Positions 1 through 64,000 of a stretch of DNA of 64,000 nucleotides are shown here, piece by piece. The stretch covers positions 1,416,679 through 1,480,678 of the forward strand of contig JBFWJC010000001.1 of assembly GCA_050253415.1 (NCBI GenBank). Direction: 5' to 3'. The notes under the pieces were generated by a model, which saw only the letters and a list, made by a program, of their open reading frames with translations, was not told where the DNA came from and searched no databases. The translations under genes were made by a program, and so were the position numbers. Numbering within the stretch: the first letter of the stretch is position 1; each line of letters begins with the position of its first letter. Origin of the DNA: Pedobacter sp. (lineage in GTDB: Bacteria > Desulfobacterota > Desulfuromonadia > Desulfuromonadales > Syntrophotaleaceae).

Positions 1-57
1 ATAAGGGTGGTTCAAACGAGCCAGTTCTACCCCTGCTCCCCTCCAATCATCAAAAAC

Positions 58-91
58 GAAAAGCCCTTCACATTGATTTGAAGGGCTTTTC
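58..91. terminator. Bidirectional intrinsic terminator-like hairpin
   Basis: GAAAAGCCCTTCA-N8-TGAAGGGCTTTTC, a perfect 13-bp inverted repeat with A/T tails. Confidence 0.7.
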
Positions 92-273
92 TCATATCGT
101 AGGAATCAGGCGATTCCTAACAGCTATGCAATACAAAAAAGCATTTCCTTCGTTTACGAGAAAAGTTATTTGTTATTAGCCTACTTATCATGCGTATGAA
201 TTAATTTGATAATGCTATAATCCACGAGGACTCAACTTATCTTCAAATAAGATCAAAGGAATAGTGCGAAAAT

Positions 274-1077
274 ATGAAAGATTCCGTTGAGAGGCTATTA
301 AGTCACCGACATGCGTTTTTCTCCAAAGAAGGCGAGGACGGGGTGTTGGCGTACATTTTGTCGCGAATGCCAGATAGGACCGGCTGGTGTGTGGAATTCG
401 GGGCGTGGGACGGCATATCTGAAAGCAATACACACTACCTCGTATCGCAACAGGCCTACCGCGGCGTGATGATTGAAGCGGACCCTCTCAAATATAATCG
501 TTTGTGCGAAAACATGAGACGATACGGCACTATTTGCATAAACGCTTTCGTACGCCCCGAAGGAGAAAACAGGCTCGACAACATTTTGAGTCATACCACC
601 ATTCCCGAGCAGTTCGATCTGCTGTCCATCGATGTCGACGGCGAAGACTACCATGTCTGGAGATCTTTGGAGAATTACCAGCCCAAAGTCGTCATAATAG
701 AAATCAACATACACGACAAACCCGGGGTGAAACGCATACACAAACCAGGCTCCCCAATATTCCAAGGCAATGCCGGTGCACGCAATCTATCCACGATAGG
801 CATCTATGGTTACAGCGGTACAAGTATCACTTCCATGACTGAACTCGCCACTCGGAAAGGATACAGCCTGCTAGCAAATGTTCACTGCAACGCAATATAT
901 GTCAAAAGCGAATATCTGGACTTATTTCACGACAGGGAAGTTGCGCCTGAAGAGGTGTTCACCTACGAGAATTACGGCATATTAGAATTATCCATAGGCG
1001 AAATGAAACATCTTGGGTGGAAAAGAGTTGTTGCGAAGAATCATTTTTTCCAAAGGGCACTATGTCTCGCAAAGTGA
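274..1077 (+). CDS. FkbM/Methyltransf_21-like SAM-dependent methyltransferase
   Basis: 267 aa ORF with motifs GEDG, VEFGAWDG..SNT, MIEAD, LLSIDVDGEDY..W, PKVVIIE. Confidence 0.75.
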   Translation: MKDSVERLLSHRHAFFSKEGEDGVLAYILSRMPDRTGWCVEFGAWDGISESNTHYLVSQQAYRGVMIEADPLKYNRLCENMRRYGTICINAFVRPEGENRLDNILSHTTIPEQFDLLSIDVDGEDYHVWRSLENYQPKVVIIEINIHDKPGVKRIHKPGSPIFQGNAGARNLSTIGIYGYSGTSITSMTELATRKGYSLLANVHCNAIYVKSEYLDLFHDREVAPEEVFTYENYGILELSIGEMKHLGWKRVVAKNHFFQRALCLAK

Positions 1078-1195
1078 AATTCAGGAAGCGAGGGGGGGGG
1101 TGGGCACATGACCTTCCTGTCGTGGTTTCGTAGTTCAATCAAATGAAAAACGATACACAATAATATTAATTAAAAATAAGGTTCCATTAGATGTC

Positions 1196-1223
1196 TTGCA
1201 TGGTTTTGGTGCAGTGATAGAAT
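1196..1223 (+). promoter_or_regulatory. Putative sigma70 promoter of the hxs operon
   Basis: TTGCAT-N16-TAGAAT with extended -10 TG, and an AT-rich tract upstream. Confidence 0.5.
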
Positions 1224-1256
1224 GACACGTCGACTAAACACGAAAGGGGGGGAGGA

Positions 1257-1607
1257 ATGGAAACTATATCTAATTTTATCAACATCACGGACTCCGGTTG
1301 TGCAAACATCACCATAGACAGCTCGTTATATGAACTAGAGGCTATCAACGCAGCGAGCTATGCTTTCACTGACAACTATCATGTTCTGGCGAAACGCGTG
1401 GATGACGCGATCGTCACCGTCATCTTCGAGTTGAAAGACAACGCTTCGCAGAGGAACATCCCTCAGGACATCAAGTCTTTTGTAAATGCGGTCATCGACC
1501 ACCAAGTTAGGCTCCAGCTCGACCGGACAAACGGAAAAATTCGGGATCTGATTGTCGCACACGCCTTTTCTCCTCTTGATCTCCATGAGGAAACCAAATG
1601 TCTTTAG
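1257..1607 (+). CDS. hxsD: His-Xaa-Ser system protein HxsD
   Basis: 116 aa. C-terminal FVNAVIDHQVRLQLDRTNGKIRDLIVAHAF resembles the HxsD signature. Overlaps the start of hxsB. Confidence 0.8.
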   Translation: METISNFINITDSGCANITIDSSLYELEAINAASYAFTDNYHVLAKRVDDAIVTVIFELKDNASQRNIPQDIKSFVNAVIDHQVRLQLDRTNGKIRDLIVAHAFSPLDLHEETKCL

Positions 1608-3067
1608 ATGACAAAACCCAGAGGATACTGCCGTTTCAGTTCTCTCGATTTGATCGTGACGACTATCTGCTCGTCAACGAGAGCGGAGAATACATCTTTC
1701 TCGATAGTGTCGAATTTCGCAAGCTCGTCCAAGGCGAGATAACTCCTGACTCTCCATCCTATTTCGACTTGAAAAGCAGGCACTTCCTCAACACGGAACA
1801 TCTGGCGGAAACACTTGAGCTGGTTTCCGCGAAATACAGGAGTCGTAAGCGGTTTATCTCTAACTTCACTTCGCTGCACATGATGGTCATTACCCTAAAG
1901 TGTTGCAACGATTGCACTTACTGCCAGGTTACCGCCGAGGGCGACGACGCCCAGGGCTTCGACATGTCTCCGGAAGTAGCCCGCCGCGTTATAGACTACA
2001 TCTTCAAGTCCCCAGCGAAGGTGATAAAGATAGAATTTCAGGGAGGAGAACCTACGCTTAACTGGGAAACACTCAGGGAGTCAGTCCTCTATGCTAAAGA
2101 GGTCAACCAGAAGCACAATAAGCATCTTGACTTCGTCGTATGCACAAATCTCGTCAAGGTTGGAGAAGACCATCTCAGGTTCTTCAAAGAGCATGGAATC
2201 TCCATTTCAACCTCCTTGGACGGACCTAAAGATCTCCATGACAAGAACCGGGTTCTGCGAAGCGGAGACGGCACCTACGACGTTGTCACAAAGAACATGT
2301 ATAAGGCTTTCGACATCCTGCTCCGCGGCAACGTGAATGCCCTCATGACCACCACCGTGGACAATATCGACCATCTGCGGGAGGTCATCGACGAGTATGT
2401 GAAGCTTGGGCTAAACGGGGTGTTCATCAGGTCGCTCAATCCGTACGGCCTGGCCGTAACTAACGTAGAAAATCTCGGTTATCCGGTGGAGCGTTTTGTC
2501 GAAAACTTCGAAAAAACACTCGATTATATCATCCAACTAAACCTCACCGGCACAAGGTTTGTAGAGTTCTACACGTGCATCCTGCTAACCCGAATCCTAA
2601 CGCCTTTTTCAACAGGCTTCGTGGATCTCCAGTCGCCATCGGGCGCAGGAATCTCGGGAGCGATATACGACCACAACGGCGATGTTTATCCTGCCGACGA
2701 AGCGCGCATGTTGGCCAGGATGGGCGACCGTCGCTTCTGCCTAGGGAATGTCTTCACAGACTCCTACGAGAGCATTTTCGGCGGAGAGCTTCTTCGGGAG
2801 ATTGTCGGTAAGTCATGCGTCGAAGTTATGCCTTACTGTGGATACTGCGTGTATCGATCATACTGCGGCTCCGACCCGGTTCGCAATTACCGCGAGACGG
2901 GCGACCTCATGGGGCATCGGCCAGACAACGATTTCTGCAGAAAGAACAAGCTCATCTTCGATTTGTTGTTCAAAAAGCTCAAACGCAACGACCCCGACGA
3001 GATGGACGTTTTTTGGTCTTGGATTACTTGTCGCAGCTTGAAAGATGTGCGGGGTGAATTCGAATGA
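1598..3067 (+). CDS. hxsB: His-Xaa-Ser system radical SAM/SPASM maturase HxsB
   Basis: CxxxCxxC (CCNDCTYC), IKIEFQGGEP, STSLDGP, GFVDLQSPSGAG, C-terminal Cys cluster CGYCVYRSYCG..FC; N-terminal LPFQF; paired with a second rSAM gene. Confidence 0.9.
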   Translation: MSLDDKTQRILPFQFSRFDRDDYLLVNESGEYIFLDSVEFRKLVQGEITPDSPSYFDLKSRHFLNTEHLAETLELVSAKYRSRKRFISNFTSLHMMVITLKCCNDCTYCQVTAEGDDAQGFDMSPEVARRVIDYIFKSPAKVIKIEFQGGEPTLNWETLRESVLYAKEVNQKHNKHLDFVVCTNLVKVGEDHLRFFKEHGISISTSLDGPKDLHDKNRVLRSGDGTYDVVTKNMYKAFDILLRGNVNALMTTTVDNIDHLREVIDEYVKLGLNGVFIRSLNPYGLAVTNVENLGYPVERFVENFEKTLDYIIQLNLTGTRFVEFYTCILLTRILTPFSTGFVDLQSPSGAGISGAIYDHNGDVYPADEARMLARMGDRRFCLGNVFTDSYESIFGGELLREIVGKSCVEVMPYCGYCVYRSYCGSDPVRNYRETGDLMGHRPDNDFCRKNKLIFDLLFKKLKRNDPDEMDVFWSWITCRSLKDVRGEFE

Positions 3068-4194
3068 GGCAATTCAAAGGGATAGCGAGAAACATGAAGG
3101 GGCAGGTATTTGGCATGGTGACGCGCAACCCTTTTTCACTGTCCAGGGCGAACCGAGTGCTTGTCACGGACGAACCCTCGTTATTGGCAACGGGCTTTGC
3201 TGGCCTAATAACGAAGGATCATGGCTGTGGTGTGTCACGGCCCCAGATCAAGGTTCACGACGACACCTTGGGCAGGTTCAAAGAGGGGGACTGCGTCTTA
3301 ATGGAGGGGGACGGGACCATTTCGGTCCTTTGGGAAACGAGTTCGCCGATGAACTCGCTTTTTCTCACCGAGGCTTGCGACTGCCGCTGCATTATGTGCC
3401 CACAGCCACCAAAAGAGCATGATAGGGGCTTGGTGGAAATAAGCAAGCACACTCTTTCTCTTGTCGACATCAGAAAAGATCAGGTTCTTTGCTTGACGGG
3501 CGGGGAGCCTACCCTTCTAAAGGAAGAGTTTTTCGAGGTTTTGAGGTTGATTAGCAAAAAACATCCGAAAGCAAGTACCATGATGCTTACTAACGGCAAA
3601 TCTTTTGCGGAATTCGGGTTCACCAAACGCTTTGTTTCAGAGCGACCGAAGGATTTTCTTACCTGCATTTCGATGCATGGCGACGTAGACGAACTCCACG
3701 ACCAGATCGTGGGCGTGAAGGGCAGTTTCTACAAAACGGCGATGGGGCTGCAGAACCTTGCTCGCTTCCGCGAGAAAATTGAAATACGGGTGGTGGTGAA
3801 TCGACTCAACGCCCATCGTCTCGAATCAATTGCGACCTTCATCCAGCGAAACTTTCCGTTCATCTACCATTGTACCTTCATGGCTATGGAGATCACCGGT
3901 CTGGCCAGCGACAATTACGAAACCGTATGGATCGATCCCCACGAATACCGTGATCAACTCTCTCGGGCGGTAAGCGTGCTGAACCGGGCCGACATTTATG
4001 TCTCCATTTATAACCTTCCCTTGTGTCTGGTCGAATCTAGATCCTGGAATTTTGCTAGGAAGTCCATATCTGGATGGAAGAACGACTATCTTCCGGTATG
4101 TGAGAGTTGTCTCGCCAGAGAAGATTGCTGCGGGGTTTTCACGACCTCGGGATTGCATCAAAGCCCACATATCTGTCCACCGGTGAATGTTTGA
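3064..4194 (+). CDS. hxsC: His-Xaa-Ser system radical SAM maturase HxsC
   Basis: NSLFLTEACDCRCIMCPQPP, TGGEPTL, LTNG, ARKSISGWKNDY..CESC....CCG; ATGA overlap with hxsB. Confidence 0.9.
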   Translation: MRQFKGIARNMKGQVFGMVTRNPFSLSRANRVLVTDEPSLLATGFAGLITKDHGCGVSRPQIKVHDDTLGRFKEGDCVLMEGDGTISVLWETSSPMNSLFLTEACDCRCIMCPQPPKEHDRGLVEISKHTLSLVDIRKDQVLCLTGGEPTLLKEEFFEVLRLISKKHPKASTMMLTNGKSFAEFGFTKRFVSERPKDFLTCISMHGDVDELHDQIVGVKGSFYKTAMGLQNLARFREKIEIRVVVNRLNAHRLESIATFIQRNFPFIYHCTFMAMEITGLASDNYETVWIDPHEYRDQLSRAVSVLNRADIYVSIYNLPLCLVESRSWNFARKSISGWKNDYLPVCESCLAREDCCGVFTTSGLHQSPHICPPVNV

Positions 4195-4290
4195 ATTCAT
4201 AATCTTGAAGCGAGTTTGTCTTTTGGAACTCAGGATGTACCATTTTGAGGGAAAAACTATCTCTTGCTTCAGGGGAAAGGAGGATATTCC

Positions 4291-4515
4291 ATGAAGAAAC
4301 TATTTGGGAAGATGAGCCTTATTGTCGCAGCAGCAGTTGCTCTTTTCGGCATTTCGGCGAGCAACTTGCAGGCGTCTATATCGAACATCGACGACAAGAC
4401 GCCGCTTTATCTGGAGCACGGAAAGCAAATAACCGCGGGCATTGATTTCGCCCACGGGAGTCACGTTTCGCATGGCTCGCACGAATCGCACCATTCGCAC
4501 TACTCTAGCCGATAA
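4291..4515 (+). CDS. hxsA: His-Xaa-Ser repeat precursor peptide (HxsA-type), 74 aa
   Basis: Strong SD (AAGGAGG) before ATG at 4291; hydrophobic N-terminus; C-terminal HGS-HVS-HGS-HES-HHS-HYS-SR; lies directly after the two rSAM genes. Confidence 0.88.
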   Translation: MKKLFGKMSLIVAAAVALFGISASNLQASISNIDDKTPLYLEHGKQITAGIDFAHGSHVSHGSHESHHSHYSSR

Positions 4516-4551
4516 TCGCTAGGCTTTAGCACAGACACCGCTCCGGACAGA

Positions 4552-4598
4552 TACCTCCCTTAACCCTCGGCTTTTGGCTTTGGGTTAAGGGGGGAGTA
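4552..4598 (+). terminator. Stem-loop downstream of the precursor gene
   Basis: CCCTTAACCC-N15-GGGTTAAGGG inverted repeat; U-tract is weak. Confidence 0.45.
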
Positions 4599-4827
4599 CA
4601 TTTGTTCATGCAAAAGATTCAAAGTAGATTGTCAGGATCAGAAGAAAAAGCAGACTCCGAACCATCGTCAGATATGAAACTCCTCTGCTTGAAATCATTT
4701 ATTTTTCCACTGTCTAGCTTTATCGTAACTGACCAAGTTTTATAAAGCTTGCACGGCCTAAATCCGACAAAGCTAATTTACCTGCATAAAAACAGGATTG
4801 TTTTCTTTTTTATACGATTACCAGAAC

Positions 4828-4870
4828 ATAAAACGGCCCAACCTGTTTCTCATTGGTTGGGCTGTCTTAT
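4828..4870 (-). terminator. Terminator-like hairpin near the element end (may block read-in from comEC)
   Basis: Imperfect 16-bp inverted repeat ATAAAACGGCCCAACC / GGTTGGGCTGTCTTAT; T-rich tail on the minus strand. Confidence 0.45.
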
Positions 4871-5026
4871 ATTTTGTCTCAAATTGGTTACGGTGGGTGT
4901 CAAGGGGTTATCAGATTATTTAAGATTTATCAGACATTGGAACCTAGGCCGGATGATCTGGTTTCCGACCAGAAGAGAGGACCTTGCATGTGGACGTGCG
5001 CTATTTAGACCGGCTTAATAGGTAAT

Positions 5027-5160
5027 GGGTTAATAACATTTTTCTCCGAGAGTTGTCAGTGCTATCCAAGCGGGTAAATAACTTTTTACCTTTTTAACAA
5101 GTTCGGTAATGGTTCTAAGTAGTCGAAATTACATGAGGTCCAGTAAACGACAATTTTTGC
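5027..5160. repeat. Three spaced direct repeats (putative transposase-binding sites)
   Basis: gggttaataacatttttctc (5027-5046), gggtaaataactttttacct (5072-5091), cagtaaacgacaatttttgc (5141-5160); shared core GTWAAYRACWWTTT. Confidence 0.6.
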
Positions 5161-6327
5161 AAAAATCACCAGGGAAAGTTGAGCGATTCTGTGGCACACA
5201 CCGGGCATGGCCGGCAAATGGTTGCTCCAGCGCGGCAGAAAGACAAGGATGCCGAACACTCCGGCGAAAGAAAGTTGAAACGATGGCGTGAACAGACTCA
5301 TGGGGGTTGCCACAAGGATGGCGAGGGCAATGGCCAGGGCCGCATGCAAGGGATTGCAACAGCGACGCACCCAAAGCAGGCCCGCCACTACGGCGGCGGC
5401 TAACCAGGCGCGTATGGCCGGCAGGGCTTGACCGGTCAATTGCAGGTAACACCATAGTGCCGGTAGCAGCAAAACAGGCAACAAACGGCGCGGTGGTAGC
5501 GCCAGCAGGAGTTTTTCACTGTGGCGCATGATGGCCAGTAGCGCCAGATATCCGACTGCGGCAACCAGCCCAAGGTGAAATCCGGAAATCGAAAACAGGT
5601 GGGACAGCCCCATGCCGGCAAGACGCGCACGTTGAGTTTTGTTCAACATATCTTTGTCGCCAATGATCAGGGCGCGCACCAATGCTTCCTGGTCTTTGTC
5701 CGGTACAGAGTATGCGATGAGCTTTCCTATGCGTGTACGCAGCCCGGTCAGAGGGGAAGGGCTGGTGTTCTGCAGTAGCGCGATGCCGGTGTCGTCCGGC
5801 AAAAACCCGGTAAATTGCAGGCCGCTGGCAGCCAGGTGTCGTGGATAGTCGAATTCACCGGGGGTGCCGAACCGTCGTGGAATGTGCAAGCGGGTGCGCA
5901 CCGCCAGTTCTTCGCCGCGGATAAAACTGCGCTCCGATTTTTCTATCTGCAAGCGCATGCCGCCTGACGCAGTAACAGGATGGCGATTCTGCAAAACATG
6001 GTGAATCCAAAGATCCAGTTGTTTGCTTCCATCGGGCCGGGATCGGGTCCGCAAAACACGGACATAGAGCGTATGCGGCGTTTTTTCGGAAAGGGATTGT
6101 AAAACGACTGTTTCGGGTGGCGGGCTGCTCTGGAGGTGGTAGTTGGAATAGCCGAAAGCCAGCATCAGAAAACAGAGCAAACAGGCTGCTCCTATGGCGT
6201 TCCGCAATGGCAACCATGCGATCGCCAGCACAACCGGCAACAGCAGGTGCCATGCCGGCGGCGGGATCGCCAGAGCCAACAGTAATCCCGTTGCATACGC
6301 CGCTGTCAGGGTGGGCAGATTAATCAT
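5086..6327 (-). pseudogene. comEC: ComEC/Rec2 competence protein, truncated by insertion (5' part only)
   Basis: PGEFDY, ALIIGDK, GLSHLFSISGFHLG and SFQLSF motifs present. The ORF ends at 413 aa with a non-homologous tail encoded by AT-rich DNA. The remaining TM segments and the metallo-beta-lactamase domain are missing. Confidence 0.85.
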
Positions 6328-6420
6328 GTCGGGGGAAAGCCTCTCGCTTGTGCAGTGCGGGTGGCAGGTATTGGTCAGTAAGGGGAACCTGGCGATCTGT
6401 CCATAGGACGCAGAGCGAGA

Positions 6421-6603
6421 TTAGCAACCATTTATTTTCTGTGCAAGTTTTTTCAACGCCGCCCAGGTACTGCGATGTTGCTGGTCAGGGGAGCGTTGGC
6501 AGAAATCCACGGTTTTGCGATGCCTTTCGCGGTTAGCTGGCGCGGGCGTCGGCGGGAAAAATCCGGCGTAAAGAAATCCGATCAGCAACAGTAATTCGAA
6601 CAT
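6421..6603 (-). CDS. Small hypothetical membrane-anchored protein (60 aa)
   Basis: GAGGTG SD before ATG at 6603; hydrophobic N-terminus MFELLLLIGFLYAGFF. Confidence 0.45.
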   Translation of the reverse strand: MFELLLLIGFLYAGFFPPTPAPANRERHRKTVDFCQRSPDQQHRSTWAALKKLAQKINGC

Positions 6604-6695
6604 GGGGCACCTCTCTTTTTTTGGTGTTCCCAGTTTGCGGTATCGGTGTGACATAATATGTCGCAAGTATGCAAGGCGCCACTTTCCACAAATAC

Positions 6696-6724
6696 AAAAA
6701 AGGGCACCGGTTATCCCGGTGCCC
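6696..6724 (-). terminator. Intrinsic terminator after the HDOD gene
   Basis: GGGCACCGG/CCGGTGCCC stem with a T-run on the minus strand. Confidence 0.7.
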
Positions 6725-6764
6725 CTGATGAAATAGTGCTTGAAAGTGACGGTCCTCGTTTGAA

Positions 6765-7670
6765 TCAGCCGTTGCCCATGAACGATTCGCAGGCTTGCGC
6801 GAAAGCTTCGGGAATATCCTGCAGGATATCGTCGATATGGTCCTCTTCCAGTTCAAGAGTCGCGGCACAGGGATTATCGTCAATATTGATGTCTGCCTGG
6901 GGAACCCTCTGGCCGAAGCCAAGTCGCATGCAGAAAGTACCTCCAAGATTGACCAGAGCGGCGAGGGTGCTGGCCCGTTGTCCGACCTTTTCGGAGGGAG
7001 GCGGTTCGTTATGGTATAGCGTGCTGGCCACCAGGTGGGGAGCAAGGTTCCATTGGTGCAACATGGCGGCTCCGATGGCGGCATGGCTGTAAGGAAAATA
7101 CTTGTGTTCAAGTACGGCGAGTTCTCCTTCACCGTTGTAAGCTCCCTGAACCAGTTGCGAATATTTTTCGCTGTCAAGATTGTTCATGGCGATTTTGCCG
7201 ATATGTCGCAGCAGCCCGCCAAGGAAAGCTTCCTCCGGATCGAAACAGCGGGTTTTCCTGGCGATTTCCCGGGAACAGAGGGCACAACCGATGGCGTCTT
7301 CCAATAGGAGTTTCTCGATCAGGCCGAATCGTTTGTTCATGCTCTTGACGCCAGCAGCCAATACCAGGCTTTTAATGGTGGCCAGTCCCAGCATCGAGAC
7401 TGCGCCTTCCAGGTTGCTGATCTGGCGCTGGAAACTGTAGTAGGAACTGTTGGCTACCTTTAACACGCTGGCAGCGACCACGGGGTCCCTGGCGATGACC
7501 TCGGAAATGCTTCTGGCGCTCCAGTCGGGATCTTCTGTGGCGATGAGAAAGTCGCAGACAATGTCGGTCATGGACGGAAGATCCTGAGCGGCCGCCAGTG
7601 CGCAGGCCAGTTCCGGATCGGATTCAGCCCATGCGGTGAATGATTCGGTGGTCAGTTGCGTGGAACTCAT
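6765..7670 (-). CDS. HDOD domain signal transduction protein
   Basis: LPSM, IARDPVVAASVLKVANSSYY, AVSMLG, AFLGGLLRHIGK, HAAIGAAMLHQWNL. Confidence 0.85.
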   Translation of the reverse strand: MSSTQLTTESFTAWAESDPELACALAAAQDLPSMTDIVCDFLIATEDPDWSARSISEVIARDPVVAASVLKVANSSYYSFQRQISNLEGAVSMLGLATIKSLVLAAGVKSMNKRFGLIEKLLLEDAIGCALCSREIARKTRCFDPEEAFLGGLLRHIGKIAMNNLDSEKYSQLVQGAYNGEGELAVLEHKYFPYSHAAIGAAMLHQWNLAPHLVASTLYHNEPPPSEKVGQRASTLAALVNLGGTFCMRLGFGQRVPQADINIDDNPCAATLELEEDHIDDILQDIPEAFAQACESFMGNG

Positions 7671-7756
7671 GGTTTATTCCTTCATGGATATCATCGGTTG
7701 AAAGTTTCGACAGGGCCAGATTAACGGTCCCTGTACTATCCGTCAACGGTTTTCAG

Positions 7757-8854
7757 TTAGAACTTGAAACGCCGCATGCTGATGTTGAGCAGCAGGCCAA
7801 TACCGGTCATGGTCGTAATCATGCTGGTGCCCCCGTAGGAAAACAGCGGCAGGGGGACGCCTACGACCGGTAAAAGCCCGATGACCATGCCCAGGTTGAT
7901 GACAATGTGAAAGAACAGCATGGCACTCACACCAAAAGCCAGAAACATGCCAAACCGCGTCGAGGCTTGGCGCGCTATATTAAGTCCGCAGATCACAAGC
8001 AGCAGAAACAATGTCAGCAGGAGGAGACAGCCTGCAAAACCCCATTCTTCGGCAAACACGGAGAAAGCGAAATCCGTGTGACGTTCAGGGAGGAAAGAGA
8101 GTTGCGACTGGGTGCCTTTCATAAAACCCTTGCCCCAGAAACCTCCACTGCCGACGGCTATTTTGGACTGGATGATATGGTAGCCTGAACCCAGAGGATC
8201 ACTTTCCGGGTTGAGAAAGGTCAGGATGCGCTGTTTCTGATAATTGTGCAGCAAAAACCAGCCTCCCGTGGCAGCGCTGCCGGCCATCACTCCAAGTCCT
8301 GCCAGGGTGGCCGGGCGAATGCCTGCAAACAGTGCCATGGATGCCCCGATCATAAGAACAATCATGGCCGTGCCGAGGTCCGGTTGTTTCATGATCAACA
8401 ATGCCGGCAGGGACAACAGGATAAAAGGTGCCCACAACTCGCGGAAGGAATAGCCCAAAGGCTGCTCGCGACGGCTGAAAAAAAACGCCAGCGTAATAAT
8501 AATAACAATTTTCATCAGTTCGCTGGGTTGCAGATTGAAAACTTTGAGATCGAGCCAGCGCGTGGCTCCCATGGATGTGCGGCCGACGAGCAGTACCAGA
8601 AGGAGTAACACCAGGTTTCCGATGTAAAGAAAAAAGGCCAGGTGTTCCAGTCGTCGGTAGTCGATGGCACAGATAACCGTGACCAAAACCATACCGCCCC
8701 CGAGCCAGGAAAGTTGTTTGATAGAAAAGGGCGCTGCAGGTGATGTCCACGATGATGTAACGCTGATCAGGTTTAATATACCGAGTCCCGCGATCATCAG
8801 AACAACCAGGACCAGACCCCAATCGAAATGTGTAAGAAGACGGCGGTCAAACAT
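7757..8854 (-). CDS. rodA: Rod shape-determining protein RodA
   Basis: GATRW, QPSE, KQPDLGT, GYHIIQSKIAVGSGG, LPERHTDF, PLFSYGG; follows mrdA. Confidence 0.95.
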   Translation of the reverse strand: MFDRRLLTHFDWGLVLVVLMIAGLGILNLISVTSSWTSPAAPFSIKQLSWLGGGMVLVTVICAIDYRRLEHLAFFLYIGNLVLLLLVLLVGRTSMGATRWLDLKVFNLQPSELMKIVIIITLAFFFSRREQPLGYSFRELWAPFILLSLPALLIMKQPDLGTAMIVLMIGASMALFAGIRPATLAGLGVMAGSAATGGWFLLHNYQKQRILTFLNPESDPLGSGYHIIQSKIAVGSGGFWGKGFMKGTQSQLSFLPERHTDFAFSVFAEEWGFAGCLLLLTLFLLLVICGLNIARQASTRFGMFLAFGVSAMLFFHIVINLGMVIGLLPVVGVPLPLFSYGGTSMITTMTGIGLLLNISMRRFKF

Positions 8855-8859
8855 AATAA

Positions 8860-10806
8860 TTACTCACTGGTAACGGGCTGCGGTACAACGGGCTGCGGTA
8901 CAACGGGCTGCGGTACAACGGGCTGCGGTACAACGGGCTGCGGTACAACGGGCTGCGGTACAACGGGCTGCGGTGCAACGGGCGGTTTGTCCAGCCCGAA
9001 ATAATGGGCGATGATAGCTTTGGCGATGGGCGCGGCGGCGCTGCTACCGTGACTGCCGTGTTCGACCACTACCGCCACGGCGATCTGGGGGTTCTTGGCT
9101 GGCGCATAGGCGGCGAACAGGGCATGATCGCGAAACCGGTAAGGGATGAGGTTTTCATCTTTTTTCTGATCGCGCAGTTTGACAACCTGGGCGGTGCCGG
9201 TTTTTCCGGCATATGGCAGCATCTCGAGGCGACTCGCCCACGCTGTTCCTCCCGGTTCGTTGACAACCGCTTCCAGTCCACTCCGCACTGCCTCCAGATG
9301 TGGGGCCGGCAGTGCGTTTCGATGGAGGATTTCAGGTTCGGTATTCTGCACGGAATCGTTAAACGTATCTTCAATGCGTTTGATGATGTGGGGGCGAAAT
9401 ACCGTTCCGCCATTGGCAACGGCTGCTGTCATGGTGGCCAGTTGCAGCGGGGTAGTCAGAATGTAGCCCTGTCCGATCCCTGCATTAAGGGTTTCGCCAC
9501 GATACCAGCTGGAGCCATAGCGTTTCTTTTTCCAGGCACGATCAGGAATTAAACCATTTTTTTCCATTTCCATGGGCAGCCCCAGAGCACTTCCAAGTCC
9601 GAGTTCGCGTGCCATGGCCGCAATCCGGTCGATCCCGACATCGAGGGCTACTTTGTAAAACCAGACGTCGCAACTTTCTTTAAGAGCTTTGTGCAAATTC
9701 GTGGTGCCATGCCCACCACGTTTCCAGCAGCGAAAGGTGTGATTGCCGAGAGTAAACGATCCTTCGCAAAGTACGCTGGTGCTCGGGGTAGCGACTCCGG
9801 CTTTGAGGGCCGCCAGAGCCGTGACGATTTTAAAAATGGAGCCCGGTGGATATTGTCCGCTGATGGCCCGGTTCTGGAGAGGGTTCAGGGGGTTGTTTTG
9901 CAGATCATGCCATTCTTTGGTGGTCAAGCCCCGGGCGAACTGAGCCGGGTCGAAAGTCGGTTGACTCGTCATGGCAAGGATCTCACCGGTGTGAACATCC
10001 AGTACAACGGCTGCTCCGGCCTGACCGTTGAAAGCGTTTTCCGCCACCTGCTGCAAAGATGCCTGGAGAGTCAGGGTCAGATTGTTGCCAGGTTGCGGAT
10101 CCTGGGTTTTAAGGATACGCATGGTTTTACCTTTAACGTCGACCTCTACCCGTCGTTCGCCGTCGATGCCGCACAAAACCGGCTCCATCTTCCTTTCAAG
10201 CCCGGCCTTGCCGACGACGTCCCCGGGTCGATACCCTTTGAATTCCGGCATGCTCAGATCTTTATCCGTGATTTCACCAAGGTAGCCAAGCAGATGAGGG
10301 GCAAGAGGCCCCAGCGGAAATGATCGTACCGGGCGGGTTTCCATGAGCACGCCGGGAAGGTCAACGCCATTTTCCAGAATTTTTTCCAGGGTGTCGCGAT
10401 CGACGTCCCACGCCAGGGGGATCGGGCGATATTGGGGCAGCCGTTTGCCTGAATTCCAGCGCTTTAGCAGTTCTTCGCGATCGACAGAGAGAAATCCGGA
10501 CAGTCGCTGCAGAAGAATGTCCGGGTTGTCGACTTCCTGGCGCAGGACTGCGACATCAAAGGCCGGTCGATTGTCGGCCAGCAGGTTGCCCTCGCGATCA
10601 AAGATACGCCCGCGTTGCGCCGTGATAGGGATGTAGCGCGTACGGTTTCTCTCTGACAGGGTCCGATAATGGTCGTCGCTGATAATCTGCAACTGCCAGA
10701 GGCGCAGTAAAAGAAGGAGGAAAATGATGGCTGCCGCTACCGAAGCCAGTGCAAAGCGTTTACGGGTATAGGGGGACGGCCAGTCGGTCTGGAAGTCGTG
10801 ATTCAA
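8860..10806 (-). CDS. mrdA: Penicillin-binding protein 2
   Basis: RGRIFDR, YPPGSIFK (SxxK), SCD, KTGTAQ; mre operon context. Confidence 0.95.
   Translation of the reverse strand: MNHDFQTDWPSPYTRKRFALASVAAAIIFLLLLLRLWQLQIISDDHYRTLSERNRTRYIPITAQRGRIFDREGNLLADNRPAFDVAVLRQEVDNPDILLQRLSGFLSVDREELLKRWNSGKRLPQYRPIPLAWDVDRDTLEKILENGVDLPGVLMETRPVRSFPLGPLAPHLLGYLGEITDKDLSMPEFKGYRPGDVVGKAGLERKMEPVLCGIDGERRVEVDVKGKTMRILKTQDPQPGNNLTLTLQASLQQVAENAFNGQAGAAVVLDVHTGEILAMTSQPTFDPAQFARGLTTKEWHDLQNNPLNPLQNRAISGQYPPGSIFKIVTALAALKAGVATPSTSVLCEGSFTLGNHTFRCWKRGGHGTTNLHKALKESCDVWFYKVALDVGIDRIAAMARELGLGSALGLPMEMEKNGLIPDRAWKKKRYGSSWYRGETLNAGIGQGYILTTPLQLATMTAAVANGGTVFRPHIIKRIEDTFNDSVQNTEPEILHRNALPAPHLEAVRSGLEAVVNEPGGTAWASRLEMLPYAGKTGTAQVVKLRDQKKDENLIPYRFRDHALFAAYAPAKNPQIAVAVVVEHGSHGSSAAAPIAKAIIAHYFGLDKPPVAPQPVVPQPVVPQPVVPQPVVPQPVVPQPVVPQPVTSE
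8872..8976. repeat. 15-bp tandem repeat x7 (AACGGGCTGCGGTAC) encoding the (PQPVV)n tail of PBP2
   Basis: Six identical copies and one single-mismatch copy, read directly from the sequence. Confidence 0.95.
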
Positions 10807-10819
10807 AAGATTCGCCCTC

Positions 10820-11302
10820 CTACCGGTGTCGGCGATAGCGGCTCAACCAGTCTGAGCATTGCAGAAAAAGCAATCCCGCGAGCAGATTGACGAGCAATTG
10901 TCCCGGCATGGCGGTAAGGACCTGGCGCCAATATGTGCCGTGTTCGGCAAGGAAGCCCAGGGTGAAAATTAATATCAGTCCCTGCAGAAGCGTGCTGGAA
11001 AAAACCAGAAATAGCAACAATACCGGACTTTCGCTGTTAAGGTGACCGGCAATGCTCCTCACCATCAGATACAGGATAAGGTAGACCAATCCGTATAATC
11101 CCAGACTTGCACCGGACAGGCCATCCTGCAAGCATCCCAACAGCCAGGCTACCGGGCCGCCAAAAATCACTTTCTCCCGAAGGCCAAGGGTTAAAACCAG
11201 GAGTAGCAGCAGGTTGGGTTTCAGGAAAAACGTCGGGGGTACCAGGGTCTCAGCTACCGTAAACATAAGGCCGAGTGTAAGGTAGATGAACATCGCTCTC
11301 AT
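10820..11302 (-). CDS. mreD: Rod shape-determining protein MreD
   Basis: 160 aa hydrophobic protein with PNLLL and GCLQD.LSG; lies between mreC and mrdA. Confidence 0.85.
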   Translation of the reverse strand: MRAMFIYLTLGLMFTVAETLVPPTFFLKPNLLLLLVLTLGLREKVIFGGPVAWLLGCLQDGLSGASLGLYGLVYLILYLMVRSIAGHLNSESPVLLLFLVFSSTLLQGLILIFTLGFLAEHGTYWRQVLTAMPGQLLVNLLAGLLFLQCSDWLSRYRRHR

Positions 11303-12117
11303 GGACTGTTTTCCAGTAGTACCAGAACTTCTTCCAGACGGGAGAAGTTGACAGCGGGGCTTACGACCACGCTCTGGAACAGATCAAGTTCGTTCGTCTG
11401 GATAAGGCTTACGGTTCCAACGGCTAAGCCTTTTGGGAAAATGCCGCCGTTGCCGGAGGTGATGATGCGGTCGCCGGTAACGATATCTTCCTTGGTTAAA
11501 GCAAAATCAAGGGTCAGAGACTGACCTCGCCCTCGGCAGATTCCCCTGGCGCGGCTTCGCTGCACCAGTACGGCCATGGCCGAGGAGGCATCGGTGGCGA
11601 GAAGAACCCGCGATTGCCGGCCTGAACAGCGTATAATGCGGCCGACCACCCCTTCCGGAACCATAACCGGCAATCCCTCATGCAGGCCATCTTCCAGGCC
11701 CCTGTCGATGATAACAGTCTGAAACAAGCTGGTGGCATCTTCGGCTATGACGCGGGCCGGCAAGGTTGGCATATCCAATTGTTCACGCAGAGCAAGAAGT
11801 GCGCTGAGCCGTTGGTTCTCCAGCCGGATCTCGCTGACTTGATCGAGCTTGTTGCGCAACCAACGGTTTTCGTCAAACAATCGGTCATTTTCCCGACTGG
11901 TATCGATGAGCCACAGGTAGTGCTGCCACAGGCTGCTTATGGTATCTGTTGAGGTGTCAAATCCGCGCTGCAGGGGGCTGGCCAGGAACAGGATGGCTTT
12001 TTCAAACAGGGTTGTTTCAGGCTGTTTTCGCAAGCGTGAAGAATAGATCAGCAGGGCGGTCATGACTAAGCAGACGACCAACAGTGGGGTGCGGTATTTT
12101 CGGATCAACTCCAGCAT
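11299..12117 (-). CDS. mreC: Rod shape-determining protein MreC
   Basis: N-terminal TM, coiled coil ENQRL..LL, GVVGRI, TSG.GGIFPKGL.VG; start chosen at MLELIRK. Confidence 0.92.
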   Translation of the reverse strand: MLELIRKYRTPLLVVCLVMTALLIYSSRLRKQPETTLFEKAILFLASPLQRGFDTSTDTISSLWQHYLWLIDTSRENDRLFDENRWLRNKLDQVSEIRLENQRLSALLALREQLDMPTLPARVIAEDATSLFQTVIIDRGLEDGLHEGLPVMVPEGVVGRIIRCSGRQSRVLLATDASSAMAVLVQRSRARGICRGRGQSLTLDFALTKEDIVTGDRIITSGNGGIFPKGLAVGTVSLIQTNELDLFQSVVVSPAVNFSRLEEVLVLLENSP

Positions 12118-12137
12118 GCAATACCCTGTTGCGTAAT

Positions 12138-12166
12138 GCAAAAGAGGGCGTAGCGCCCTCTTTTGC
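12138..12166. terminator. Hairpin between mreB and mreC
   Basis: GCAAAAGAGGGCG-TAG-CGCCCTCTTTTGC, perfect 13-bp stem. Confidence 0.6.
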
Positions 12167-12193
12167 CGAAAATGCTATGTTGCCCCGGAAGTG

Positions 12194-13327
<1,134 letters not shown>

Positions 13328-13436
13328 CTATTTCAAGAGACAAAAGGAGAAATGGGTTGCAATTCCAAGGCCGATTGACTAACATTTGCCTTTATTTTTG
13401 CCCATCTGAAACATTCATGTAAAGGAGCTCACCAAT

Positions 13437-15386
13437 ATGCTGGACCTGATTCGGAAAAAGCAGCGGTCAGTACTTGTTAAAATAGTCTTCTGGACGATTA
13501 TTGCCGCTTTTATAGGAACCATTTTTCTGGTCTGGGGAAAGGGGAGCGGTGGCCCAAGTGGTGCGGATAACTCCGCCGTGCATGTGAACGGGGATCCTAT
13601 CAGTTATCAGGATTTCCAAATGGCCTACCAGAACCTGCGCCAGGATATGGAGCAGCGCTTCGGTCGCAGCCTGCCACCGGAAATCGAGAAGCAGCTGCAG
13701 CTGAATAATCAGGCCTACGATCAGCTTCTCAGCCGGGTGTTGTTGCTGCAGGAAGCCGACCGCCGCGATATCGAGGTCAGTAAGGACGAATTGCGTCAGG
13801 CGATTGCCGACATCCCTGCTTTTCAGAAGGATGGGCAGTTCGACCGTAATCTTTATGCGCAGGTTCTCCAATATCAGCATCTCACTTCCAAGGGTTTTGA
13901 ACGCAATATGCGCGAACAGCTGCAGATCACCAAAGTGGTCGAGGCTGTCAAGCAGGAGGCCGAGGTTAGCGAGCAGGATATCGAACAGGAATTTCGTAAT
14001 CGTAATGAAAAGATCGATCTGGCCTATGTGAAGTTTGCCGCCGGAGCTTATGAGAGCAAGGTGGTGGTGATCGATGAAGCGCTGCAGGCGTATTATCAAG
14101 ACCATCGTGAAGATTTCCGGCAACCCGAAAAGCTCGCCCTTCGCTATCTGCGGTTTGAGCCCGATTCTTTTGCAAAAGATGTGACCCTCGATGAAGCAGC
14201 TATCGAGGCTTATTATGAAAAACACAAGGATCAGTTCTGGGTGGCCGAGCAGGTCAAGGCTTCGCATATCCTGTTTCGCGTTACTCCGGCTATGGATGAG
14301 GCTGATCACCAGAAAAAGCGTGCCCTGGCTGAAAAGGTCCTCGAAATGGCCAAGTCCGGCAAAGATTTCGCCGGACTGGCACGTAAATACTCGGATGATG
14401 CCGGCAGCGCGATCAAAGGCGGCGAACTCGGTTATTTTACCCGTGGAAGCATGGTGCCCGATTTCGAAAACGTGGCGTTTGGCCTCAAGCCCGGGGAAAT
14501 CAGCGATATCGTCGAAACTTCGTTCGGCTATCACATCATAAAATGCGAAGGTTACATCAAGGCTGAGACCAAGCCCTTGGTGGATGTTCGCGATGAAGTG
14601 CGTAGCAGCCTTCGCAGCGAACTGGCCCGGCAGATGGCGCTGGACAAGGCCATGGAAGCCTACAGCGCTCACCGTCAGGACGGCGACATCGACGCCGCTG
14701 CTTTGGCCAATGGCCTCGAGGTTCGCGAAACCGGTCTTTTCGCGCGTGGTGACGCCATCGACGGATTGGGCACCGATGACGATATTACCGTAGCAGCCTT
14801 TGCCCTTAAGGACGGAGAACTGGCTCGACCGATGGTGCGTGAGCAGGGTGTGATTACCTTTGTCGTCAAGGAGCGTCATGCCAGTGTCGTTCCGGAGTTG
14901 GCCGAGGTACGCGCCGACGTAGAGCGGGCCTATCGCAGTCAGGAAAGCGTTGGGCTGGCCCGACAGGCAGCCGAGGATCTCCTGGTTGAACTCAAAGCCG
15001 GTAAGAAACTGGTCGACCTGGCCCTCAAGGAGAAGCTTGAAATTGGGGAAACCGGCTTTTTCCCGCATTCCTACGGCGATTTTATTCCGCGAATCGGCAA
15101 CTCCGAAACCTTGTCCAAGGCAGCTTTCGCCCTGACCATGAAGGCGCCGGTGGCCCCGGAGGTTTTTGTTGTCGACGATCGTTTCATCGTGGCGACCCTG
15201 ATCCATCGCCAGGAGGCCGACCCTGCACAATTAACCGAGGCGACCCGCGAAGAACTACGTACTTCCCTGTTGGCCAGCAAACGTGAAAAATTGTTGGTCG
15301 ATCTTATTCAAACCCTCAAGAGTGAAGCCAAGATCGAGGTCGAGCCGACCTTGAAAAATATTTTGGAAGGTGAAAAAGCTTTATGA
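13437..15386 (+). CDS. ppiD: PpiD-like periplasmic chaperone / parvulin PPIase (SurA N-terminal domain)
   Basis: N-terminal TM, SurA_N region, [19 protein letters not shown]...GGELG..MVPDFE..GYHIIK. Confidence 0.85.
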
Positions 15387-16273
15387 TACCGATAGTTCTG
15401 CAGACCAATTTTCCCGGACTCAAACTGGTTAATCAAGGCAAGGTGCGCGACATATACGACCTTGGCGAGCATCTGTTAATTGTGACCAGTGATCGTATTT
15501 CCGCGTTCGATGTGGTGATGAACGAAGGGATTCCTTATAAGGGATTTGTTTTGACCCAGATCTCCAAATTCTGGTTTGATACCTTCGCGGACATCGTGCC
15601 CCATCATCTTGTTGCCACCGAAGTGGATGATTTCCCGGTGGAAACCCACCCTTACAGGGATCAGCTCGAAGGGCGCAGCATGCTTGTGCGCAAGGCCAGT
15701 CCCCTGCCTATCGAGTGTATCGTGCGTGGCTATCTGGCCGGTTCGGGATGGAAAGAGTATCGCGAGCAGGGCACGGTGTGCGGTATCGCGCTGCCGGCCG
15801 GCATGGTTGAAAGCCAGAAGTTGCCTGAGCCGATCTTTACGCCGTCGACCAAGGCCGAGCTTGGAGCCCATGACGAAAATATCTCGTTTGAACGGGCTGC
15901 CGAACTCTGCGGTGAGGATCTTGCCAGACAGGTGCGCGACGTGGCGCTGACCATCTATGGCCGGGCGCGCGATACCATGGCCGCCAAGGGTATTATCGTT
16001 GCCGATACCAAATTCGAATTCGGTCTTAGGGACGGCCGCCTGATGTGGATCGACGAGGCTTTGACGCCAGATTCTTCCCGCTTCTGGCCTCAGGATCAAT
16101 ATCGCCAGGGAGGTTCCCAGCCCAGTTTCGACAAACAATTCCTGCGGGATTATCTGGAAACTCTGGACTGGAACAAGCAGGCTCCGGCGCCGGCTTTGCC
16201 CGACGATATCGTGCTTAAAACCTCGGATAAATATCTCGAGGCGCTATTCCGTATTACCGGACAAAAACCCTGA
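15383..16273 (+). CDS. purC: SAICAR synthetase
   Basis: [44 protein letters not shown]. Confidence 0.97.
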
Positions 16274-16295
16274 TAGTTTTATTTGGTGCGAACAC

Positions 16296-16333
16296 ACAAG
16301 GGCGCGCTCCTGGTACCAGGAGCGCGCCCTTGT
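16296..16333. terminator. 38-bp perfect palindrome between convergent genes (bidirectional terminator)
   Basis: ACAAGGGCGCGCTCCTGGT|ACCAGGAGCGCGCCCTTGT. Confidence 0.7.
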
Positions 16334-16360
16334 TGTTTGTGTCGACCATAAACGCTTGTC

Positions 16361-16636
16361 TCAGCCTTCCCAGAACAGATAGTGGGGCGCTTCTCGCAAA
16401 AGTTCGAGGCACTCTTCAATGGTGCCGGTAAACTCGAAACGGCGCCAGCGATCCCGATTGAGGAAAAAATCCATCTTCCAGCGGCCATCCTGCAAGGCGG
16501 GCCGCAGACGCGCAAAATCCCCCCAGTCGCAAGTTAGATGGATCTGGGCACCATCCTTGTAGGCTTTGTAGTCGGCCAAGGCTTTATGTGTTTGCAATAG
16601 TTTTCTGATGTTATCCAGGTGCTGATACATAATCAT
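16361..16636 (-). CDS. Hypothetical protein (~90 aa)
   Basis: ORF fills the gap between two terminators and has protein-like composition; start uncertain. Confidence 0.6.
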   Translation of the reverse strand: MIMYQHLDNIRKLLQTHKALADYKAYKDGAQIHLTCDWGDFARLRPALQDGRWKMDFFLNRDRWRRFEFTGTIEECLELLREAPHYLFWEG

Positions 16637-16791
16637 TCTCTTGTCATGGCTCTCAGGCACTTTTTTTATGCTGATAATTTTGCCGGGAAAATGCGATTCG
16701 TCAAGTTTTGCAATATAATAACTTTATCCGGAGTGAGGTGTGAGGCTTGATAGGTGACAGGGCATGCTTTTGGGGAATTCAAAACGATAAA

Positions 16792-16825
16792 AAACGGCCG
16801 AAGTTCTGATGAACTTCGGCCGTTT
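16792..16825 (-). terminator. Intrinsic terminator of purT
   Basis: AAACGGCCGAAGTTC-TGAT-GAACTTCGGCCGTTT with a T-tail on the minus strand. Confidence 0.75.
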
Positions 16826-16850
16826 CTATCGGATATACAGGCTTGTGCGG

Positions 16851-18032
16851 TTATTTGGCGGTCTGAATGCTGACCTTGCCGGCGGATAGTTCGGCCAACT
16901 CGCGGGCGGTATCGACATCGGGCGCAACGATCAGGGCAACTCCCATGCGACGTCCCGGGCGCGTGTCGGGTTTGCCGAACAGGCGCACTTTGCTGCCCGG
17001 TACGCGCAGGGCGTCTTCGACTCCCTGGAAGCATACATCATCGCTGACGGCATCGGCCAGAATAACATGGGAGGCACCGGGTGACAGCAGTTCGATGGCG
17101 GGAACCGGCAGTCCCAGAATGGCGCGAACATGCAGTTCGAATTCCGACATGTTCTGGGTCACCATCGTGACCATGCCGGTATCGTGGGGGCGCGGAGAAA
17201 CTTCGCTGAAGAAAACCTTGTCGCCCTGAATGAAAAACTCGACGCCAAAAATCCCCGCTCCGCCCAAAGCGTCGGTAATCACTTTGGCTTGGCGTTGAGC
17301 TTCGTTAAGGGCTTTGTCCGTCATGGGCATCGGTTGCCAGGATTCCTGGTAATCGCCGCCTTCCTGGCGATGACCGATGGGCGGGCAGTAATTGGTGCCG
17401 TCGACGTGGCGTACGGTCAACAGGGTGATCTCGTAATCAAACGCAATGAAGGCTTCTATGATGACTCTTTCACCGGCGCCGCGGGCGCCCTGGCGCGCAT
17501 AGTTCCAGGCTTTTTCGATATCGGCCGGGGTTTTGACGGTGCTTTGACCTTTTCCGGAAGAACTCATGATCGGTTTTACCACGCAAGGCAGACCTATTTC
17601 CTCTACGCCCTGGCAGAACTCTTCATAGTTGGATGCAAATCGGTAGTTTGCAGTCGGAAGCTGCAGGTCTTCGGCAGCCAGACGGCGAATGCCCTCGCGG
17701 TTCATGGTCAGGTTGGCGGCCCGGGCGGTGGGAATGATGCGAAATCCCTGTTGTTCCAACTCGAGCAGGAAAACGGTATCGATAGCTTCGATCTCCGGAA
17801 CGATAAGATCGGGGGATTCTTGTTTGATAATCCGCTCCAAAGCATCGCGATCAAGCATGTTGGCAACATGGCTGCGGTGGGCAACCTGCATGGCCGGAGC
17901 ATCGGCATAGCGATCCACGGCAATGGTTTCGATGCCAAAGCGCTGGGCTTCTATGATAACTTCCTTGCCCAGTTCGCCGCAGCCGAGCATCAGCAATTTG
18001 GTGGCGGATTTTTTCAATGGGGTCCCGATCAT
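16851..18032 (-). CDS. purT: Formate-dependent phosphoribosylglycinamide formyltransferase
   Basis: [51 protein letters not shown]. Confidence 0.97.
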
Positions 18033-18129
18033 TTTTTCCTCCCGTGGGTAAGGGCTTGGTTCCTCAGATATAATGGGCTTGCAATATGCCCAATGAGTGA
18101 AATCTTGTCAAGTGCCAGGGGTAAACAAT

Positions 18130-18636
18130 CTAACGGCGTGTAAGTCGCTGGATAAGGTTTTTGTGCTCCGGGTAGCGGGCTATGAGGGGCTGGCTGTGCG
18201 CCAGTTCGAAATCGGCGAAATCGAACCCGGGGGCTACGCTGCAACCGGCCAGGGCATAACTGTCAGGCAGGGCTACCGTGGCGCCAAACCAGCATCCGGC
18301 CTCAACCACAACCTGAAACGATTGATCGTTTTTGGGATCGTTTCCCAAGCGTGGTTTACGGTAGCTGCCCAGCGGGTCGATAATGTGGATATCCAGAGGC
18401 GATCCGCCGTAAAAATGCCAGATTTCATCGGATGCAAGGCGGTGCAGGGCCGAAAAATCCTCACTTTGCAACAGGTAGTAAATGGCCGTGGCAAACTGGC
18501 GGGAGCCCTGAAACCGATTGGGCAGGGAGGTCGCAGGAATACTCTCTGCGGCGCGATAGGTTTCTCGAAAATACCCCCCTTCGGGGTGGCGTATGAGTTC
18601 CAGGTTGTTAATCCAGAAATGGGCGGAATGCTGCAT
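18130..18636 (-). CDS. Cupin_5 (DUF985) family protein
   Basis: HPEGGYFRETY, TAIYYLL, HRL.SDEIWHFY.G, CSVAPGFDFADF. Confidence 0.9.
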   Translation of the reverse strand: MQHSAHFWINNLELIRHPEGGYFRETYRAAESIPATSLPNRFQGSRQFATAIYYLLQSEDFSALHRLASDEIWHFYGGSPLDIHIIDPLGSYRKPRLGNDPKNDQSFQVVVEAGCWFGATVALPDSYALAGCSVAPGFDFADFELAHSQPLIARYPEHKNLIQRLTRR

Positions 18637-18660
18637 GTCGTAGGGTGCTCCATACGGTAG

Positions 18661-19869
18661 TCAAGGGAGGGACGATGCATGCTTCCCGCCGCGGTATTCC
18701 ATGGCAACCAGGGTTACATCGTCCTTGAAGGGCATTTTCTGGCCAAAGCTCTGCAGGTATTCAATGGTCTTGTCGCAGGAGCTCGTCAGGCTGCGTTTCT
18801 TTTGCAGCTGCAGCTTATTGTAAAGGCGCTGAAGGCCGAACATGTCACCCTGTTGGTCGCAGTGCTCGATAATCCCGTCGGAATAGAGATATATCCTGTC
18901 GCCATACTGGAGGGTAACTTCCCCTTCCTCAAAGGGGACGCTGCCGCCTGCGCCAATAATGGAACCACCTGAGGTTAACAATTCATAGCTGCCGTTTCGA
19001 CGGATCCGCACCGGTGGCGGATGTCCGGCCGAACTGAATTGCAGTCGTCCGCTCGGCGTATGTAACAACATATAGGTAATGGTGAAGAATTTGCCGAAGC
19101 GCTCGAGGGGATATTCCCGATCCAGTTGACGCAATACCTCGGCCGGGGAAAGGCATTGAGGGCGCTCGCCATTTGCGGTCGGCGTTTTCAAGAGTCGTCC
19201 GCCGGTAGGGGAAAGACTCTGGAATACCGATACGGTTACCATGGCGGCTGAGACGCCGTGTCCGCTAACGTCGAGCAGGTAGATCATGATGGTGTCGTCT
19301 GTCAGGCGACTTATATTGAACAGGTCTCCACCAATTTTGTCGCAGGGCAGGAAATTCCAGGCGAATTCGAGATCTTGCACATTCGGCAGATTTTCCGGTA
19401 ACAGCGCGCGCTGGATCAGCGCTGCGGAATGTCGGTACTCCTCCAGTTCGATCTGTTTGTTCAGCAGCATTCGCTGGACAAGGTTGGCTTCGTACTGGAG
19501 CCGATGAATGGTTAACTGGGTGGCTATTTTGTACTGTACCTCGCGGTCATCGATGGGGTGCATCAGGGTATCCGCCACCCAGGGCGTGAGGGCTTTGACG
19601 GGTACGGGGTTGCGCCCGTTGGACGAAAACAGAAGGCAGGGCAAAGGATTGTCCCGGCAGCGCAAGACCATGGGGGTCCATTGTTCAGGGCGTTGTTCAT
19701 GGGCCATCTCGGTATCGAACAGCAGCAGGTCCGGGCGTTCGCCAAGCATGCGTGCCGTTTCGGGCAAATCTCCTGCTTTGAGAATAAAATAGCCTTTGTC
19801 ACGCAACATGCGATAGAGACGGTCACTTGTCGGATTGGTTTTCCTGGCGAGCAAAATTTTTTCCGGCAT
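18661..19869 (-). CDS. Receiver-like domain + SpoIIE/PP2C serine phosphatase (RsbU-like)
   Basis: IQRALLP, GGDLF, DVSGHGVSAA, AGHPP, YSDGIIE, DDVT. Confidence 0.9.
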   Translation of the reverse strand: MPEKILLARKTNPTSDRLYRMLRDKGYFILKAGDLPETARMLGERPDLLLFDTEMAHEQRPEQWTPMVLRCRDNPLPCLLFSSNGRNPVPVKALTPWVADTLMHPIDDREVQYKIATQLTIHRLQYEANLVQRMLLNKQIELEEYRHSAALIQRALLPENLPNVQDLEFAWNFLPCDKIGGDLFNISRLTDDTIMIYLLDVSGHGVSAAMVTVSVFQSLSPTGGRLLKTPTANGERPQCLSPAEVLRQLDREYPLERFGKFFTITYMLLHTPSGRLQFSSAGHPPPVRIRRNGSYELLTSGGSIIGAGGSVPFEEGEVTLQYGDRIYLYSDGIIEHCDQQGDMFGLQRLYNKLQLQKKRSLTSSCDKTIEYLQSFGQKMPFKDDVTLVAMEYRGGKHASSLP

Positions 19870-19928
19870 GAGGCACTATCCCTGATTGATGTAGCAGGTA
19901 ACCATTATCGCAGCACACTTCCGCATCT

Positions 19929-22127
19929 TTACCCAATTAAAGTATAGTTCATAAATCCCTTTTCGGCATGGTTCGTTGAGCAGTCTTGCCCCGCTTCAAA
20001 CGAAAGCGCTTCGATCTTTTGTGCTTTCAGGCACTGCGTAAAATCGTTGATGTTGACGGGTCTGCCAAAAAGATACCCCTGACCGTAATGGCATTCCAGA
20101 TCCAGAAGCAATGTTTTTTGCTCCGGAGTTTCAATTCCTTCGCAAATGGTGGTGAGACCGAGACTGTCGCCCAGGGCGATAATGGCCCTCGTAATGGCCA
20201 TGTCGCTGGGGGAATTGGCCAGGTCACGGATGAATGACCGGTCAATTTTAAGGGTGTCGATGGGGAAATGCTTCAAGTAACTTAAAGACGAATAGCCGGT
20301 TCCAAAATCATCAATGGCGATGTGGAAACCCATTTGTTTGAGCCGGGACATGTTGCTGACGGTTTTGTCATTGTTTTGCATGATGGTGCTTTCGGTCAGT
20401 TCAATCTCCAGGTTACTGGCTGATATGCCGTAATGGTGGACGATGTCGCCAATCAGGTCGGCGATATTGTCCTGGGAGAAAAGCTGCCCCGATACATTGA
20501 CCGACAGACGCAGGGTTGCAAAGCCGCTTGCCTGCCACTTGGCGATCTGAAGGCAGGCTTGACGCAATACCCACAGGTCGACATCGATCATGAGACCGGA
20601 TTCCTCGGCAAGGGGCAGGAAGTCGCCAGGCATTTTGATTCCCTGACGGGGATGCTGCCAGCGAATCAAAACTTCCGCCCCGGAAAGCTGGCCACTGCGC
20701 ATGTCGACCTGGGGTTGAAAATACAATACGAGCTCGTCATTTTTAAGTGCTTTGCGCAAGTCGTTTTCCAGGATCAGGCGGTCCTGTATGGGGGTTCCCA
20801 TGGACGGCTGATAAATGCGATAGGTGGCACGTCCTTCGGCCTTGGCGTGGCGCAGGGCGGTGTTGGCGTTACGGAGGACACTCTCCTGCTCGTCGTCTCC
20901 CTGCGGAAAAAGACTGATGCCGATGCTGGTGGTAATCAGGACCTCGCAATTGCCAAGCAAAAACGGTTGTGAAATATCCTGGATGAGATGCCCTGCAATC
21001 TGGCTTACCTGTTCCGCTCCATAGGTGTCGGGGAGAAGTATGGCAAATTCGTTGCCGCCAAAACGGGCCACGCAGTAATCTGCAACCGAAGAGCTGGGAT
21101 ACAGGACCTTGCATCCCTGCAGGCTTCTGCGAATACGATTGGCGATACTCATCAAAACCTTGTCGCCAATGACATGCCCGAGAGTTTCATTGATGCGTTT
21201 GAAACGATCCAGATCAAGCAACAGTACGGCCAGTTGGCCATGGGCATGCTTTGCCTGCAGCATGGCGGAACTCAGGCTGTCCATGAAAAAGCTGCGCTTG
21301 GCCAGGCCGGTCAGGGCGTCAAAATGGGCCAGGCGGAATATTTTCTGTTCGGCATGATGGATGGCCGTGACGTCCTGTATGATGCCGGTCATGCTGCATG
21401 GTACCCGGTCGCAGGTGGTCTGAATTTCGATCTGGCTGTTGATGTAACGCTCTTCGCCATCCACTGTGACGCGATAATTCTGCCGGTATGGCTGACGGGT
21501 GCGAATAGCTTGGTGGAAGGTGTCTTGTACCCGTTGCCGATCCTCCGGATGGATGTTTTGCAACAAGCCTTCGGGGCTATCCAGGGGGGCGTCTTCGGCA
21601 ATGCCCAGCAATGTGTGGACTTCCCCGCTGCAGGCAAAGTGTTCCGAGTCGAAGTTGAAGTGCCAGTGCCCCATGCGGGCGATGCGCTGTGCCAGGGATA
21701 GCCGTGCCTGGCTGATTTTGAGGTCTTCATAAAGGCATGCCGAACGCAGCATGTACATGACCCGGTAACGGAGCAGCAGCCAGTTGATCGGCTTGCTGAT
21801 AAAGTCGGTGGCGCCTGCATCAAAGGCTTTTTTTACCGATTCGACATCGTCGAGTCCGGTAAGCATGATAATGGGAGTTTCCTTGCCCTCGGGCAGACTG
21901 CGCAATCGACGGCAGGTGGTAAAGCCATCCATGCGTGGCATGACCACATCCAGCAGGACCAGGTCCGGGCGCGTTTTACGAAACTGGGATAGGCCTACGG
22001 CCCCATCCTCTGCTTCGATAACGGCAAACCCGGCATATTCGAGCGTGGCCCGGGTGAGCAGGCGCATGGCGGGATCGTCGTCCACGATTTGGATAAGATG
22101 CGGGCGTTTCTGATCCACAGGGATCAT
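19929..22127 (-). CDS. REC-PAS-GGDEF-EAL response regulator (likely c-di-GMP phosphodiesterase)
   Basis: VDDD/LLDVVMP/FISKP receiver; degenerate GGNEF; EVLIRW and [17 protein letters not shown] motifs. Confidence 0.9.
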
Positions 22128-25100
22128 TGCTGCGCTCCTTCCTGGATTAATGCAAACTCAACGCGGTTGTACTCGTTTTGAATCGAAGCCATCAACGGGT
22201 CAAGCTTCTCTGCCGAAACGGCCTTGGCCTCTTCCATTTTGCGGCAAAGATCAGACAAACACAGGGCTCCAAGATTTGCGCTACTTGATTTCAGTCTGTG
22301 AGCCAGGTCAAATACTTTGCCCATTTGCTCATTTTGCAAGGCATGTTCCATATCCCTGAGCACGCCGGGAGTCTCATCCAGATACATAGCGATGACCTTA
22401 CCCAGCAATCCCTGCTTTTGTTGGGGGTCTTCCAGGGCTCTGATCGAATCCAGCACGTCACGATTTATAGGATTGTCGGACGTGCGGTGTTCCTTTTTGC
22501 GGTCGGGTTCAGACGGGCCCAGCGTTGGTCTGTTCCAGCACTCCGAATCTTTCCTATGACCCAGAACCGTCATCCATCGGCTCAGCATGGTGCTGACCTG
22601 GCGCAAGGTGAAAGGTTTGCCCAGATAGTCGTCCATGCCGGCTTCCAGGCATTTTTCCCGATCTCCCGGCTGTGTGTGCGCGGTCATGGCGATAATGGGC
22701 AGGCTGGTTTTATGTTGCTGTTTTTCCATTTGGCGCAGCACTTGAGTGGCCTGGTAGCCATCCATGTTGGGCATCTGGCAATCCATGAAAAGCAGGTCAA
22801 AAGATTGCTCCTTGACGGCCGCGACAGCCTCCAGTCCGTCGGAAACAGCGTCGACCACGCAACCGAGTTTTTCCAGCATGCCACGTGCAACCTGCTGATT
22901 GATGACATTGTCTTCAGCCAGCAGCACGCGGGCCCGCGGTGTCTTCGATGTTTCTAGCGGAGGGGAGGCTGTTGCCGTGGCGCCGTCCATTGTCATCGAT
23001 GCAGGGGCCATAGCAGGGGGTATTTCGGTCAATTGCAACAGCAGTTCGGACGGACGAATCGGTTTGCATAGGTAACCCAAAGTTGGAGCCCCTTCGATCG
23101 TGCCCTGCAAGCCCAACTGCCCGGCACGGTTAAGCATCAGAAGGCGTTGCGGCGGATCCGGGCAGGTTGCTGTAATCTGTCGTACCAGCTCTTCAACCTG
23201 CATGTCAGGCAGGGTTGCGGCAACCAGTACAAAGTGGAAAGACTGGGTCTGCAGCATGGTCAGACCCTTGCCGCCGCTCGCCGCGGTTTTAGCGAGCATG
23301 CCCCACGTTTGCAGTTGCCGTTTAGCGCTACGGCGGACCAAGGGGTGAGGGTCGATGACCAGGGCGCACATATCCGCGAAGCCGGGGAGTCCCGAGCCCG
23401 ATTCCTTGCGACAGGCGGGGTCTTTGGTCAGGGTGACTTCAAACCAGAAATTCGAGCCGCGACCGGGGGTGCTGCAAACCTCGATGTGTCCTCCCATGTG
23501 ATCGATCAGATCGTGGCAGATCGATAGTCCGAGGCCTGTGCCACCATATCTGCGCGTGGTGGAACCGTCCACCTGACTAAAAGGATGGAAAAGTTGCGGT
23601 ATGTGTTGGGGCTCGATGCCAATCCCCGTATCCCTTACGTGCATACGAAAGGTGACCGTTTTATCGGTGCTGCTCAGGACCCTTAGTTTAAGTAAAACGG
23701 AACCCTGGTTGGTAAACTTGATGGCATTGCTGAGCAGATTAACCAGAATCTGGCGTAGGCGGCCAGGGTCACCGTGCAAGATCGGCGGCATCTGCGAGGA
23801 TATATCCAAAACCAGTTCAATTCCCTTGGCCTTGGCTTTGGCAGCGAACAGTCCGGTCGCCTCTTCGGCTAAGTGGCAGATATCGAAAGGGATGTTTTCG
23901 AGTTGCAGCTTTCCGGCCTCCAGCTTGGAGAGATCGAGAATGTCGTTGATGATATGCAGCAGCGCGCGACCGGACTGGGCGACGGTTTCGGCGAGTTTTC
24001 GCTGATTGTCCGCCAGGGGACTGTCGAGCAGTAGCTCCGTCATGCCCATGACACCGTTCATGGGGGTGCGAATTTCGTGACTCATGTTGACCAGAAATTG
24101 CGATTTGGCGCGATTGGCCTCTTCGGCACGCTGTTGCGCCTGTTGCAACTGTCTTATTGTCGACTGCAACTGCTCAGTCATCGTCTGCAGTGCGCGATTT
24201 AAGATGCCGACTTCGTCGTCGCTGGGGGGCGGCCACGGGATGGTGTCCGTGCCGGTAGGTATGTGCTGGGCAATGTCAACGATCTGCAACAACGGACGGC
24301 TCAATCGGCGGCTGAACAGCAGGGCGTAAACCGAAATCAGTAAAAGCATGGATGTGCTTGCCGCAGTTCCAAACAGCAGGATGCGTTTGTTGTTGGCCAG
24401 ATCTTGCCGCTGGTCAAAGCCGCTGAGCAAAAAACAGTCTTTTTGGTCATAAAAGGGTAAGGGCATTTTTGAGGCGGCTATTTCCGGATTGTCCAAAGGT
24501 ATGGGGCCGTCACCTGTGTCGGCGCCGATTGTCGCGGCAAGGGGGCACAAAAAATCCGCATCGCGGCTTCGTGATTGTACTTTGCCAAAACTAGATAGAA
24601 GCGTGTTGCCGAAAGCCGGACCGAGTTGCAGAGTTTTGCTGGCAAACAGCACGCCGATGACCTTGGTCCCGGACAGAATTGGCGCATAGGACATAAGTGC
24701 CAATTCAGGCAGGTGCCCTTGGGTTTCCATCGGGGCAAAAAAAGCCAGGGGTTCGCGCGTCATGGCCAGGTTCAGGTGCTCAGATAGGGTTGATGAACCA
24801 TGCTGCGGGGCTGGGCCGATTTCGGCAATAGGAATCCCTTCCGGGGAAAAAACGGCCAGTGCAGTCAGGTTGTTTTGCTCGCGCAACAGGTCCAGATAGG
24901 CTTTCAGCTGGAAGGAAATATCCAGTTTTAGAGGAACGATGAGTTGGTTGTCCGAAGCGACGCGCAAGGTCTGCTCGCGAAAACTCTCCAATTGGGTGAT
25001 GAGCAATCCTCTGTTGATACGTTCCAGTTGCTGCAGTTTGATCTGAGAGTTTTCCACAATATGGTTGTGGGCCACTCTGCCGAAAACAAAGAATCCCAAA

Positions 25101-25180
25101 AGGGTGATAAGGATCGGCAACGGCAAAATGACCAATAGCAGTTTGGCGGTCAAGGATTTATGGAAGGGTATCGGTTGCAT
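22124..25180 (-). CDS. Hybrid sensor histidine kinase (TM-HAMP-HisKA-HATPase-REC-REC-HPt)
   Basis: [32 protein letters not shown]; first REC lacks the acceptor Asp, second has MDCQMP; HPt AHRLKSSS. Confidence 0.92.
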
Positions 25181-25185
25181 GGTGG

Positions 25186-25770
25186 TTATTTCCCTTGGGG
25201 CGTTGAATGAGTCGGGGACTCCAATTCTCCAAGATAAGCGATATGCCTGGCGGAGGACATTTTGGCGGCGAGCATGCCGCAGAGAAAGGCAGGTTGATAG
25301 ACCTTGCTGCAGGAAGTAATGACATTGGGTGACCGGTACTGGCTATTGCATAGAAAAAACACCCGGTCGGGATAGGTGTGCGCAAGTTGTTTAACGGCGG
25401 GTGCAAAGCTGGCGTCTGTCGCAACCAGAGTTTTGACACCCTGGCCGATAAGGTTTTTCATGATCCTTCCCGCATCCTCCGGGGGGACGCTGGGAACGGA
25501 GATAGTCTGCACTTTCGAGAATTCCTGGGCAAGCTGCAGCCGGGCTATTTCGTGGGCATAGTTCCATCCTGCGTCCCCTACCGGGCCATTGAATGGAAAT
25601 CCGACTTTAAGCAAAAAAGCCTCTGCCTGACACTTGAAGGCTTGCAATCCCAGCAGCAGGATTACCATTACCAGCAGGAGCTGACCGCCCGACAAGAAAG
25701 CAATACGGCGTAGCTGCCCTGCCGGAAATGTCCGATGTAAAAAGGTTCCTTGGTCATTGCATGTCATCAT
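25186..25770 (-). pseudogene. BMP-family substrate-binding protein, N-terminal part only
   Basis: [39 protein letters not shown], then a stop. About 194 aa, well short of a two-lobed BMP; start uncertain. Confidence 0.6.
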
Positions 25771-26069
25771 TTCATGTCTTTCGTCAAAAGCGTGACAAGG
25801 TCGATCACTATTTCTGGTCTTGGCCCTGAAAGCAGATGCAGGTTCGGACAATAAATATACGGCGTCCTTGATATTTCCATCGTATCTAATGAATTTTACG
25901 GTTATGCTTTTGCTGCAAGAACAAGGCCGTGTTTTGACCTTGGAGGGTTTGCCTGGCGCAGGTTTATGGCGGTTCGAGCACCCGGGGAAAACCCGTAAAA
26001 CGGTTGCCCGTCAAAGGGGGCTATGCTACCCTGTGATACCTGTAAAAATGTAAAGTTAGGTGAAGGATT

Positions 26070-26828
26070 ATGGGAAAAAACTCAGTTTCAAAAGAGCGGT
26101 TGGACAAACTTCTGGTGACCCGCGGGTTGGTTCAGTCGCGGGAGCGCGCGCGGGCGTTGATTTTGGCCGGGCAGGTGGTGGTGGACCACCATACTGTTGA
26201 CAAGGCTGGTGCCCAGGTGTCTACAGATGTGTCCCTGCGCCTCAAAGGTGAGGACATCCCCTATGTGTCGCGCGGCGGCCTCAAGCTTGAAAAAGCCCTG
26301 GAAACCTTTGCGGTCGACGTGACGGGACAGGTAGCGCTGGATGTCGGGGCGTCGACCGGTGGTTTTACCGACTGTTTGCTGCAACGCGGTGCCGTACGGG
26401 TTTACGCCGTAGATGTCGGCTATGGACAACTGGCCTGGAAGCTGCGTCAGGACGAGCGCGTGGTGAATCTCGAGCGTACCAATATCCGGCATTTGCAAGC
26501 TGAAACCCTGCAGGAAAAGCCTGGTCTGGCGGTCATTGATGCATCCTTTATTTCTCTGGACAAGGTGTTGCCTGCAACCCTGGCGCTGTTGGATGAACAG
26601 GCCGAGGTGGTGGCATTGATCAAGCCTCAGTTCGAGGTCGGGCGAGGCGCGGTTGGCAAGGGCGGGGTGGTCAGGGATGCCAGCCAGCACGAAGAGGTGG
26701 TTGAGCGCATCCGACGTCTGTCCGAAGAGCTCGGTTGTCAGGTGCTGGGGGTGACTGAAAGTCCCATTCTTGGGCCCAAGGGTAATCGGGAATTTCTTAT
26801 CCATCTCCAAAAGGGGGGGGGTGCATGA
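26070..26828 (+). CDS. tlyA: TlyA family rRNA 2'-O-methyltransferase
   Basis: S4 domain RLD.LLV.RGL..SR, YVSRGGLKL, DVGASTGGFTD, LIKPQFE, GPKGNREF. Confidence 0.95.
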   Translation: MGKNSVSKERLDKLLVTRGLVQSRERARALILAGQVVVDHHTVDKAGAQVSTDVSLRLKGEDIPYVSRGGLKLEKALETFAVDVTGQVALDVGASTGGFTDCLLQRGAVRVYAVDVGYGQLAWKLRQDERVVNLERTNIRHLQAETLQEKPGLAVIDASFISLDKVLPATLALLDEQAEVVALIKPQFEVGRGAVGKGGVVRDASQHEEVVERIRRLSEELGCQVLGVTESPILGPKGNREFLIHLQKGGGA

Positions 26829-27577
26829 ACCGCGTCTATTTTGTCGGCGCGGGGCCTGGCGATCCGGATCTGATAACCTTGCGCGGTGCTGCTTTGCTGG
26901 GCAAATGTCATGCGGTATTTACGTTTGCTCCGCTGGATAAAACTTTTGCCGGGTTGATCGACGGTCGCCCAGTATATGATCCTTACGATTTTGATTTTGA
27001 TGATTTGCTGAGCCGCCTTGATGAGTTGCTTGAGGCTGGCGATGTGGTTTTTTTGCAGCCGGGTGACATGACTTTTTTTTCGCCCTTTCAGGCGCTGATT
27101 GAAAGGCTGGGCGATAAGGTCGAAGTGGTGCCCGGGGTCGGTTCGGCCAATGCGGCGTCCGCACTTTTAAAGCGGACACTGAATCTTTCCGGGTTCTGTA
27201 CCCGAACGATCCTGGTTTCCTCGCGCGTATTGGCAGAAGTCCCCGGATCTCCCTCTCTTGAAGAGCTGGCCAAGCCCGGTGTCACGCTGTTGATTTACAT
27301 GAATCACTATCCTTTGGCGGAGCTGGTCTCCCGCTTACGCTCCGGTTACGGTCGTAACGAGCCGATCGCTCTGGCTCACCGCATCGGCTTACCCGGCCAG
27401 AAACTGTTTCTGGGGTCTCTCGACGATATCCTGGGCCAGACCAGAGATTGTGAACTGTTCGATAAAAAAGGCCGCGCCGATCTTACCCTGATCATTGTCG
27501 GGGAAGCCCTTACGGCAACGCCCGATCAGGGCTGGTGGGATCAACGGCGCCTGAACGTGCGTCGCCAACGCAGTTGA
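26825..27577 (+). CDS. Tetrapyrrole methylase, CobM/CbiF-like
   Basis: VYFVGAGPGDPDLITLRG, GD, VVPGV.S..AASA. Confidence 0.75.
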   Translation: MNRVYFVGAGPGDPDLITLRGAALLGKCHAVFTFAPLDKTFAGLIDGRPVYDPYDFDFDDLLSRLDELLEAGDVVFLQPGDMTFFSPFQALIERLGDKVEVVPGVGSANAASALLKRTLNLSGFCTRTILVSSRVLAEVPGSPSLEELAKPGVTLLIYMNHYPLAELVSRLRSGYGRNEPIALAHRIGLPGQKLFLGSLDDILGQTRDCELFDKKGRADLTLIIVGEALTATPDQGWWDQRRLNVRRQRS

Positions 27578-27630
27578 TCCGGATATTTCAACCTCTTTTT
27601 ATACTTCTTCCGTTTCGGTGCTCTTTGTTT

Positions 27631-28740
27631 ATGATCCGTATTTTACATACCGCTGATCTCCATCTGGGATCCGTTTTTCCGGAACTTCCCGGTCAGGCCG
27701 CAAACAGGCGCGCCGACCAGCTTGCAACCTTTGAGCGTATTATCGCGTTGGCCTTGAGCAATCGGGTTCATTTGTTGTTGGTGGCCGGCGATCTGTTTGC
27801 ATCACCCTGGCCGACCAGGGAGGTTGTCGCGTGCGTCCAGGCCGGCTTTAAGCGTCTGCTTGCGAGCGGTATCCTCCCGGTTATTCTGCCCGGACGTAGC
27901 GATACGCTTCGCTCTGCGGATGGCATTTACGGGCGTGACGTATTCGAAGATGTCCTGGTACTCGACCCGCAACGGTTGGAGTGTGTGACGCTGGATATCG
28001 GGGGACAGTCGCTGCAACTGTATGCAGGCTTGGCAGAGGGCGACCGGATTGTCTGGCCCGCTTCGGATATGGGTGAAACCGCGGGGATTCATGTCGGTTT
28101 GCTCCACCTGCCGACCACCGCCGCTTTGGATGATAATGTCGACAGCTGGATCGAGGACACTCCATGGAGGAACTTGGAGGGGGGGTACCTTGCTCTGGGC
28201 GGAGGCCACAATTATCGCGAGTGGCACGTAGACGGTCGGGTCGTCGGGTGTTGCCCCGGCACGCCCGAGGGTTTAAACTTTGTCGAACGTGGGGGACGCT
28301 ACTGTGTTGTGTGCTGCCTGGGCTCGGGGCCAACCAGAATCGAGAAGCATTCGGTTAACAAGCGTATTTGGGAAGAAAAAAGTCTGGATGTAAGTGGCTG
28401 TCGATCGATGAAGCACGTTTTGGAACTGGTTCGCTCACTTGGCCACCCCGATGTGTTGATGCATGTAACGTTGACCGGTCAGTCGAACCTGCTGCTGAAT
28501 GCACGGGCCCTTCGACAACAGGCAGAGGATGCTTTTTACTATCTGGAAATTGACGACCAGACGCCGCTTCTCGACAGCTCCCTGTTGAAGGATCTGGCCG
28601 ATGCTGACAATTTACGCGGTCTGCTGGTTCGCAAAGCCCAAGCCAGAGCCGCTGGTCTGTCGGCAACAGAGCGGTCTATACTGGAGGCGGCTATGCGGGA
28701 TATTCTTGAACGGTGCCAACCTTATGGTGGAGATCAATGA
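27631..28740 (+). CDS. SbcD/Mre11/YhaO-like metallophosphoesterase with degenerate motifs
   Basis: LHTADLHLG, AGDLF and YLALG..H..PGTPEG..F.E.G present; GNHD replaced by GRSD. Confidence 0.8.
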   Translation: MIRILHTADLHLGSVFPELPGQAANRRADQLATFERIIALALSNRVHLLLVAGDLFASPWPTREVVACVQAGFKRLLASGILPVILPGRSDTLRSADGIYGRDVFEDVLVLDPQRLECVTLDIGGQSLQLYAGLAEGDRIVWPASDMGETAGIHVGLLHLPTTAALDDNVDSWIEDTPWRNLEGGYLALGGGHNYREWHVDGRVVGCCPGTPEGLNFVERGGRYCVVCCLGSGPTRIEKHSVNKRIWEEKSLDVSGCRSMKHVLELVRSLGHPDVLMHVTLTGQSNLLLNARALRQQAEDAFYYLEIDDQTPLLDSSLLKDLADADNLRGLLVRKAQARAAGLSATERSILEAAMRDILERCQPYGGDQ

Positions 28741-30899
28741 TGATGCTTCGGCGGCTTGAACTGCAGGCTTTCGGACGCTTTGAGGACGAGGTCATCGAAT
28801 TCGCACCCGGCATGAATCTGGTGTCGGGTCCCAACGAGTCGGGCAAAACCACTCTTTTACAGGCTGTGGTGGCGGTATTGTTCGGAGATGACGATGCCGC
28901 ACGATTCGTACCTTGGGAAAGCTCCGGCATATGCAGGGCGGCGTTGTTGATTGAGACAAAGGGGCGCCAGGTAAGGATCGAACGTGATTTTTTTACCGGT
29001 TATGTAAGTTGGACCGAAGCCGATGCCGAGGGTGTTTTTCAGCCTGTTTTTTGCGGCTGTCCAGATGCCGAAAATTCGGAATTGGACCCGTCAACCTATC
29101 GAGCAAGGTTGCAGGAGCTGCTGGGAGTGTCTCACCGGGAGTTCTTGCAGACCCTGCTCTATGGTGATCCTTCCGACGGCAACCCCGGGGAGGCTTCCGA
29201 GCGTCTCAAAGCATGTTTTTCAGATCCGGAAGTAGCCCGATTCGAGGATGTCCTGAAAACGTTGCAGGCTGAATTCCTTGGCATTTCAAGCGACAATCCC
29301 TGGGGGCTTCAAGCGGACGGGGAGGGTGAGCTGCAGGCTATTGCACGGCGACTGGCAGAGCTGGAAAAAGAATGGTTCGGGCTTCAGGAAACCATCCGTC
29401 AGCGGGAGCTGCAAGAGGCCGATGTGGTCGACGAGATCAGCGGAGCCGACGGAACGATTGATTCCGAAACGGCCTGCCCTGTGGTGCCTGAGTCATCAGA
29501 ACCCATTGTGGAACATCACGAGGCTGCAGGGCCTGTTACGGATGTGAGCTCCGATCCGCCAGCGGATTATGCGACCAGACGTGCCACACTGGAGACCGAG
29601 TTGGCCAAAACAGGCCTGCCGCGAAGCATCCCGGCCGAGTTGCCCGAGCTTTTGAGTTCTTGTGCCAGCTTGCGGCAGGCGATGGCTGAACAGAAGCGTA
29701 GCCTGGGGGTTCGTCAGGAAGAACGACGGAAGTGCCGTCCGCCGGCCTGGAAAGGGTTGGCATTCGGTTTGGCAGGTATCTGGGCAGCAGCGTTATCCTG
29801 GCTATGGGTACAGCTCTCTATCCTGCCGATCTGGGGAGGTTTGCTGGTTACTGCCGTTGCCGGAGCATGGTATGTCCGGCGTTGCCTGCAGGCACGTAGT
29901 GCGGGACAGCAGCTCGATAGCCAGGTTGCCGCCGTAGAGGCGCAGGTCTACGAACTCCAGCAGCAGCTCACAGCCATCAACGATCGATTCGAGGCTTTGG
30001 GTTTGTCGCCTTCGCCTGTGGAAACCGTGCGCATGCAAAAAAATCTTCCCCGCCATCAGCAACTGCTGGAGCAGTTGCGGCAGATGGATGTTGTTCAGGA
30101 TGAGGTTGCCCAGGACAGGGGGGGGATCGAGCCAGACGTCTCTGTCTGTGAGCCGATTGCTGCGTCAGTAGAGGCTTTCGCTGCTATCTCAGATGCGCAA
30201 GCAGCCGAGCCGGTGCCTGATGAAGCTTCTTGCATGCAGGCAGCCGGGGACTCTATTATTGCAGATTCGATGGGTACACCGGGGGCTCTTGACTTGGAAA
30301 GCCTGCTGGATGCACGCACCCGGATCGAAGCTGAAGGGGAAGAGCTGCGGGCACGGGAGTCCAAGCTTACACAGCGCAGAAATACTCTCGTTGTGGAATG
30401 TGATCTGCTGATGGAGACTCTTGCCGATACTCCCGCGACCGATAGGCAGGCTTTGGCCGGGATTCTCGGTCAACTGATGAGCGATTTGACAGGTGGCGTG
30501 GTTGATAAAGTGCATGTTACTGAGGATTTTGTCGTGCAATTATCGGGAGCGGATGGTGTCTGGTTACCGGTTGAGCGTTTTAGCAGTGCCACACGCACCC
30601 TGCATAATTTGGCGTTGTGCCTGACCCCTAACCAGCTACGTGGCGAGGGTTCGCGCCTGCCGCTTCTGCTTGATGATCCCTTGGGGGCTCTCGACAAAAA
30701 ACGCCGTGGGCAGGCGCTTAAAGTTCTGGAGCAGTGTGCTGCCGGGGCACAGATTATTTTATTCAGTCACGAGGAAGCCTTGCGCCGACGGGCGATGCGG
30801 GATGGTTGGCATCTGATTTCCCTGCGTGCCAAGGGGCCTGCGGTAGCAGTCGGCAAGGAGGAGAAGAACGATGATGACGGACAATTGTCTTTTTTGTAA
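28737..30899 (+). CDS. YhaN/Rad50-like SMC-type ATPase with internal TM segments
   Basis: LRRLEL.AFGRF, Walker A GPNESGKTT, coiled coil, two hydrophobic helices, Walker B LLLDDP...LD, QIILFSH. Confidence 0.8.
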   Translation: MMMLRRLELQAFGRFEDEVIEFAPGMNLVSGPNESGKTTLLQAVVAVLFGDDDAARFVPWESSGICRAALLIETKGRQVRIERDFFTGYVSWTEADAEGVFQPVFCGCPDAENSELDPSTYRARLQELLGVSHREFLQTLLYGDPSDGNPGEASERLKACFSDPEVARFEDVLKTLQAEFLGISSDNPWGLQADGEGELQAIARRLAELEKEWFGLQETIRQRELQEADVVDEISGADGTIDSETACPVVPESSEPIVEHHEAAGPVTDVSSDPPADYATRRATLETELAKTGLPRSIPAELPELLSSCASLRQAMAEQKRSLGVRQEERRKCRPPAWKGLAFGLAGIWAAALSWLWVQLSILPIWGGLLVTAVAGAWYVRRCLQARSAGQQLDSQVAAVEAQVYELQQQLTAINDRFEALGLSPSPVETVRMQKNLPRHQQLLEQLRQMDVVQDEVAQDRGGIEPDVSVCEPIAASVEAFAAISDAQAAEPVPDEASCMQAAGDSIIADSMGTPGALDLESLLDARTRIEAEGEELRARESKLTQRRNTLVVECDLLMETLADTPATDRQALAGILGQLMSDLTGGVVDKVHVTEDFVVQLSGADGVWLPVERFSSATRTLHNLALCLTPNQLRGEGSRLPLLLDDPLGALDKKRRGQALKVLEQCAAGAQIILFSHEEALRRRAMRDGWHLISLRAKGPAVAVGKEEKNDDDGQLSFL

Positions 30900-31221
30900 G
30901 ATTATAGCCGGAGAGATTCCCGGAACCTTTATCTATGAAGATGATAAGTTGGTGGTTCTGCAGGATATTGCGCCGCAGGCACCTCATCACTATTTGATCA
31001 TCCCGCGCAAGCATATTCGTACCACTCTCGACCTTGCGGTAGAGGATAACGATCTCGTCGGGCATGTCTACCAGGTAGCTGCGCAGTTGGCTGGGCAGCG
31101 CGGTTTTGCCGAGGGCGGTTTTCGGGTGGTGAATAACTGCAATGAAGGGGCCGGCCAGACGGTCTGGCATCTGCACTTTCATTTACTCGGTGGACGTGCC
31201 ATGACCTGGCCTCCGGGTTAG
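30871..31221 (+). CDS. HIT family nucleotide-binding protein
   Basis: CLFCKII.GEIP, AGQTVWHLHFHLLGGR..WPPG. Confidence 0.95.
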   Translation: MMTDNCLFCKIIAGEIPGTFIYEDDKLVVLQDIAPQAPHHYLIIPRKHIRTTLDLAVEDNDLVGHVYQVAAQLAGQRGFAEGGFRVVNNCNEGAGQTVWHLHFHLLGGRAMTWPPG

Positions 31222-31289
31222 TGCCAAGCCCGGGATGCTTGTTGCACAGCAGGTGTCATGGTTCCGCGTCAAAGGGCCTGGGGCATCAT

Positions 31290-31673
31290 TCAAAGCTGAC
31301 CCTTTGATGGCCCGGCCTTGGTCGACTCATGCTGTTCGGCGTCTTGCTGACAGGCCCGACACAGCCTGGTAAAAGGGAGAACTTCCAGACGGGCCATGCC
31401 GATTTTTTTACCGCAACCCTCGCAGGTTTCGTAACTGCCGTCCCGAAGACGTTCAAGGGCCTCGTCTATTGCAAGGATTTCTTCCCGACCGGCATCGCTG
31501 AGCAGGTGCAGGCAATCCTTGAGGCTGTCCGTCAGCCCCTGGTCCGCAACATCGGCCACGCCTTCATCGAGCAGGGCGGCAGCATCGGCGTTCTGTCGAC
31601 GGCACTGTTGCAAGCGTGTTTCACGCAGACTGAGAAGTCTTTTTCGAATACTCTCCAGGCTCTCTCGTGTCAT
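31290..31673 (-). CDS. TraR/DksA C4-type zinc finger protein (127 aa)
   Basis: Coiled coil with DVADQ tip; IDEALERL.DGSY..CEGCG..I...RLEVLP.TRLCRAC; AAGGAG SD before ATG 31673. Confidence 0.88.
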   Translation of the reverse strand: MTRESLESIRKRLLSLRETRLQQCRRQNADAAALLDEGVADVADQGLTDSLKDCLHLLSDAGREEILAIDEALERLRDGSYETCEGCGKKIGMARLEVLPFTRLCRACQQDAEQHESTKAGPSKGQL

Positions 31674-31820
31674 GTTCTTCTCCTTCAGGAATGCGGGGGC
31701 GTCAGGGAGTCTATCTTCAAAAGTAAACCGTTTCCGCAGTAAGTCAAAGATGATCTGCGACGATGCGGTGGAATCCGCTGATTTAACAGGATCCAACCAG
31801 CCCCCTGCCTTGGAGGATGT

Positions 31821-33254
31821 GTGGCAGAACACAAGAAAAAAGAACGGCGCATGGTCAATGAAATCCTCGAATTGCTGGTTACCCATTACGGTGGCGGGTT
31901 GAGCGAGGAAGAACTCGACCGTGGCATAACCGACTTTCAACGCGCCATTGCTATCGCTTCGCGGGCACACGAGGGTCAGCTGCGTAAGTCCGGCGAACCA
32001 TTTTTTATCCATCCTTTGCGCGTCGCTCATCAAGCTGCGCGGCATTGGATGGATTTTTCCTCGGTAATCGCCGCAGTGCTGCATGACGTGGTCGAGGATA
32101 CACCCATGACCCTGTCTGAGGTGGAGAAGGCTTTCGGTTCCGAGGTGGCGCGGCTGGTCAACGGTCTGACCAAGGTTTCCTCTGAAAAACTCAGTCGCGA
32201 GGCTCTAAAGGCACAGACCTATCGCAAACAACTGTTGTTGGCCATTGAGGATGTGCGGGTGCTTTGTCTTAAATTCTGGGACCGCATTGACAACCTGCAG
32301 ACCATCCAGGCGCTCGATCCGGGAAAACAGGCGCTTATCGCCAAAGAAACCCGTGCGGTTTATGTCCCTTTGGCAAGGCATCTGGGTATGGGATATGTAG
32401 CCTCTCATATGGAAGCGCTTTCCCTGAGCATTTTGTATCCGGCCCGGGCCAGTCGGTATCGGCGAGTTGTGCAGGTCTTACGCATGCAGATCGAACCGCA
32501 ACTGCGTCAGATTCGCGCCAACTTCCGCCAGGCCTTTGAGCATTACCGCCAATCGCCGACCATGAAAGATCGCTGGCGCCCCTTTTCCATCGATGCTACC
32601 CGTACCATGGGGCGCGGTATCTCCGCACTCTATACGCTGGAGATTCAGGTGGCTCGTACCATGGATGCGTATCTGGCTCTCGGGGTGGTACATGAGTTGT
32701 ATAATGCGATCCCAGGCAAGCTTCGCGATCATCTCACTATTCCATCCCCTTTTGGTTACCAGGCATTGAAAACCACCGTGCAGGCCGGCGAAATTCGTTT
32801 GCGGGTGGAGATTACCACTCACAAGCTGGCGCGTTTCAACGAATCCGGCGTACTCACTCCCGGGTTTGAGTTCCGCAAGGAAAACTTCCAGGAGCTGATG
32901 AAGTCGCTGCTGGAAGGGGAGGCGGCATTCGATACCGAAAGTCTGCGACTTGCTGCATCCACCATTCAGGTTTACACCCCCAAGGGCGATATCTGTACCC
33001 TGCCGGCCGGCAGCAGTGCCCTCGATTTTGCCTTCGCCATCCATGAGAAAGTCGGGTTGTTTGCCTGGCGGGCCCGCGTCAACGGCCAGACCCGGCAACT
33101 GAAGTCACGTCTTATGGATGGAGACCAGGTCGAGATCGAACGTGGTATGAATCCCATGGTCCTGCCCAAATGGTTGGAATGGGCGGTAACGCCCCGTGCT
33201 CATAATCATATTCGTCGCTATTTGCGCACCCGGGTGCAGGATGGCGGCGCCTAA
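31821..33254 (+). CDS. Short RelA/SpoT homolog: HD hydrolase + degenerate synthetase + TGS
   Basis: [42 protein letters not shown]...[12 protein letters not shown]; no ACT/ZFD C-terminus. Confidence 0.85.
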
Positions 33255-33291
33255 GGTTCGCTCAGTGCGGCAAGTCTCCGGGAGATACGGT

Positions 33292-33708
33292 ATGAAAAGT
33301 TTTCGCAGGGAATTGTGGTTCGAGGTGCCGCAGCGACGCGCCTTTATTAATATCACCAGTGATGTGCAACGCTGCCTGGATGAAAGTGGCATTCAGGAAG
33401 GGTTGGCCCTGGTCAACGCCATGCATATTACCGCCTCGGTGTTTATCAACGACGACGAACCTGGCTTGCATCACGATTTTGAACGTTGGTTGGAACAACT
33501 GGCGCCGCATGAACCGGTTGGCCACTATCGGCATAATATTGGTGAAGACAACGCCGATGGACATCTTAAACGCCAGATTATGGGGCGTGAAGTGGTGGTG
33601 GCCATCACCGATGGTCAATTGGATTTCGGCCCCTGGGAACAGATTTTTTACGGTGAATTCGATGGCGGCCGGCGTAAAAGGGTGCTGGTTAAACTGATCG
33701 GGGAATAA
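33292..33708 (+). CDS. yjbQ: YjbQ/UPF0047 family protein
   Basis: [40 protein letters not shown]. Confidence 0.92.
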
Positions 33709-33745
33709 GTTTTCAGTGTGATTGATGTCAGAGGTTTTGAACCCA

Positions 33746-33787
33746 TGACAAATGACCGATGACGACGGACCATTGATAAATGACAAG
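33746..33787. repeat. Degenerate heptamer tandem array (TGACAAA-like x6)
   Basis: tgacaaa tgaccga tgacgac ggaccat tgataaa tgacaag, with 7-nt periodicity. Confidence 0.55.
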
Positions 33788-33815
33788 GCCCCGCGGCGTA
33801 ACCCGCGGGGCCTTG
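33784..33815. terminator. GC-rich hairpin between convergent genes
   Basis: CAAGGCCCCGCGG-loop-CCGCGGGGCCTTG. Confidence 0.65.
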
Positions 33816-33822
33816 GAATACA

Positions 33823-34644
33823 TCATGATTCCTGTTGTTTGGTTGGCTGAACATGCGGCTTTTTGGCAGGCCGGCTGGCATAGATGAGGATCTTCTGGTC
33901 GGTGAAGCTTTCCACCTCCCCGGCGAAGGTTTCCACCTGGAAGAAATCCTGGATTTTCCCGGATGCTTCGATGAAAAGCTTGTTGAGCCTTTGCACGCCC
34001 TCGCGGTTCAAGCCGGTTCGCCGTGCCCATTCTTGAAATTCGTGGGTTTTGGGAATGACCTTGATGTCGTGCAGGATGAAGTCGGCGGCTTCCACCATCG
34101 TTGACCAATCCTGTTTTGTATAGGCGCGGACATGGGTGGGGTCGCGCATCTGCTCGTAGGTGTGCATGAACTCGGCGATTTCCGGGTCGTCCGGCAGTAG
34201 CGTATCGATGATGGCCATGCGGCCACCACGGCGCAGTACCCGGTGGAATTCGCCCAGTGCCCGCGGCACATCCGGAAAGTGGTGTGGGGCGATGCGGCAC
34301 GTCAGTAAAGTGAAGGCACCGGCCGGGAATGGCAGGTCCTCGGCATCGGCTTCCCGGAAGGTGACGTTTTCGACACCCCCTTCTTCGCTGATGAATTCCT
34401 GGGCCCGTTTTAACATTTGCATGGCCAGGTCCGAAGCCACCACGCTACGTACCATCGGAGCGAAAAACAGGGCGGAGTGCCCTCCACCACAGGCGACATC
34501 CAGCAGGATGTCATCCTGCGTAGGCTGCAGGAGCCGTGCGGCTTCCTCCAGATCGATGCCCTGGGAAAACCCGGGGCTCTGGACGTAGCTTTCGGCCGTG
34601 CGGCTGAATTGTTCCCTGACTTTATCCTTGAAATTCTTGGACAT
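33823..34644 (-). CDS. Class I SAM-dependent methyltransferase (UbiE-like fold)
   Basis: LLDVACGGGH, DAEDLPF, CRIAPHHFPD, RVLRRGG, RDPTH. Confidence 0.88.
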   Translation of the reverse strand: MSKNFKDKVREQFSRTAESYVQSPGFSQGIDLEEAARLLQPTQDDILLDVACGGGHSALFFAPMVRSVVASDLAMQMLKRAQEFISEEGGVENVTFREADAEDLPFPAGAFTLLTCRIAPHHFPDVPRALGEFHRVLRRGGRMAIIDTLLPDDPEIAEFMHTYEQMRDPTHVRAYTKQDWSTMVEAADFILHDIKVIPKTHEFQEWARRTGLNREGVQRLNKLFIEASGKIQDFFQVETFAGEVESFTDQKILIYASRPAKKPHVQPTKQQES

Positions 34645-34745
34645 TCATTTCTCCTGGAATGAATCGATTATATCACCCTTGCAGGGGGTTGTCCCGAGTG
34701 AAGTTCACTTGATGGGGACAGGCCGCGCGGAGGATGGAGGATAGC

Positions 34746-35696
34746 ATGAACAGGATCGCTTTGGGAAGTACCGGTTTGCATGTTCACCCCCTGGTTTTTG
34801 GAACATTGTCCATGGGGCCATTACAGGCAGGGTTGTCTGCAACCCAAGGTGCGCGATTGATCCGTGCGGCACTGGAGGGGGGAGTTAACTTGCTCGATAC
34901 GGCTGAACTGTATCAGACCTATCCCCATATCCGGCAAGCTTTGGTCGGTTATACAGGTGAGGTGCTCATCGCGACCAAAACCCATACCCGCGATGCCGGC
35001 GAAGCCCTGCGCCATGTGGAAAAAGCGCTGCGGGAGCTGGGGCGTGATTGTCTCGATATCGTATTGCTGCATGCCATGCAAACCGACGATCCCTTTGCCG
35101 AACGGGGTCCCGTGCTCGAGGTTTTGCTGCGCCTTCGTGATGCCGGGCACATCCGCCATCTTGGATTGTCCACTCATTATATCACCGGTGTGCGTGGTGC
35201 AATGGGTTGCGCGGATCTGGAGGTTGTTCATCCGCTTATCAACCGGGAAGGGTTGGGCATCATGGACGGCAGTGCAGCCCAGATGGCTGCGGCCATTGCG
35301 CAAGCGGCAAAGGCAGGGAAAGGTGTTTATGCCATGAAGGCTTTGGGGGGTGGCAATCTGATCGCACATGCCCGTGCCAGTTTGCGCTATGTTCAGCAGC
35401 TTCCCGGGGTTCATGCAGTGGCAATCGGCATGCTATCGGAACAGGAAATCCTGGCCAATCTTGCTTTGCTTGAGGGCCGTCTCTGCTCCGATGACGTTTG
35501 GCAGCCCCTCGAGAGCCGGCGCCGGCGACTCAAGATCATGGCTCCTTTTTGCAAGGGCTGCGGCGACTGCCTTGAGGCCTGCCCGGCAAACGCTCTGACG
35601 GTCAGTGAAGGTGTCGCCCGGGTCGATGCCGAGCGATGCGTTTTATGCGGTTACTGTGCCGCGGCCTGCCCTCATTTCCTGATTCGCGTTCTGTAG
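34746..35696 (+). CDS. Aldo/keto reductase with C-terminal 2x[4Fe-4S] ferredoxin domain
   Basis: LDTAELY, IATK, LDIVLLH, IRHLGLSTH, AMKALGGG; CKGCGDC...CP and CVLCGYC...CP. Confidence 0.88.
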   Translation: MNRIALGSTGLHVHPLVFGTLSMGPLQAGLSATQGARLIRAALEGGVNLLDTAELYQTYPHIRQALVGYTGEVLIATKTHTRDAGEALRHVEKALRELGRDCLDIVLLHAMQTDDPFAERGPVLEVLLRLRDAGHIRHLGLSTHYITGVRGAMGCADLEVVHPLINREGLGIMDGSAAQMAAAIAQAAKAGKGVYAMKALGGGNLIAHARASLRYVQQLPGVHAVAIGMLSEQEILANLALLEGRLCSDDVWQPLESRRRRLKIMAPFCKGCGDCLEACPANALTVSEGVARVDAERCVLCGYCAAACPHFLIRVL

Positions 35697-35722
35697 AGGG
35701 TGGGGTGTGCGATCGCCGTATT

Positions 35723-36376
35723 TTAGTTGCTATTGTTGGCGTTTTCCTCTTCGGCGGTTGCCTTGTCGAGCCAGGCGACAATGTCTCTCAGTACATCCCG
35801 GTGTCCCGGTGGAATGTCATCCATCTGCTCCAGCGTGTCGGTCAGACGGCGCGCGGCGGATAGCGCCTGTTTGCAAAGCCGATGGCGTTCCTTGCCATCG
35901 GGTGCCGGTTCGGGAGCCAGGCTTTTAAAGCATTTGACGGCGGTGGGGTGGCTGCGTTCCTGATCGATAACCGTTTCACGCAGTGCAGCGTAGTCTTCAT
36001 CCGAGAAAGAATGCTCTTCTCTCGCCTGGCGCAGCAGGTCGATGCTGCGGTAGTCAGGCACCGATTGCAACGGCGATTGTTCCGCCAGCAGTTGAGGTTC
36101 TTCCCGGCTGATAAAACGGTAAGCCTGGGTCAGCTTCTGCGCGGTCGGTTTGCGAATACGGATTTCCTTCTGGCAATATTCTTCGAAAGAGGCATAGCCC
36201 CAATGCTGATAGAGAGAGCCTTGGTTGACGCGCAACAGTTCTTCTCCCAGTTGCACCCAGGACGATTTGAAGCGACGGGCCACATCGAGGACACGATAGC
36301 GGTCGGAGCCGGGTTCGAGTTGCCCCATGATGGTTTCGATATGGGATTCTGCGGGGGATTTGAGATTATCATTCAT
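35723..36376 (-). CDS. Hypothetical protein
   Basis: 217 aa helical ORF with W.QLGE.L...WGY.SFEEYC..E..I pattern; no function recognised. Confidence 0.7.
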   Translation of the reverse strand: MNDNLKSPAESHIETIMGQLEPGSDRYRVLDVARRFKSSWVQLGEELLRVNQGSLYQHWGYASFEEYCQKEIRIRKPTAQKLTQAYRFISREEPQLLAEQSPLQSVPDYRSIDLLRQAREEHSFSDEDYAALRETVIDQERSHPTAVKCFKSLAPEPAPDGKERHRLCKQALSAARRLTDTLEQMDDIPPGHRDVLRDIVAWLDKATAEEENANNSN

Positions 36377-36612
36377 TGTTTATGCCTTTGTCGGGGGAGT
36401 CTTTTTGCCTGCCCGGATTATACACGAATCGCCCGCTTTTTGGACTAAACGATAGGATGCACAGCGGGCTTGTCGAATCGGGCGTTGGCGGTTAGAATAG
36501 CGCCCTTCGCCATGAGCTTGGCGGATTCGCTTGCCACATTGCAAAAATTCTGGTTTTCGATCCGGAAACCTTGGATAAAAAAACCGCTGTATTTCACAAG
36601 GATAGAGTCTGT

Positions 36613-37809
36613 ATGAAAAAACCTGCTTTTATCGTCGGTCCGCAAACAGTGCAAATGCTGCAACTTGGCCACCCCTGGGTTCTCTCCGACCGCTATACAA
36701 AACAATGGCCCAAGGGGCGCAACGGTGACCTGGTTCGACTTGCCGACGAGGGTGGCCGCACTCTGGCCATGGCTCTGCTTGATCCCGACGACCGGATTGT
36801 GGCGCGGGTGCTTGAATTTGGCCCCATGGAGCTGGACCAGCCTTGGATTGATGCCAAGGTGCAGCAGGCTCTCGACCTGCGGCAGCGTCATCTGGACCTT
36901 GCCGATACCAACGCTTATCGCTTGATCAATGGCGAAGGGGACTTTTTGCCGGGCCTTACTGTGGATCGGTATGGCGACTATCTGATGGTTCAGCTTTTCA
37001 GCCGAAGCTGGCGGCCGCACCTGCCGATGCTGGTTTCCGCTCTGCAAAAGGCCCTTCAGCCGGTGGGCATATATGAAAAATTTCGCCCGCAGCAAACCCG
37101 CAAGCTGGCTGACAAGCCCAAGCAATTGAGCAAGCTGTTGTGGGGGAAGCCCGTTGCCGGCCGCTTGTCGGTGCTAGAAAACGGTTTGACCCTGTTGGTC
37201 GACCTGGAAGAAGGCCTCAATACAGGTCTTTTCGGAGACCAGCGGGAGAACCGGCGGGACCTGATGGCGCGCGCTCCTGGCGTCAAGGTGCTGAACCTGT
37301 TTGCTTATACCGGCGCATTTTCGGTGGCCGCGGCGGTTGCCGGCGCTACCCGGGTCACGAGTGTCGATGCCTCGGCGCAGTATCTGGAATGGGCCCGCGA
37401 AAATTTTGCTGCCAATCGCCTCAATCCCAAGCGCCATGACTTCCTGGTCGGAGATTGCCGCAATGTATTGCAGGACCTTCGGCGTCAGGGACGAACCTTC
37501 GATATTATTATCATGGATCCGCCGAGCTTTTCCACTGTCGGCAAGAGTCGCTTTACCACCAGTGGTGGCACCTCCGACCTGGTGACCGAGGCCTTGCCGC
37601 TGCTGGAGGCAGGCGGGCTTCTGATTACCTCATCCAACCACCAGAAGGTCGATCTGGCCGATTATCTCAAGGAATTGCGCCGCGGTGCTCTGGCTGCCGG
37701 TTCGACCTTGCGGGTTATTGCCAATTTAGGCCAGGCAGGCGATTTCCCCTATCCGGTAACCTTTCCGGAGGGACGCTATCTTAAATATCTGATCAGCGTC
37801 AAAGGTTAA
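36613..37809 (+). CDS. RlmI/RlmK-like rRNA methyltransferase (PUA + class I SAM)
   Basis: GHPWV, RLINGEGDFLPGLTVDRYG, TGLF.DQRENR, VLNLFAYTG.FS, DPPSF. Confidence 0.9.
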   Translation: MKKPAFIVGPQTVQMLQLGHPWVLSDRYTKQWPKGRNGDLVRLADEGGRTLAMALLDPDDRIVARVLEFGPMELDQPWIDAKVQQALDLRQRHLDLADTNAYRLINGEGDFLPGLTVDRYGDYLMVQLFSRSWRPHLPMLVSALQKALQPVGIYEKFRPQQTRKLADKPKQLSKLLWGKPVAGRLSVLENGLTLLVDLEEGLNTGLFGDQRENRRDLMARAPGVKVLNLFAYTGAFSVAAAVAGATRVTSVDASAQYLEWARENFAANRLNPKRHDFLVGDCRNVLQDLRRQGRTFDIIIMDPPSFSTVGKSRFTTSGGTSDLVTEALPLLEAGGLLITSSNHQKVDLADYLKELRRGALAAGSTLRVIANLGQAGDFPYPVTFPEGRYLKYLISVKG

Positions 37810-37832
37810 GGGCGTAACTCCGCTAATTAGAA

Positions 37833-37871
37833 CGCAGGTGGTCTCTTCGGTATGCCGGGAGACCACCTGCG
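37833..37871. terminator. Hairpin between convergent genes
   Basis: CGCAGGTGGTCTC...GAGACCACCTGCG inverted repeat. Confidence 0.65.
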
Positions 37872-37912
37872 GTTGTGTGCTGTTACGGAATGGTTGTCGT
37901 TACGTCTGTCCG

Positions 37913-38425
37913 TCAATCGATGATGGTGATGCGCTCGATGAGGATCGATTCGACCGGCACATCCCGATGTCCGCTGTGGCTACCGGTAGCTACCTGCTGA
38001 ATAGCATCGACTGTTTCCATGCCATCGATGACTTTGCCGAAAACGGCGTAACCGAAGGCCGCAGGGGTCGGAGACTGGTGATTGAGAAAATCATTGTCCA
38101 CGGTATTGATGAAAAACTGAGCCGTTGCGCTATCCACGATCTGGGTACGGGCCATGGCGATAGTGCCACGCTTGTTAGGTAATCCGTTGCCGGCCTCATT
38201 CTTGATCGGGGCCCGGGTCGCCTTGCTTTCCATGTTGGCGTTCATGCCGCCGCCCTGGATCATGAAGCCGGGGATAACGCGGTGGAAGATGGTGTTTTCG
38301 TAAAAGCCGCTTTTTGCATATTCGATAAAGTTTGCTACGGTAACGGGGGCTTTTTCGATGTCGAGCTCGATGGTAATGGGACCCATGGAAGTTTCGATGC
38401 GTGCGACGGGGTTGGTATGACTCAT
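37913..38425 (-). CDS. Cyclophilin-type peptidyl-prolyl isomerase (PpiA/PpiB-like)
   Basis: [44 protein letters not shown]. Confidence 0.95.
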
Positions 38426-38552
38426 AAGATTTGCTCCTGTATTATTTTTTCAGTAGGTCCGGTCAAAAGTGCGCCGGGAGGCTGGCTGTATAGCATGGAA
38501 GAGGCTATTTTTCAAGTTTTAAAGAAACCCGTTTGCTAAAAAGGATGGCGCA

Positions 38553-39809
38553 ATGAAGTCTATGCTGATGGTGGGAGTGTTGTTGCTTTTGCTTGCGGGC
38601 CATAACACGGTATCTGCCGGAACTGACGATCCCGTGCCTGTCCAACCGGATATGACTCTGGCGCAACTGGCCCATGCGCACAATATTCGCGGTGGGGATC
38701 TTGCCGAAGCCTTGGGGTTGGCCCGCCAGGTCGACAAACAACGTACTTTGCAGGATCTTGGCGTGAACCTGCAGGATGCACAAAGGATCCTTTCCTCTTC
38801 CAGCGCCGTTGACAGAGGTGCCGGGAGTGGCTTACGCCAGGGAAAAGGTGGCGGTGAGGGCCGAGGTCATGGGCGCGGTCGAAATGCCGACCTCGGTGGC
38901 GGCGGGCATCAGGAGCGGGAAGCTGTTGCGGACAGCTATAATTATCTCCTGTGGCCGGTATTTCTGGCAGGCGCATTGTGGTGGTTGCTGCGTGGCGGAC
39001 GCATGGAGAATGGCAGCTTGCTGCCCGTCAACAAGCGCTATCGTCCCGTGGGGTTTCACGCTGCCCTGGTGCTGGTGGTGTTGTTTTTCGGATTTGCCAG
39101 CGGCAAGTCGCCCAACCCCATGGAAGGGCTGGTCAAGTTCGTCAAGGCTTTGGCGGGGTTTTATGACGATCCCTGGGTGAAACTCTGCTTCCTGCTGTTT
39201 TTTACGGTTTTGGCATTGCTGGGGACCAAGCTGGTATGCGGTTGGGGGTGTCCTTTCGGAGCCCTGCAGGAACTTATCTACGATCTGCCGGTGTTGCAGC
39301 GTAGCAAAAAGCTACGGCTGCCATTCGTTTTTACGATGAGCGTGCGCACGTTGCTGTTTGTGCTGTTCCTGTTTTTTATCTCCGGCCTTGCCGGTTCCAA
39401 ATGGGTTTTGTACCACGGCATTAATCCGTTTAACCTGTTCGGCTTCGAGTTCAGCCAAGCTTCCATGGCTATTTCAACAGGAGTGTTTCTGCTGTTGTCG
39501 GTTGCCGTTTACCGACCTTTTTGTCAGTTGGTGTGTCCCTTCGGCTGGTATGCCTGGTTTCTGGAAAAGATCAGCCTGACCGGCGTCCGTATCGATCGTA
39601 AGGCCTGCACCGCATGCGGGGCCTGCGACCGGGCTTGCCCCGTGGAGGCTGCCCATGACCGTCTGGCATGCAAAACCTGGCCGGCGGAGTGTTTTTCCTG
39701 TGCCCGCTGCCTGAGGGTATGTCCGGTCGATGCGATTGACTATGGGCCGCGCTGGCGCAAAAAAAGTGAGCCTGGTTATCCATCTTGCTCAGACAGACAA
39801 TCCTCCTGA
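38553..39809 (+). CDS. Membrane 4Fe-4S binding protein (NapH/YccM-like)
   Basis: Signal-like N-terminus, Gly-rich linker, TM helices, CGWGCPFG and FCQLVCPFG, two CxxCxxCxxxCP motifs. Confidence 0.82.
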   Translation: MKSMLMVGVLLLLLAGHNTVSAGTDDPVPVQPDMTLAQLAHAHNIRGGDLAEALGLARQVDKQRTLQDLGVNLQDAQRILSSSSAVDRGAGSGLRQGKGGGEGRGHGRGRNADLGGGGHQEREAVADSYNYLLWPVFLAGALWWLLRGGRMENGSLLPVNKRYRPVGFHAALVLVVLFFGFASGKSPNPMEGLVKFVKALAGFYDDPWVKLCFLLFFTVLALLGTKLVCGWGCPFGALQELIYDLPVLQRSKKLRLPFVFTMSVRTLLFVLFLFFISGLAGSKWVLYHGINPFNLFGFEFSQASMAISTGVFLLLSVAVYRPFCQLVCPFGWYAWFLEKISLTGVRIDRKACTACGACDRACPVEAAHDRLACKTWPAECFSCARCLRVCPVDAIDYGPRWRKKSEPGYPSCSDRQSS

Positions 39810-39864
39810 ACTGATTTAACAGGATTCTTTGGTATCAAAGCTTCTAAGGTGCTGTCGGCAGCGA

Positions 39865-41316
39865 TCAATCTTGCTTGAAGCGGGGCTGGTTTTCCAGTGC
39901 CTTTTGCATGAGCTCGCTGCGCAATTGGTGAAGCTGGGTGCTCATGGCGACCTTGTAGATATGCGGATTGGTCAGGCGGGTGGTGCCTTTGGGCAACAGA
40001 TGAAGTTGCTCGGCACAGCGGTCGGCCATGTCATCCAGCGAAGCGGCGGGCAGGGTGGGTTGCCCATCCTGCATGACGACCTGACGTATTTCCTCAAAAC
40101 GCACCTTCGCTGGAATGATTTTAGTCCGGGACGGATTGGTGGGATCGAATACCGTCATGTTGGGGGCGGGTCTTTCGTGTTCCAGGCAGATGATATCCAG
40201 GCAATACTCTCCGTCGGGCAGTATCGCCCTCCAGAGCCTTTTGCGGTCGGGCAGGGTGGCTTTGGAAATGTCGCTGGTCACTTTCAGTTTTGGCTGATCA
40301 TCGAAGCGAACCAGTTTGTAGACCCCGCCCAGGGCACCACCTCCTTCGCCTCCACAGGTGGCCAGCTGCGTCCCCACTCCATAAATATCGATACACCCGC
40401 CCTCATTGCGGATCGATTGGATAACGGTTTCATCCAGATCACTTGAAGCGACGATCTTTATACCGGGGAACCCTGCCTCATCCAGCATGCGCCGTGCTTC
40501 TCTGCTCAGGTAGGCCATATCCCCGGAATCAAGGCGAATGCCTCTGACCTCATGTCCTTTGGCGCGCAATTCCCGCGCAACGGTGATGGCGTTGGGCACG
40601 CCGCTGGCCAGAGTATCATAGGTGTCGACCAGCAGAATGCACTGGTCGGGAAAACAGTCCGCATAGGCCCGGAATGAACTGAGTTCATCGGGAAACGCCA
40701 TGACCCAGCTATGGGCATGGGTACCCTTGATCGGAATGCCGAATACCTGCCCCGCCCAGGTGTTGCTGGTACTGCGTGCTCCGCCGATAAAGGCGGCCCG
40801 GGCTTCGCTCAAGCCGCCGTCCGGTCCGTGGGCGCGGCGCAATCCGAACTCCACAACCACGCCGGGGCTGGCTACGCTGACGATGCGCGCGGCTTTGGTC
40901 GCGACCAGAGTCTGGAAGTTGATGATGTTGAGCAGGGCGGTTTCCACCAGCTGGGCTTCGGCCAGTTCTCCCTCGACGGTGATCAGCGGTTCGTTGGCAA
41001 ACACGACAGTGCCTTCGGCGGGGGCGGTGACCTTGCAGCGAAAACGGAAGTCTTTCAGGTAGTTAAGGAAGTCCGGTTTGAATATGTCGAGAGTTTTCAG
41101 GTAGGCCAGATCCGCTGCGGTAAATTGCAGTTGCGACAGGTATTCGAGGGCCGGTTGCAGACCCGCGAAGATGGCGTATCCCCCGGTAAACGGGTTGTGG
41201 CGGAAAAACATGTCGAACACTGCCGTTTGCCGGTGCATGCCTTTTTCAAAGTAACCGGCAAGCATGGTCAGTTCGTATAGGTCGGTCAGCAGCGCGGAGT
41301 AGCGGTGAGCAGACAT
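39865..41316 (-). CDS. pncB: Nicotinate phosphoribosyltransferase
   Basis: LLTDLYELTM, EFGLRRA, GTHAHSW, LVDTYD, IRLDSGD, YGVGT, VYKL. Confidence 0.95.
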   Translation of the reverse strand: MSAHRYSALLTDLYELTMLAGYFEKGMHRQTAVFDMFFRHNPFTGGYAIFAGLQPALEYLSQLQFTAADLAYLKTLDIFKPDFLNYLKDFRFRCKVTAPAEGTVVFANEPLITVEGELAEAQLVETALLNIINFQTLVATKAARIVSVASPGVVVEFGLRRAHGPDGGLSEARAAFIGGARSTSNTWAGQVFGIPIKGTHAHSWVMAFPDELSSFRAYADCFPDQCILLVDTYDTLASGVPNAITVARELRAKGHEVRGIRLDSGDMAYLSREARRMLDEAGFPGIKIVASSDLDETVIQSIRNEGGCIDIYGVGTQLATCGGEGGGALGGVYKLVRFDDQPKLKVTSDISKATLPDRKRLWRAILPDGEYCLDIICLEHERPAPNMTVFDPTNPSRTKIIPAKVRFEEIRQVVMQDGQPTLPAASLDDMADRCAEQLHLLPKGTTRLTNPHIYKVAMSTQLHQLRSELMQKALENQPRFKQD

Positions 41317-41424
41317 GGCACCCCCCCCCTTGTGACGGTGGACTGAGATACGCATAAACGAAACTGTTATTTCCATTATAACAACAGTTTCGCTTTCGCC
41401 ATACTCACATCGTCACACCTTCTT

Positions 41425-41910
41425 TCAGGGTTGTGCCACCCGTACCATGCCGGGCTGTAATACCTTGATAAGATCCTGCGGCGTGATGGCGACAAGGAAT
41501 CCGCGCTTACCGCCGTTGATATAGATGACTGGCAATTCGGCGATGGTTTCTTCCATGTAAACCGGCATGGATTTTCGTGTGCCGAAGGGGGAGGTGCCCC
41601 CCACCTGGTATCCGGAGTGACGGTCCGCCGTCTGCGGCGAGCAGGGGGTAATCTGTTTGGTGCCCAACAACCGGGCCAGTTCCTTGGTCGAAATTTCGCA
41701 GTCGCCGTGCATCAGTACGATCAGTGGCTCTTTTTGGTCCGTTTCCAGAATCAGGGTTTTAATCACGGCATGTTCGTCCACCCCCAGCTCCCGGGCGCAG
41801 ACCGCGGTGCCACCATGGTCTTCGTAGGCGTAGAGGTGCCCGGTAAAAGGGATGTCGTGTTGTCGCAGCATACGAATTGCCGGTGTGACCGGGAGTTTTT
41901 GCTTGGCCAT
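41425..41910 (-). CDS. ybaK: Cys-tRNA(Pro) deacylase YbaK/EbsC
   Basis: TPAIR.L, V.KTL, SGYQVGGTSPFG, INGGKRG. Confidence 0.92.
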   Translation of the reverse strand: MAKQKLPVTPAIRMLRQHDIPFTGHLYAYEDHGGTAVCARELGVDEHAVIKTLILETDQKEPLIVLMHGDCEISTKELARLLGTKQITPCSPQTADRHSGYQVGGTSPFGTRKSMPVYMEETIAELPVIYINGGKRGFLVAITPQDLIKVLQPGMVRVAQP

Positions 41911-41923
41911 AAAAAGGTCCGAA

Positions 41924-42721
41924 TCAACGTGGGAAAGGGAAAACAAGTTGCAGCAGCAGGCAGGCCATGGTGACGATTCCGGCCAGGCCGGCCAAGCTGT
42001 TGAACAGGTTAGAGGTCGCCTTGCGCCGGCTCAGCGGCAAAAGCAGACCAAAAAGCGCTCCACCCAGCGCGCCACCCAGGTGCCCGGCATTGTCCGCGCC
42101 CAGCATCAGGCCAAAAATAAAGGCCATGGCCGCCCATTGCAACATGAAATTACGTACTGTATGGGCATGGTTACCCAGCCGATGAAAGTAGACCGCGGCG
42201 AAGCCGATGAGGCCGAACAGGGAGCCGGAGGCGCCCACTACCGGAACCACCGGGTGCCACAGCAGTCCGAGCAGAGTGGCAGTCAGGGCGGTAAAGGTAT
42301 AGAGGGTGAAAAAGCGCGCCGGGCCGACCTGGTCCTCGACGATAGGCCCAACCTGGTAAAGCACGACCATGTTGAATCCCAGATGTATCAGACCGCCGTG
42401 AGTGTAGGCATAGGTCAGGCAGCGCCACCATTGATGGTAATTCAACACCTCTGGATACCAGCGCTGGGCGCCAAAATACATAAGCAGGCCCGTGGGGGGA
42501 TTGAGTGCGACCCCTGGACCGAGTCCGGCGGCAAGAGCGCGCAGGATCATGATGACGAACCATAACAGGTTGATACCAATGAGTATCCGCGAAACACATA
42601 CCGGACTGTAGGGAAGCCGTGGATCGGAGACATATCGCGACAGGGTGCGTTTCCAGCGTTGCACACGCCAGTGCCAGTGAAGGCGGGCAAAAGGGCGGAT
42701 GAGATTTTCGGCAGTATCCAA
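41924..42721 (-). CDS. Rhomboid family intramembrane serine protease
   Basis: WWR..T..Y.HGG.IHLGFNM, VGASG, DN.GHLGG. Confidence 0.92.
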   Translation of the reverse strand: MDTAENLIRPFARLHWHWRVQRWKRTLSRYVSDPRLPYSPVCVSRILIGINLLWFVIMILRALAAGLGPGVALNPPTGLLMYFGAQRWYPEVLNYHQWWRCLTYAYTHGGLIHLGFNMVVLYQVGPIVEDQVGPARFFTLYTFTALTATLLGLLWHPVVPVVGASGSLFGLIGFAAVYFHRLGNHAHTVRNFMLQWAAMAFIFGLMLGADNAGHLGGALGGALFGLLLPLSRRKATSNLFNSLAGLAGIVTMACLLLQLVFPFPR

Positions 42722-42929
42722 GAGCAGGGTTCCTTTCTGAGACAGGTGCCGCTACTATGGCAGAAATTCACCCGAGGTTCAATAACCGGCGTTTTTTTTA
42801 CTGTTAAACGTTGAAATCCCATGCGGGGCAATGGTCTTGGCCAGCTGCGCTGTGTTGACTTTCGAGGCCGGTGGTGATTGGCTAAGGGATACCACCGCAA
42901 TAAGGAGTTCATCAAAAGGAGATGTCACA

Positions 42930-44294
42930 ATGAGCATGGTTTCAATGAATCCCGCCACCGGCGAAGTGAGCGGAACCTTTGAGGAATACGATACCGTCCA
43001 GGTTATGGATATAGTGCAACGGGTACACCAGGCCTGGCAGGGGTGGCGCCAGGTTTCTCTACGGGAACGCAGCGAGCGGCTTTGCTGTATGGCGCAGCGG
43101 CTGCGCGCGCGATCCGACGAGCTGGCACGCATGATGGCGCTGGAGATGGGCAAACCGATTACCGAAGGGCGGGCCGAAATCGAAAAGTGCGCCCTGGTCT
43201 GCGAATACTATGCGCAGCAGGCCCCCGCCATGCTGGCCGAGCAACCGATCGCCAGCGATGCCTCGCGATCTTATGTCACCTTTCGTCCCTTGGGAGTAGT
43301 GCTGGCGGTGATGCCGTGGAATTTTCCCTTCTGGCAGGTATTCCGGTTTGCAGCGCCGGCTTTGATGGCCGGGAATGGAGCGTTGCTCAAACATTCCTCC
43401 AATGTGCCGCGCTGCGCTTTGGCTATCGAGGAATTATTCGTAGACGCGGGATTCCCCCAAGATGTATTCCGCACTCTGATGATCGGTTCAGGTGGCGTTG
43501 ATGCGGTTGTCGAGCATCCCCTGGTCCGCGCCGTGACCCTTACCGGCAGCGACTTTGCCGGTCGCAAGGTCGCTGCAAGGGCGGGGCAGATGCTCAAAAA
43601 AACGGTCCTGGAACTTGGGGGGAGCGATCCGTTTATTGTCACTCCCGGAGCCGATCTGAGGCTGGCGGCGCAGGTCGGAGCCCGGGCCCGTTGTCTGAAT
43701 TCAGGGCAGAGTTGCATCGCGGCCAAGCGTTTTATTGTATGTGATGAGGTATATGAGGAGTTTTTGAGCCTGTTTTCGGACGCCATGGCAAAGCTGGTGG
43801 TGGGCGATCCGCTGGACGAAACCACTCAGGTCGGCCCCCAGGCACGTGGGGACTTGCGTGACGAATTGCATCAGCAGGTGCAAGTTTCTGTGGCGGCTGG
43901 AGCACGCCTGGTCCTGGGTGGCCGGGCCCTGGAACGGACGGGTTTTTTCTATGCGCCCACCATATTGGCCGATGTCGGTCCCGGTATGCCGGCCTATCAC
44001 GAGGAGCTGTTCGGGCCGGTCGCCTCGGTCATCAGGGTGGCCGATATCGAGCAGGCCCTTGCGGTAGCCAACGATACCCCTTACGGCCTTGGTGGCTCGG
44101 TGTGGGATCGTGATACGGCGCGGGCCGAGGCTCTGGCGGGGCGTATCGAGGCGGGTGCGGTGTTTGTCAACGGCATGGTCAAGAGCGATCCGCGCCTGCC
44201 ATTTGGTGGCATTAAGGATTCCGGATACGGGCGCGAGCTTTCCCACTACGGCTTGATGGAATTTGTCAACATCCAGACCGTATGGATAGCCTGA
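42930..44294 (+). CDS. NAD(P)-dependent succinate-semialdehyde dehydrogenase (Sad/GabD-like)
   Basis: MPWNFPFWQ, LTGS, LELGGSD, NSGQSCIAAKRF, EELFGP, PFGGIKDSGYGREL; AAGGAG SD before ATG 42930. Confidence 0.9.
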   Translation: MSMVSMNPATGEVSGTFEEYDTVQVMDIVQRVHQAWQGWRQVSLRERSERLCCMAQRLRARSDELARMMALEMGKPITEGRAEIEKCALVCEYYAQQAPAMLAEQPIASDASRSYVTFRPLGVVLAVMPWNFPFWQVFRFAAPALMAGNGALLKHSSNVPRCALAIEELFVDAGFPQDVFRTLMIGSGGVDAVVEHPLVRAVTLTGSDFAGRKVAARAGQMLKKTVLELGGSDPFIVTPGADLRLAAQVGARARCLNSGQSCIAAKRFIVCDEVYEEFLSLFSDAMAKLVVGDPLDETTQVGPQARGDLRDELHQQVQVSVAAGARLVLGGRALERTGFFYAPTILADVGPGMPAYHEELFGPVASVIRVADIEQALAVANDTPYGLGGSVWDRDTARAEALAGRIEAGAVFVNGMVKSDPRLPFGGIKDSGYGRELSHYGLMEFVNIQTVWIA

Positions 44295-44429
44295 TTTCTC
44301 CCGGAGAAAAAATACGGTACACTTGCTTCATAAGGTAAAAAGGCTTCTGATGATTCAGGCCAGGCGGGTGCCCCTGAGTAGCATCTGGCTCATGCAGCAT
44401 GTTTGCCCGCCGATAACTGGAAAGGCTGA

Positions 44430-46226
44430 TTGGCATTGCATTTGGCTTTTTGGCAAAAATGGCTCGTCGTTTGTATTTTAATACCGGTCGGTTTGCTTGG
44501 CGTTACGGAAAATTGCTTCGCAAACGAGGCTGGTTCCCGTTCCGTCTCAAGTCAGTTGCGGCAGATCATTGAGCCTTTCAGTGTTGAAGGCTCATCTGCC
44601 TCTGCCTTGCTGGAGGTGGAAGCGTTGCAGCTGCCTCTGCATGAGCAACTGGTTTCCTTTTATCGACAGCGTGATTATCACCCTGCCTGGTTTCAAGGCG
44701 GCACGGTGGCGCCGGTTGCCTGGCAGTGGCTCGAGCGGGTACAGGGTGTCGCGGCTGAAGGGTTGAACCCTCGCGATTACCACGTTGAGACTCTTGCGGT
44801 TAGTCTGGAAATGGCCCATATCGCACAGTCCTACGGGGTTGAGTGCGATTCGGTCGGGCTGGCACTGATCGATATTCTGCTTACGGACGCTTTTTTGAAA
44901 TATGTGTCTCATCTGCTTGGTGGGCGGGTCGACATCACGCGACTTTATGCAGCCGAATGGCAGGCTGTCGTGCCAAAAACCGATGCCGTGACGGTGTTGC
45001 ATCAAGTTCTGCTCAAACAGCAGGTAGGCGCAGTGCTGGAAGAGTTAGTGCCTTATCGAGCCAGCCAACTCAGGTTGGGTGTTTACCTGGAGCATTATCG
45101 CCAGTTGGCGTTGGCCGGAGGGTGGCCGTTGCTGCCTGTAGGACCGTCCGTTTCCCTGGGGAAGAGAGACCATCGGGTCCCCTTGCTGAGACACTTTCTC
45201 ATGCTTGTCGGTGATCTCGACAAATCCCGCGAGTCATCGAGCTGGACCCTTGATCGGCCTGCGGTTGAAGCTTTAAAACGCTTTCAGGCCAGACATGGAT
45301 TGCGCGCAGATGGCGTGCTTGGCAAGGATACCCTGGCTCAGATTAATGTGCCTGTTGCCCGGCGTATCGAACAGCTCAGGCTCAATCTTGAGCGAGAACG
45401 TTGGCCGGCGCAGGATACCGGTCCCCGTTATCTGCAGGTAGATATTACCGATTTCAATCTTACGGTGGTTGATCAAGGCGTTGAAGTCATGCGAATGCCG
45501 GTGGTGGTAGGCACAGAATTTCGCCGTACGCCGGTTTTTTCCGCGTTGATGAAGTACCTGGTGTTTGCACCGTACTGGACCGTCCCCCCGACCATATTCC
45601 AGGAGGATAAGTGGCCGCATATCAAGGCGGACAGGAATTATCTGACGGCCCATCACTACGAGATTGTCGCTTGGGGGAAAGCTCCGAATCGCATCATCGA
45701 TCCGGCAAGCCTCAATTGGAAGACCCTGACAGCTCAAAATTTCCCCGGCATGCTTCGGCAGAAGCCGGGTCCCTGGAATCCTCTGGGGAAAGTGAAATTC
45801 ATGTTCCCCAATGCTTACCATGTCTATCTGCACGATACGCCGTCGCAGCATCTGTTTGGAGAACAACAACGGACTTTCAGCTCAGGTTGTATACGCATAG
45901 CTCGGCCGCTGGAGTTGGCCGTTTATCTTCTGGAGGGACAGGCTGGCTGGGATCGGGAACGGATAGAAAAGGAAATGGCTGGCTCCAAACCGTATTCGGT
46001 TCGATTGAAACGGCCTGTTCCGGTTCATATCCTGTATCGTACCGCTTGGGTCGATGCACAGGGCAGGTTGCAGTTTCGCAATGATATCTATCAGCGGGAT
46101 GCCAAATTGCAGGCGGTTTTACAGGACCAGTCAATGCCAGAAGACCAGCCGACCGAAATGGCTTCGCAGGGTGGCGTAGACATCTACGATGCAGAATCCG
46201 AAAGCGGGGTGCACGTGATCAGATAA
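44430..46226 (+). CDS. L,D-transpeptidase, YcbB/LdtD-like, with PG-binding domain
   Basis: FQ.RHGL.ADGVLG..T, NLERERW, RQKPG..NPLG.VKF.FPN...VYLHDTP..FSSGCIR. Confidence 0.9.
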   Translation: MALHLAFWQKWLVVCILIPVGLLGVTENCFANEAGSRSVSSQLRQIIEPFSVEGSSASALLEVEALQLPLHEQLVSFYRQRDYHPAWFQGGTVAPVAWQWLERVQGVAAEGLNPRDYHVETLAVSLEMAHIAQSYGVECDSVGLALIDILLTDAFLKYVSHLLGGRVDITRLYAAEWQAVVPKTDAVTVLHQVLLKQQVGAVLEELVPYRASQLRLGVYLEHYRQLALAGGWPLLPVGPSVSLGKRDHRVPLLRHFLMLVGDLDKSRESSSWTLDRPAVEALKRFQARHGLRADGVLGKDTLAQINVPVARRIEQLRLNLERERWPAQDTGPRYLQVDITDFNLTVVDQGVEVMRMPVVVGTEFRRTPVFSALMKYLVFAPYWTVPPTIFQEDKWPHIKADRNYLTAHHYEIVAWGKAPNRIIDPASLNWKTLTAQNFPGMLRQKPGPWNPLGKVKFMFPNAYHVYLHDTPSQHLFGEQQRTFSSGCIRIARPLELAVYLLEGQAGWDRERIEKEMAGSKPYSVRLKRPVPVHILYRTAWVDAQGRLQFRNDIYQRDAKLQAVLQDQSMPEDQPTEMASQGGVDIYDAESESGVHVIR

Positions 46227-47430
46227 GATCTTTGAGCCAGTGAAACGCCAGAAAAGTGCCGGCTGCCGAGCCGAGATTTGAAAACAGAAACACCAGCAAT
46301 ACCCGGGTAAGGCGGTTGCTCCACCAGCCGCGCAAAGTCGCCACATCGTCGCTGACATTTTCCAGGTCCTGGACCGTAGGCCCGGCCAGGTAAGCCTGCA
46401 TCAGGCCTGTAACGAATCCGGCGCCGATGGCAGGGTTGAGGGATGTGAACGGCGCAGCCACGAATGCGGTGGCAACGGTCAGAGGGTGTCCCAGGGCAAT
46501 GATGGCACCCAAGGCTGACAGTACGCCGTTGGCCAAAAACCAGGCCACCGCCGCGTCGGTCAGTCGGGCACGGTCTCCCAGAAAAAATCCGGCGACGAAC
46601 AGAGCGACGACCACTGCGGGGATCAGCCAGGGGAGGATCTTGGATAAACGGGGTTTTTCCGGAATGTGGCTGATTTCTTCGATTTCGGCTTCGTCAATAT
46701 GACAAGGCAGGTTTTCTTGAATGCCCGGCATGTGCGCGGCACCGACGACCGCCACTATTTTACTGCCGGGTGCTTTGGCAATGTGATAAGCCATGAAACG
46801 GTCGCGCTCATCCACCAAAATCGTTTTAATCCCCGGTAAGTTGTCTCCCATCTCCTGCAACAAAGCCGAAAGAGTGTCGTGCTGGCGCAACTCGGCAAGT
46901 TGCTCTTCGTCCAGGCGGGTATTGTCGAACATGCCTGCCAATAAAGCCGAGAACAGATGCAGTTTTTTCCACAAGCCGGTTTGGCGCCAGGCTCGCAGCA
47001 ACGTGGTGCGGATATTCCGATCGATCAGGCTAAGGTGAAGTTGCCGGGTTTCAGCTTCTTCGGCGGCCGCAGCCAGTTCTTCGCCCGGTTTGACGCCGGT
47101 TCCCATGCCCATGCGTTTTTGAACGGATGACAACGCCAGATTGGCCAGTAAAAATGCCCCCTGGCCACTGCGCAGAACCTGGATAAGGTTGAGTGAGCGC
47201 CATCGGTGGGGGTCGCGAATCGCCTGATATCGCTGTTCGTCGAGTTCGACGCAAATGGTGTCCGGTTGTTCCTCCTCGATGACCTGGCGTACCACATTGA
47301 CCGAGTCTCGGGAGATATGAGCGGTGCCGATCAGGATCACCTGTTTGTCATCGAGTTGGATGCGTCGAATATCGGAATGGGGGCTTGCCGAATCGATCGA
47401 TGATGTCTGGAGTGTCTGGCAGGAGGACAT
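46219..47430 (-). CDS. TraB/GumN (pheromone shutdown TraB-like) family protein
   Basis: IGTAHIS..S, VELDEQR, PGEE, IDRNI..TL.R, DERD, VVGAAH; C-terminal TM segments. Confidence 0.88.
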   Translation of the reverse strand: MSSCQTLQTSSIDSASPHSDIRRIQLDDKQVILIGTAHISRDSVNVVRQVIEEEQPDTICVELDEQRYQAIRDPHRWRSLNLIQVLRSGQGAFLLANLALSSVQKRMGMGTGVKPGEELAAAAEEAETRQLHLSLIDRNIRTTLLRAWRQTGLWKKLHLFSALLAGMFDNTRLDEEQLAELRQHDTLSALLQEMGDNLPGIKTILVDERDRFMAYHIAKAPGSKIVAVVGAAHMPGIQENLPCHIDEAEIEEISHIPEKPRLSKILPWLIPAVVVALFVAGFFLGDRARLTDAAVAWFLANGVLSALGAIIALGHPLTVATAFVAAPFTSLNPAIGAGFVTGLMQAYLAGPTVQDLENVSDDVATLRGWWSNRLTRVLLVFLFSNLGSAAGTFLAFHWLKDLI

Positions 47431-47454
47431 GAGGGGGAAATTCCTGTAGCAAAA

Positions 47455-47474
47455 GATGCTCCCCGGGGAGCATC
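47455..47474 (-). terminator. 20-bp palindrome / terminator downstream of the ncRNA
   Basis: GATGCTCCCCGGGGAGCATC followed by TTTT on the minus strand. Confidence 0.5.
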
Positions 47475-47552
47475 GGTGTTTTAGTGGGTCAAGTCGACGC
47501 TGTTGTCGTCGATAAACAGAAAGCGCCCGGTTAATATCCGCGCGCTTCCGGT

Positions 47553-47744
47553 AGAAAGCTCTCCACTGCTGCCGTGGGTTTTCAGGCCTCCAAGCGAGTC
47601 CTAATTAAGTGGGAATCACAGGCTGCGTATCAGGCGTCCCAATCCAGGTTGGGCTGGCACACAACACATCCTTGTTCAACCCGTTTTGAAAAATATTCCG
47701 CTGGGGCGTATCAAAACCTCACCTGCAGAGCAGAGAGCCTTTCT
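47553..47744 (-). ncRNA. ssrS: Probable 6S RNA
   Basis: About 190 nt. The 5' end (AGAAAGGCTCTC..) pairs with the 3' end (..GAGAGCTTTCT). Further pairings GTGAGGTTTT/AAAACCCAC and GCCCCAGCG/CGCTTGGAGGC flank an AT-rich central bubble, giving a long irregular rod. Has its own sigma70 promoter and a downstream hairpin. Confidence 0.75.
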
Positions 47745-47752
47745 GCATGTTC

Positions 47753-47781
47753 ACTATAGACAAATCAGTGGTGGGTGACAA
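47753..47781 (-). promoter_or_regulatory. sigma70 promoter of the ncRNA
   Basis: TTGTCA-N17-TATAGT immediately upstream of the predicted 5' end. Confidence 0.7.
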
Positions 47782-48696
47782 GGGGGATTTTTAACGGTTG
47801 TTTTTATGGGCAGTTTTTGCGGCAGACCTGAATGTTACTTGTAAAACATCCTAAAAATAATCGTCTAACTTTCGCCGTTTTAATGCCGTTTGAAAAGCTC
47901 TGTCCTGCTGTGGGGATTGTTTGCCGTGCGCCGCTACCGAAGGCTGTCGGCATTATGCATAGTTATCTTCCAGGATGATGTCGATAAACTGCAATGGGTC
48001 GCCAGGTGCGGAAGGCGGCTTCGGTTTATATTTTCTCCGGCCGATGTGGTTTGTATTCCCAATTTCATTAGATTGGAATGGAGGAGGGGCGGGTATGCGG
48101 TGTTTGTTCTTCTCTTACATGTAGCATGCCCCAGTATTGCTGACATCCCGATGGGTCGTTTGCCCCACCTGATAGACGGCTTCGCGAGAAGTTATTGGCA
48201 AAAGTTTAAAAATGACCGCCTAAGTATCCGAAACAATGTTGTTCGTTGGTGTAGCGTTGTTTGGCACAAAGGTTGCTCCTGTATGCACGCTGCCGATAAC
48301 TGCCTGCCCCCAAAATCTCTATCGCTTGAGACGGGGTGCGTTGCACTGCTTACCAAAGGTCGGGTCCGGTTATGAAGTCCAGGGCTTTTGCCAAAACGAT
48401 AAACCAGGTCATGTTATCAGGGCTTTTTGATCAATAGGGCAGCGCTTTCGTTTCTAAACTTAGTATGAAATTTTTGCGTGATTTCACTTTTTAATAATAG
48501 GGTTTCACCTTTTCCCCCCTTGGTTTAAAGCCCGCCGACACGGTTGGACGCAGACTGTGTCACATAAACCAGAACGAAGAGGGTAGAATTAGTTTTCAGG
48601 ACACCCTGTGTCTTGGGAGACAGGCGCCTGGAACGTGTTGACCTTGTTCGGTTCGGAGTGTCTGTCGAGTCATTACCAATTGCAGCCGGGTTTTTT

Positions 48697-51096
48697 ATGA
48701 AGATTCGTACCAAAATCATCGGAATGGGTTTAATGCTGGTTTTGATCACAGCATTTTCCATCGTGGGGGTCTCCATCGAGCAGGTCCACGTCCTCGATAC
48801 CGCGATCAATGAGGAAATGGAGAGTTTCGTCCACAATGAAACGCGCAAGGTGGCAGAGAGTGTCTATCTCATGTGTCGTTCCGTGCAAGAACTCCAGGAC
48901 GAGGCATTGAAACGTAATCTTGGCGTCGCCGCCAAGCTGCTGCGCGAGCAGGGGGGGATGGTCTTCGGACAGGATCAGGTTGCGTGGCGCGCGGTAAACC
49001 AGTTCGACAAAAGCGTCAGGGAAATACGTCTGCCCAAGGTGCTGGTAGGCGGGCGCTGGCTTGGCAAAGATGGGGATATTGCACGCAAGTCTCCGGTAGT
49101 CGACCAGGTACAGGAAATGTTGGGAGTGACCTGCACCCTGTTTCAGCGAATGAACGCGTCCGGCGACATGCTGCGAGTGGCCACCAATGTTCTCAACGAT
49201 GATGGCACACGTGCTATCGGTACCTATATACCTCATCAAAATCCGGATGGCAGTATCAATCCGGTTATCCGTGCTTTGCAGAGCGGAAAACCTTTCATCG
49301 GGAGTTCCTTTGTTGTAAATGACTGGTATGTCACCCGTTACGAACCGATCATGGATAGCACGGGTAAACAACTTATCGGTGCCCTGTATGTTGGATATCG
49401 GCAAGATAGTCTGGACAGTTTGCGCAAGGGCATTCTCGATATCGTGGTCGGTAAAACCGGGTATGTCTATGTACTCGGCAGCAAGGGCAGCCAGCGGGGG
49501 AAAATGCTCATTTCGCCCCTGAGCCGGTATCAGGGCAAGTCGGTGATCTCAGGTGATGATCGCCATATCCAGATTGTTGCACATCGCTTGCTGCAAAAGG
49601 CCTCGCAGGTTTTCCACACGAAACACAACGATGATGAGATTCCCGTCATCTTCGAACAATATCCCTGGCGAAACGCAACGGATGAGGCTTATCGCGAAAA
49701 ACTGGTTGCCGTGACCTATTTTGAGCCTTGGGACTGGGTTATCGTTGCCGGGGCTTATCGTGATGATTACGCCGACATTCAGAATCGTTTTGTCGATTCG
49801 TTATCGCGAGCGATTTTATCGATTTCTATCGTTGCCCTTGGCATTGTATTGATTTCCCTTATTGTCGGATTCTATGTAGCGGGAGGTATTGTCCGGCCGC
49901 TGGAAAGGGCGATAGTACTGTTTGAGCGTATCGGTAGGGGGCGTCTTGATCGGCACTTGAATATGGACCGGGACGATGAGATCGGACAGTTGGCCAGGGC
50001 TTTTGATCGTATGATCGATAATCTGAAAGAAGTGACGGCGTCACGCAACGAACTCAATAGTGAAATTATCGAACGTACCAAAATAGAAAAGCAGCTCCGG
50101 GCAACCTCCTTGCAGCGTGCAGCGCTGGAATCGATAGTCAACCACAGCCCGGCAGTGGCTTTTCTCTTGAGGCTGGATGAAAAGTGGAAAATCGAGTTTG
50201 TTTCGGACAATGTCAGTCAGTTTGGCTACGAACCTGAGGAATTTACGGAAGATAAAGTAAAATTCCCGACGATTGTGCATCCCGATGACCTGGACAGGGC
50301 TGTTGCCGAGGCCACCCTGCAACTGCAACAAGGTCAGGAAGAACGCTTCTCGCTGGAATTTCGTTTGATCAAACGTAGCGGTGAACTTTGCTGGATCGAT
50401 GCCCGTCTATGGTTGCACCGGGACGAGGGAGGCGACGTTACCCATGTTCAGGGAGTCATGCTTGATGTCAGCGATCGCAAAAAAGCCGAAGAAAGAGTGC
50501 GTCAGTTGGCTTTTTACGATGTCCTGACGGGCCTGCCGAATCGTGCGCTGTTCATCAACCGTTTGGAGCAGAGTCTGGCGCAGGCCGAAAGGGATGGTCG
50601 GTTGTTGGCGCTCATATGTCTGGATCTTGATCGTTTCAAGGAAATCAACGATACCTACGGACACGCCGCAGGAGACATGGTATTGCAAGCCGCGGCGCAG
50701 CGTCTAAACTCCTGCATCCGTCGGAATGACACGGTTGCGCGTCTCGGCGGGGACGAATTTTTTATTCTTTTGCCTGGTCTTGATCTTCACGACCAGGTCA
50801 CCAGCGTGGCGATAAAGATTCTTAAAGTTATGGCTGTCCCTTTCCAGATTGAGACAGAGCAGGTTGTCGTAACGCCCAGTATCGGCATTGTATTCTTCCC
50901 TGAACATGGCAATCAAATGGGGGATCTGCTTAAGCGTGCCGATATCGCCATGTATGCCGCCAAGGGTCTTGGCCGCAACCGATACGAATATTTTTCTGAA
51001 GAAATGGAGCAGAACAGCAAGGTGGTGGGGATTCAGGTCCAGGCTAAATCCGTCAAGCCCCTGGACCCTCAGGCAGATTCCGACCCTATGAAATAA
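48697..51096 (+). CDS. Membrane diguanylate cyclase (Cache-HAMP-PAS-GGDEF)
   Basis: TM; Cache-type TLFQRMN..GDMLRVATN...RAIGTYI; HAMP DEIGQLARAFDRM; PAS VHPDD; intact RLGGDEF. Confidence 0.9.
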   Translation: MKIRTKIIGMGLMLVLITAFSIVGVSIEQVHVLDTAINEEMESFVHNETRKVAESVYLMCRSVQELQDEALKRNLGVAAKLLREQGGMVFGQDQVAWRAVNQFDKSVREIRLPKVLVGGRWLGKDGDIARKSPVVDQVQEMLGVTCTLFQRMNASGDMLRVATNVLNDDGTRAIGTYIPHQNPDGSINPVIRALQSGKPFIGSSFVVNDWYVTRYEPIMDSTGKQLIGALYVGYRQDSLDSLRKGILDIVVGKTGYVYVLGSKGSQRGKMLISPLSRYQGKSVISGDDRHIQIVAHRLLQKASQVFHTKHNDDEIPVIFEQYPWRNATDEAYREKLVAVTYFEPWDWVIVAGAYRDDYADIQNRFVDSLSRAILSISIVALGIVLISLIVGFYVAGGIVRPLERAIVLFERIGRGRLDRHLNMDRDDEIGQLARAFDRMIDNLKEVTASRNELNSEIIERTKIEKQLRATSLQRAALESIVNHSPAVAFLLRLDEKWKIEFVSDNVSQFGYEPEEFTEDKVKFPTIVHPDDLDRAVAEATLQLQQGQEERFSLEFRLIKRSGELCWIDARLWLHRDEGGDVTHVQGVMLDVSDRKKAEERVRQLAFYDVLTGLPNRALFINRLEQSLAQAERDGRLLALICLDLDRFKEINDTYGHAAGDMVLQAAAQRLNSCIRRNDTVARLGGDEFFILLPGLDLHDQVTSVAIKILKVMAVPFQIETEQVVVTPSIGIVFFPEHGNQMGDLLKRADIAMYAAKGLGRNRYEYFSEEMEQNSKVVGIQVQAKSVKPLDPQADSDPMK

Positions 51097-51217
51097 CGCC
51101 GCCTGAAAAAGAAACAATCATCCCATTGTTGTCGCACGTTCGATAGGGTATGCGTTTTCCCTTCTAATGCCTGGGGGCTCAAACAGTGTGGAATGGATGG
51201 GCGCTGGTTCTGATCGT

Positions 51218-51490
51218 TCATTCCATGCGCTTGTTGACCCGATAGACGAAGGCCAGGATTTCTGCAACCGCCTGGTAAAGTTCTACAGGGATTTCCTTGC
51301 CCAGGGGGACCTTGCTTAATAGCTCTACCAGGTCAGGGTCTTGAACGACTTCAACACCCGCTTGCCTGGCTGTTGTCAGAATTTTGTCGGCAATAGCACC
51401 TTTGCCGCTGGCAACGACGACCGGTGCGCCGCCGCTTTCTTTTTTATAGGTCAGAGCGACCGCTTTATCCTGGCAAGTTTTTTCTTTCAT
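51218..51490 (-). CDS. FlhB C-terminal-like (EscU/YscU/HrcU family) small protein
   Basis: KAVALTY...AP.VVASGKG.IA.KI...A...V..DP.L...IP.ELYQAVAEIL. Confidence 0.88.
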   Translation of the reverse strand: MKEKTCQDKAVALTYKKESGGAPVVVASGKGAIADKILTTARQAGVEVVQDPDLVELLSKVPLGKEIPVELYQAVAEILAFVYRVNKRME

Positions 51491-51552
51491 GGAAGCCTTC
51501 GGTGGATGTCGAGATATTCCTGTTGTTTTGCTGCCTGTCAAACGTTAATCGG

Positions 51553-52569
51553 TTAAATCCGGGTATTGATCAACCCGCGCAGATCCCCTGTAAGGCGCTC
51601 CATCAATTCCTCTTCGGGGTGTGGTCTCCCCGTGGTAAAAAGTATTTCGCGCGGTGGTCTGAAATGCAGCGCCTGTCTCAAGTCTTCGCCAGATTCGGAT
51701 AATTTTTGACTTGTCTGTGTTTTTTCACAAGTGAATTTGATCAGCAGTTCTTCCATATCCCATAGCATATCGATGCGTATTTCTCCCAGCTTTTCCAGGC
51801 TCAGAAACAAACTCAGTTTATTCGGAGATTCTGTTTGCCCATGGGAACTTTCATCCGTGTTTTCAAGGAGAAGATAGCCCTGTTTAAGAAACGGCAGAGG
51901 CAGGGGCAGCAGCAGTGCACCTTCGGGAAGTAACTGAAGGTTCAACTGGTGGGCCATGTCCAGTCCCTGCAACAGGTTGCCGGCAATATCGGAAAGGCGG
52001 CCTTCACGGTCGACCTCCTCACCAGCCATCTGTGTGAGCACTTGTCTGAGGTTGACGGTGGCATCCCCATGTTTCAGATGGGCAACTCCGAGGCTCCGCA
52101 ACAGGGTCGCTAAAACGGATCCCTCCACGTTGTCGCCTGCTTCATCCAGCCCCCCCATAAAGGTCTTCAGGGCATCACGAATTGTTGCGAACAACGGGTT
52201 TTTTCCCGTCTCCCCACAAGCCTGGAATTCACGAAGCAGGGCAGGCAGATCCCATCCGGTGGCAAGGAGTTGCAGTAAAGCTCCTTGAGGATTTGCCGCA
52301 TTCAGGCCTAAAGTTTGCAATTGGACCTGTGGAGAGGTTGCCGTGACGTGCAACAGGAGTTTCTGCCCTTCTTGCAACCCAAGCTGTGAGCGGGCCGTAA
52401 CCTGCCGGCCATGCATTTCAAGCATGACCTGATCGTCTTTCAGGGAGGTCACGGTCGCCTGGAGGATCTGGCCGGGACGCCAGGTCGGTTGCTCACCGCC
52501 AGGTTGTGGTTTGATCTGGCCGGTTCCGGATACCGGCAGTACGGTGAAGGTTGCATCGGTGATTTTCAT
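51553..52569 (-). CDS. FliK-like (hook-length control C-terminal domain) hypothetical protein
   Basis: GQILQATV N-terminus, C-terminal L.L.LEKLGEIRID; adjacent to the FlhB-like gene. Confidence 0.6.
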   Translation of the reverse strand: MKITDATFTVLPVSGTGQIKPQPGGEQPTWRPGQILQATVTSLKDDQVMLEMHGRQVTARSQLGLQEGQKLLLHVTATSPQVQLQTLGLNAANPQGALLQLLATGWDLPALLREFQACGETGKNPLFATIRDALKTFMGGLDEAGDNVEGSVLATLLRSLGVAHLKHGDATVNLRQVLTQMAGEEVDREGRLSDIAGNLLQGLDMAHQLNLQLLPEGALLLPLPLPFLKQGYLLLENTDESSHGQTESPNKLSLFLSLEKLGEIRIDMLWDMEELLIKFTCEKTQTSQKLSESGEDLRQALHFRPPREILFTTGRPHPEEELMERLTGDLRGLINTRI

Positions 52570-52646
52570 AAGAACTTGTCGACTCCCTGTACGTTTTTCT
52601 TTACTTTTTAATAACCGTTTTTTTGATAAAAATCAGACGAAAAACC

Positions 52647-52674
52647 TAAAGATCATCGTTTGTTGTGTCGATAT
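52647..52674 (+). promoter_or_regulatory. Putative sigma28 (FliA) promoter of the diguanylate cyclase
   Basis: TAAA-N16-GTCGATAT, compared with consensus TAAA-N15-GCCGATAA. Confidence 0.45.
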
Positions 52675-52712
52675 TAAAATCAACAGGCTGATTATCTGAT
52701 GGGAGAGTATTT

Positions 52713-53684
52713 ATGGCATACACAGCACTGATATTGGGTGATTCCGCGGGGACTCGCGAGGGCGTGGCCGATTGCCTGGATAATACCGGTCTCGTGCATC
52801 GCAAACTTTATTGCAAGGACGCCCGCCGGGCTATTCGCTGGCTCAGCGAATACGATATCGATATCGTGTGTTGTGATTGGTGTTGGGACGCCCACGAAGA
52901 AATCAGCGATCTGATGGGCGTATTGCGCCGCCGTCCCGAATGGCATGATCTTCCGGTACTCCTGTTTACCTCCGGAGACGATCGTCAGCTTTGGTTGACC
53001 GGTATGGAGTTGGGGGTAAGCGAATGTTTGTCCCTGGCGTTGCCGATGGAAGAACACCGCGTCAAGATTCGTTGGCATCTGAACAACCGCGAACGTATTC
53101 AGTCCTTGCATCAGGCCCAGAGCCAATTGGCGCGCATCGCTCTTTCCGATGGGCTCACGGGACTTTTCAATCGGGCCTATTTCGATGCAACCATCAGTCA
53201 GGAACTGGCACGTTGCGCCCGCCGTGGATTACCCCTGACGTTGCTTATGGTCGACCTGGACCACTTCAAAAAAATCAACGATACCTACGGTCATCTGGCA
53301 GGAGATAAAGCCCTTGAAGCCGTGGGCCAGGTGCTGAGCGCCATGAGTCGGACCAGTGATACCGTGTGTCGCTTTGGTGGGGAGGAATTCGCTATCATCC
53401 TGCCCGAGACTACCAATGCCAATGCGGTGATCGTGGCGGAGCGTATTCGTAAGAAAATTGCGCAGCTTGATTTAGGGTTTACCCTGACCGCCAGTATTGG
53501 TGTCGGTTCCGCCAAAGTGACAAAGTCTCTGCTGCCGGAGCATATTATCGCCGAAGCGGATGGCGCTCTTTACGAGGCCAAGCGCAAAGGTCGTAATCGG
53601 GTTGAAACCGTTGTGATGAATACCGGCGTGGTTTCCGACCTGAGATTGTTTAAGAAATTTAAAGTGGCCATGGCAACAGCCTGA
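52713..53684 (+). CDS. Receiver-like domain + diguanylate cyclase (GGEEF)
   Basis: DGLTGLFNR, DLDHFKKINDTYGH..GD, RTSD I-site, RFGGEEF, ALYEAK..GRN. Confidence 0.9.
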   Translation: MAYTALILGDSAGTREGVADCLDNTGLVHRKLYCKDARRAIRWLSEYDIDIVCCDWCWDAHEEISDLMGVLRRRPEWHDLPVLLFTSGDDRQLWLTGMELGVSECLSLALPMEEHRVKIRWHLNNRERIQSLHQAQSQLARIALSDGLTGLFNRAYFDATISQELARCARRGLPLTLLMVDLDHFKKINDTYGHLAGDKALEAVGQVLSAMSRTSDTVCRFGGEEFAIILPETTNANAVIVAERIRKKIAQLDLGFTLTASIGVGSAKVTKSLLPEHIIAEADGALYEAKRKGRNRVETVVMNTGVVSDLRLFKKFKVAMATA

Positions 53685-53705
53685 AGGTCATTACGTGATG
53701 TGAAC

Positions 53706-54395
53706 TCACCAGTTGCCGAGCATCAGGGCCATGAGACGTGTTTTGGCCTGCATGCTTCGGAAGTGTTCGGCCAGGATAAATAAAGAAAATTTCTCACTGT
53801 CTTCGGGCATGATGTGAACGATTTTGAGGGCCGTTTTACGGCCCTTTTTTGTTGTTTTTCCAGCGCTCAGAATGTGCGCCTTGCATTGCAGACTTTCGAG
53901 TGTGGTTCCAGGAAGAATCAGATGCAAGTTCAGTAATTCCCCCGGAGAAAAGTCGTCTTCCGTTGTAAAGCTAAGGCCCTGGCTGCTGAGACTTACATGG
54001 GTCCGTACCGGCTGTGGCCGGTCGGCTTGCGTTATCTCACCTTTCCAGTAGGCCATGTAAATGTCGGTATCGACGCGCAGGTTTTGCCGCTGATGATTGT
54101 GGGTTTCGTGACTTTCAATGCGAAGTCGGATGTGGCGGGGATGTTCCAGCTTTTCAGGGTACGCGGTGATGTTAAAAAAATGCAGCCCCTGATCGCAAAG
54201 CAGATGCCAGGTACCGCGCGTGTCAAGACCAGGTATCGGCCAATTGGATGGGAAAATCTGTACCTCAAGGTGCGACGGCCCATTCATTCTGGCGACCCCG
54301 TCGCAATGAACCGCTTCGTTCTGCAGGGTAGGAACGTTGATCTCGACCATATGCCATTGGTGAAAAACATTCAACAAGTCGTCGGTCGGTGTCAT
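53706..54395 (-). CDS. PilZ domain protein
   Basis: QRQNLRVD (RxxxR) and SLSSQG (variant of D/NxSxxG). Confidence 0.7.
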   Translation of the reverse strand: MTPTDDLLNVFHQWHMVEINVPTLQNEAVHCDGVARMNGPSHLEVQIFPSNWPIPGLDTRGTWHLLCDQGLHFFNITAYPEKLEHPRHIRLRIESHETHNHQRQNLRVDTDIYMAYWKGEITQADRPQPVRTHVSLSSQGLSFTTEDDFSPGELLNLHLILPGTTLESLQCKAHILSAGKTTKKGRKTALKIVHIMPEDSEKFSLFILAEHFRSMQAKTRLMALMLGNW

Positions 54396-54420
54396 GATAT
54401 TGACTTTTCGCTCAGTGTAG

Positions 54421-55176
54421 TTAGAAAAGATCCCGGGTTCGAACCTTGGTGCGCAGAATCTCACGTTCTTTGGCCAGGCAGAAAGCGACGATTTTATCGC
54501 GCTCCTGATTTTCGATTTCGGCAAAGTGCAGGGCTACCGCCAGGTCTCCGTTGGGCAAGTTGCAAAAGCGGATCACCTGTGCCAGGCATTCGACGGTTTC
54601 GAATGTTTTACCGTCCAGCCATAGTACCAGGGCAACCAGGTCGCCGATATCCAGATTACCTGGAACGGGAAGTCGAATACCGCTGGCGCTGAGATTAACT
54701 TTGGTATGCAGGGAGTGGGGTTGGCTGGGATGGTTCGATCCGAGACAGAAATAATCGAGTTTAATTCTGGCATCTATGCGGAAGAATTCGCGCTCCTGCA
54801 GGGCGATAGCCGGAGGTTTTGGCTTCACCAGCAGATCCGATGGTCCGAGAATGCTTTGGATGCGGGTAAGCAGTCGATATTCCCTTCCCTGGAGAGAGAA
54901 AAAAATCTGACATACTTCCTGGGGATTTATAACATCGCTGAAATCGCGGTCGTAGGGCAGGGCAATGCCCAGCTCGCCTTTGGGGGTGCTGTGGACGGAG
55001 CCCTCTACGGAGATAGACCTTTGCCCGTAAACGGGTAGCAATATCTTTGCATCCCGACCATCCTCAAAATGGTCAAGTATCGTATTAAGCATTTCAGTCA
55101 AAAGTACCTTGCTGGCAAAAGCAGAAGTCTGCTTCTGTGCCACGATATCTGGGGTGCAGCTAGCCATATTTGCCAT
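54421..55176 (-). CDS. PilZ domain protein (YcgR-like)
   Basis: EREFFRID and NLSASG motifs; C-terminal F.EI...RDKI. Confidence 0.82.
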   Translation of the reverse strand: MANMASCTPDIVAQKQTSAFASKVLLTEMLNTILDHFEDGRDAKILLPVYGQRSISVEGSVHSTPKGELGIALPYDRDFSDVINPQEVCQIFFSLQGREYRLLTRIQSILGPSDLLVKPKPPAIALQEREFFRIDARIKLDYFCLGSNHPSQPHSLHTKVNLSASGIRLPVPGNLDIGDLVALVLWLDGKTFETVECLAQVIRFCNLPNGDLAVALHFAEIENQERDKIVAFCLAKEREILRTKVRTRDLF

Positions 55177-55178
55177 TG

Positions 55179-55583
55179 TCAGCAACTTCCGAAGGTGGAA
55201 TGCCCGGCACCCTGGTTCGAAGATCGATAGCCCCCCATGGCCTTACGGCCTTTTCGGAGACGTCCAAGCTCGTCTGCTGTTAAAACTTGCAAGGTCCGAG
55301 CCTGCTGCCGCAGTTTTTCACACTGATGCTGTATCTGCGACATAACATGTCGCTTCTTTTCCATTTCGGCGATGAATTCTGCCGTCGGCTGTTCATCTTG
55401 CATGAGCGTGCCAAGTTGCCGGTCTGTGTCCTGCGCTGCAGCATTCAAAGCTCGCCACTGCTCTTGTACCTTTACAAGGTCTGCCGTCTGCCCCTCTTGC
55501 AGCAATGCCGCCATTTCAGAAAGTTTTTCCTGAATGGCATAGTATTGTTGCGTCGACTTTTCTACGAGTTTTAGCATGGTCAT
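55179..55583 (-). CDS. FlgN/FliT-like flagellar chaperone
   Basis: 134 aa coiled coil ending L.RLRKGRKAM.GY; downstream of fliS. Confidence 0.6.
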   Translation of the reverse strand: MTMLKLVEKSTQQYYAIQEKLSEMAALLQEGQTADLVKVQEQWRALNAAAQDTDRQLGTLMQDEQPTAEFIAEMEKKRHVMSQIQHQCEKLRQQARTLQVLTADELGRLRKGRKAMGGYRSSNQGAGHSTFGSC

Positions 55584-55626
55584 GTCAACCCTGTTATATA
55601 GAATGGACTCACGATAACGGTTTTTG

Positions 55627-56061
55627 TTACAAGCTGGCCTTAAGAGGCTGGTAATTGGAGTGGGCGGCGTTAGCGGCCGATTGAGACTCGTTACGGGCTA
55701 TGATGATGGCCTCTTTCCAGGTGTCTCGCAAATCGGATAGCATCGTATGTACAGCCCTGAGCTTTTGGCTGTCTTTTTTAATGTTGGCCTGAATCATTTC
55801 GCGGATCATATAATCGTAGAGGGAATCGAGATTGGCAGCGATTTCACCCCCGATATTATGATCCAGGGTGTTGCGGAATTCCATGACGATGGCCATGGCT
55901 TTGTTGATGCCATGGTTTTTCAGTTCGATATTGCCCTCGTCAATGCCTTGAATGGCCTGGGTGAGGAAACGAATCGCACCGTCATAAAGCATGATCATTA
56001 TCTGCTCAGGGGAAGCGCTGAAAATCTGGTTGTTTTTATATTGGTTCAGGTAGGCATTCAT
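55627..56061 (-). CDS. fliS: Flagellin export chaperone FliS
   Basis: ASPEQ...MLYDGAIRFL, GGEIAANL.SLYDY, LRDTW. Confidence 0.95.
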   Translation of the reverse strand: MNAYLNQYKNNQIFSASPEQIMIMLYDGAIRFLTQAIQGIDEGNIELKNHGINKAMAIVMEFRNTLDHNIGGEIAANLDSLYDYMIREMIQANIKKDSQKLRAVHTMLSDLRDTWKEAIIIARNESQSAANAAHSNYQPLKASL

Positions 56062-56088
56062 GGTTTATTCCTTCCGCAGCTTCCAGCT

Positions 56089-57417
56089 CTAAGAATTAAA
56101 AAGGCTCAGCTGCTGAGTCAGATAAGAGCCGGTGCTGTTGAGGTTGCTGATCAACAGCTCCATAGCATCGAACTGGGCCCGCAAAAGAGCTTCCCTCTTT
56201 TCCAAGCGTGCCTCCATTTTAACAATGTTGGCTGCGATGGTTTTTTGTGTCCGGTCCGTACTTGTTTGTCGTGTTGCCGCCAAGCCATCCGCGCGATCGG
56301 TGGTTGATTCCAGGTAGGATGTAAACATGGCAGCAATACCCTCGAACCCGTCGCCCCCCGCCAACAGCTTATCCATGTCGTTCATGTTGGTTGAAATAGC
56401 TTCTTCGAGCATCGTGTTGTCGATGGTCAGGGTACCGTCCTTTTGGGTTTTAAGGCCCAACTGGGAAAGGGTTGTCAAGTTCCCGCCGGTAGCTATTGGT
56501 GAGGTCAACATCTTCTGCAGGTTACGTTTTACGGACATCAAGCCACTGTCGCGACCCCAGTCGCTGTCACTCTGGTCGGAGATATTGGTGATGACCGCGT
56601 TGAAGGCCGTGACCATATCTTTGATTCTTGTTTTGACGGTGTTAACATCTTCGGAAACGCTCATGACCGTCGTGTCGCCCGCTGTGGGGTGAATCTTGTT
56701 AACGGATAAGCTTACGCCCGGAATGGCATCTTCAAAGACGTTGCTGCCGCTGGTAATGGTAATACCATCGACAACGATGGAAGCCAGCGACTGGGTCTGG
56801 GTTGTGCTGAAAGCCAAGGCGTCGTAAGCATTCGCCGTCGTACCACCGGTTACGGAGGCGGTAAAAGCATTGGATGCATCTTCTCCGGTCAATACCAGTC
56901 TGAACCCGGTGCCATCCTGGATAATGCTGGCGGCAACACCGGTGGCGTTGTCACCGGTGTTGGCTTCATTGATCTTATCTATCAGGCTGTCCAGCGAATC
57001 GTTATCGATGATGATATCGGTTGTTCCGATGGTCAACGTGCCTGATATGAAATTGGCTTCACTACGACTTTCGTAAGTGCCGTCGCTGACGTCTTTTTGT
57101 TGTTTGGCAAGGCTCTGGACTTCGATGTTGTAACTTCCGGGCAAGGCGCTGCCGGAGGCGGATACCGAAAAAAACTCCTCGCTGGCCGCCTTGGCGGAGT
57201 ATGCGCGGACTTCCTCGCTGGAGTCGATGTTCTCAAACTTTTCAAGCAGGGTTTTCAGCTTGGTGTCGAGGGTGTTAAACGCATCCTGCCGGCTGGAAAA
57301 ATATTCCTGATCCGATTCCAGCCTATTCAGGGGTTGTCTTTCGATTTCCATCAGGGCATCGACGATACTTTCTGTGTCGATGCCACTGGCAAGGCCTCCG
57401 AAGTTGATTGACGACAT
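56089..57417 (-). CDS. fliD: Flagellar filament cap FliD
   Basis: GLASGIDT..IVD.LM..ER.P, GSY.IEV..LA, C-terminal L..QF.AME..IS.LNS...YL. Confidence 0.95.
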   Translation of the reverse strand: MSSINFGGLASGIDTESIVDALMEIERQPLNRLESDQEYFSSRQDAFNTLDTKLKTLLEKFENIDSSEEVRAYSAKAASEEFFSVSASGSALPGSYNIEVQSLAKQQKDVSDGTYESRSEANFISGTLTIGTTDIIIDNDSLDSLIDKINEANTGDNATGVAASIIQDGTGFRLVLTGEDASNAFTASVTGGTTANAYDALAFSTTQTQSLASIVVDGITITSGSNVFEDAIPGVSLSVNKIHPTAGDTTVMSVSEDVNTVKTRIKDMVTAFNAVITNISDQSDSDWGRDSGLMSVKRNLQKMLTSPIATGGNLTTLSQLGLKTQKDGTLTIDNTMLEEAISTNMNDMDKLLAGGDGFEGIAAMFTSYLESTTDRADGLAATRQTSTDRTQKTIAANIVKMEARLEKREALLRAQFDAMELLISNLNSTGSYLTQQLSLFNS

Positions 57418-57434
57418 AGCCCGTTCCTTCTCTT

Positions 57435-57779
57435 TCAAGTCGTTGTGTCGAGCAGGGAGCCGCGAAGATTGGTCAGCTTTTCGGATATGCCAATCAATTC
57501 TTCCGGAGGAATCTGGCGGATGAGTTCACCGGAGTCTGCATCCACAAGGCTGATCACCAGCTGTTTGCTCTGCTCGTCGTTTTCAAACCGTACACTATAG
57601 ACACCGTCATCCGTCAGGGCTTTGATCTTGTTAAGCACCTCTTCCGGCGCGATGATCTTTTCCGAATCGGCAATTTCCGGTTCGGATTCGGCTTTGTTCC
57701 GGTTTCGCTCGATGTTTTCCGCAGGTGAGGAGACCGGAGACGGGGTGCTGCCGCCGACTGATGTCAATTCTACCTTCAT
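57435..57779 (-). CDS. flaG: FlaG family protein
   Basis: F..D......V...D..SGELIRQIPPEE; lies between fliC and fliD. Confidence 0.9.
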   Translation of the reverse strand: MKVELTSVGGSTPSPVSSPAENIERNRNKAESEPEIADSEKIIAPEEVLNKIKALTDDGVYSVRFENDEQSKQLVISLVDADSGELIRQIPPEELIGISEKLTNLRGSLLDTTT

Positions 57780-57814
57780 AGTATCCTCCCTTGACGGCGG
57801 TGGAGCCGTCGGGG

Positions 57815-57841
57815 AAAGGGGGCGGCAGGACCGCCCCCTTT
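57815..57841 (-). terminator. Hairpin/terminator after flagellin
   Basis: AAAGGGGGCGG-CAGGA-CCGCCCCCTTT. Confidence 0.65.
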
Positions 57842-57860
57842 ATGGTTATAACCCTGGCGA

Positions 57861-58703
57861 TTAGCCGAGCAGCGAGAGAGCCAGCTGCGGGGTCTGGTTG
57901 GACTGTGCCAGGATCGAAACACCTGCTTGCTGCAGGATGTTCATCTTGGTCATTTCCGAGGTCTCCGTGGCGATATCGGCATCGACAATTCGGGAACGCG
58001 CAGCGGAGAGGTTCTCCGAAACGTTGTTCAAGTTGGCGATGGTCGATTCGAAACGGTTCTGCTTGGCACCGAGAGTGCCGCGCAGGGAATCGACCTGGTT
58101 CAACGCGCCATCAATAGCTGAGATAGCCGTCGAGGCACCCGCTGCGGAGTCGATGGCGGCGCCATTAATGGTGGTACCTCCACCGCTAAGGGCAGTGGTG
58201 TCCATGTTGCCAATGGCAACAGAGATCTTCTCGCCGGCATTGGCGCCGACCTGGAACACTGCTGCATTGGAGCTGGCGTAGGTGCCGTCCAGCAGGTTCT
58301 GGCCGTTGAACTTGGTGGTATCGACGATGCGATCCAATTCGGAGGTCAATTCGCTGAATTCCGAGTTCAGAGCAGTGCGGTCGTCGGAGCTGTTGGTTCC
58401 ATTGGCGGACTGTACCGACAGTTCGCGCATGCGTTGCAGAATGTTGGTCATCTCGCCCAACGCCCCTTCCGCCGTCTGGGCGAAAGAAATAGCGTCGTTG
58501 GAGTTACGCACCGCCTGCCCCATACCTTTAATCTGGGAAGTCATGCGGTCAGAAATAGCCAGACCGGCGGCGTCATCTTTGGCGCTGTTGATACGCAAGC
58601 CCGAAGACAGGCGTTGCATGGAATTTGCGAGCGAAGATTGCGACTTCGACAAGTTCCGCTGTGCGTTCAATGATTGAACGTTAGTATTGATTGTTAATGC
58701 CAT
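57861..58703 (-). CDS. fliC: Flagellin (copy 1, 280 aa)
   Basis: [50 protein letters not shown]. Confidence 0.97.
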
Positions 58704-58729
58704 GGTATTCCTCCATGAAAGGTGTTTTT

Positions 58730-58745
58730 CGGGCTTCCGTGCCCG
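58730..58745 (-). promoter_or_regulatory. Putative CsrA-binding hairpin in the flagellin leader
   Basis: CGGGC-ACGGAA-GCCCG, plus a second ATGGA overlapping the SD. Confidence 0.55.
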
Positions 58746-58987
58746 AGCCTTTTTTTCAACTCCTTACCGATAATGTGTTTAAAGTACTTTTGTCGGTTTC
58801 ACCCCCTTTCCATGGCGTTGAAGGGGGCTTCGATAAGTTTTTATCGATCCTTTGGGCTGTTGGCGAAAATGCGGCCCTTCGCCCAGCAGTGACCCGAGAT
58901 TATAAATATGTCTGTTAAGAAGTATGTTCTCCCGGGCCAGCCCCCCGAAACCGTTGTTTGCGGGTTAATGGTATCTGCCCTGTGAGT

Positions 58988-59015
58988 CGGTGTGGCTCAC
59001 AAAGGAGCCACACCG
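58988..59015 (-). other. Stem-loop after the upstream flagellin (no U-tract)
   Basis: CGGTGTGGCTC-N6-GAGCCACACCG. Confidence 0.5.
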
Positions 59016-59025
59016 TTACTCATCC

Positions 59026-59868
59026 TTACTGAAGTAGGGACAGGGCCAGCTGGGAGCTTTGGTTGGCCTGCGAGAGGATCGATACCCCGGCCTGTTGCAG
59101 GATGTTCATCTTGGTCATTTCCGAGGTTTCCGTAGCGATGTCGGCATCGACGATGCGTGAGCGCGCTGCGGAGAGATTCTCGGAAACGTTGTTCAGGTTG
59201 GCAATGGTCGATTCGAAACGGTTTTGCTTGGCACCGAGAGTACCGCGCAGGGAGTCGACCTGGTTCAACGCGCCGTCGATTGCCGTGATCGCCGTGGATG
59301 CGTCTGCGGCGGTAGTGACGTTAGCCGCATTGATAGTGGTGCCTCCACCGCTAAGAGCGTTGGTATCCACGTTGCCAATGGCCACGGAGATCTTCTCGCC
59401 GGCATTGGCGCCGACCTGGAATACGGCGGCATTGGAGCTGGTGTAGGTGCCGTCCAGCAGGTTCTGGCCGTTGAACTTGGTGGTATCAACGATGCGGTCC
59501 AATTCCGCGGACAACTCGCTGAATTCCGAGTTCAGGGCAGTGCGGTCGTCGGTGCTGTTGGTGGAGTTGGCCGACTGTACCGACAGTTCGCGCATGCGCT
59601 GCAGGATATTGGTCATCTCGCCCAACGCGCCCTCCGCCGTCTGAGCGAAAGAAATGGCATCGTTGGCATTGCGCACCGCCTGATTCATACCCTTGATCTG
59701 GGAAGTCATGCGGTCGGAGATAGCCAGTCCGGCAGCGTCATCCTTGGCGCTGTTGATGCGCAGGCCTGAAGACAGGCGTTGCATCGATTTAGCCAGGTTC
59801 CCTTGAGATTTAGCAAGGCTGCGCTGGGTGTTGAGGGACTGTACGTTTGTGTTGATAGTGATAGCCAT
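59026..59868 (-). CDS. fliC: Flagellin (copy 2, 280 aa)
   Basis: Same conserved N- and C-terminal flagellin motifs; close paralog of copy 1. Confidence 0.97.
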
Positions 59869-59893
59869 GATTATTCCTCCGTGAAAGTTGAGT

Positions 59894-59911
59894 CAGGGCA
59901 TCCTTGCCCTG
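59894..59911 (-). promoter_or_regulatory. Putative CsrA-binding hairpin in the flagellin leader
   Basis: CAGGGCA-AGGA-TGCCCTG, plus ACGGA overlapping the SD. Confidence 0.6.
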
Positions 59912-60003
59912 CTTTGCATAAAGATATTTAGACCTTGTGGCTGACCAGATTGCTTCCTGCAACTTTTTGGTGAGTCTTCAAGTTTCCCCAGGGTTCAATA
60001 TAC

Positions 60004-60030
60004 TTATCGGTTGAGTTGGCCCAGAGTTTA
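60004..60030 (-). promoter_or_regulatory. sigma28 (FliA) promoter of flagellin
   Basis: TAAA-N15-ACCGATAA on the minus strand. Confidence 0.75.
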
Positions 60031-60184
60031 GATGTTTTTTTATTTTAAAAGTGTTTTTTATAATAAGCCGGAGGCTGACAGGTTTGATTTGGTCTCAGGA
60101 TACGGTCAGGGGGGGGAATAAAGACAGGTCTGTTACCAGGCAGGGGTGTGCAATATCGAATATAAAATACGTGATTTCAGTGTG

Positions 60185-62149
60185 TTACCTATTTGTTCCG
60201 ATAGTGAGCCGGATCAGTCGTTGGTTAAAGCAATGGCGATCTTTAACATGGCAGGCCGTGTCGTCCATTTCCATGGCAGATAACACCAATCGGTAGAGGT
60301 ACTGTTTTTCTACCGGGGCGTAGACAATATGGCCGGTGACCGCCGTGGCGGTTTTGTCTGCCGTGATGCACACCCGCTTATGGTTGTCTCCAAGCTCTAC
60401 CGTATCGGAGGTGATTCCCAAGGCGTTGTTGGACGACACCAGCGTCGAAACAGGCGTCAAGTGGTTGGCTGGTTCGCCATTGAGGGGGAACGTCTCCGCC
60501 AGATCTCCGCCGTTATGAGTACGGTAAATTAGCTGTTCGGTTCGAAACGCTTCGGGATTAAGGGTGATATGTCCCAGGCGCAAGGTTCCGATCGGGCAGG
60601 AGGGCCACTGAAACAGATAGCTGATTTCCATGCGGGCATCGCTGGCCATCATGCGTATGGATTTGGTAACCGGGCCAAGCGACGTTTGAATGTCGGCACT
60701 TATCAGCAGGTCATCGTTATGGACCGTCAACTCCGGTTTTACCGCCGTAAGGTCGGTAATTTTATGCTGGCCGGGCACTTCGAGGACGAAGTGACCCGTG
60801 TAGTAGTCCATGCCGTACTGGATATCGTCAAAATAGCCGTGAGGCAGCGTTTTGAGCAAGGGCAGGGGGGAAAGATTCTTGTCCCACCAGCCATCAATGG
60901 CCAGACCGCGACGCAGGTTAAGGCGCAGGCGCTGCTCGGGTGTTTCGATGTCGAGAAAAGGTCCCTCGTTTTTTATCTTGAACTTATCCGGTATCGTGCC
61001 GGAGGAGTGGGCATTGCATGACGCCGTGGGGGATATCATGCGTTGTTCCAATCGGGCAAGACGGGTTTGCATGGTTTGCCAACGCTTGGTGGTGATATGG
61101 GTACGATAATCACTGCTCCACAGATGACATAGCTCTTTCCAGTCTTGGTCGCTGCAATCAGAGTTGTCGGACATGGCTTTGTACAGGCGCCAGCAGGCGG
61201 TGTTGAGAGCCATATCATCCCGGCCGGTCAGTCCCCAACGGACCACGTTGTATTTGGCCTGTTTTTTTACCGGTATCGGTTGGGCCGCTGTTTCAAGGCG
61301 CAACCGATTGCCGGCCCCGGGAATTTCCATAAAGTCGAGAACCTGCCGGGGGCCGATCAGGGAAAATCGATGGTCGGCCTTGATGGCCTTATAGAGACGG
61401 GCAATGCGTATCCATTCGCTTTCTTTGCCGGGCTTTGCTTCGGTAAGGAAGCGACCGGGACGAAAGTCGAAAATTTCCGCGTCGTTGCCGTACAGGGAAA
61501 AAGTACGCGGATCACCGTTCTGGTGGGACAAAAGGAAATCGAGGTATTCCGGAAGTTCCATTTCTCCATGGGTATAGCGCTGGAACTTCTGAAACGGAAT
61601 CGATTTATTCCAGATCAATGGCAAGGCCGTGTCGTCGGGCCCCAGGGCAAGCTGGGGCAGGTAGCGCAAATCAGGGTCCCATTCGGGATGGTTGCTGCCC
61701 GGATTCTCCCATTCCATGATGATGGCGCGATATCCGGCCTGCTGGTAGATCGGTACCAATCCTGCCGCGTAGGCTTGTTCGTTGACCAGAGCCAAATCCG
61801 GACGAAAGCCCAAAATGTTGTCATAGACCTGCAGGCCGAGGCGTTGGTTGGCGTGATTGACCGCTGCGGGCACCAGCGGACCGATGATCTGCGCATAGCC
61901 GCTGCCGATAAACTCCGCCGGGCCATGTTGGCACAATGACCGCAACTCAGCTACCCATGCGGGATCAATGGACGCCACCGCTTCAAGGGTGTAGCCCGAA
62001 GCTTCGATGCCGACAGGCAGTTGCTGCTCAGCGATCAATCGCAGCAGCGGCCAGTAACACTGGCGAATGACCTCCGGGCGCTGATCCTCCTCTATGGAAG
62101 AAAACATCAGATTGAGGTGAAAAATGGAATAAAGGCTGAGCCGGTTCAT
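60185..62149 (-). CDS. GH57-like / polysaccharide deacetylase-fold protein
   Basis: FHLNL.FSSI, CYWPLL, IEASG.TLE, GSGYAQIIGPL, NEQAY, YGNDAEIFD resemble GH57-type motifs. Confidence 0.65.
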   Translation of the reverse strand: MNRLSLYSIFHLNLMFSSIEEDQRPEVIRQCYWPLLRLIAEQQLPVGIEASGYTLEAVASIDPAWVAELRSLCQHGPAEFIGSGYAQIIGPLVPAAVNHANQRLGLQVYDNILGFRPDLALVNEQAYAAGLVPIYQQAGYRAIIMEWENPGSNHPEWDPDLRYLPQLALGPDDTALPLIWNKSIPFQKFQRYTHGEMELPEYLDFLLSHQNGDPRTFSLYGNDAEIFDFRPGRFLTEAKPGKESEWIRIARLYKAIKADHRFSLIGPRQVLDFMEIPGAGNRLRLETAAQPIPVKKQAKYNVVRWGLTGRDDMALNTACWRLYKAMSDNSDCSDQDWKELCHLWSSDYRTHITTKRWQTMQTRLARLEQRMISPTASCNAHSSGTIPDKFKIKNEGPFLDIETPEQRLRLNLRRGLAIDGWWDKNLSPLPLLKTLPHGYFDDIQYGMDYYTGHFVLEVPGQHKITDLTAVKPELTVHNDDLLISADIQTSLGPVTKSIRMMASDARMEISYLFQWPSCPIGTLRLGHITLNPEAFRTEQLIYRTHNGGDLAETFPLNGEPANHLTPVSTLVSSNNALGITSDTVELGDNHKRVCITADKTATAVTGHIVYAPVEKQYLYRLVLSAMEMDDTACHVKDRHCFNQRLIRLTIGTNR

Positions 62150-63090
62150 GGGGTTTCTCCCAGGCGATCACCGGGAATCAGTCCGGCTTGGCTGGCGGTC
62201 TCTTCCACATCGTCGTCCCATTGCAGACGGGTCAGCAACACCGCCCCATCACCGCATGCCACCAGCACGCCGTGGGGGAGGATTTCAAGAACGGTACCGG
62301 GGGCAGCGGTCCGGGTATCGAACGATTCGCGGCACGCCCAGATGAAAAATTTGCGGTCGCCGGCAAAGCTGAATGCGCCGGGATAAGGGTGTGCCAATGC
62401 CCGTACCCAATCGTATAGTTGCCGTTTTGGTAATGACCAGTCGATAACGCCATCTTCCGGGCGACGGCGTGGCCAGACCGTTGCCTTAGCGTCATCCTGC
62501 GGGATGCGCGGTGGCTGTCCACAAGCCAGCAGTGGTAGGCTTTCCACCAGCAGCCTGGCAGCTACTTCGTCGGTGCGTGCGCCAAGGATGGCGGCGGTAT
62601 CCTCGTAGTGAACCGGTACCATCGCCTGACTCAGCAGTTCGCCGGTGTCGGCCTCGGCATCGCACCAGAAAAGGCTGACGCCGGTCTGCTGCAACCCCTT
62701 GATCAAGGTCCAGGGGATGGGCGCCCGGCCCCGCCCCTCGGGGAGCATGGTGGGGTGCATGCCGATAAAACCGAGCTCCGGCACGGCAAGCAGCGCCTCT
62801 CCCACCAATTGGGACACGCCGATCACCATTCCGACATCGGGTTGGCATGCTTTCGACCAGCTCAGGATCTCCGGATCGTGCAGCGACGTAAAGGGGCGCG
62901 CGTTAAGATGGTAGTCCTGAATCAGGTCGTCGAAGGTACTGTGTGCCACTGTAATCCCGGCTTTGGATTCGTCCAGATACAGCACTCCGGTGATATTCGC
63001 GCCCGCCTCAAGCAATGCTTGCAGGCACCGGTGCCCGACAATGCGGGCCCCGACGTAAAGGATGCGCGGATGGTTGCCTGCAGGGGTCAT
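62146..63090 (-). CDS. Fmt/ArnA-like formyltransferase (probable sugar N-formyltransferase)
   Basis: HPTMLP.GRGRAPIPW, D.EADTG, formyl_trans_C RRPEDG.IDW...VRAL.HPYPGA. Confidence 0.85.
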   Translation of the reverse strand: MTPAGNHPRILYVGARIVGHRCLQALLEAGANITGVLYLDESKAGITVAHSTFDDLIQDYHLNARPFTSLHDPEILSWSKACQPDVGMVIGVSQLVGEALLAVPELGFIGMHPTMLPEGRGRAPIPWTLIKGLQQTGVSLFWCDAEADTGELLSQAMVPVHYEDTAAILGARTDEVAARLLVESLPLLACGQPPRIPQDDAKATVWPRRRPEDGVIDWSLPKRQLYDWVRALAHPYPGAFSFAGDRKFFIWACRESFDTRTAAPGTVLEILPHGVLVACGDGAVLLTRLQWDDDVEETASQAGLIPGDRLGETP

Positions 63091-63764
63091 GGCAGAATCT
63101 CGCGCAGCAACATAAAGGGTTCGGCCGCCTCGAGGCCAACCTGGCTGCCCCAGGCTCTGGCCCGTGCTTCCAGTGAGGGCAGGGAACGGGCGTGCGGGAA
63201 CGGGCGCAGTTCCCCCTGGTAGGCCGACATGGCTTCCAGCTTTTTGGTCATCACGTTTGCGATGTCCAGAAAAACATTCGGCACAAACGGCAAGGCAGGA
63301 TCGCCCCAGCCGGTGGCAGAGGGCACTTCCATGGCCAGGACCCGTCGTACTGTACTCCCTGGCAGCGGGCGGCAGGCGGTAAGGGTGGCCATGGCTGTAC
63401 GCTGATGATCGATGTTCAGATCTCCGGGATGGTGGGTGTAGACGATAGCTGGCTGGACGTCATCGATAACCGACTCGATGGCTTTTACGATGTCGAGCAG
63501 GTCCACCCTGTCGAACCGGTTATCGGGAAAATCAAAAAGGCGCAGATCGGTAACGCCGAGAGCGGCGGCCGCCTGACTAGCCTCGCTTCGCAATTGCGAC
63601 AACGCCTGTTGATCCAGGGCTTCAGGGGTCTCGAGTCGTGATGACAAACCGCTGCCCAGAATAAGAATTGTTACCGTATCGTTATCCTGAGTGTGGCGGG
63701 CCATGGCTCCGCCGGCGCCGAGGACTTCATCATCGGGGTGGGCGACGATTACCAGCACATTCAT
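63087..63764 (-). CDS. PIG-L/LmbE family N-deacetylase
   Basis: AHPDDEVLG.GG, FPDNR.D, YTHH.GDLNIDH, Y..ELR.FPH.RS. Confidence 0.9.
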   Translation of the reverse strand: MNVLVIVAHPDDEVLGAGGAMARHTQDNDTVTILILGSGLSSRLETPEALDQQALSQLRSEASQAAAALGVTDLRLFDFPDNRFDRVDLLDIVKAIESVIDDVQPAIVYTHHPGDLNIDHQRTAMATLTACRPLPGSTVRRVLAMEVPSATGWGDPALPFVPNVFLDIANVMTKKLEAMSAYQGELRPFPHARSLPSLEARARAWGSQVGLEAAEPFMLLREILP

Positions 63765-64000
63765 ACCGCCTCCGTTTTTACCTGAATCGCCTGCACGGCG
63801 GTTTCAGCTCGCTGGGCCGCCTGTTCCCGGTCTTCGGCCACGGCGATAACCAGTCCGGCGGAGGCATTGGAGTCGGTTGGCGGTCGAACGATGTCGCCGG
63901 GTTGTACGGCCAGGCGTACCATGGTCACGCCGGGCAGGTTGCGGGCTTCTTGTTCCCCCTCGATGGCTGTGACACGGCCCGGAGTTGGAAAGATCAGACG
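63761..64000 (-). CDS. C-terminal fragment of an ATP-grasp (L-amino-acid ligase-like) protein; partial
   Basis: Manual translation RLIFPTPGRVTAIEG...LPGV...GDIVRPPTDSNASAGLVIAVAEDREQA...; its TGA overlaps the ATG of the deacetylase. Confidence 0.65.
   Translation of the reverse strand, partial: RLIFPTPGRVTAIEGEQEARNLPGVTMVRLAVQPGDIVRPPTDSNASAGLVIAVAEDREQAAQRAETAVQAIQVKTEAV

Follow-up and report, generated by a model that had tools for sequence, protein, structure and literature searches.

A Tn7-like element with a TnsD protein splits comEC at what looks like a dedicated landing site

We found that the window, the whole 64,000-nucleotide stretch of DNA analysed here (G000:C1:1416679-1480678), very probably carries the left end of a Tn7-like cut-and-paste element of the TnsA+TnsB/TnsC kind with a TnsD target selector, which inserted into comEC and duplicated the target bases CCAGG. 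The whole element spans 61,753 bp (G000:C1:1360095-1421847). Its last 5.2 kb make up window positions 1..5168 (no strand assigned), of which 5027-5168 are the left, cargo-side end, and the remainder, with tnsABCD and the right end, is found upstream of the window. Tn7-family elements are prized for the dedicated protein or guide RNA that directs insertion to one exact site, and each new protein-read attachment site is a natural selector-and-target pair for study or reuse. Here, comEC looks like a dedicated landing site. The initial annotation had proposed a left end of this kind inside comEC, a proposal supported by the tnsABCD genes, the inverted distal end and the CCAGG duplication.

The 5' half of comEC occupies positions 5169..6327 on the minus strand (codons 1-386 plus 1 nt). 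Its frame opens with a Met at 6327, reads normally to ...HRIAQLSLV and continues through 26 further codons in AT-richer DNA to a stop at 5086; GC content is about 0.56-0.60 in comEC vs 0.38-0.45 in the last kb of the element. In this half, Pfam detects DUF4131 and, of the 270 positions of the Competence domain, only 1-188 (its first two thirds). A genome-wide search for the Competence family located the 3' half on the same strand, 61.7 kb upstream (G000:C1:1358903-1360094), where it encodes Competence positions 149-268 and then Lactamase_B, as expected of the C-terminal half of ComEC. The plus strand at this distal junction reads ...GGTGACCAGG, after which foreign DNA begins. One copy of the 5-bp target duplication CCAGG stands at window positions 5169..5173 (no strand) and the other at G000:C1:1360090-1360094; their presence at both junctions fixes the limits of the element at C1:1360095-1421847. 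A sixth identical base (A) found on both sides of the junctions is accounted for by the CA terminus of the left end, which adjoins CCAGG. With the element and a single CCAGG taken out, comEC is again one open frame: the halves add up to 1159 + 1192 - 5 = 2346 nt, or 782 codons, the rejoined gene reads ...QLSLVTMAAAITTGP..., and the protein ...QLSL-V-TMAAAITTGP... keeps the register of the 17 intact ComEC sequences from relatives.

The foreign DNA begins on the coding strand with TGATTTTT (window 5168 down to 5161). Contigs from other samples break or bridge exactly at this terminal segment of 8 bp (5161..5168, minus strand, read inward). Three putative TnsB-type sites follow, all assigned by motif match on the minus strand: the terminal site 1 (5143..5160), site 2 (5074..5092) and the innermost site 3 (5029..5047), spaced 69 and 45 bp apart. 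The palindrome ATTTTTGCAAAAAT at 5153-5166 arises where the terminal segment and the first site overlap. The core GTWAAYRACWWTTT has three exact matches in the 64-kb window, at 5029, 5074 and 5143, and none elsewhere in it. Shuffled sequence gives 0.01 matches, and three matches were obtained in 0 of 100 shuffles; this test is circular, the pattern having been derived from the same sites, so the weight rests on independent checks. A looser motif regex matches 77 times in the 4.1-Mb genome, and its matches cluster (less than 150 bp apart) at three places only: there is one cluster at each junction of the element, inverted relative to each other, and one at C3:40656, which is a single overlapping palindromic pair. 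At the distal end, three contiguous sites with 20-21 bp spacing stand in inverted orientation, the copies reading inward AAATGTCGTGAC twice and then AAAGTTGTTTAC. This asymmetry, contiguous on the right and spaced on the left, is the Tn7 pattern.

What the initial annotation had read from the letters was upheld: the frame normal to ...QLSLV followed by AT-rich DNA and a stop, the foreign DNA starting with TGATTTTT, the three-copy core and the palindrome at 5153-5166. What it had pointed to upstream of the window was also found there, that is, all four of tnsA/B/C/D, the 3' half of comEC (61.7 kb away and not deleted), a second CCAGG at C1:1360090-1360094, and an inverted end whose three contiguous motif copies abut the 3' half. 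Its remark that a TGA terminus is atypical stood in part. The element does not have the 5'-TGT...ACA-3' terminus, but TGA or TGG is typical of this group, occurring at four of the five ends examined: TGA at the left ends of G000 and G006 (a congeneric genome) and at a remnant in G052 (another family of the same order), and TGG at the right end of G006. The exception is the right end of G000, which starts with TA (TAA). At both ends of the G000 element, 16 nt precede the first TGTCG, and 7 of these 16 positions agree between the ends. Given the TA terminus and this poor agreement, the G000 copy may no longer be able to transpose. Farther inside the window, a hairpin-containing repeat of about 70 bp (4816..4884, no strand) also occurs elsewhere in the genome (C2, 91%; weaker on C4 and C1) and is no part of the transposition machinery; summed contig depth is high in the bin 4810-4890.

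The tns genes lie in the stretch directly upstream of the window (L008, C1:1396679-1416678) as open plus-strand frames in the order tnsA, tnsB, tnsC, tnsD from the right-end side towards the left end. tnsA (L008:11515-12375, 286 aa) matches PF08721 (3.9e-9) and PDB 1t0f (2.3e-30), with a match to PF08722 (3.9e-4) that is below the cut-off. The tnsB product (L008:12398-14578, 726 aa) gave no match in the Pfam search; by its match to PDB 7pik (Tn7 TnsB, 4.8e-60) it is assigned as the DDE transposase. The tnsC frame (L008:14406-16067) matches AAA_22 (1.3e-12), TniB (1.8e-5) and PDB 8glu_G (Tn7 TnsC, 1.6e-37), and its probable start near 14553 gives a protein of about 504 aa. Finally, tnsD (L008:16094-17977) encodes a full-length protein of 627 aa that bears the TnsD C-terminal domain PF15978 (5.4e-73) as well as TniQ (PF06527, 1.7e-16) and matches PDB 8glu_X (1.6e-10). 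By these homologies, all four predicted proteins match those of prototypic Tn7.

Machinery of other kinds was sought in the element. None of the 16 genome matches to tyrosine recombinases (PF00589) and none of the three to serine recombinases or resolvases fall inside it, and the integrase that the initial annotation had named as evidence to the contrary is thus absent. The same 0/16 result means that no tyrosine-recombinase-like TnsF is present, and no TnsE was recognised in the element. The element is also distinct from Tn5053/Tn402 (TniABQR), as TnsA is present and 0/3 resolvase matches lie within it. No Cas families were detected among the element ORFs scanned, and no CRISPR array, tandem or direct-repeat array or Rfam family was detected near the left end or the tns genes. 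A CAST was rejected on these grounds (no cas gene, array, repeat or RNA family) and on the presence of a large TnsD. Of the suggestion in the initial annotation that comEC could be an unrecognised TnsD/TniQ or CAST target, the first part is supported, with a TnsD element at a site that recurs, and the CAST part does not.

The right end and tnsA are 48 kb apart, a non-canonical layout. A tandem array, with a second, internal right end upstream of tnsA, was considered and rejected, there being no motif cluster or repeat at that place. The 48-kb stretch contains two IS30 copies flanking an aldehyde:ferredoxin oxidoreductase (AFOR), IS3 and IS1595 transposases, aldehyde and iron alcohol dehydrogenases, an [FeFe] hydrogenase with a flavoprotein partner, and a CBASS set (CD-NTase, E1/E2, SAVED). 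From tnsD to the left end, the cargo measures about 7 kb and comprises two family-less ORFs and, on the plus strand, an FkbM-type methyltransferase (window 274..1077; PF05050, 7.9e-8) and a His-Xaa-Ser system made up of hxsD (1257..1607; TIGR03976, 6.6e-18), the radical SAM/SPASM maturase hxsB (1598..3067; TIGR03978, 2.7e-174), the radical SAM maturase hxsC (3064..4194; TIGR03977, 5.6e-101) and the His-Xaa-Ser repeat peptide hxsA (4293..4515; TIGR03979, 1.1e-6, below the cut-off). The hxsA ORF is listed from 4264; a ribosome-binding site precedes the ATG at 4293. The CBASS set and the His-Xaa-Ser system are defence cargo of the element.

We surveyed the state of comEC in 41 relatives, including G000. 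The gene is in two pieces in G000, G006 and G001 only, all of one genus, and intact in the remaining four congeners (G002-G005). In G006, the junctions are at the nucleotide identical to the G000 site, with CCAGG at both; on the assumption of a 5-bp duplication, both G006 ends begin with TG (TGG on the right, TGA on the left), and their layout is as in G000, contiguous sites on the right and spaced ones on the left. In G001, a genome 78% complete, two contigs start exactly at the duplication (ACCAGG and CCTGG), consistent with a branching of the assembly graph there; the queries used detected no Tns protein in this 78%. The comEC genes of these three genomes are 83-87% identical to one another vs 66-76% to those of the other four congeners. 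They are therefore mutual closest relatives and, taken alone, are not independent events and could represent one old event.

A comparison of G000 with G006 separates the element into parts of different history. Nucleotide identity is about 88% in the chromosomal flanks, 82-87% in the comEC halves and about 81% in the first 340 bp of the right end. From C1:1360435 to about 1404200 it is 99.8-100%, the IS30-AFOR-IS30 part being unassembled in G006, and in the next 3 kb it drops via 93, 86 and 79%. From tnsA to tnsD it is 55-67%. The TnsB proteins share 62% of their residues, the G000 TnsD shares 43-44% and 36-37% with two tandem G006 paralogues, and the left ends are unalignable past the first ~32 nt. 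It follows from these identities that the two species exchanged the cargo block recently, and that the parts from tns to the left end derive from different elements, joined in either case to the same nucleotide of comEC. A composite transposon as the origin of the shared block was rejected, since the block is not flanked by IS copies in inverted orientation; the rve-like ORF at one edge is unrelated to that at the other.

An order-wide search for split comEC covered 206 genomes of at least 80% completeness, and five candidates were followed up. Among the matches listed, which leave aside 54 weaker rows, G000 and G006 were the only real comEC splits in the followed-up genomes. The split in G088 is an artefact, as its two contig ends share about 60 nt; G206 has two adjacent comEC pieces on one contig with no insertion, and G127 has one full copy and a weak fragment, and both were rejected. 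In G057, comEC is cut by a contig end; G119 and G205 have two matches each that together span the whole profile, and G064 and G098 have one weak match each. G052 carries a right-end-like remnant that starts with TGA and has two motif copies. This remnant abuts a 114-codon comEC 3' fragment beginning at ComEC HMM position 408, as do the other junctions, and lies 8 bp nearer the conserved TGGCATTTCCAC block than the G000 site. No tns genes were found within 40 kb of it; a G052 TnsB (38% identity) is on another contig. Insertion orientation is identical in the two complete copies (G000 and G006), with the right end facing the comEC 3' half, and the G052 remnant agrees.

Sequencing runs, represented by contigs only, add further cases. 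An occupied contig of X3 has the junction as in G000, with 54 differences over 1539 nt. An empty-site contig of X3 covers window 5168-6400 with 31 differences, and its 30-letter loose end is identical to C1:1360060-1360089; this empty allele, of a strain with about 97.5% identity, is an uninterrupted comEC with a single ACCAGG. One sample thus contains both filled and empty alleles of close strains. A 6211-nt contig of X2 has 0 differences over window 4000-5169, and it ends in an overhang of 30 letters whose reverse complement is, compared by eye, 29/30 identical to the comEC of G005, a gene only 66-68% identical to that of G000. The codon reached in the overhang (...RWRRVAQIGM) is homologous to G000 ...QLSL, and the junction falls after ATG, where G005 continues with GTCACC, 1 nt from the G000 position. 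An identical left end in a comEC of G005 type indicates the same element in the same site of a different species, a case resting on one contig (depth 9, 34-nt overhang, left junction only). Contigs of X5 and X8 bridge the junction as in G000; in X8 and X2, contigs leave some parts of the stretch uncovered. In sum, the site is reused within 0-1 nt by two or three element and host combinations, with one remnant at 8 bp; the same comEC position thus recurs in relatives, a possibility raised by the initial annotation, at the same nucleotide in G006, 1 nt off in X2 and 8 bp off in G052.

Recurrence could also arise from a single ancestral insertion, with comEC hit by chance and the site then passed on by vertical descent and by homologous recombination that exchanged flanks and pieces of the element among related strains; comEC would then be no dedicated target. 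G000, G001 and G006 are indeed nearest relatives, the 340 bp of the right end are about as similar between G000 and G006 (~81%) as the comEC halves (82-87%), and the block of about 44 kb that is at least 99.8% identical demonstrates that recombination between elements occurs. Such a history is nevertheless improbable. Left ends that cannot be aligned past ~32 nt meet the same comEC nucleotide, and the comEC sequence next to them shows no exceptional similarity (82.5-84.6%). The X2 left end sits in a comEC only 66-68% identical with an offset of 1 nt, an arrangement that recombination in the flank would not give. In addition, the G052 remnant is in another family and offset by 8 bp, and an empty allele is present in a strain ~97.5% identical.

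We favour selection of the site by TnsD, and by analogy with Tn7 at attTn7 we infer that TnsD recognises comEC. The protein would bind conserved comEC coding sequence on the right-end side, about +20 to +60 bp from where the element inserts, in a part of the gene that encodes ...VT.AA..TT.P.VLWHFH..AP...; TnsD would then recruit TnsC, TnsC would bridge to TnsAB, and TnsAB would place the element at a set distance in a single orientation, its right end pointing to the sequence that TnsD binds. The stretch T.AA...T.P...HFH..AP...N..AVP, the most strongly conserved of the region, is encoded on the right-end flank. Across 17 comEC genes, mean column identity is 0.69-0.77 from +1 to +90 vs 0.46-0.75 from -60 to -1, and in this alignment the right-end flank is the better conserved side at the nucleotide level.

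The TnsD proteins of G000 and G006 form a clade of their own (G000 TnsD, G006 TnsD1 and P0002), 43-44% identical vs at most 34% to all others found. An HMM built from 12 intact ComEC proteins was used to seek comEC within 10 kb of loci encoding more distantly related TnsD proteins. It recovered its positive controls, the comEC halves of G000, G001 and G006 and the G052 fragment. It found comEC at 0 of 150 loci, comprising 77 from genomes (at most 33% identity, the G006 contig apart) and 73 from metagenomes (at most 34%), in a search that is blind to elements like that of G000, in which over 10 kb separate the right end from tnsD. This result suggests that specificity for comEC is limited to a very small clade.

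It is very improbable that comEC is targeted by a factor other than TnsD, such as a family-less protein encoded between tnsD and the left end or the conserved rve-like ORF upstream of tnsA. Family-less ORFs are present near the tns genes (L008:18180-18578, L008:19234-19965 and L008:9779-10612, the last with weak rve matches, E 0.001), G006 has two TnsD paralogues, so that the use of selectors is not simple, and targeting of comM by Tn6022 needs TnsF and not TnsD, according to PMC10293859. On the other hand, the TnsD of the comEC element is full length and has PF15978, like the form that in Tn7 contacts the attachment site directly; a tyrosine-recombinase-like TnsF is absent, and G000 and G006 share their own TnsD clade (43-44% vs at most 34% to others). 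The remaining alternative, that the border is not a transposon end but the edge of a recombinase-integrated island or of a deletion or rearrangement of comEC, might be prompted by the 62-kb, mosaic make-up with IS30, IS3 and IS1595 copies, and can be dismissed, as there is no recombinase gene inside the element, neither half of comEC is missing and the two rejoin in frame, and each end bears an array of several sites, inverted relative to the other, next to a direct repeat of 5 bp.

ComEC is the DNA-import channel, and the insertion of the element splits it between halves of the channel domain; DNA import, and with it the uptake of DNA for natural transformation, is presumably lost. Loss of comM weakens transformation. 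An insertion in comEC, in contrast, should not merely weaken transformation but abolish it entirely, the target being the import channel itself. The element would then be a second, independent case of a Tn7-like island silencing transformation of its host, in another phylum and with another type of selector, which strengthens the idea that mobile elements gain from silencing transformation. The aldehyde, alcohol and hydrogenase gene block of the island is almost identical in two species, and nature here provides evidence of both reuse of the site and recent mobility of the element. Returning to TnsD as the selector, we tentatively propose a wider scenario, which we hold to be possible: a small TnsD clade reads the channel-domain sequence of comEC, its elements now move between subsurface Pelobacter-like species, and the lost uptake blocks replacement of the filled allele by an empty one via transformation, as proposed for AbaR in comM. 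If this is true, the coexistence of filled and empty alleles in X3 makes it directly testable in nature.

Compared with known systems, the comEC element is closest in its core to Tn7: it has the same four core proteins, with direct matches to solved Tn7 proteins, sites that are contiguous at the end lying upstream of tnsA but spaced at the cargo end, a 5-bp duplication, and an insertion point adjoining highly conserved coding sequence. Tn7 lands downstream of glmS and leaves the gene intact, whereas the comEC element lies inside its target gene and destroys it. Tn7 termini are TGT, and those of the comEC element are TGA or TGG, with TA at one end. Unlike Tn7, the comEC element has no recognised TnsE, and its right end is separated from tnsA by 48 kb of accessory DNA.

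A link between the Tn7 family and comEC was found only once in the literature searched, which covered few subscription journals: in Hsieh and Peters 2022 (PMC9881144), the last spacer of a cyanobacterial type I-B1 CAST targets comEC, and non-TGT/ACA ends are predicted. The words 'comEC' and 'competence' are absent from the main texts and text supplements of PMC10293859 and PMC8649781. A protein-type (TnsD) attachment site inside comEC may be new, and an earlier report in print is possible. The I-B1 CAST of PMC9881144 and the comEC element are both Tn7-family elements in comEC with non-TGT ends (predicted ones in the CAST); the former uses a guide RNA, Cascade and a small TniQ, whereas the latter has no cas gene or array and a large TnsD. 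The other parallel is Tn6022/AbaR of Acinetobacter, a Tn7-like element that inserts site-specifically inside the natural-transformation gene comM and inactivates it, according to PMC10293859, PMC11472951 and PMC11441513. Both this element and the comEC element are thus Tn7-like and site-specific, and both inactivate a transformation gene. Their hosts belong to different phyla, and their targets are a cytoplasmic helicase (ComM) and a membrane channel (ComEC), respectively. Their selectors differ as well: comM is targeted via TnsF in Tn6022/AbaR, as stated in PMC10293859 and discussed in PMC11472951, whereas the comEC element has a TnsD-family protein.

The Tn7-like element that splits comEC in the source genome (G000) and the related element found at the same nucleotide in a congener (G006) share ~44 kb of cargo at 99.8-100% identity (G000:C1:1360435-1404200, upstream of the window, aligned with G006 contigs C83 and C1 at loci L024, L043 and L041), whereas the two chromosomes are ~88% identical. 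This block is flanked by the right end, which lies beside the comEC 3' half and is ~81% identical between the two genomes, and by tns genes that are 55-67% identical; at the right edge of the block, identity declines gradually (93, 86, 79%). Judged from these alignments, it looks as though two different elements resident in comEC have recently exchanged cargo.

The TnsB homologue of the G000 element (L008:12398-14578) matches Tn7 TnsB in a PDB search (4.8e-60), and has no Pfam match at E values up to 1, with the usual rve and Mu-transposase models failing. The G006 element encodes two tandem TnsD paralogues (L034:1501-3261 and L038:1501-3372; G006:C1:39358-43170) that are 36% identical to each other, suggesting two attachment-site specificities within one element.

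The cargo adjoining the left end in G000 is a complete His-Xaa-Ser system (hxsD, hxsB, hxsC and hxsA, window 1257-4515), preceded by an FkbM methyltransferase (window 274-1077). The element also carries a CBASS-like operon (L008:3246-7711; G000:C1:1399924-1404389) comprising a CD-NTase (DncV-like/SMODS), an E2-E1 fusion (Prok-E2_B and ThiF) and a SAVED-domain effector.

Near the left end is a 70-bp hairpin-containing repeat (window 4816-4884), with further copies in the genome on C2 (91%) and, more weakly, on C4 and C1; a related copy is present in the left-end region of G006. Many short, high-depth metagenome contigs match at this repeat. In the metagenome run X5, a single contig of high depth (637), with 28 nt on its shorter side, connects window 4886 to 5166, omitting 279 bp of the left end, and the abundant contig of the comEC 5' half (depth 947) carries 40 differences from G000 over 1179 positions. 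What X5 contains may be a different element occupying this comEC site, or an end there that has been shortened.

In G052, a genome from another family of the same order, a decayed sequence resembling a right end holds two copies of the TnsB-type end motif (L125:1400-1560; G052:C3, about 462230-462320). It abuts a comEC remnant of 114 codons, and a search of G052 did not find the remaining part of the gene.

Finally, two IS30-type copies in direct orientation, 99.4% identical to each other, bracket an aldehyde:ferredoxin oxidoreductase gene in G000 (L010:11671-16582; G000:C1:1368349-1373260). Contigs of G006 end at these copies. The arrangement in G000, with the oxidoreductase gene between the two copies, resembles a composite transposon.
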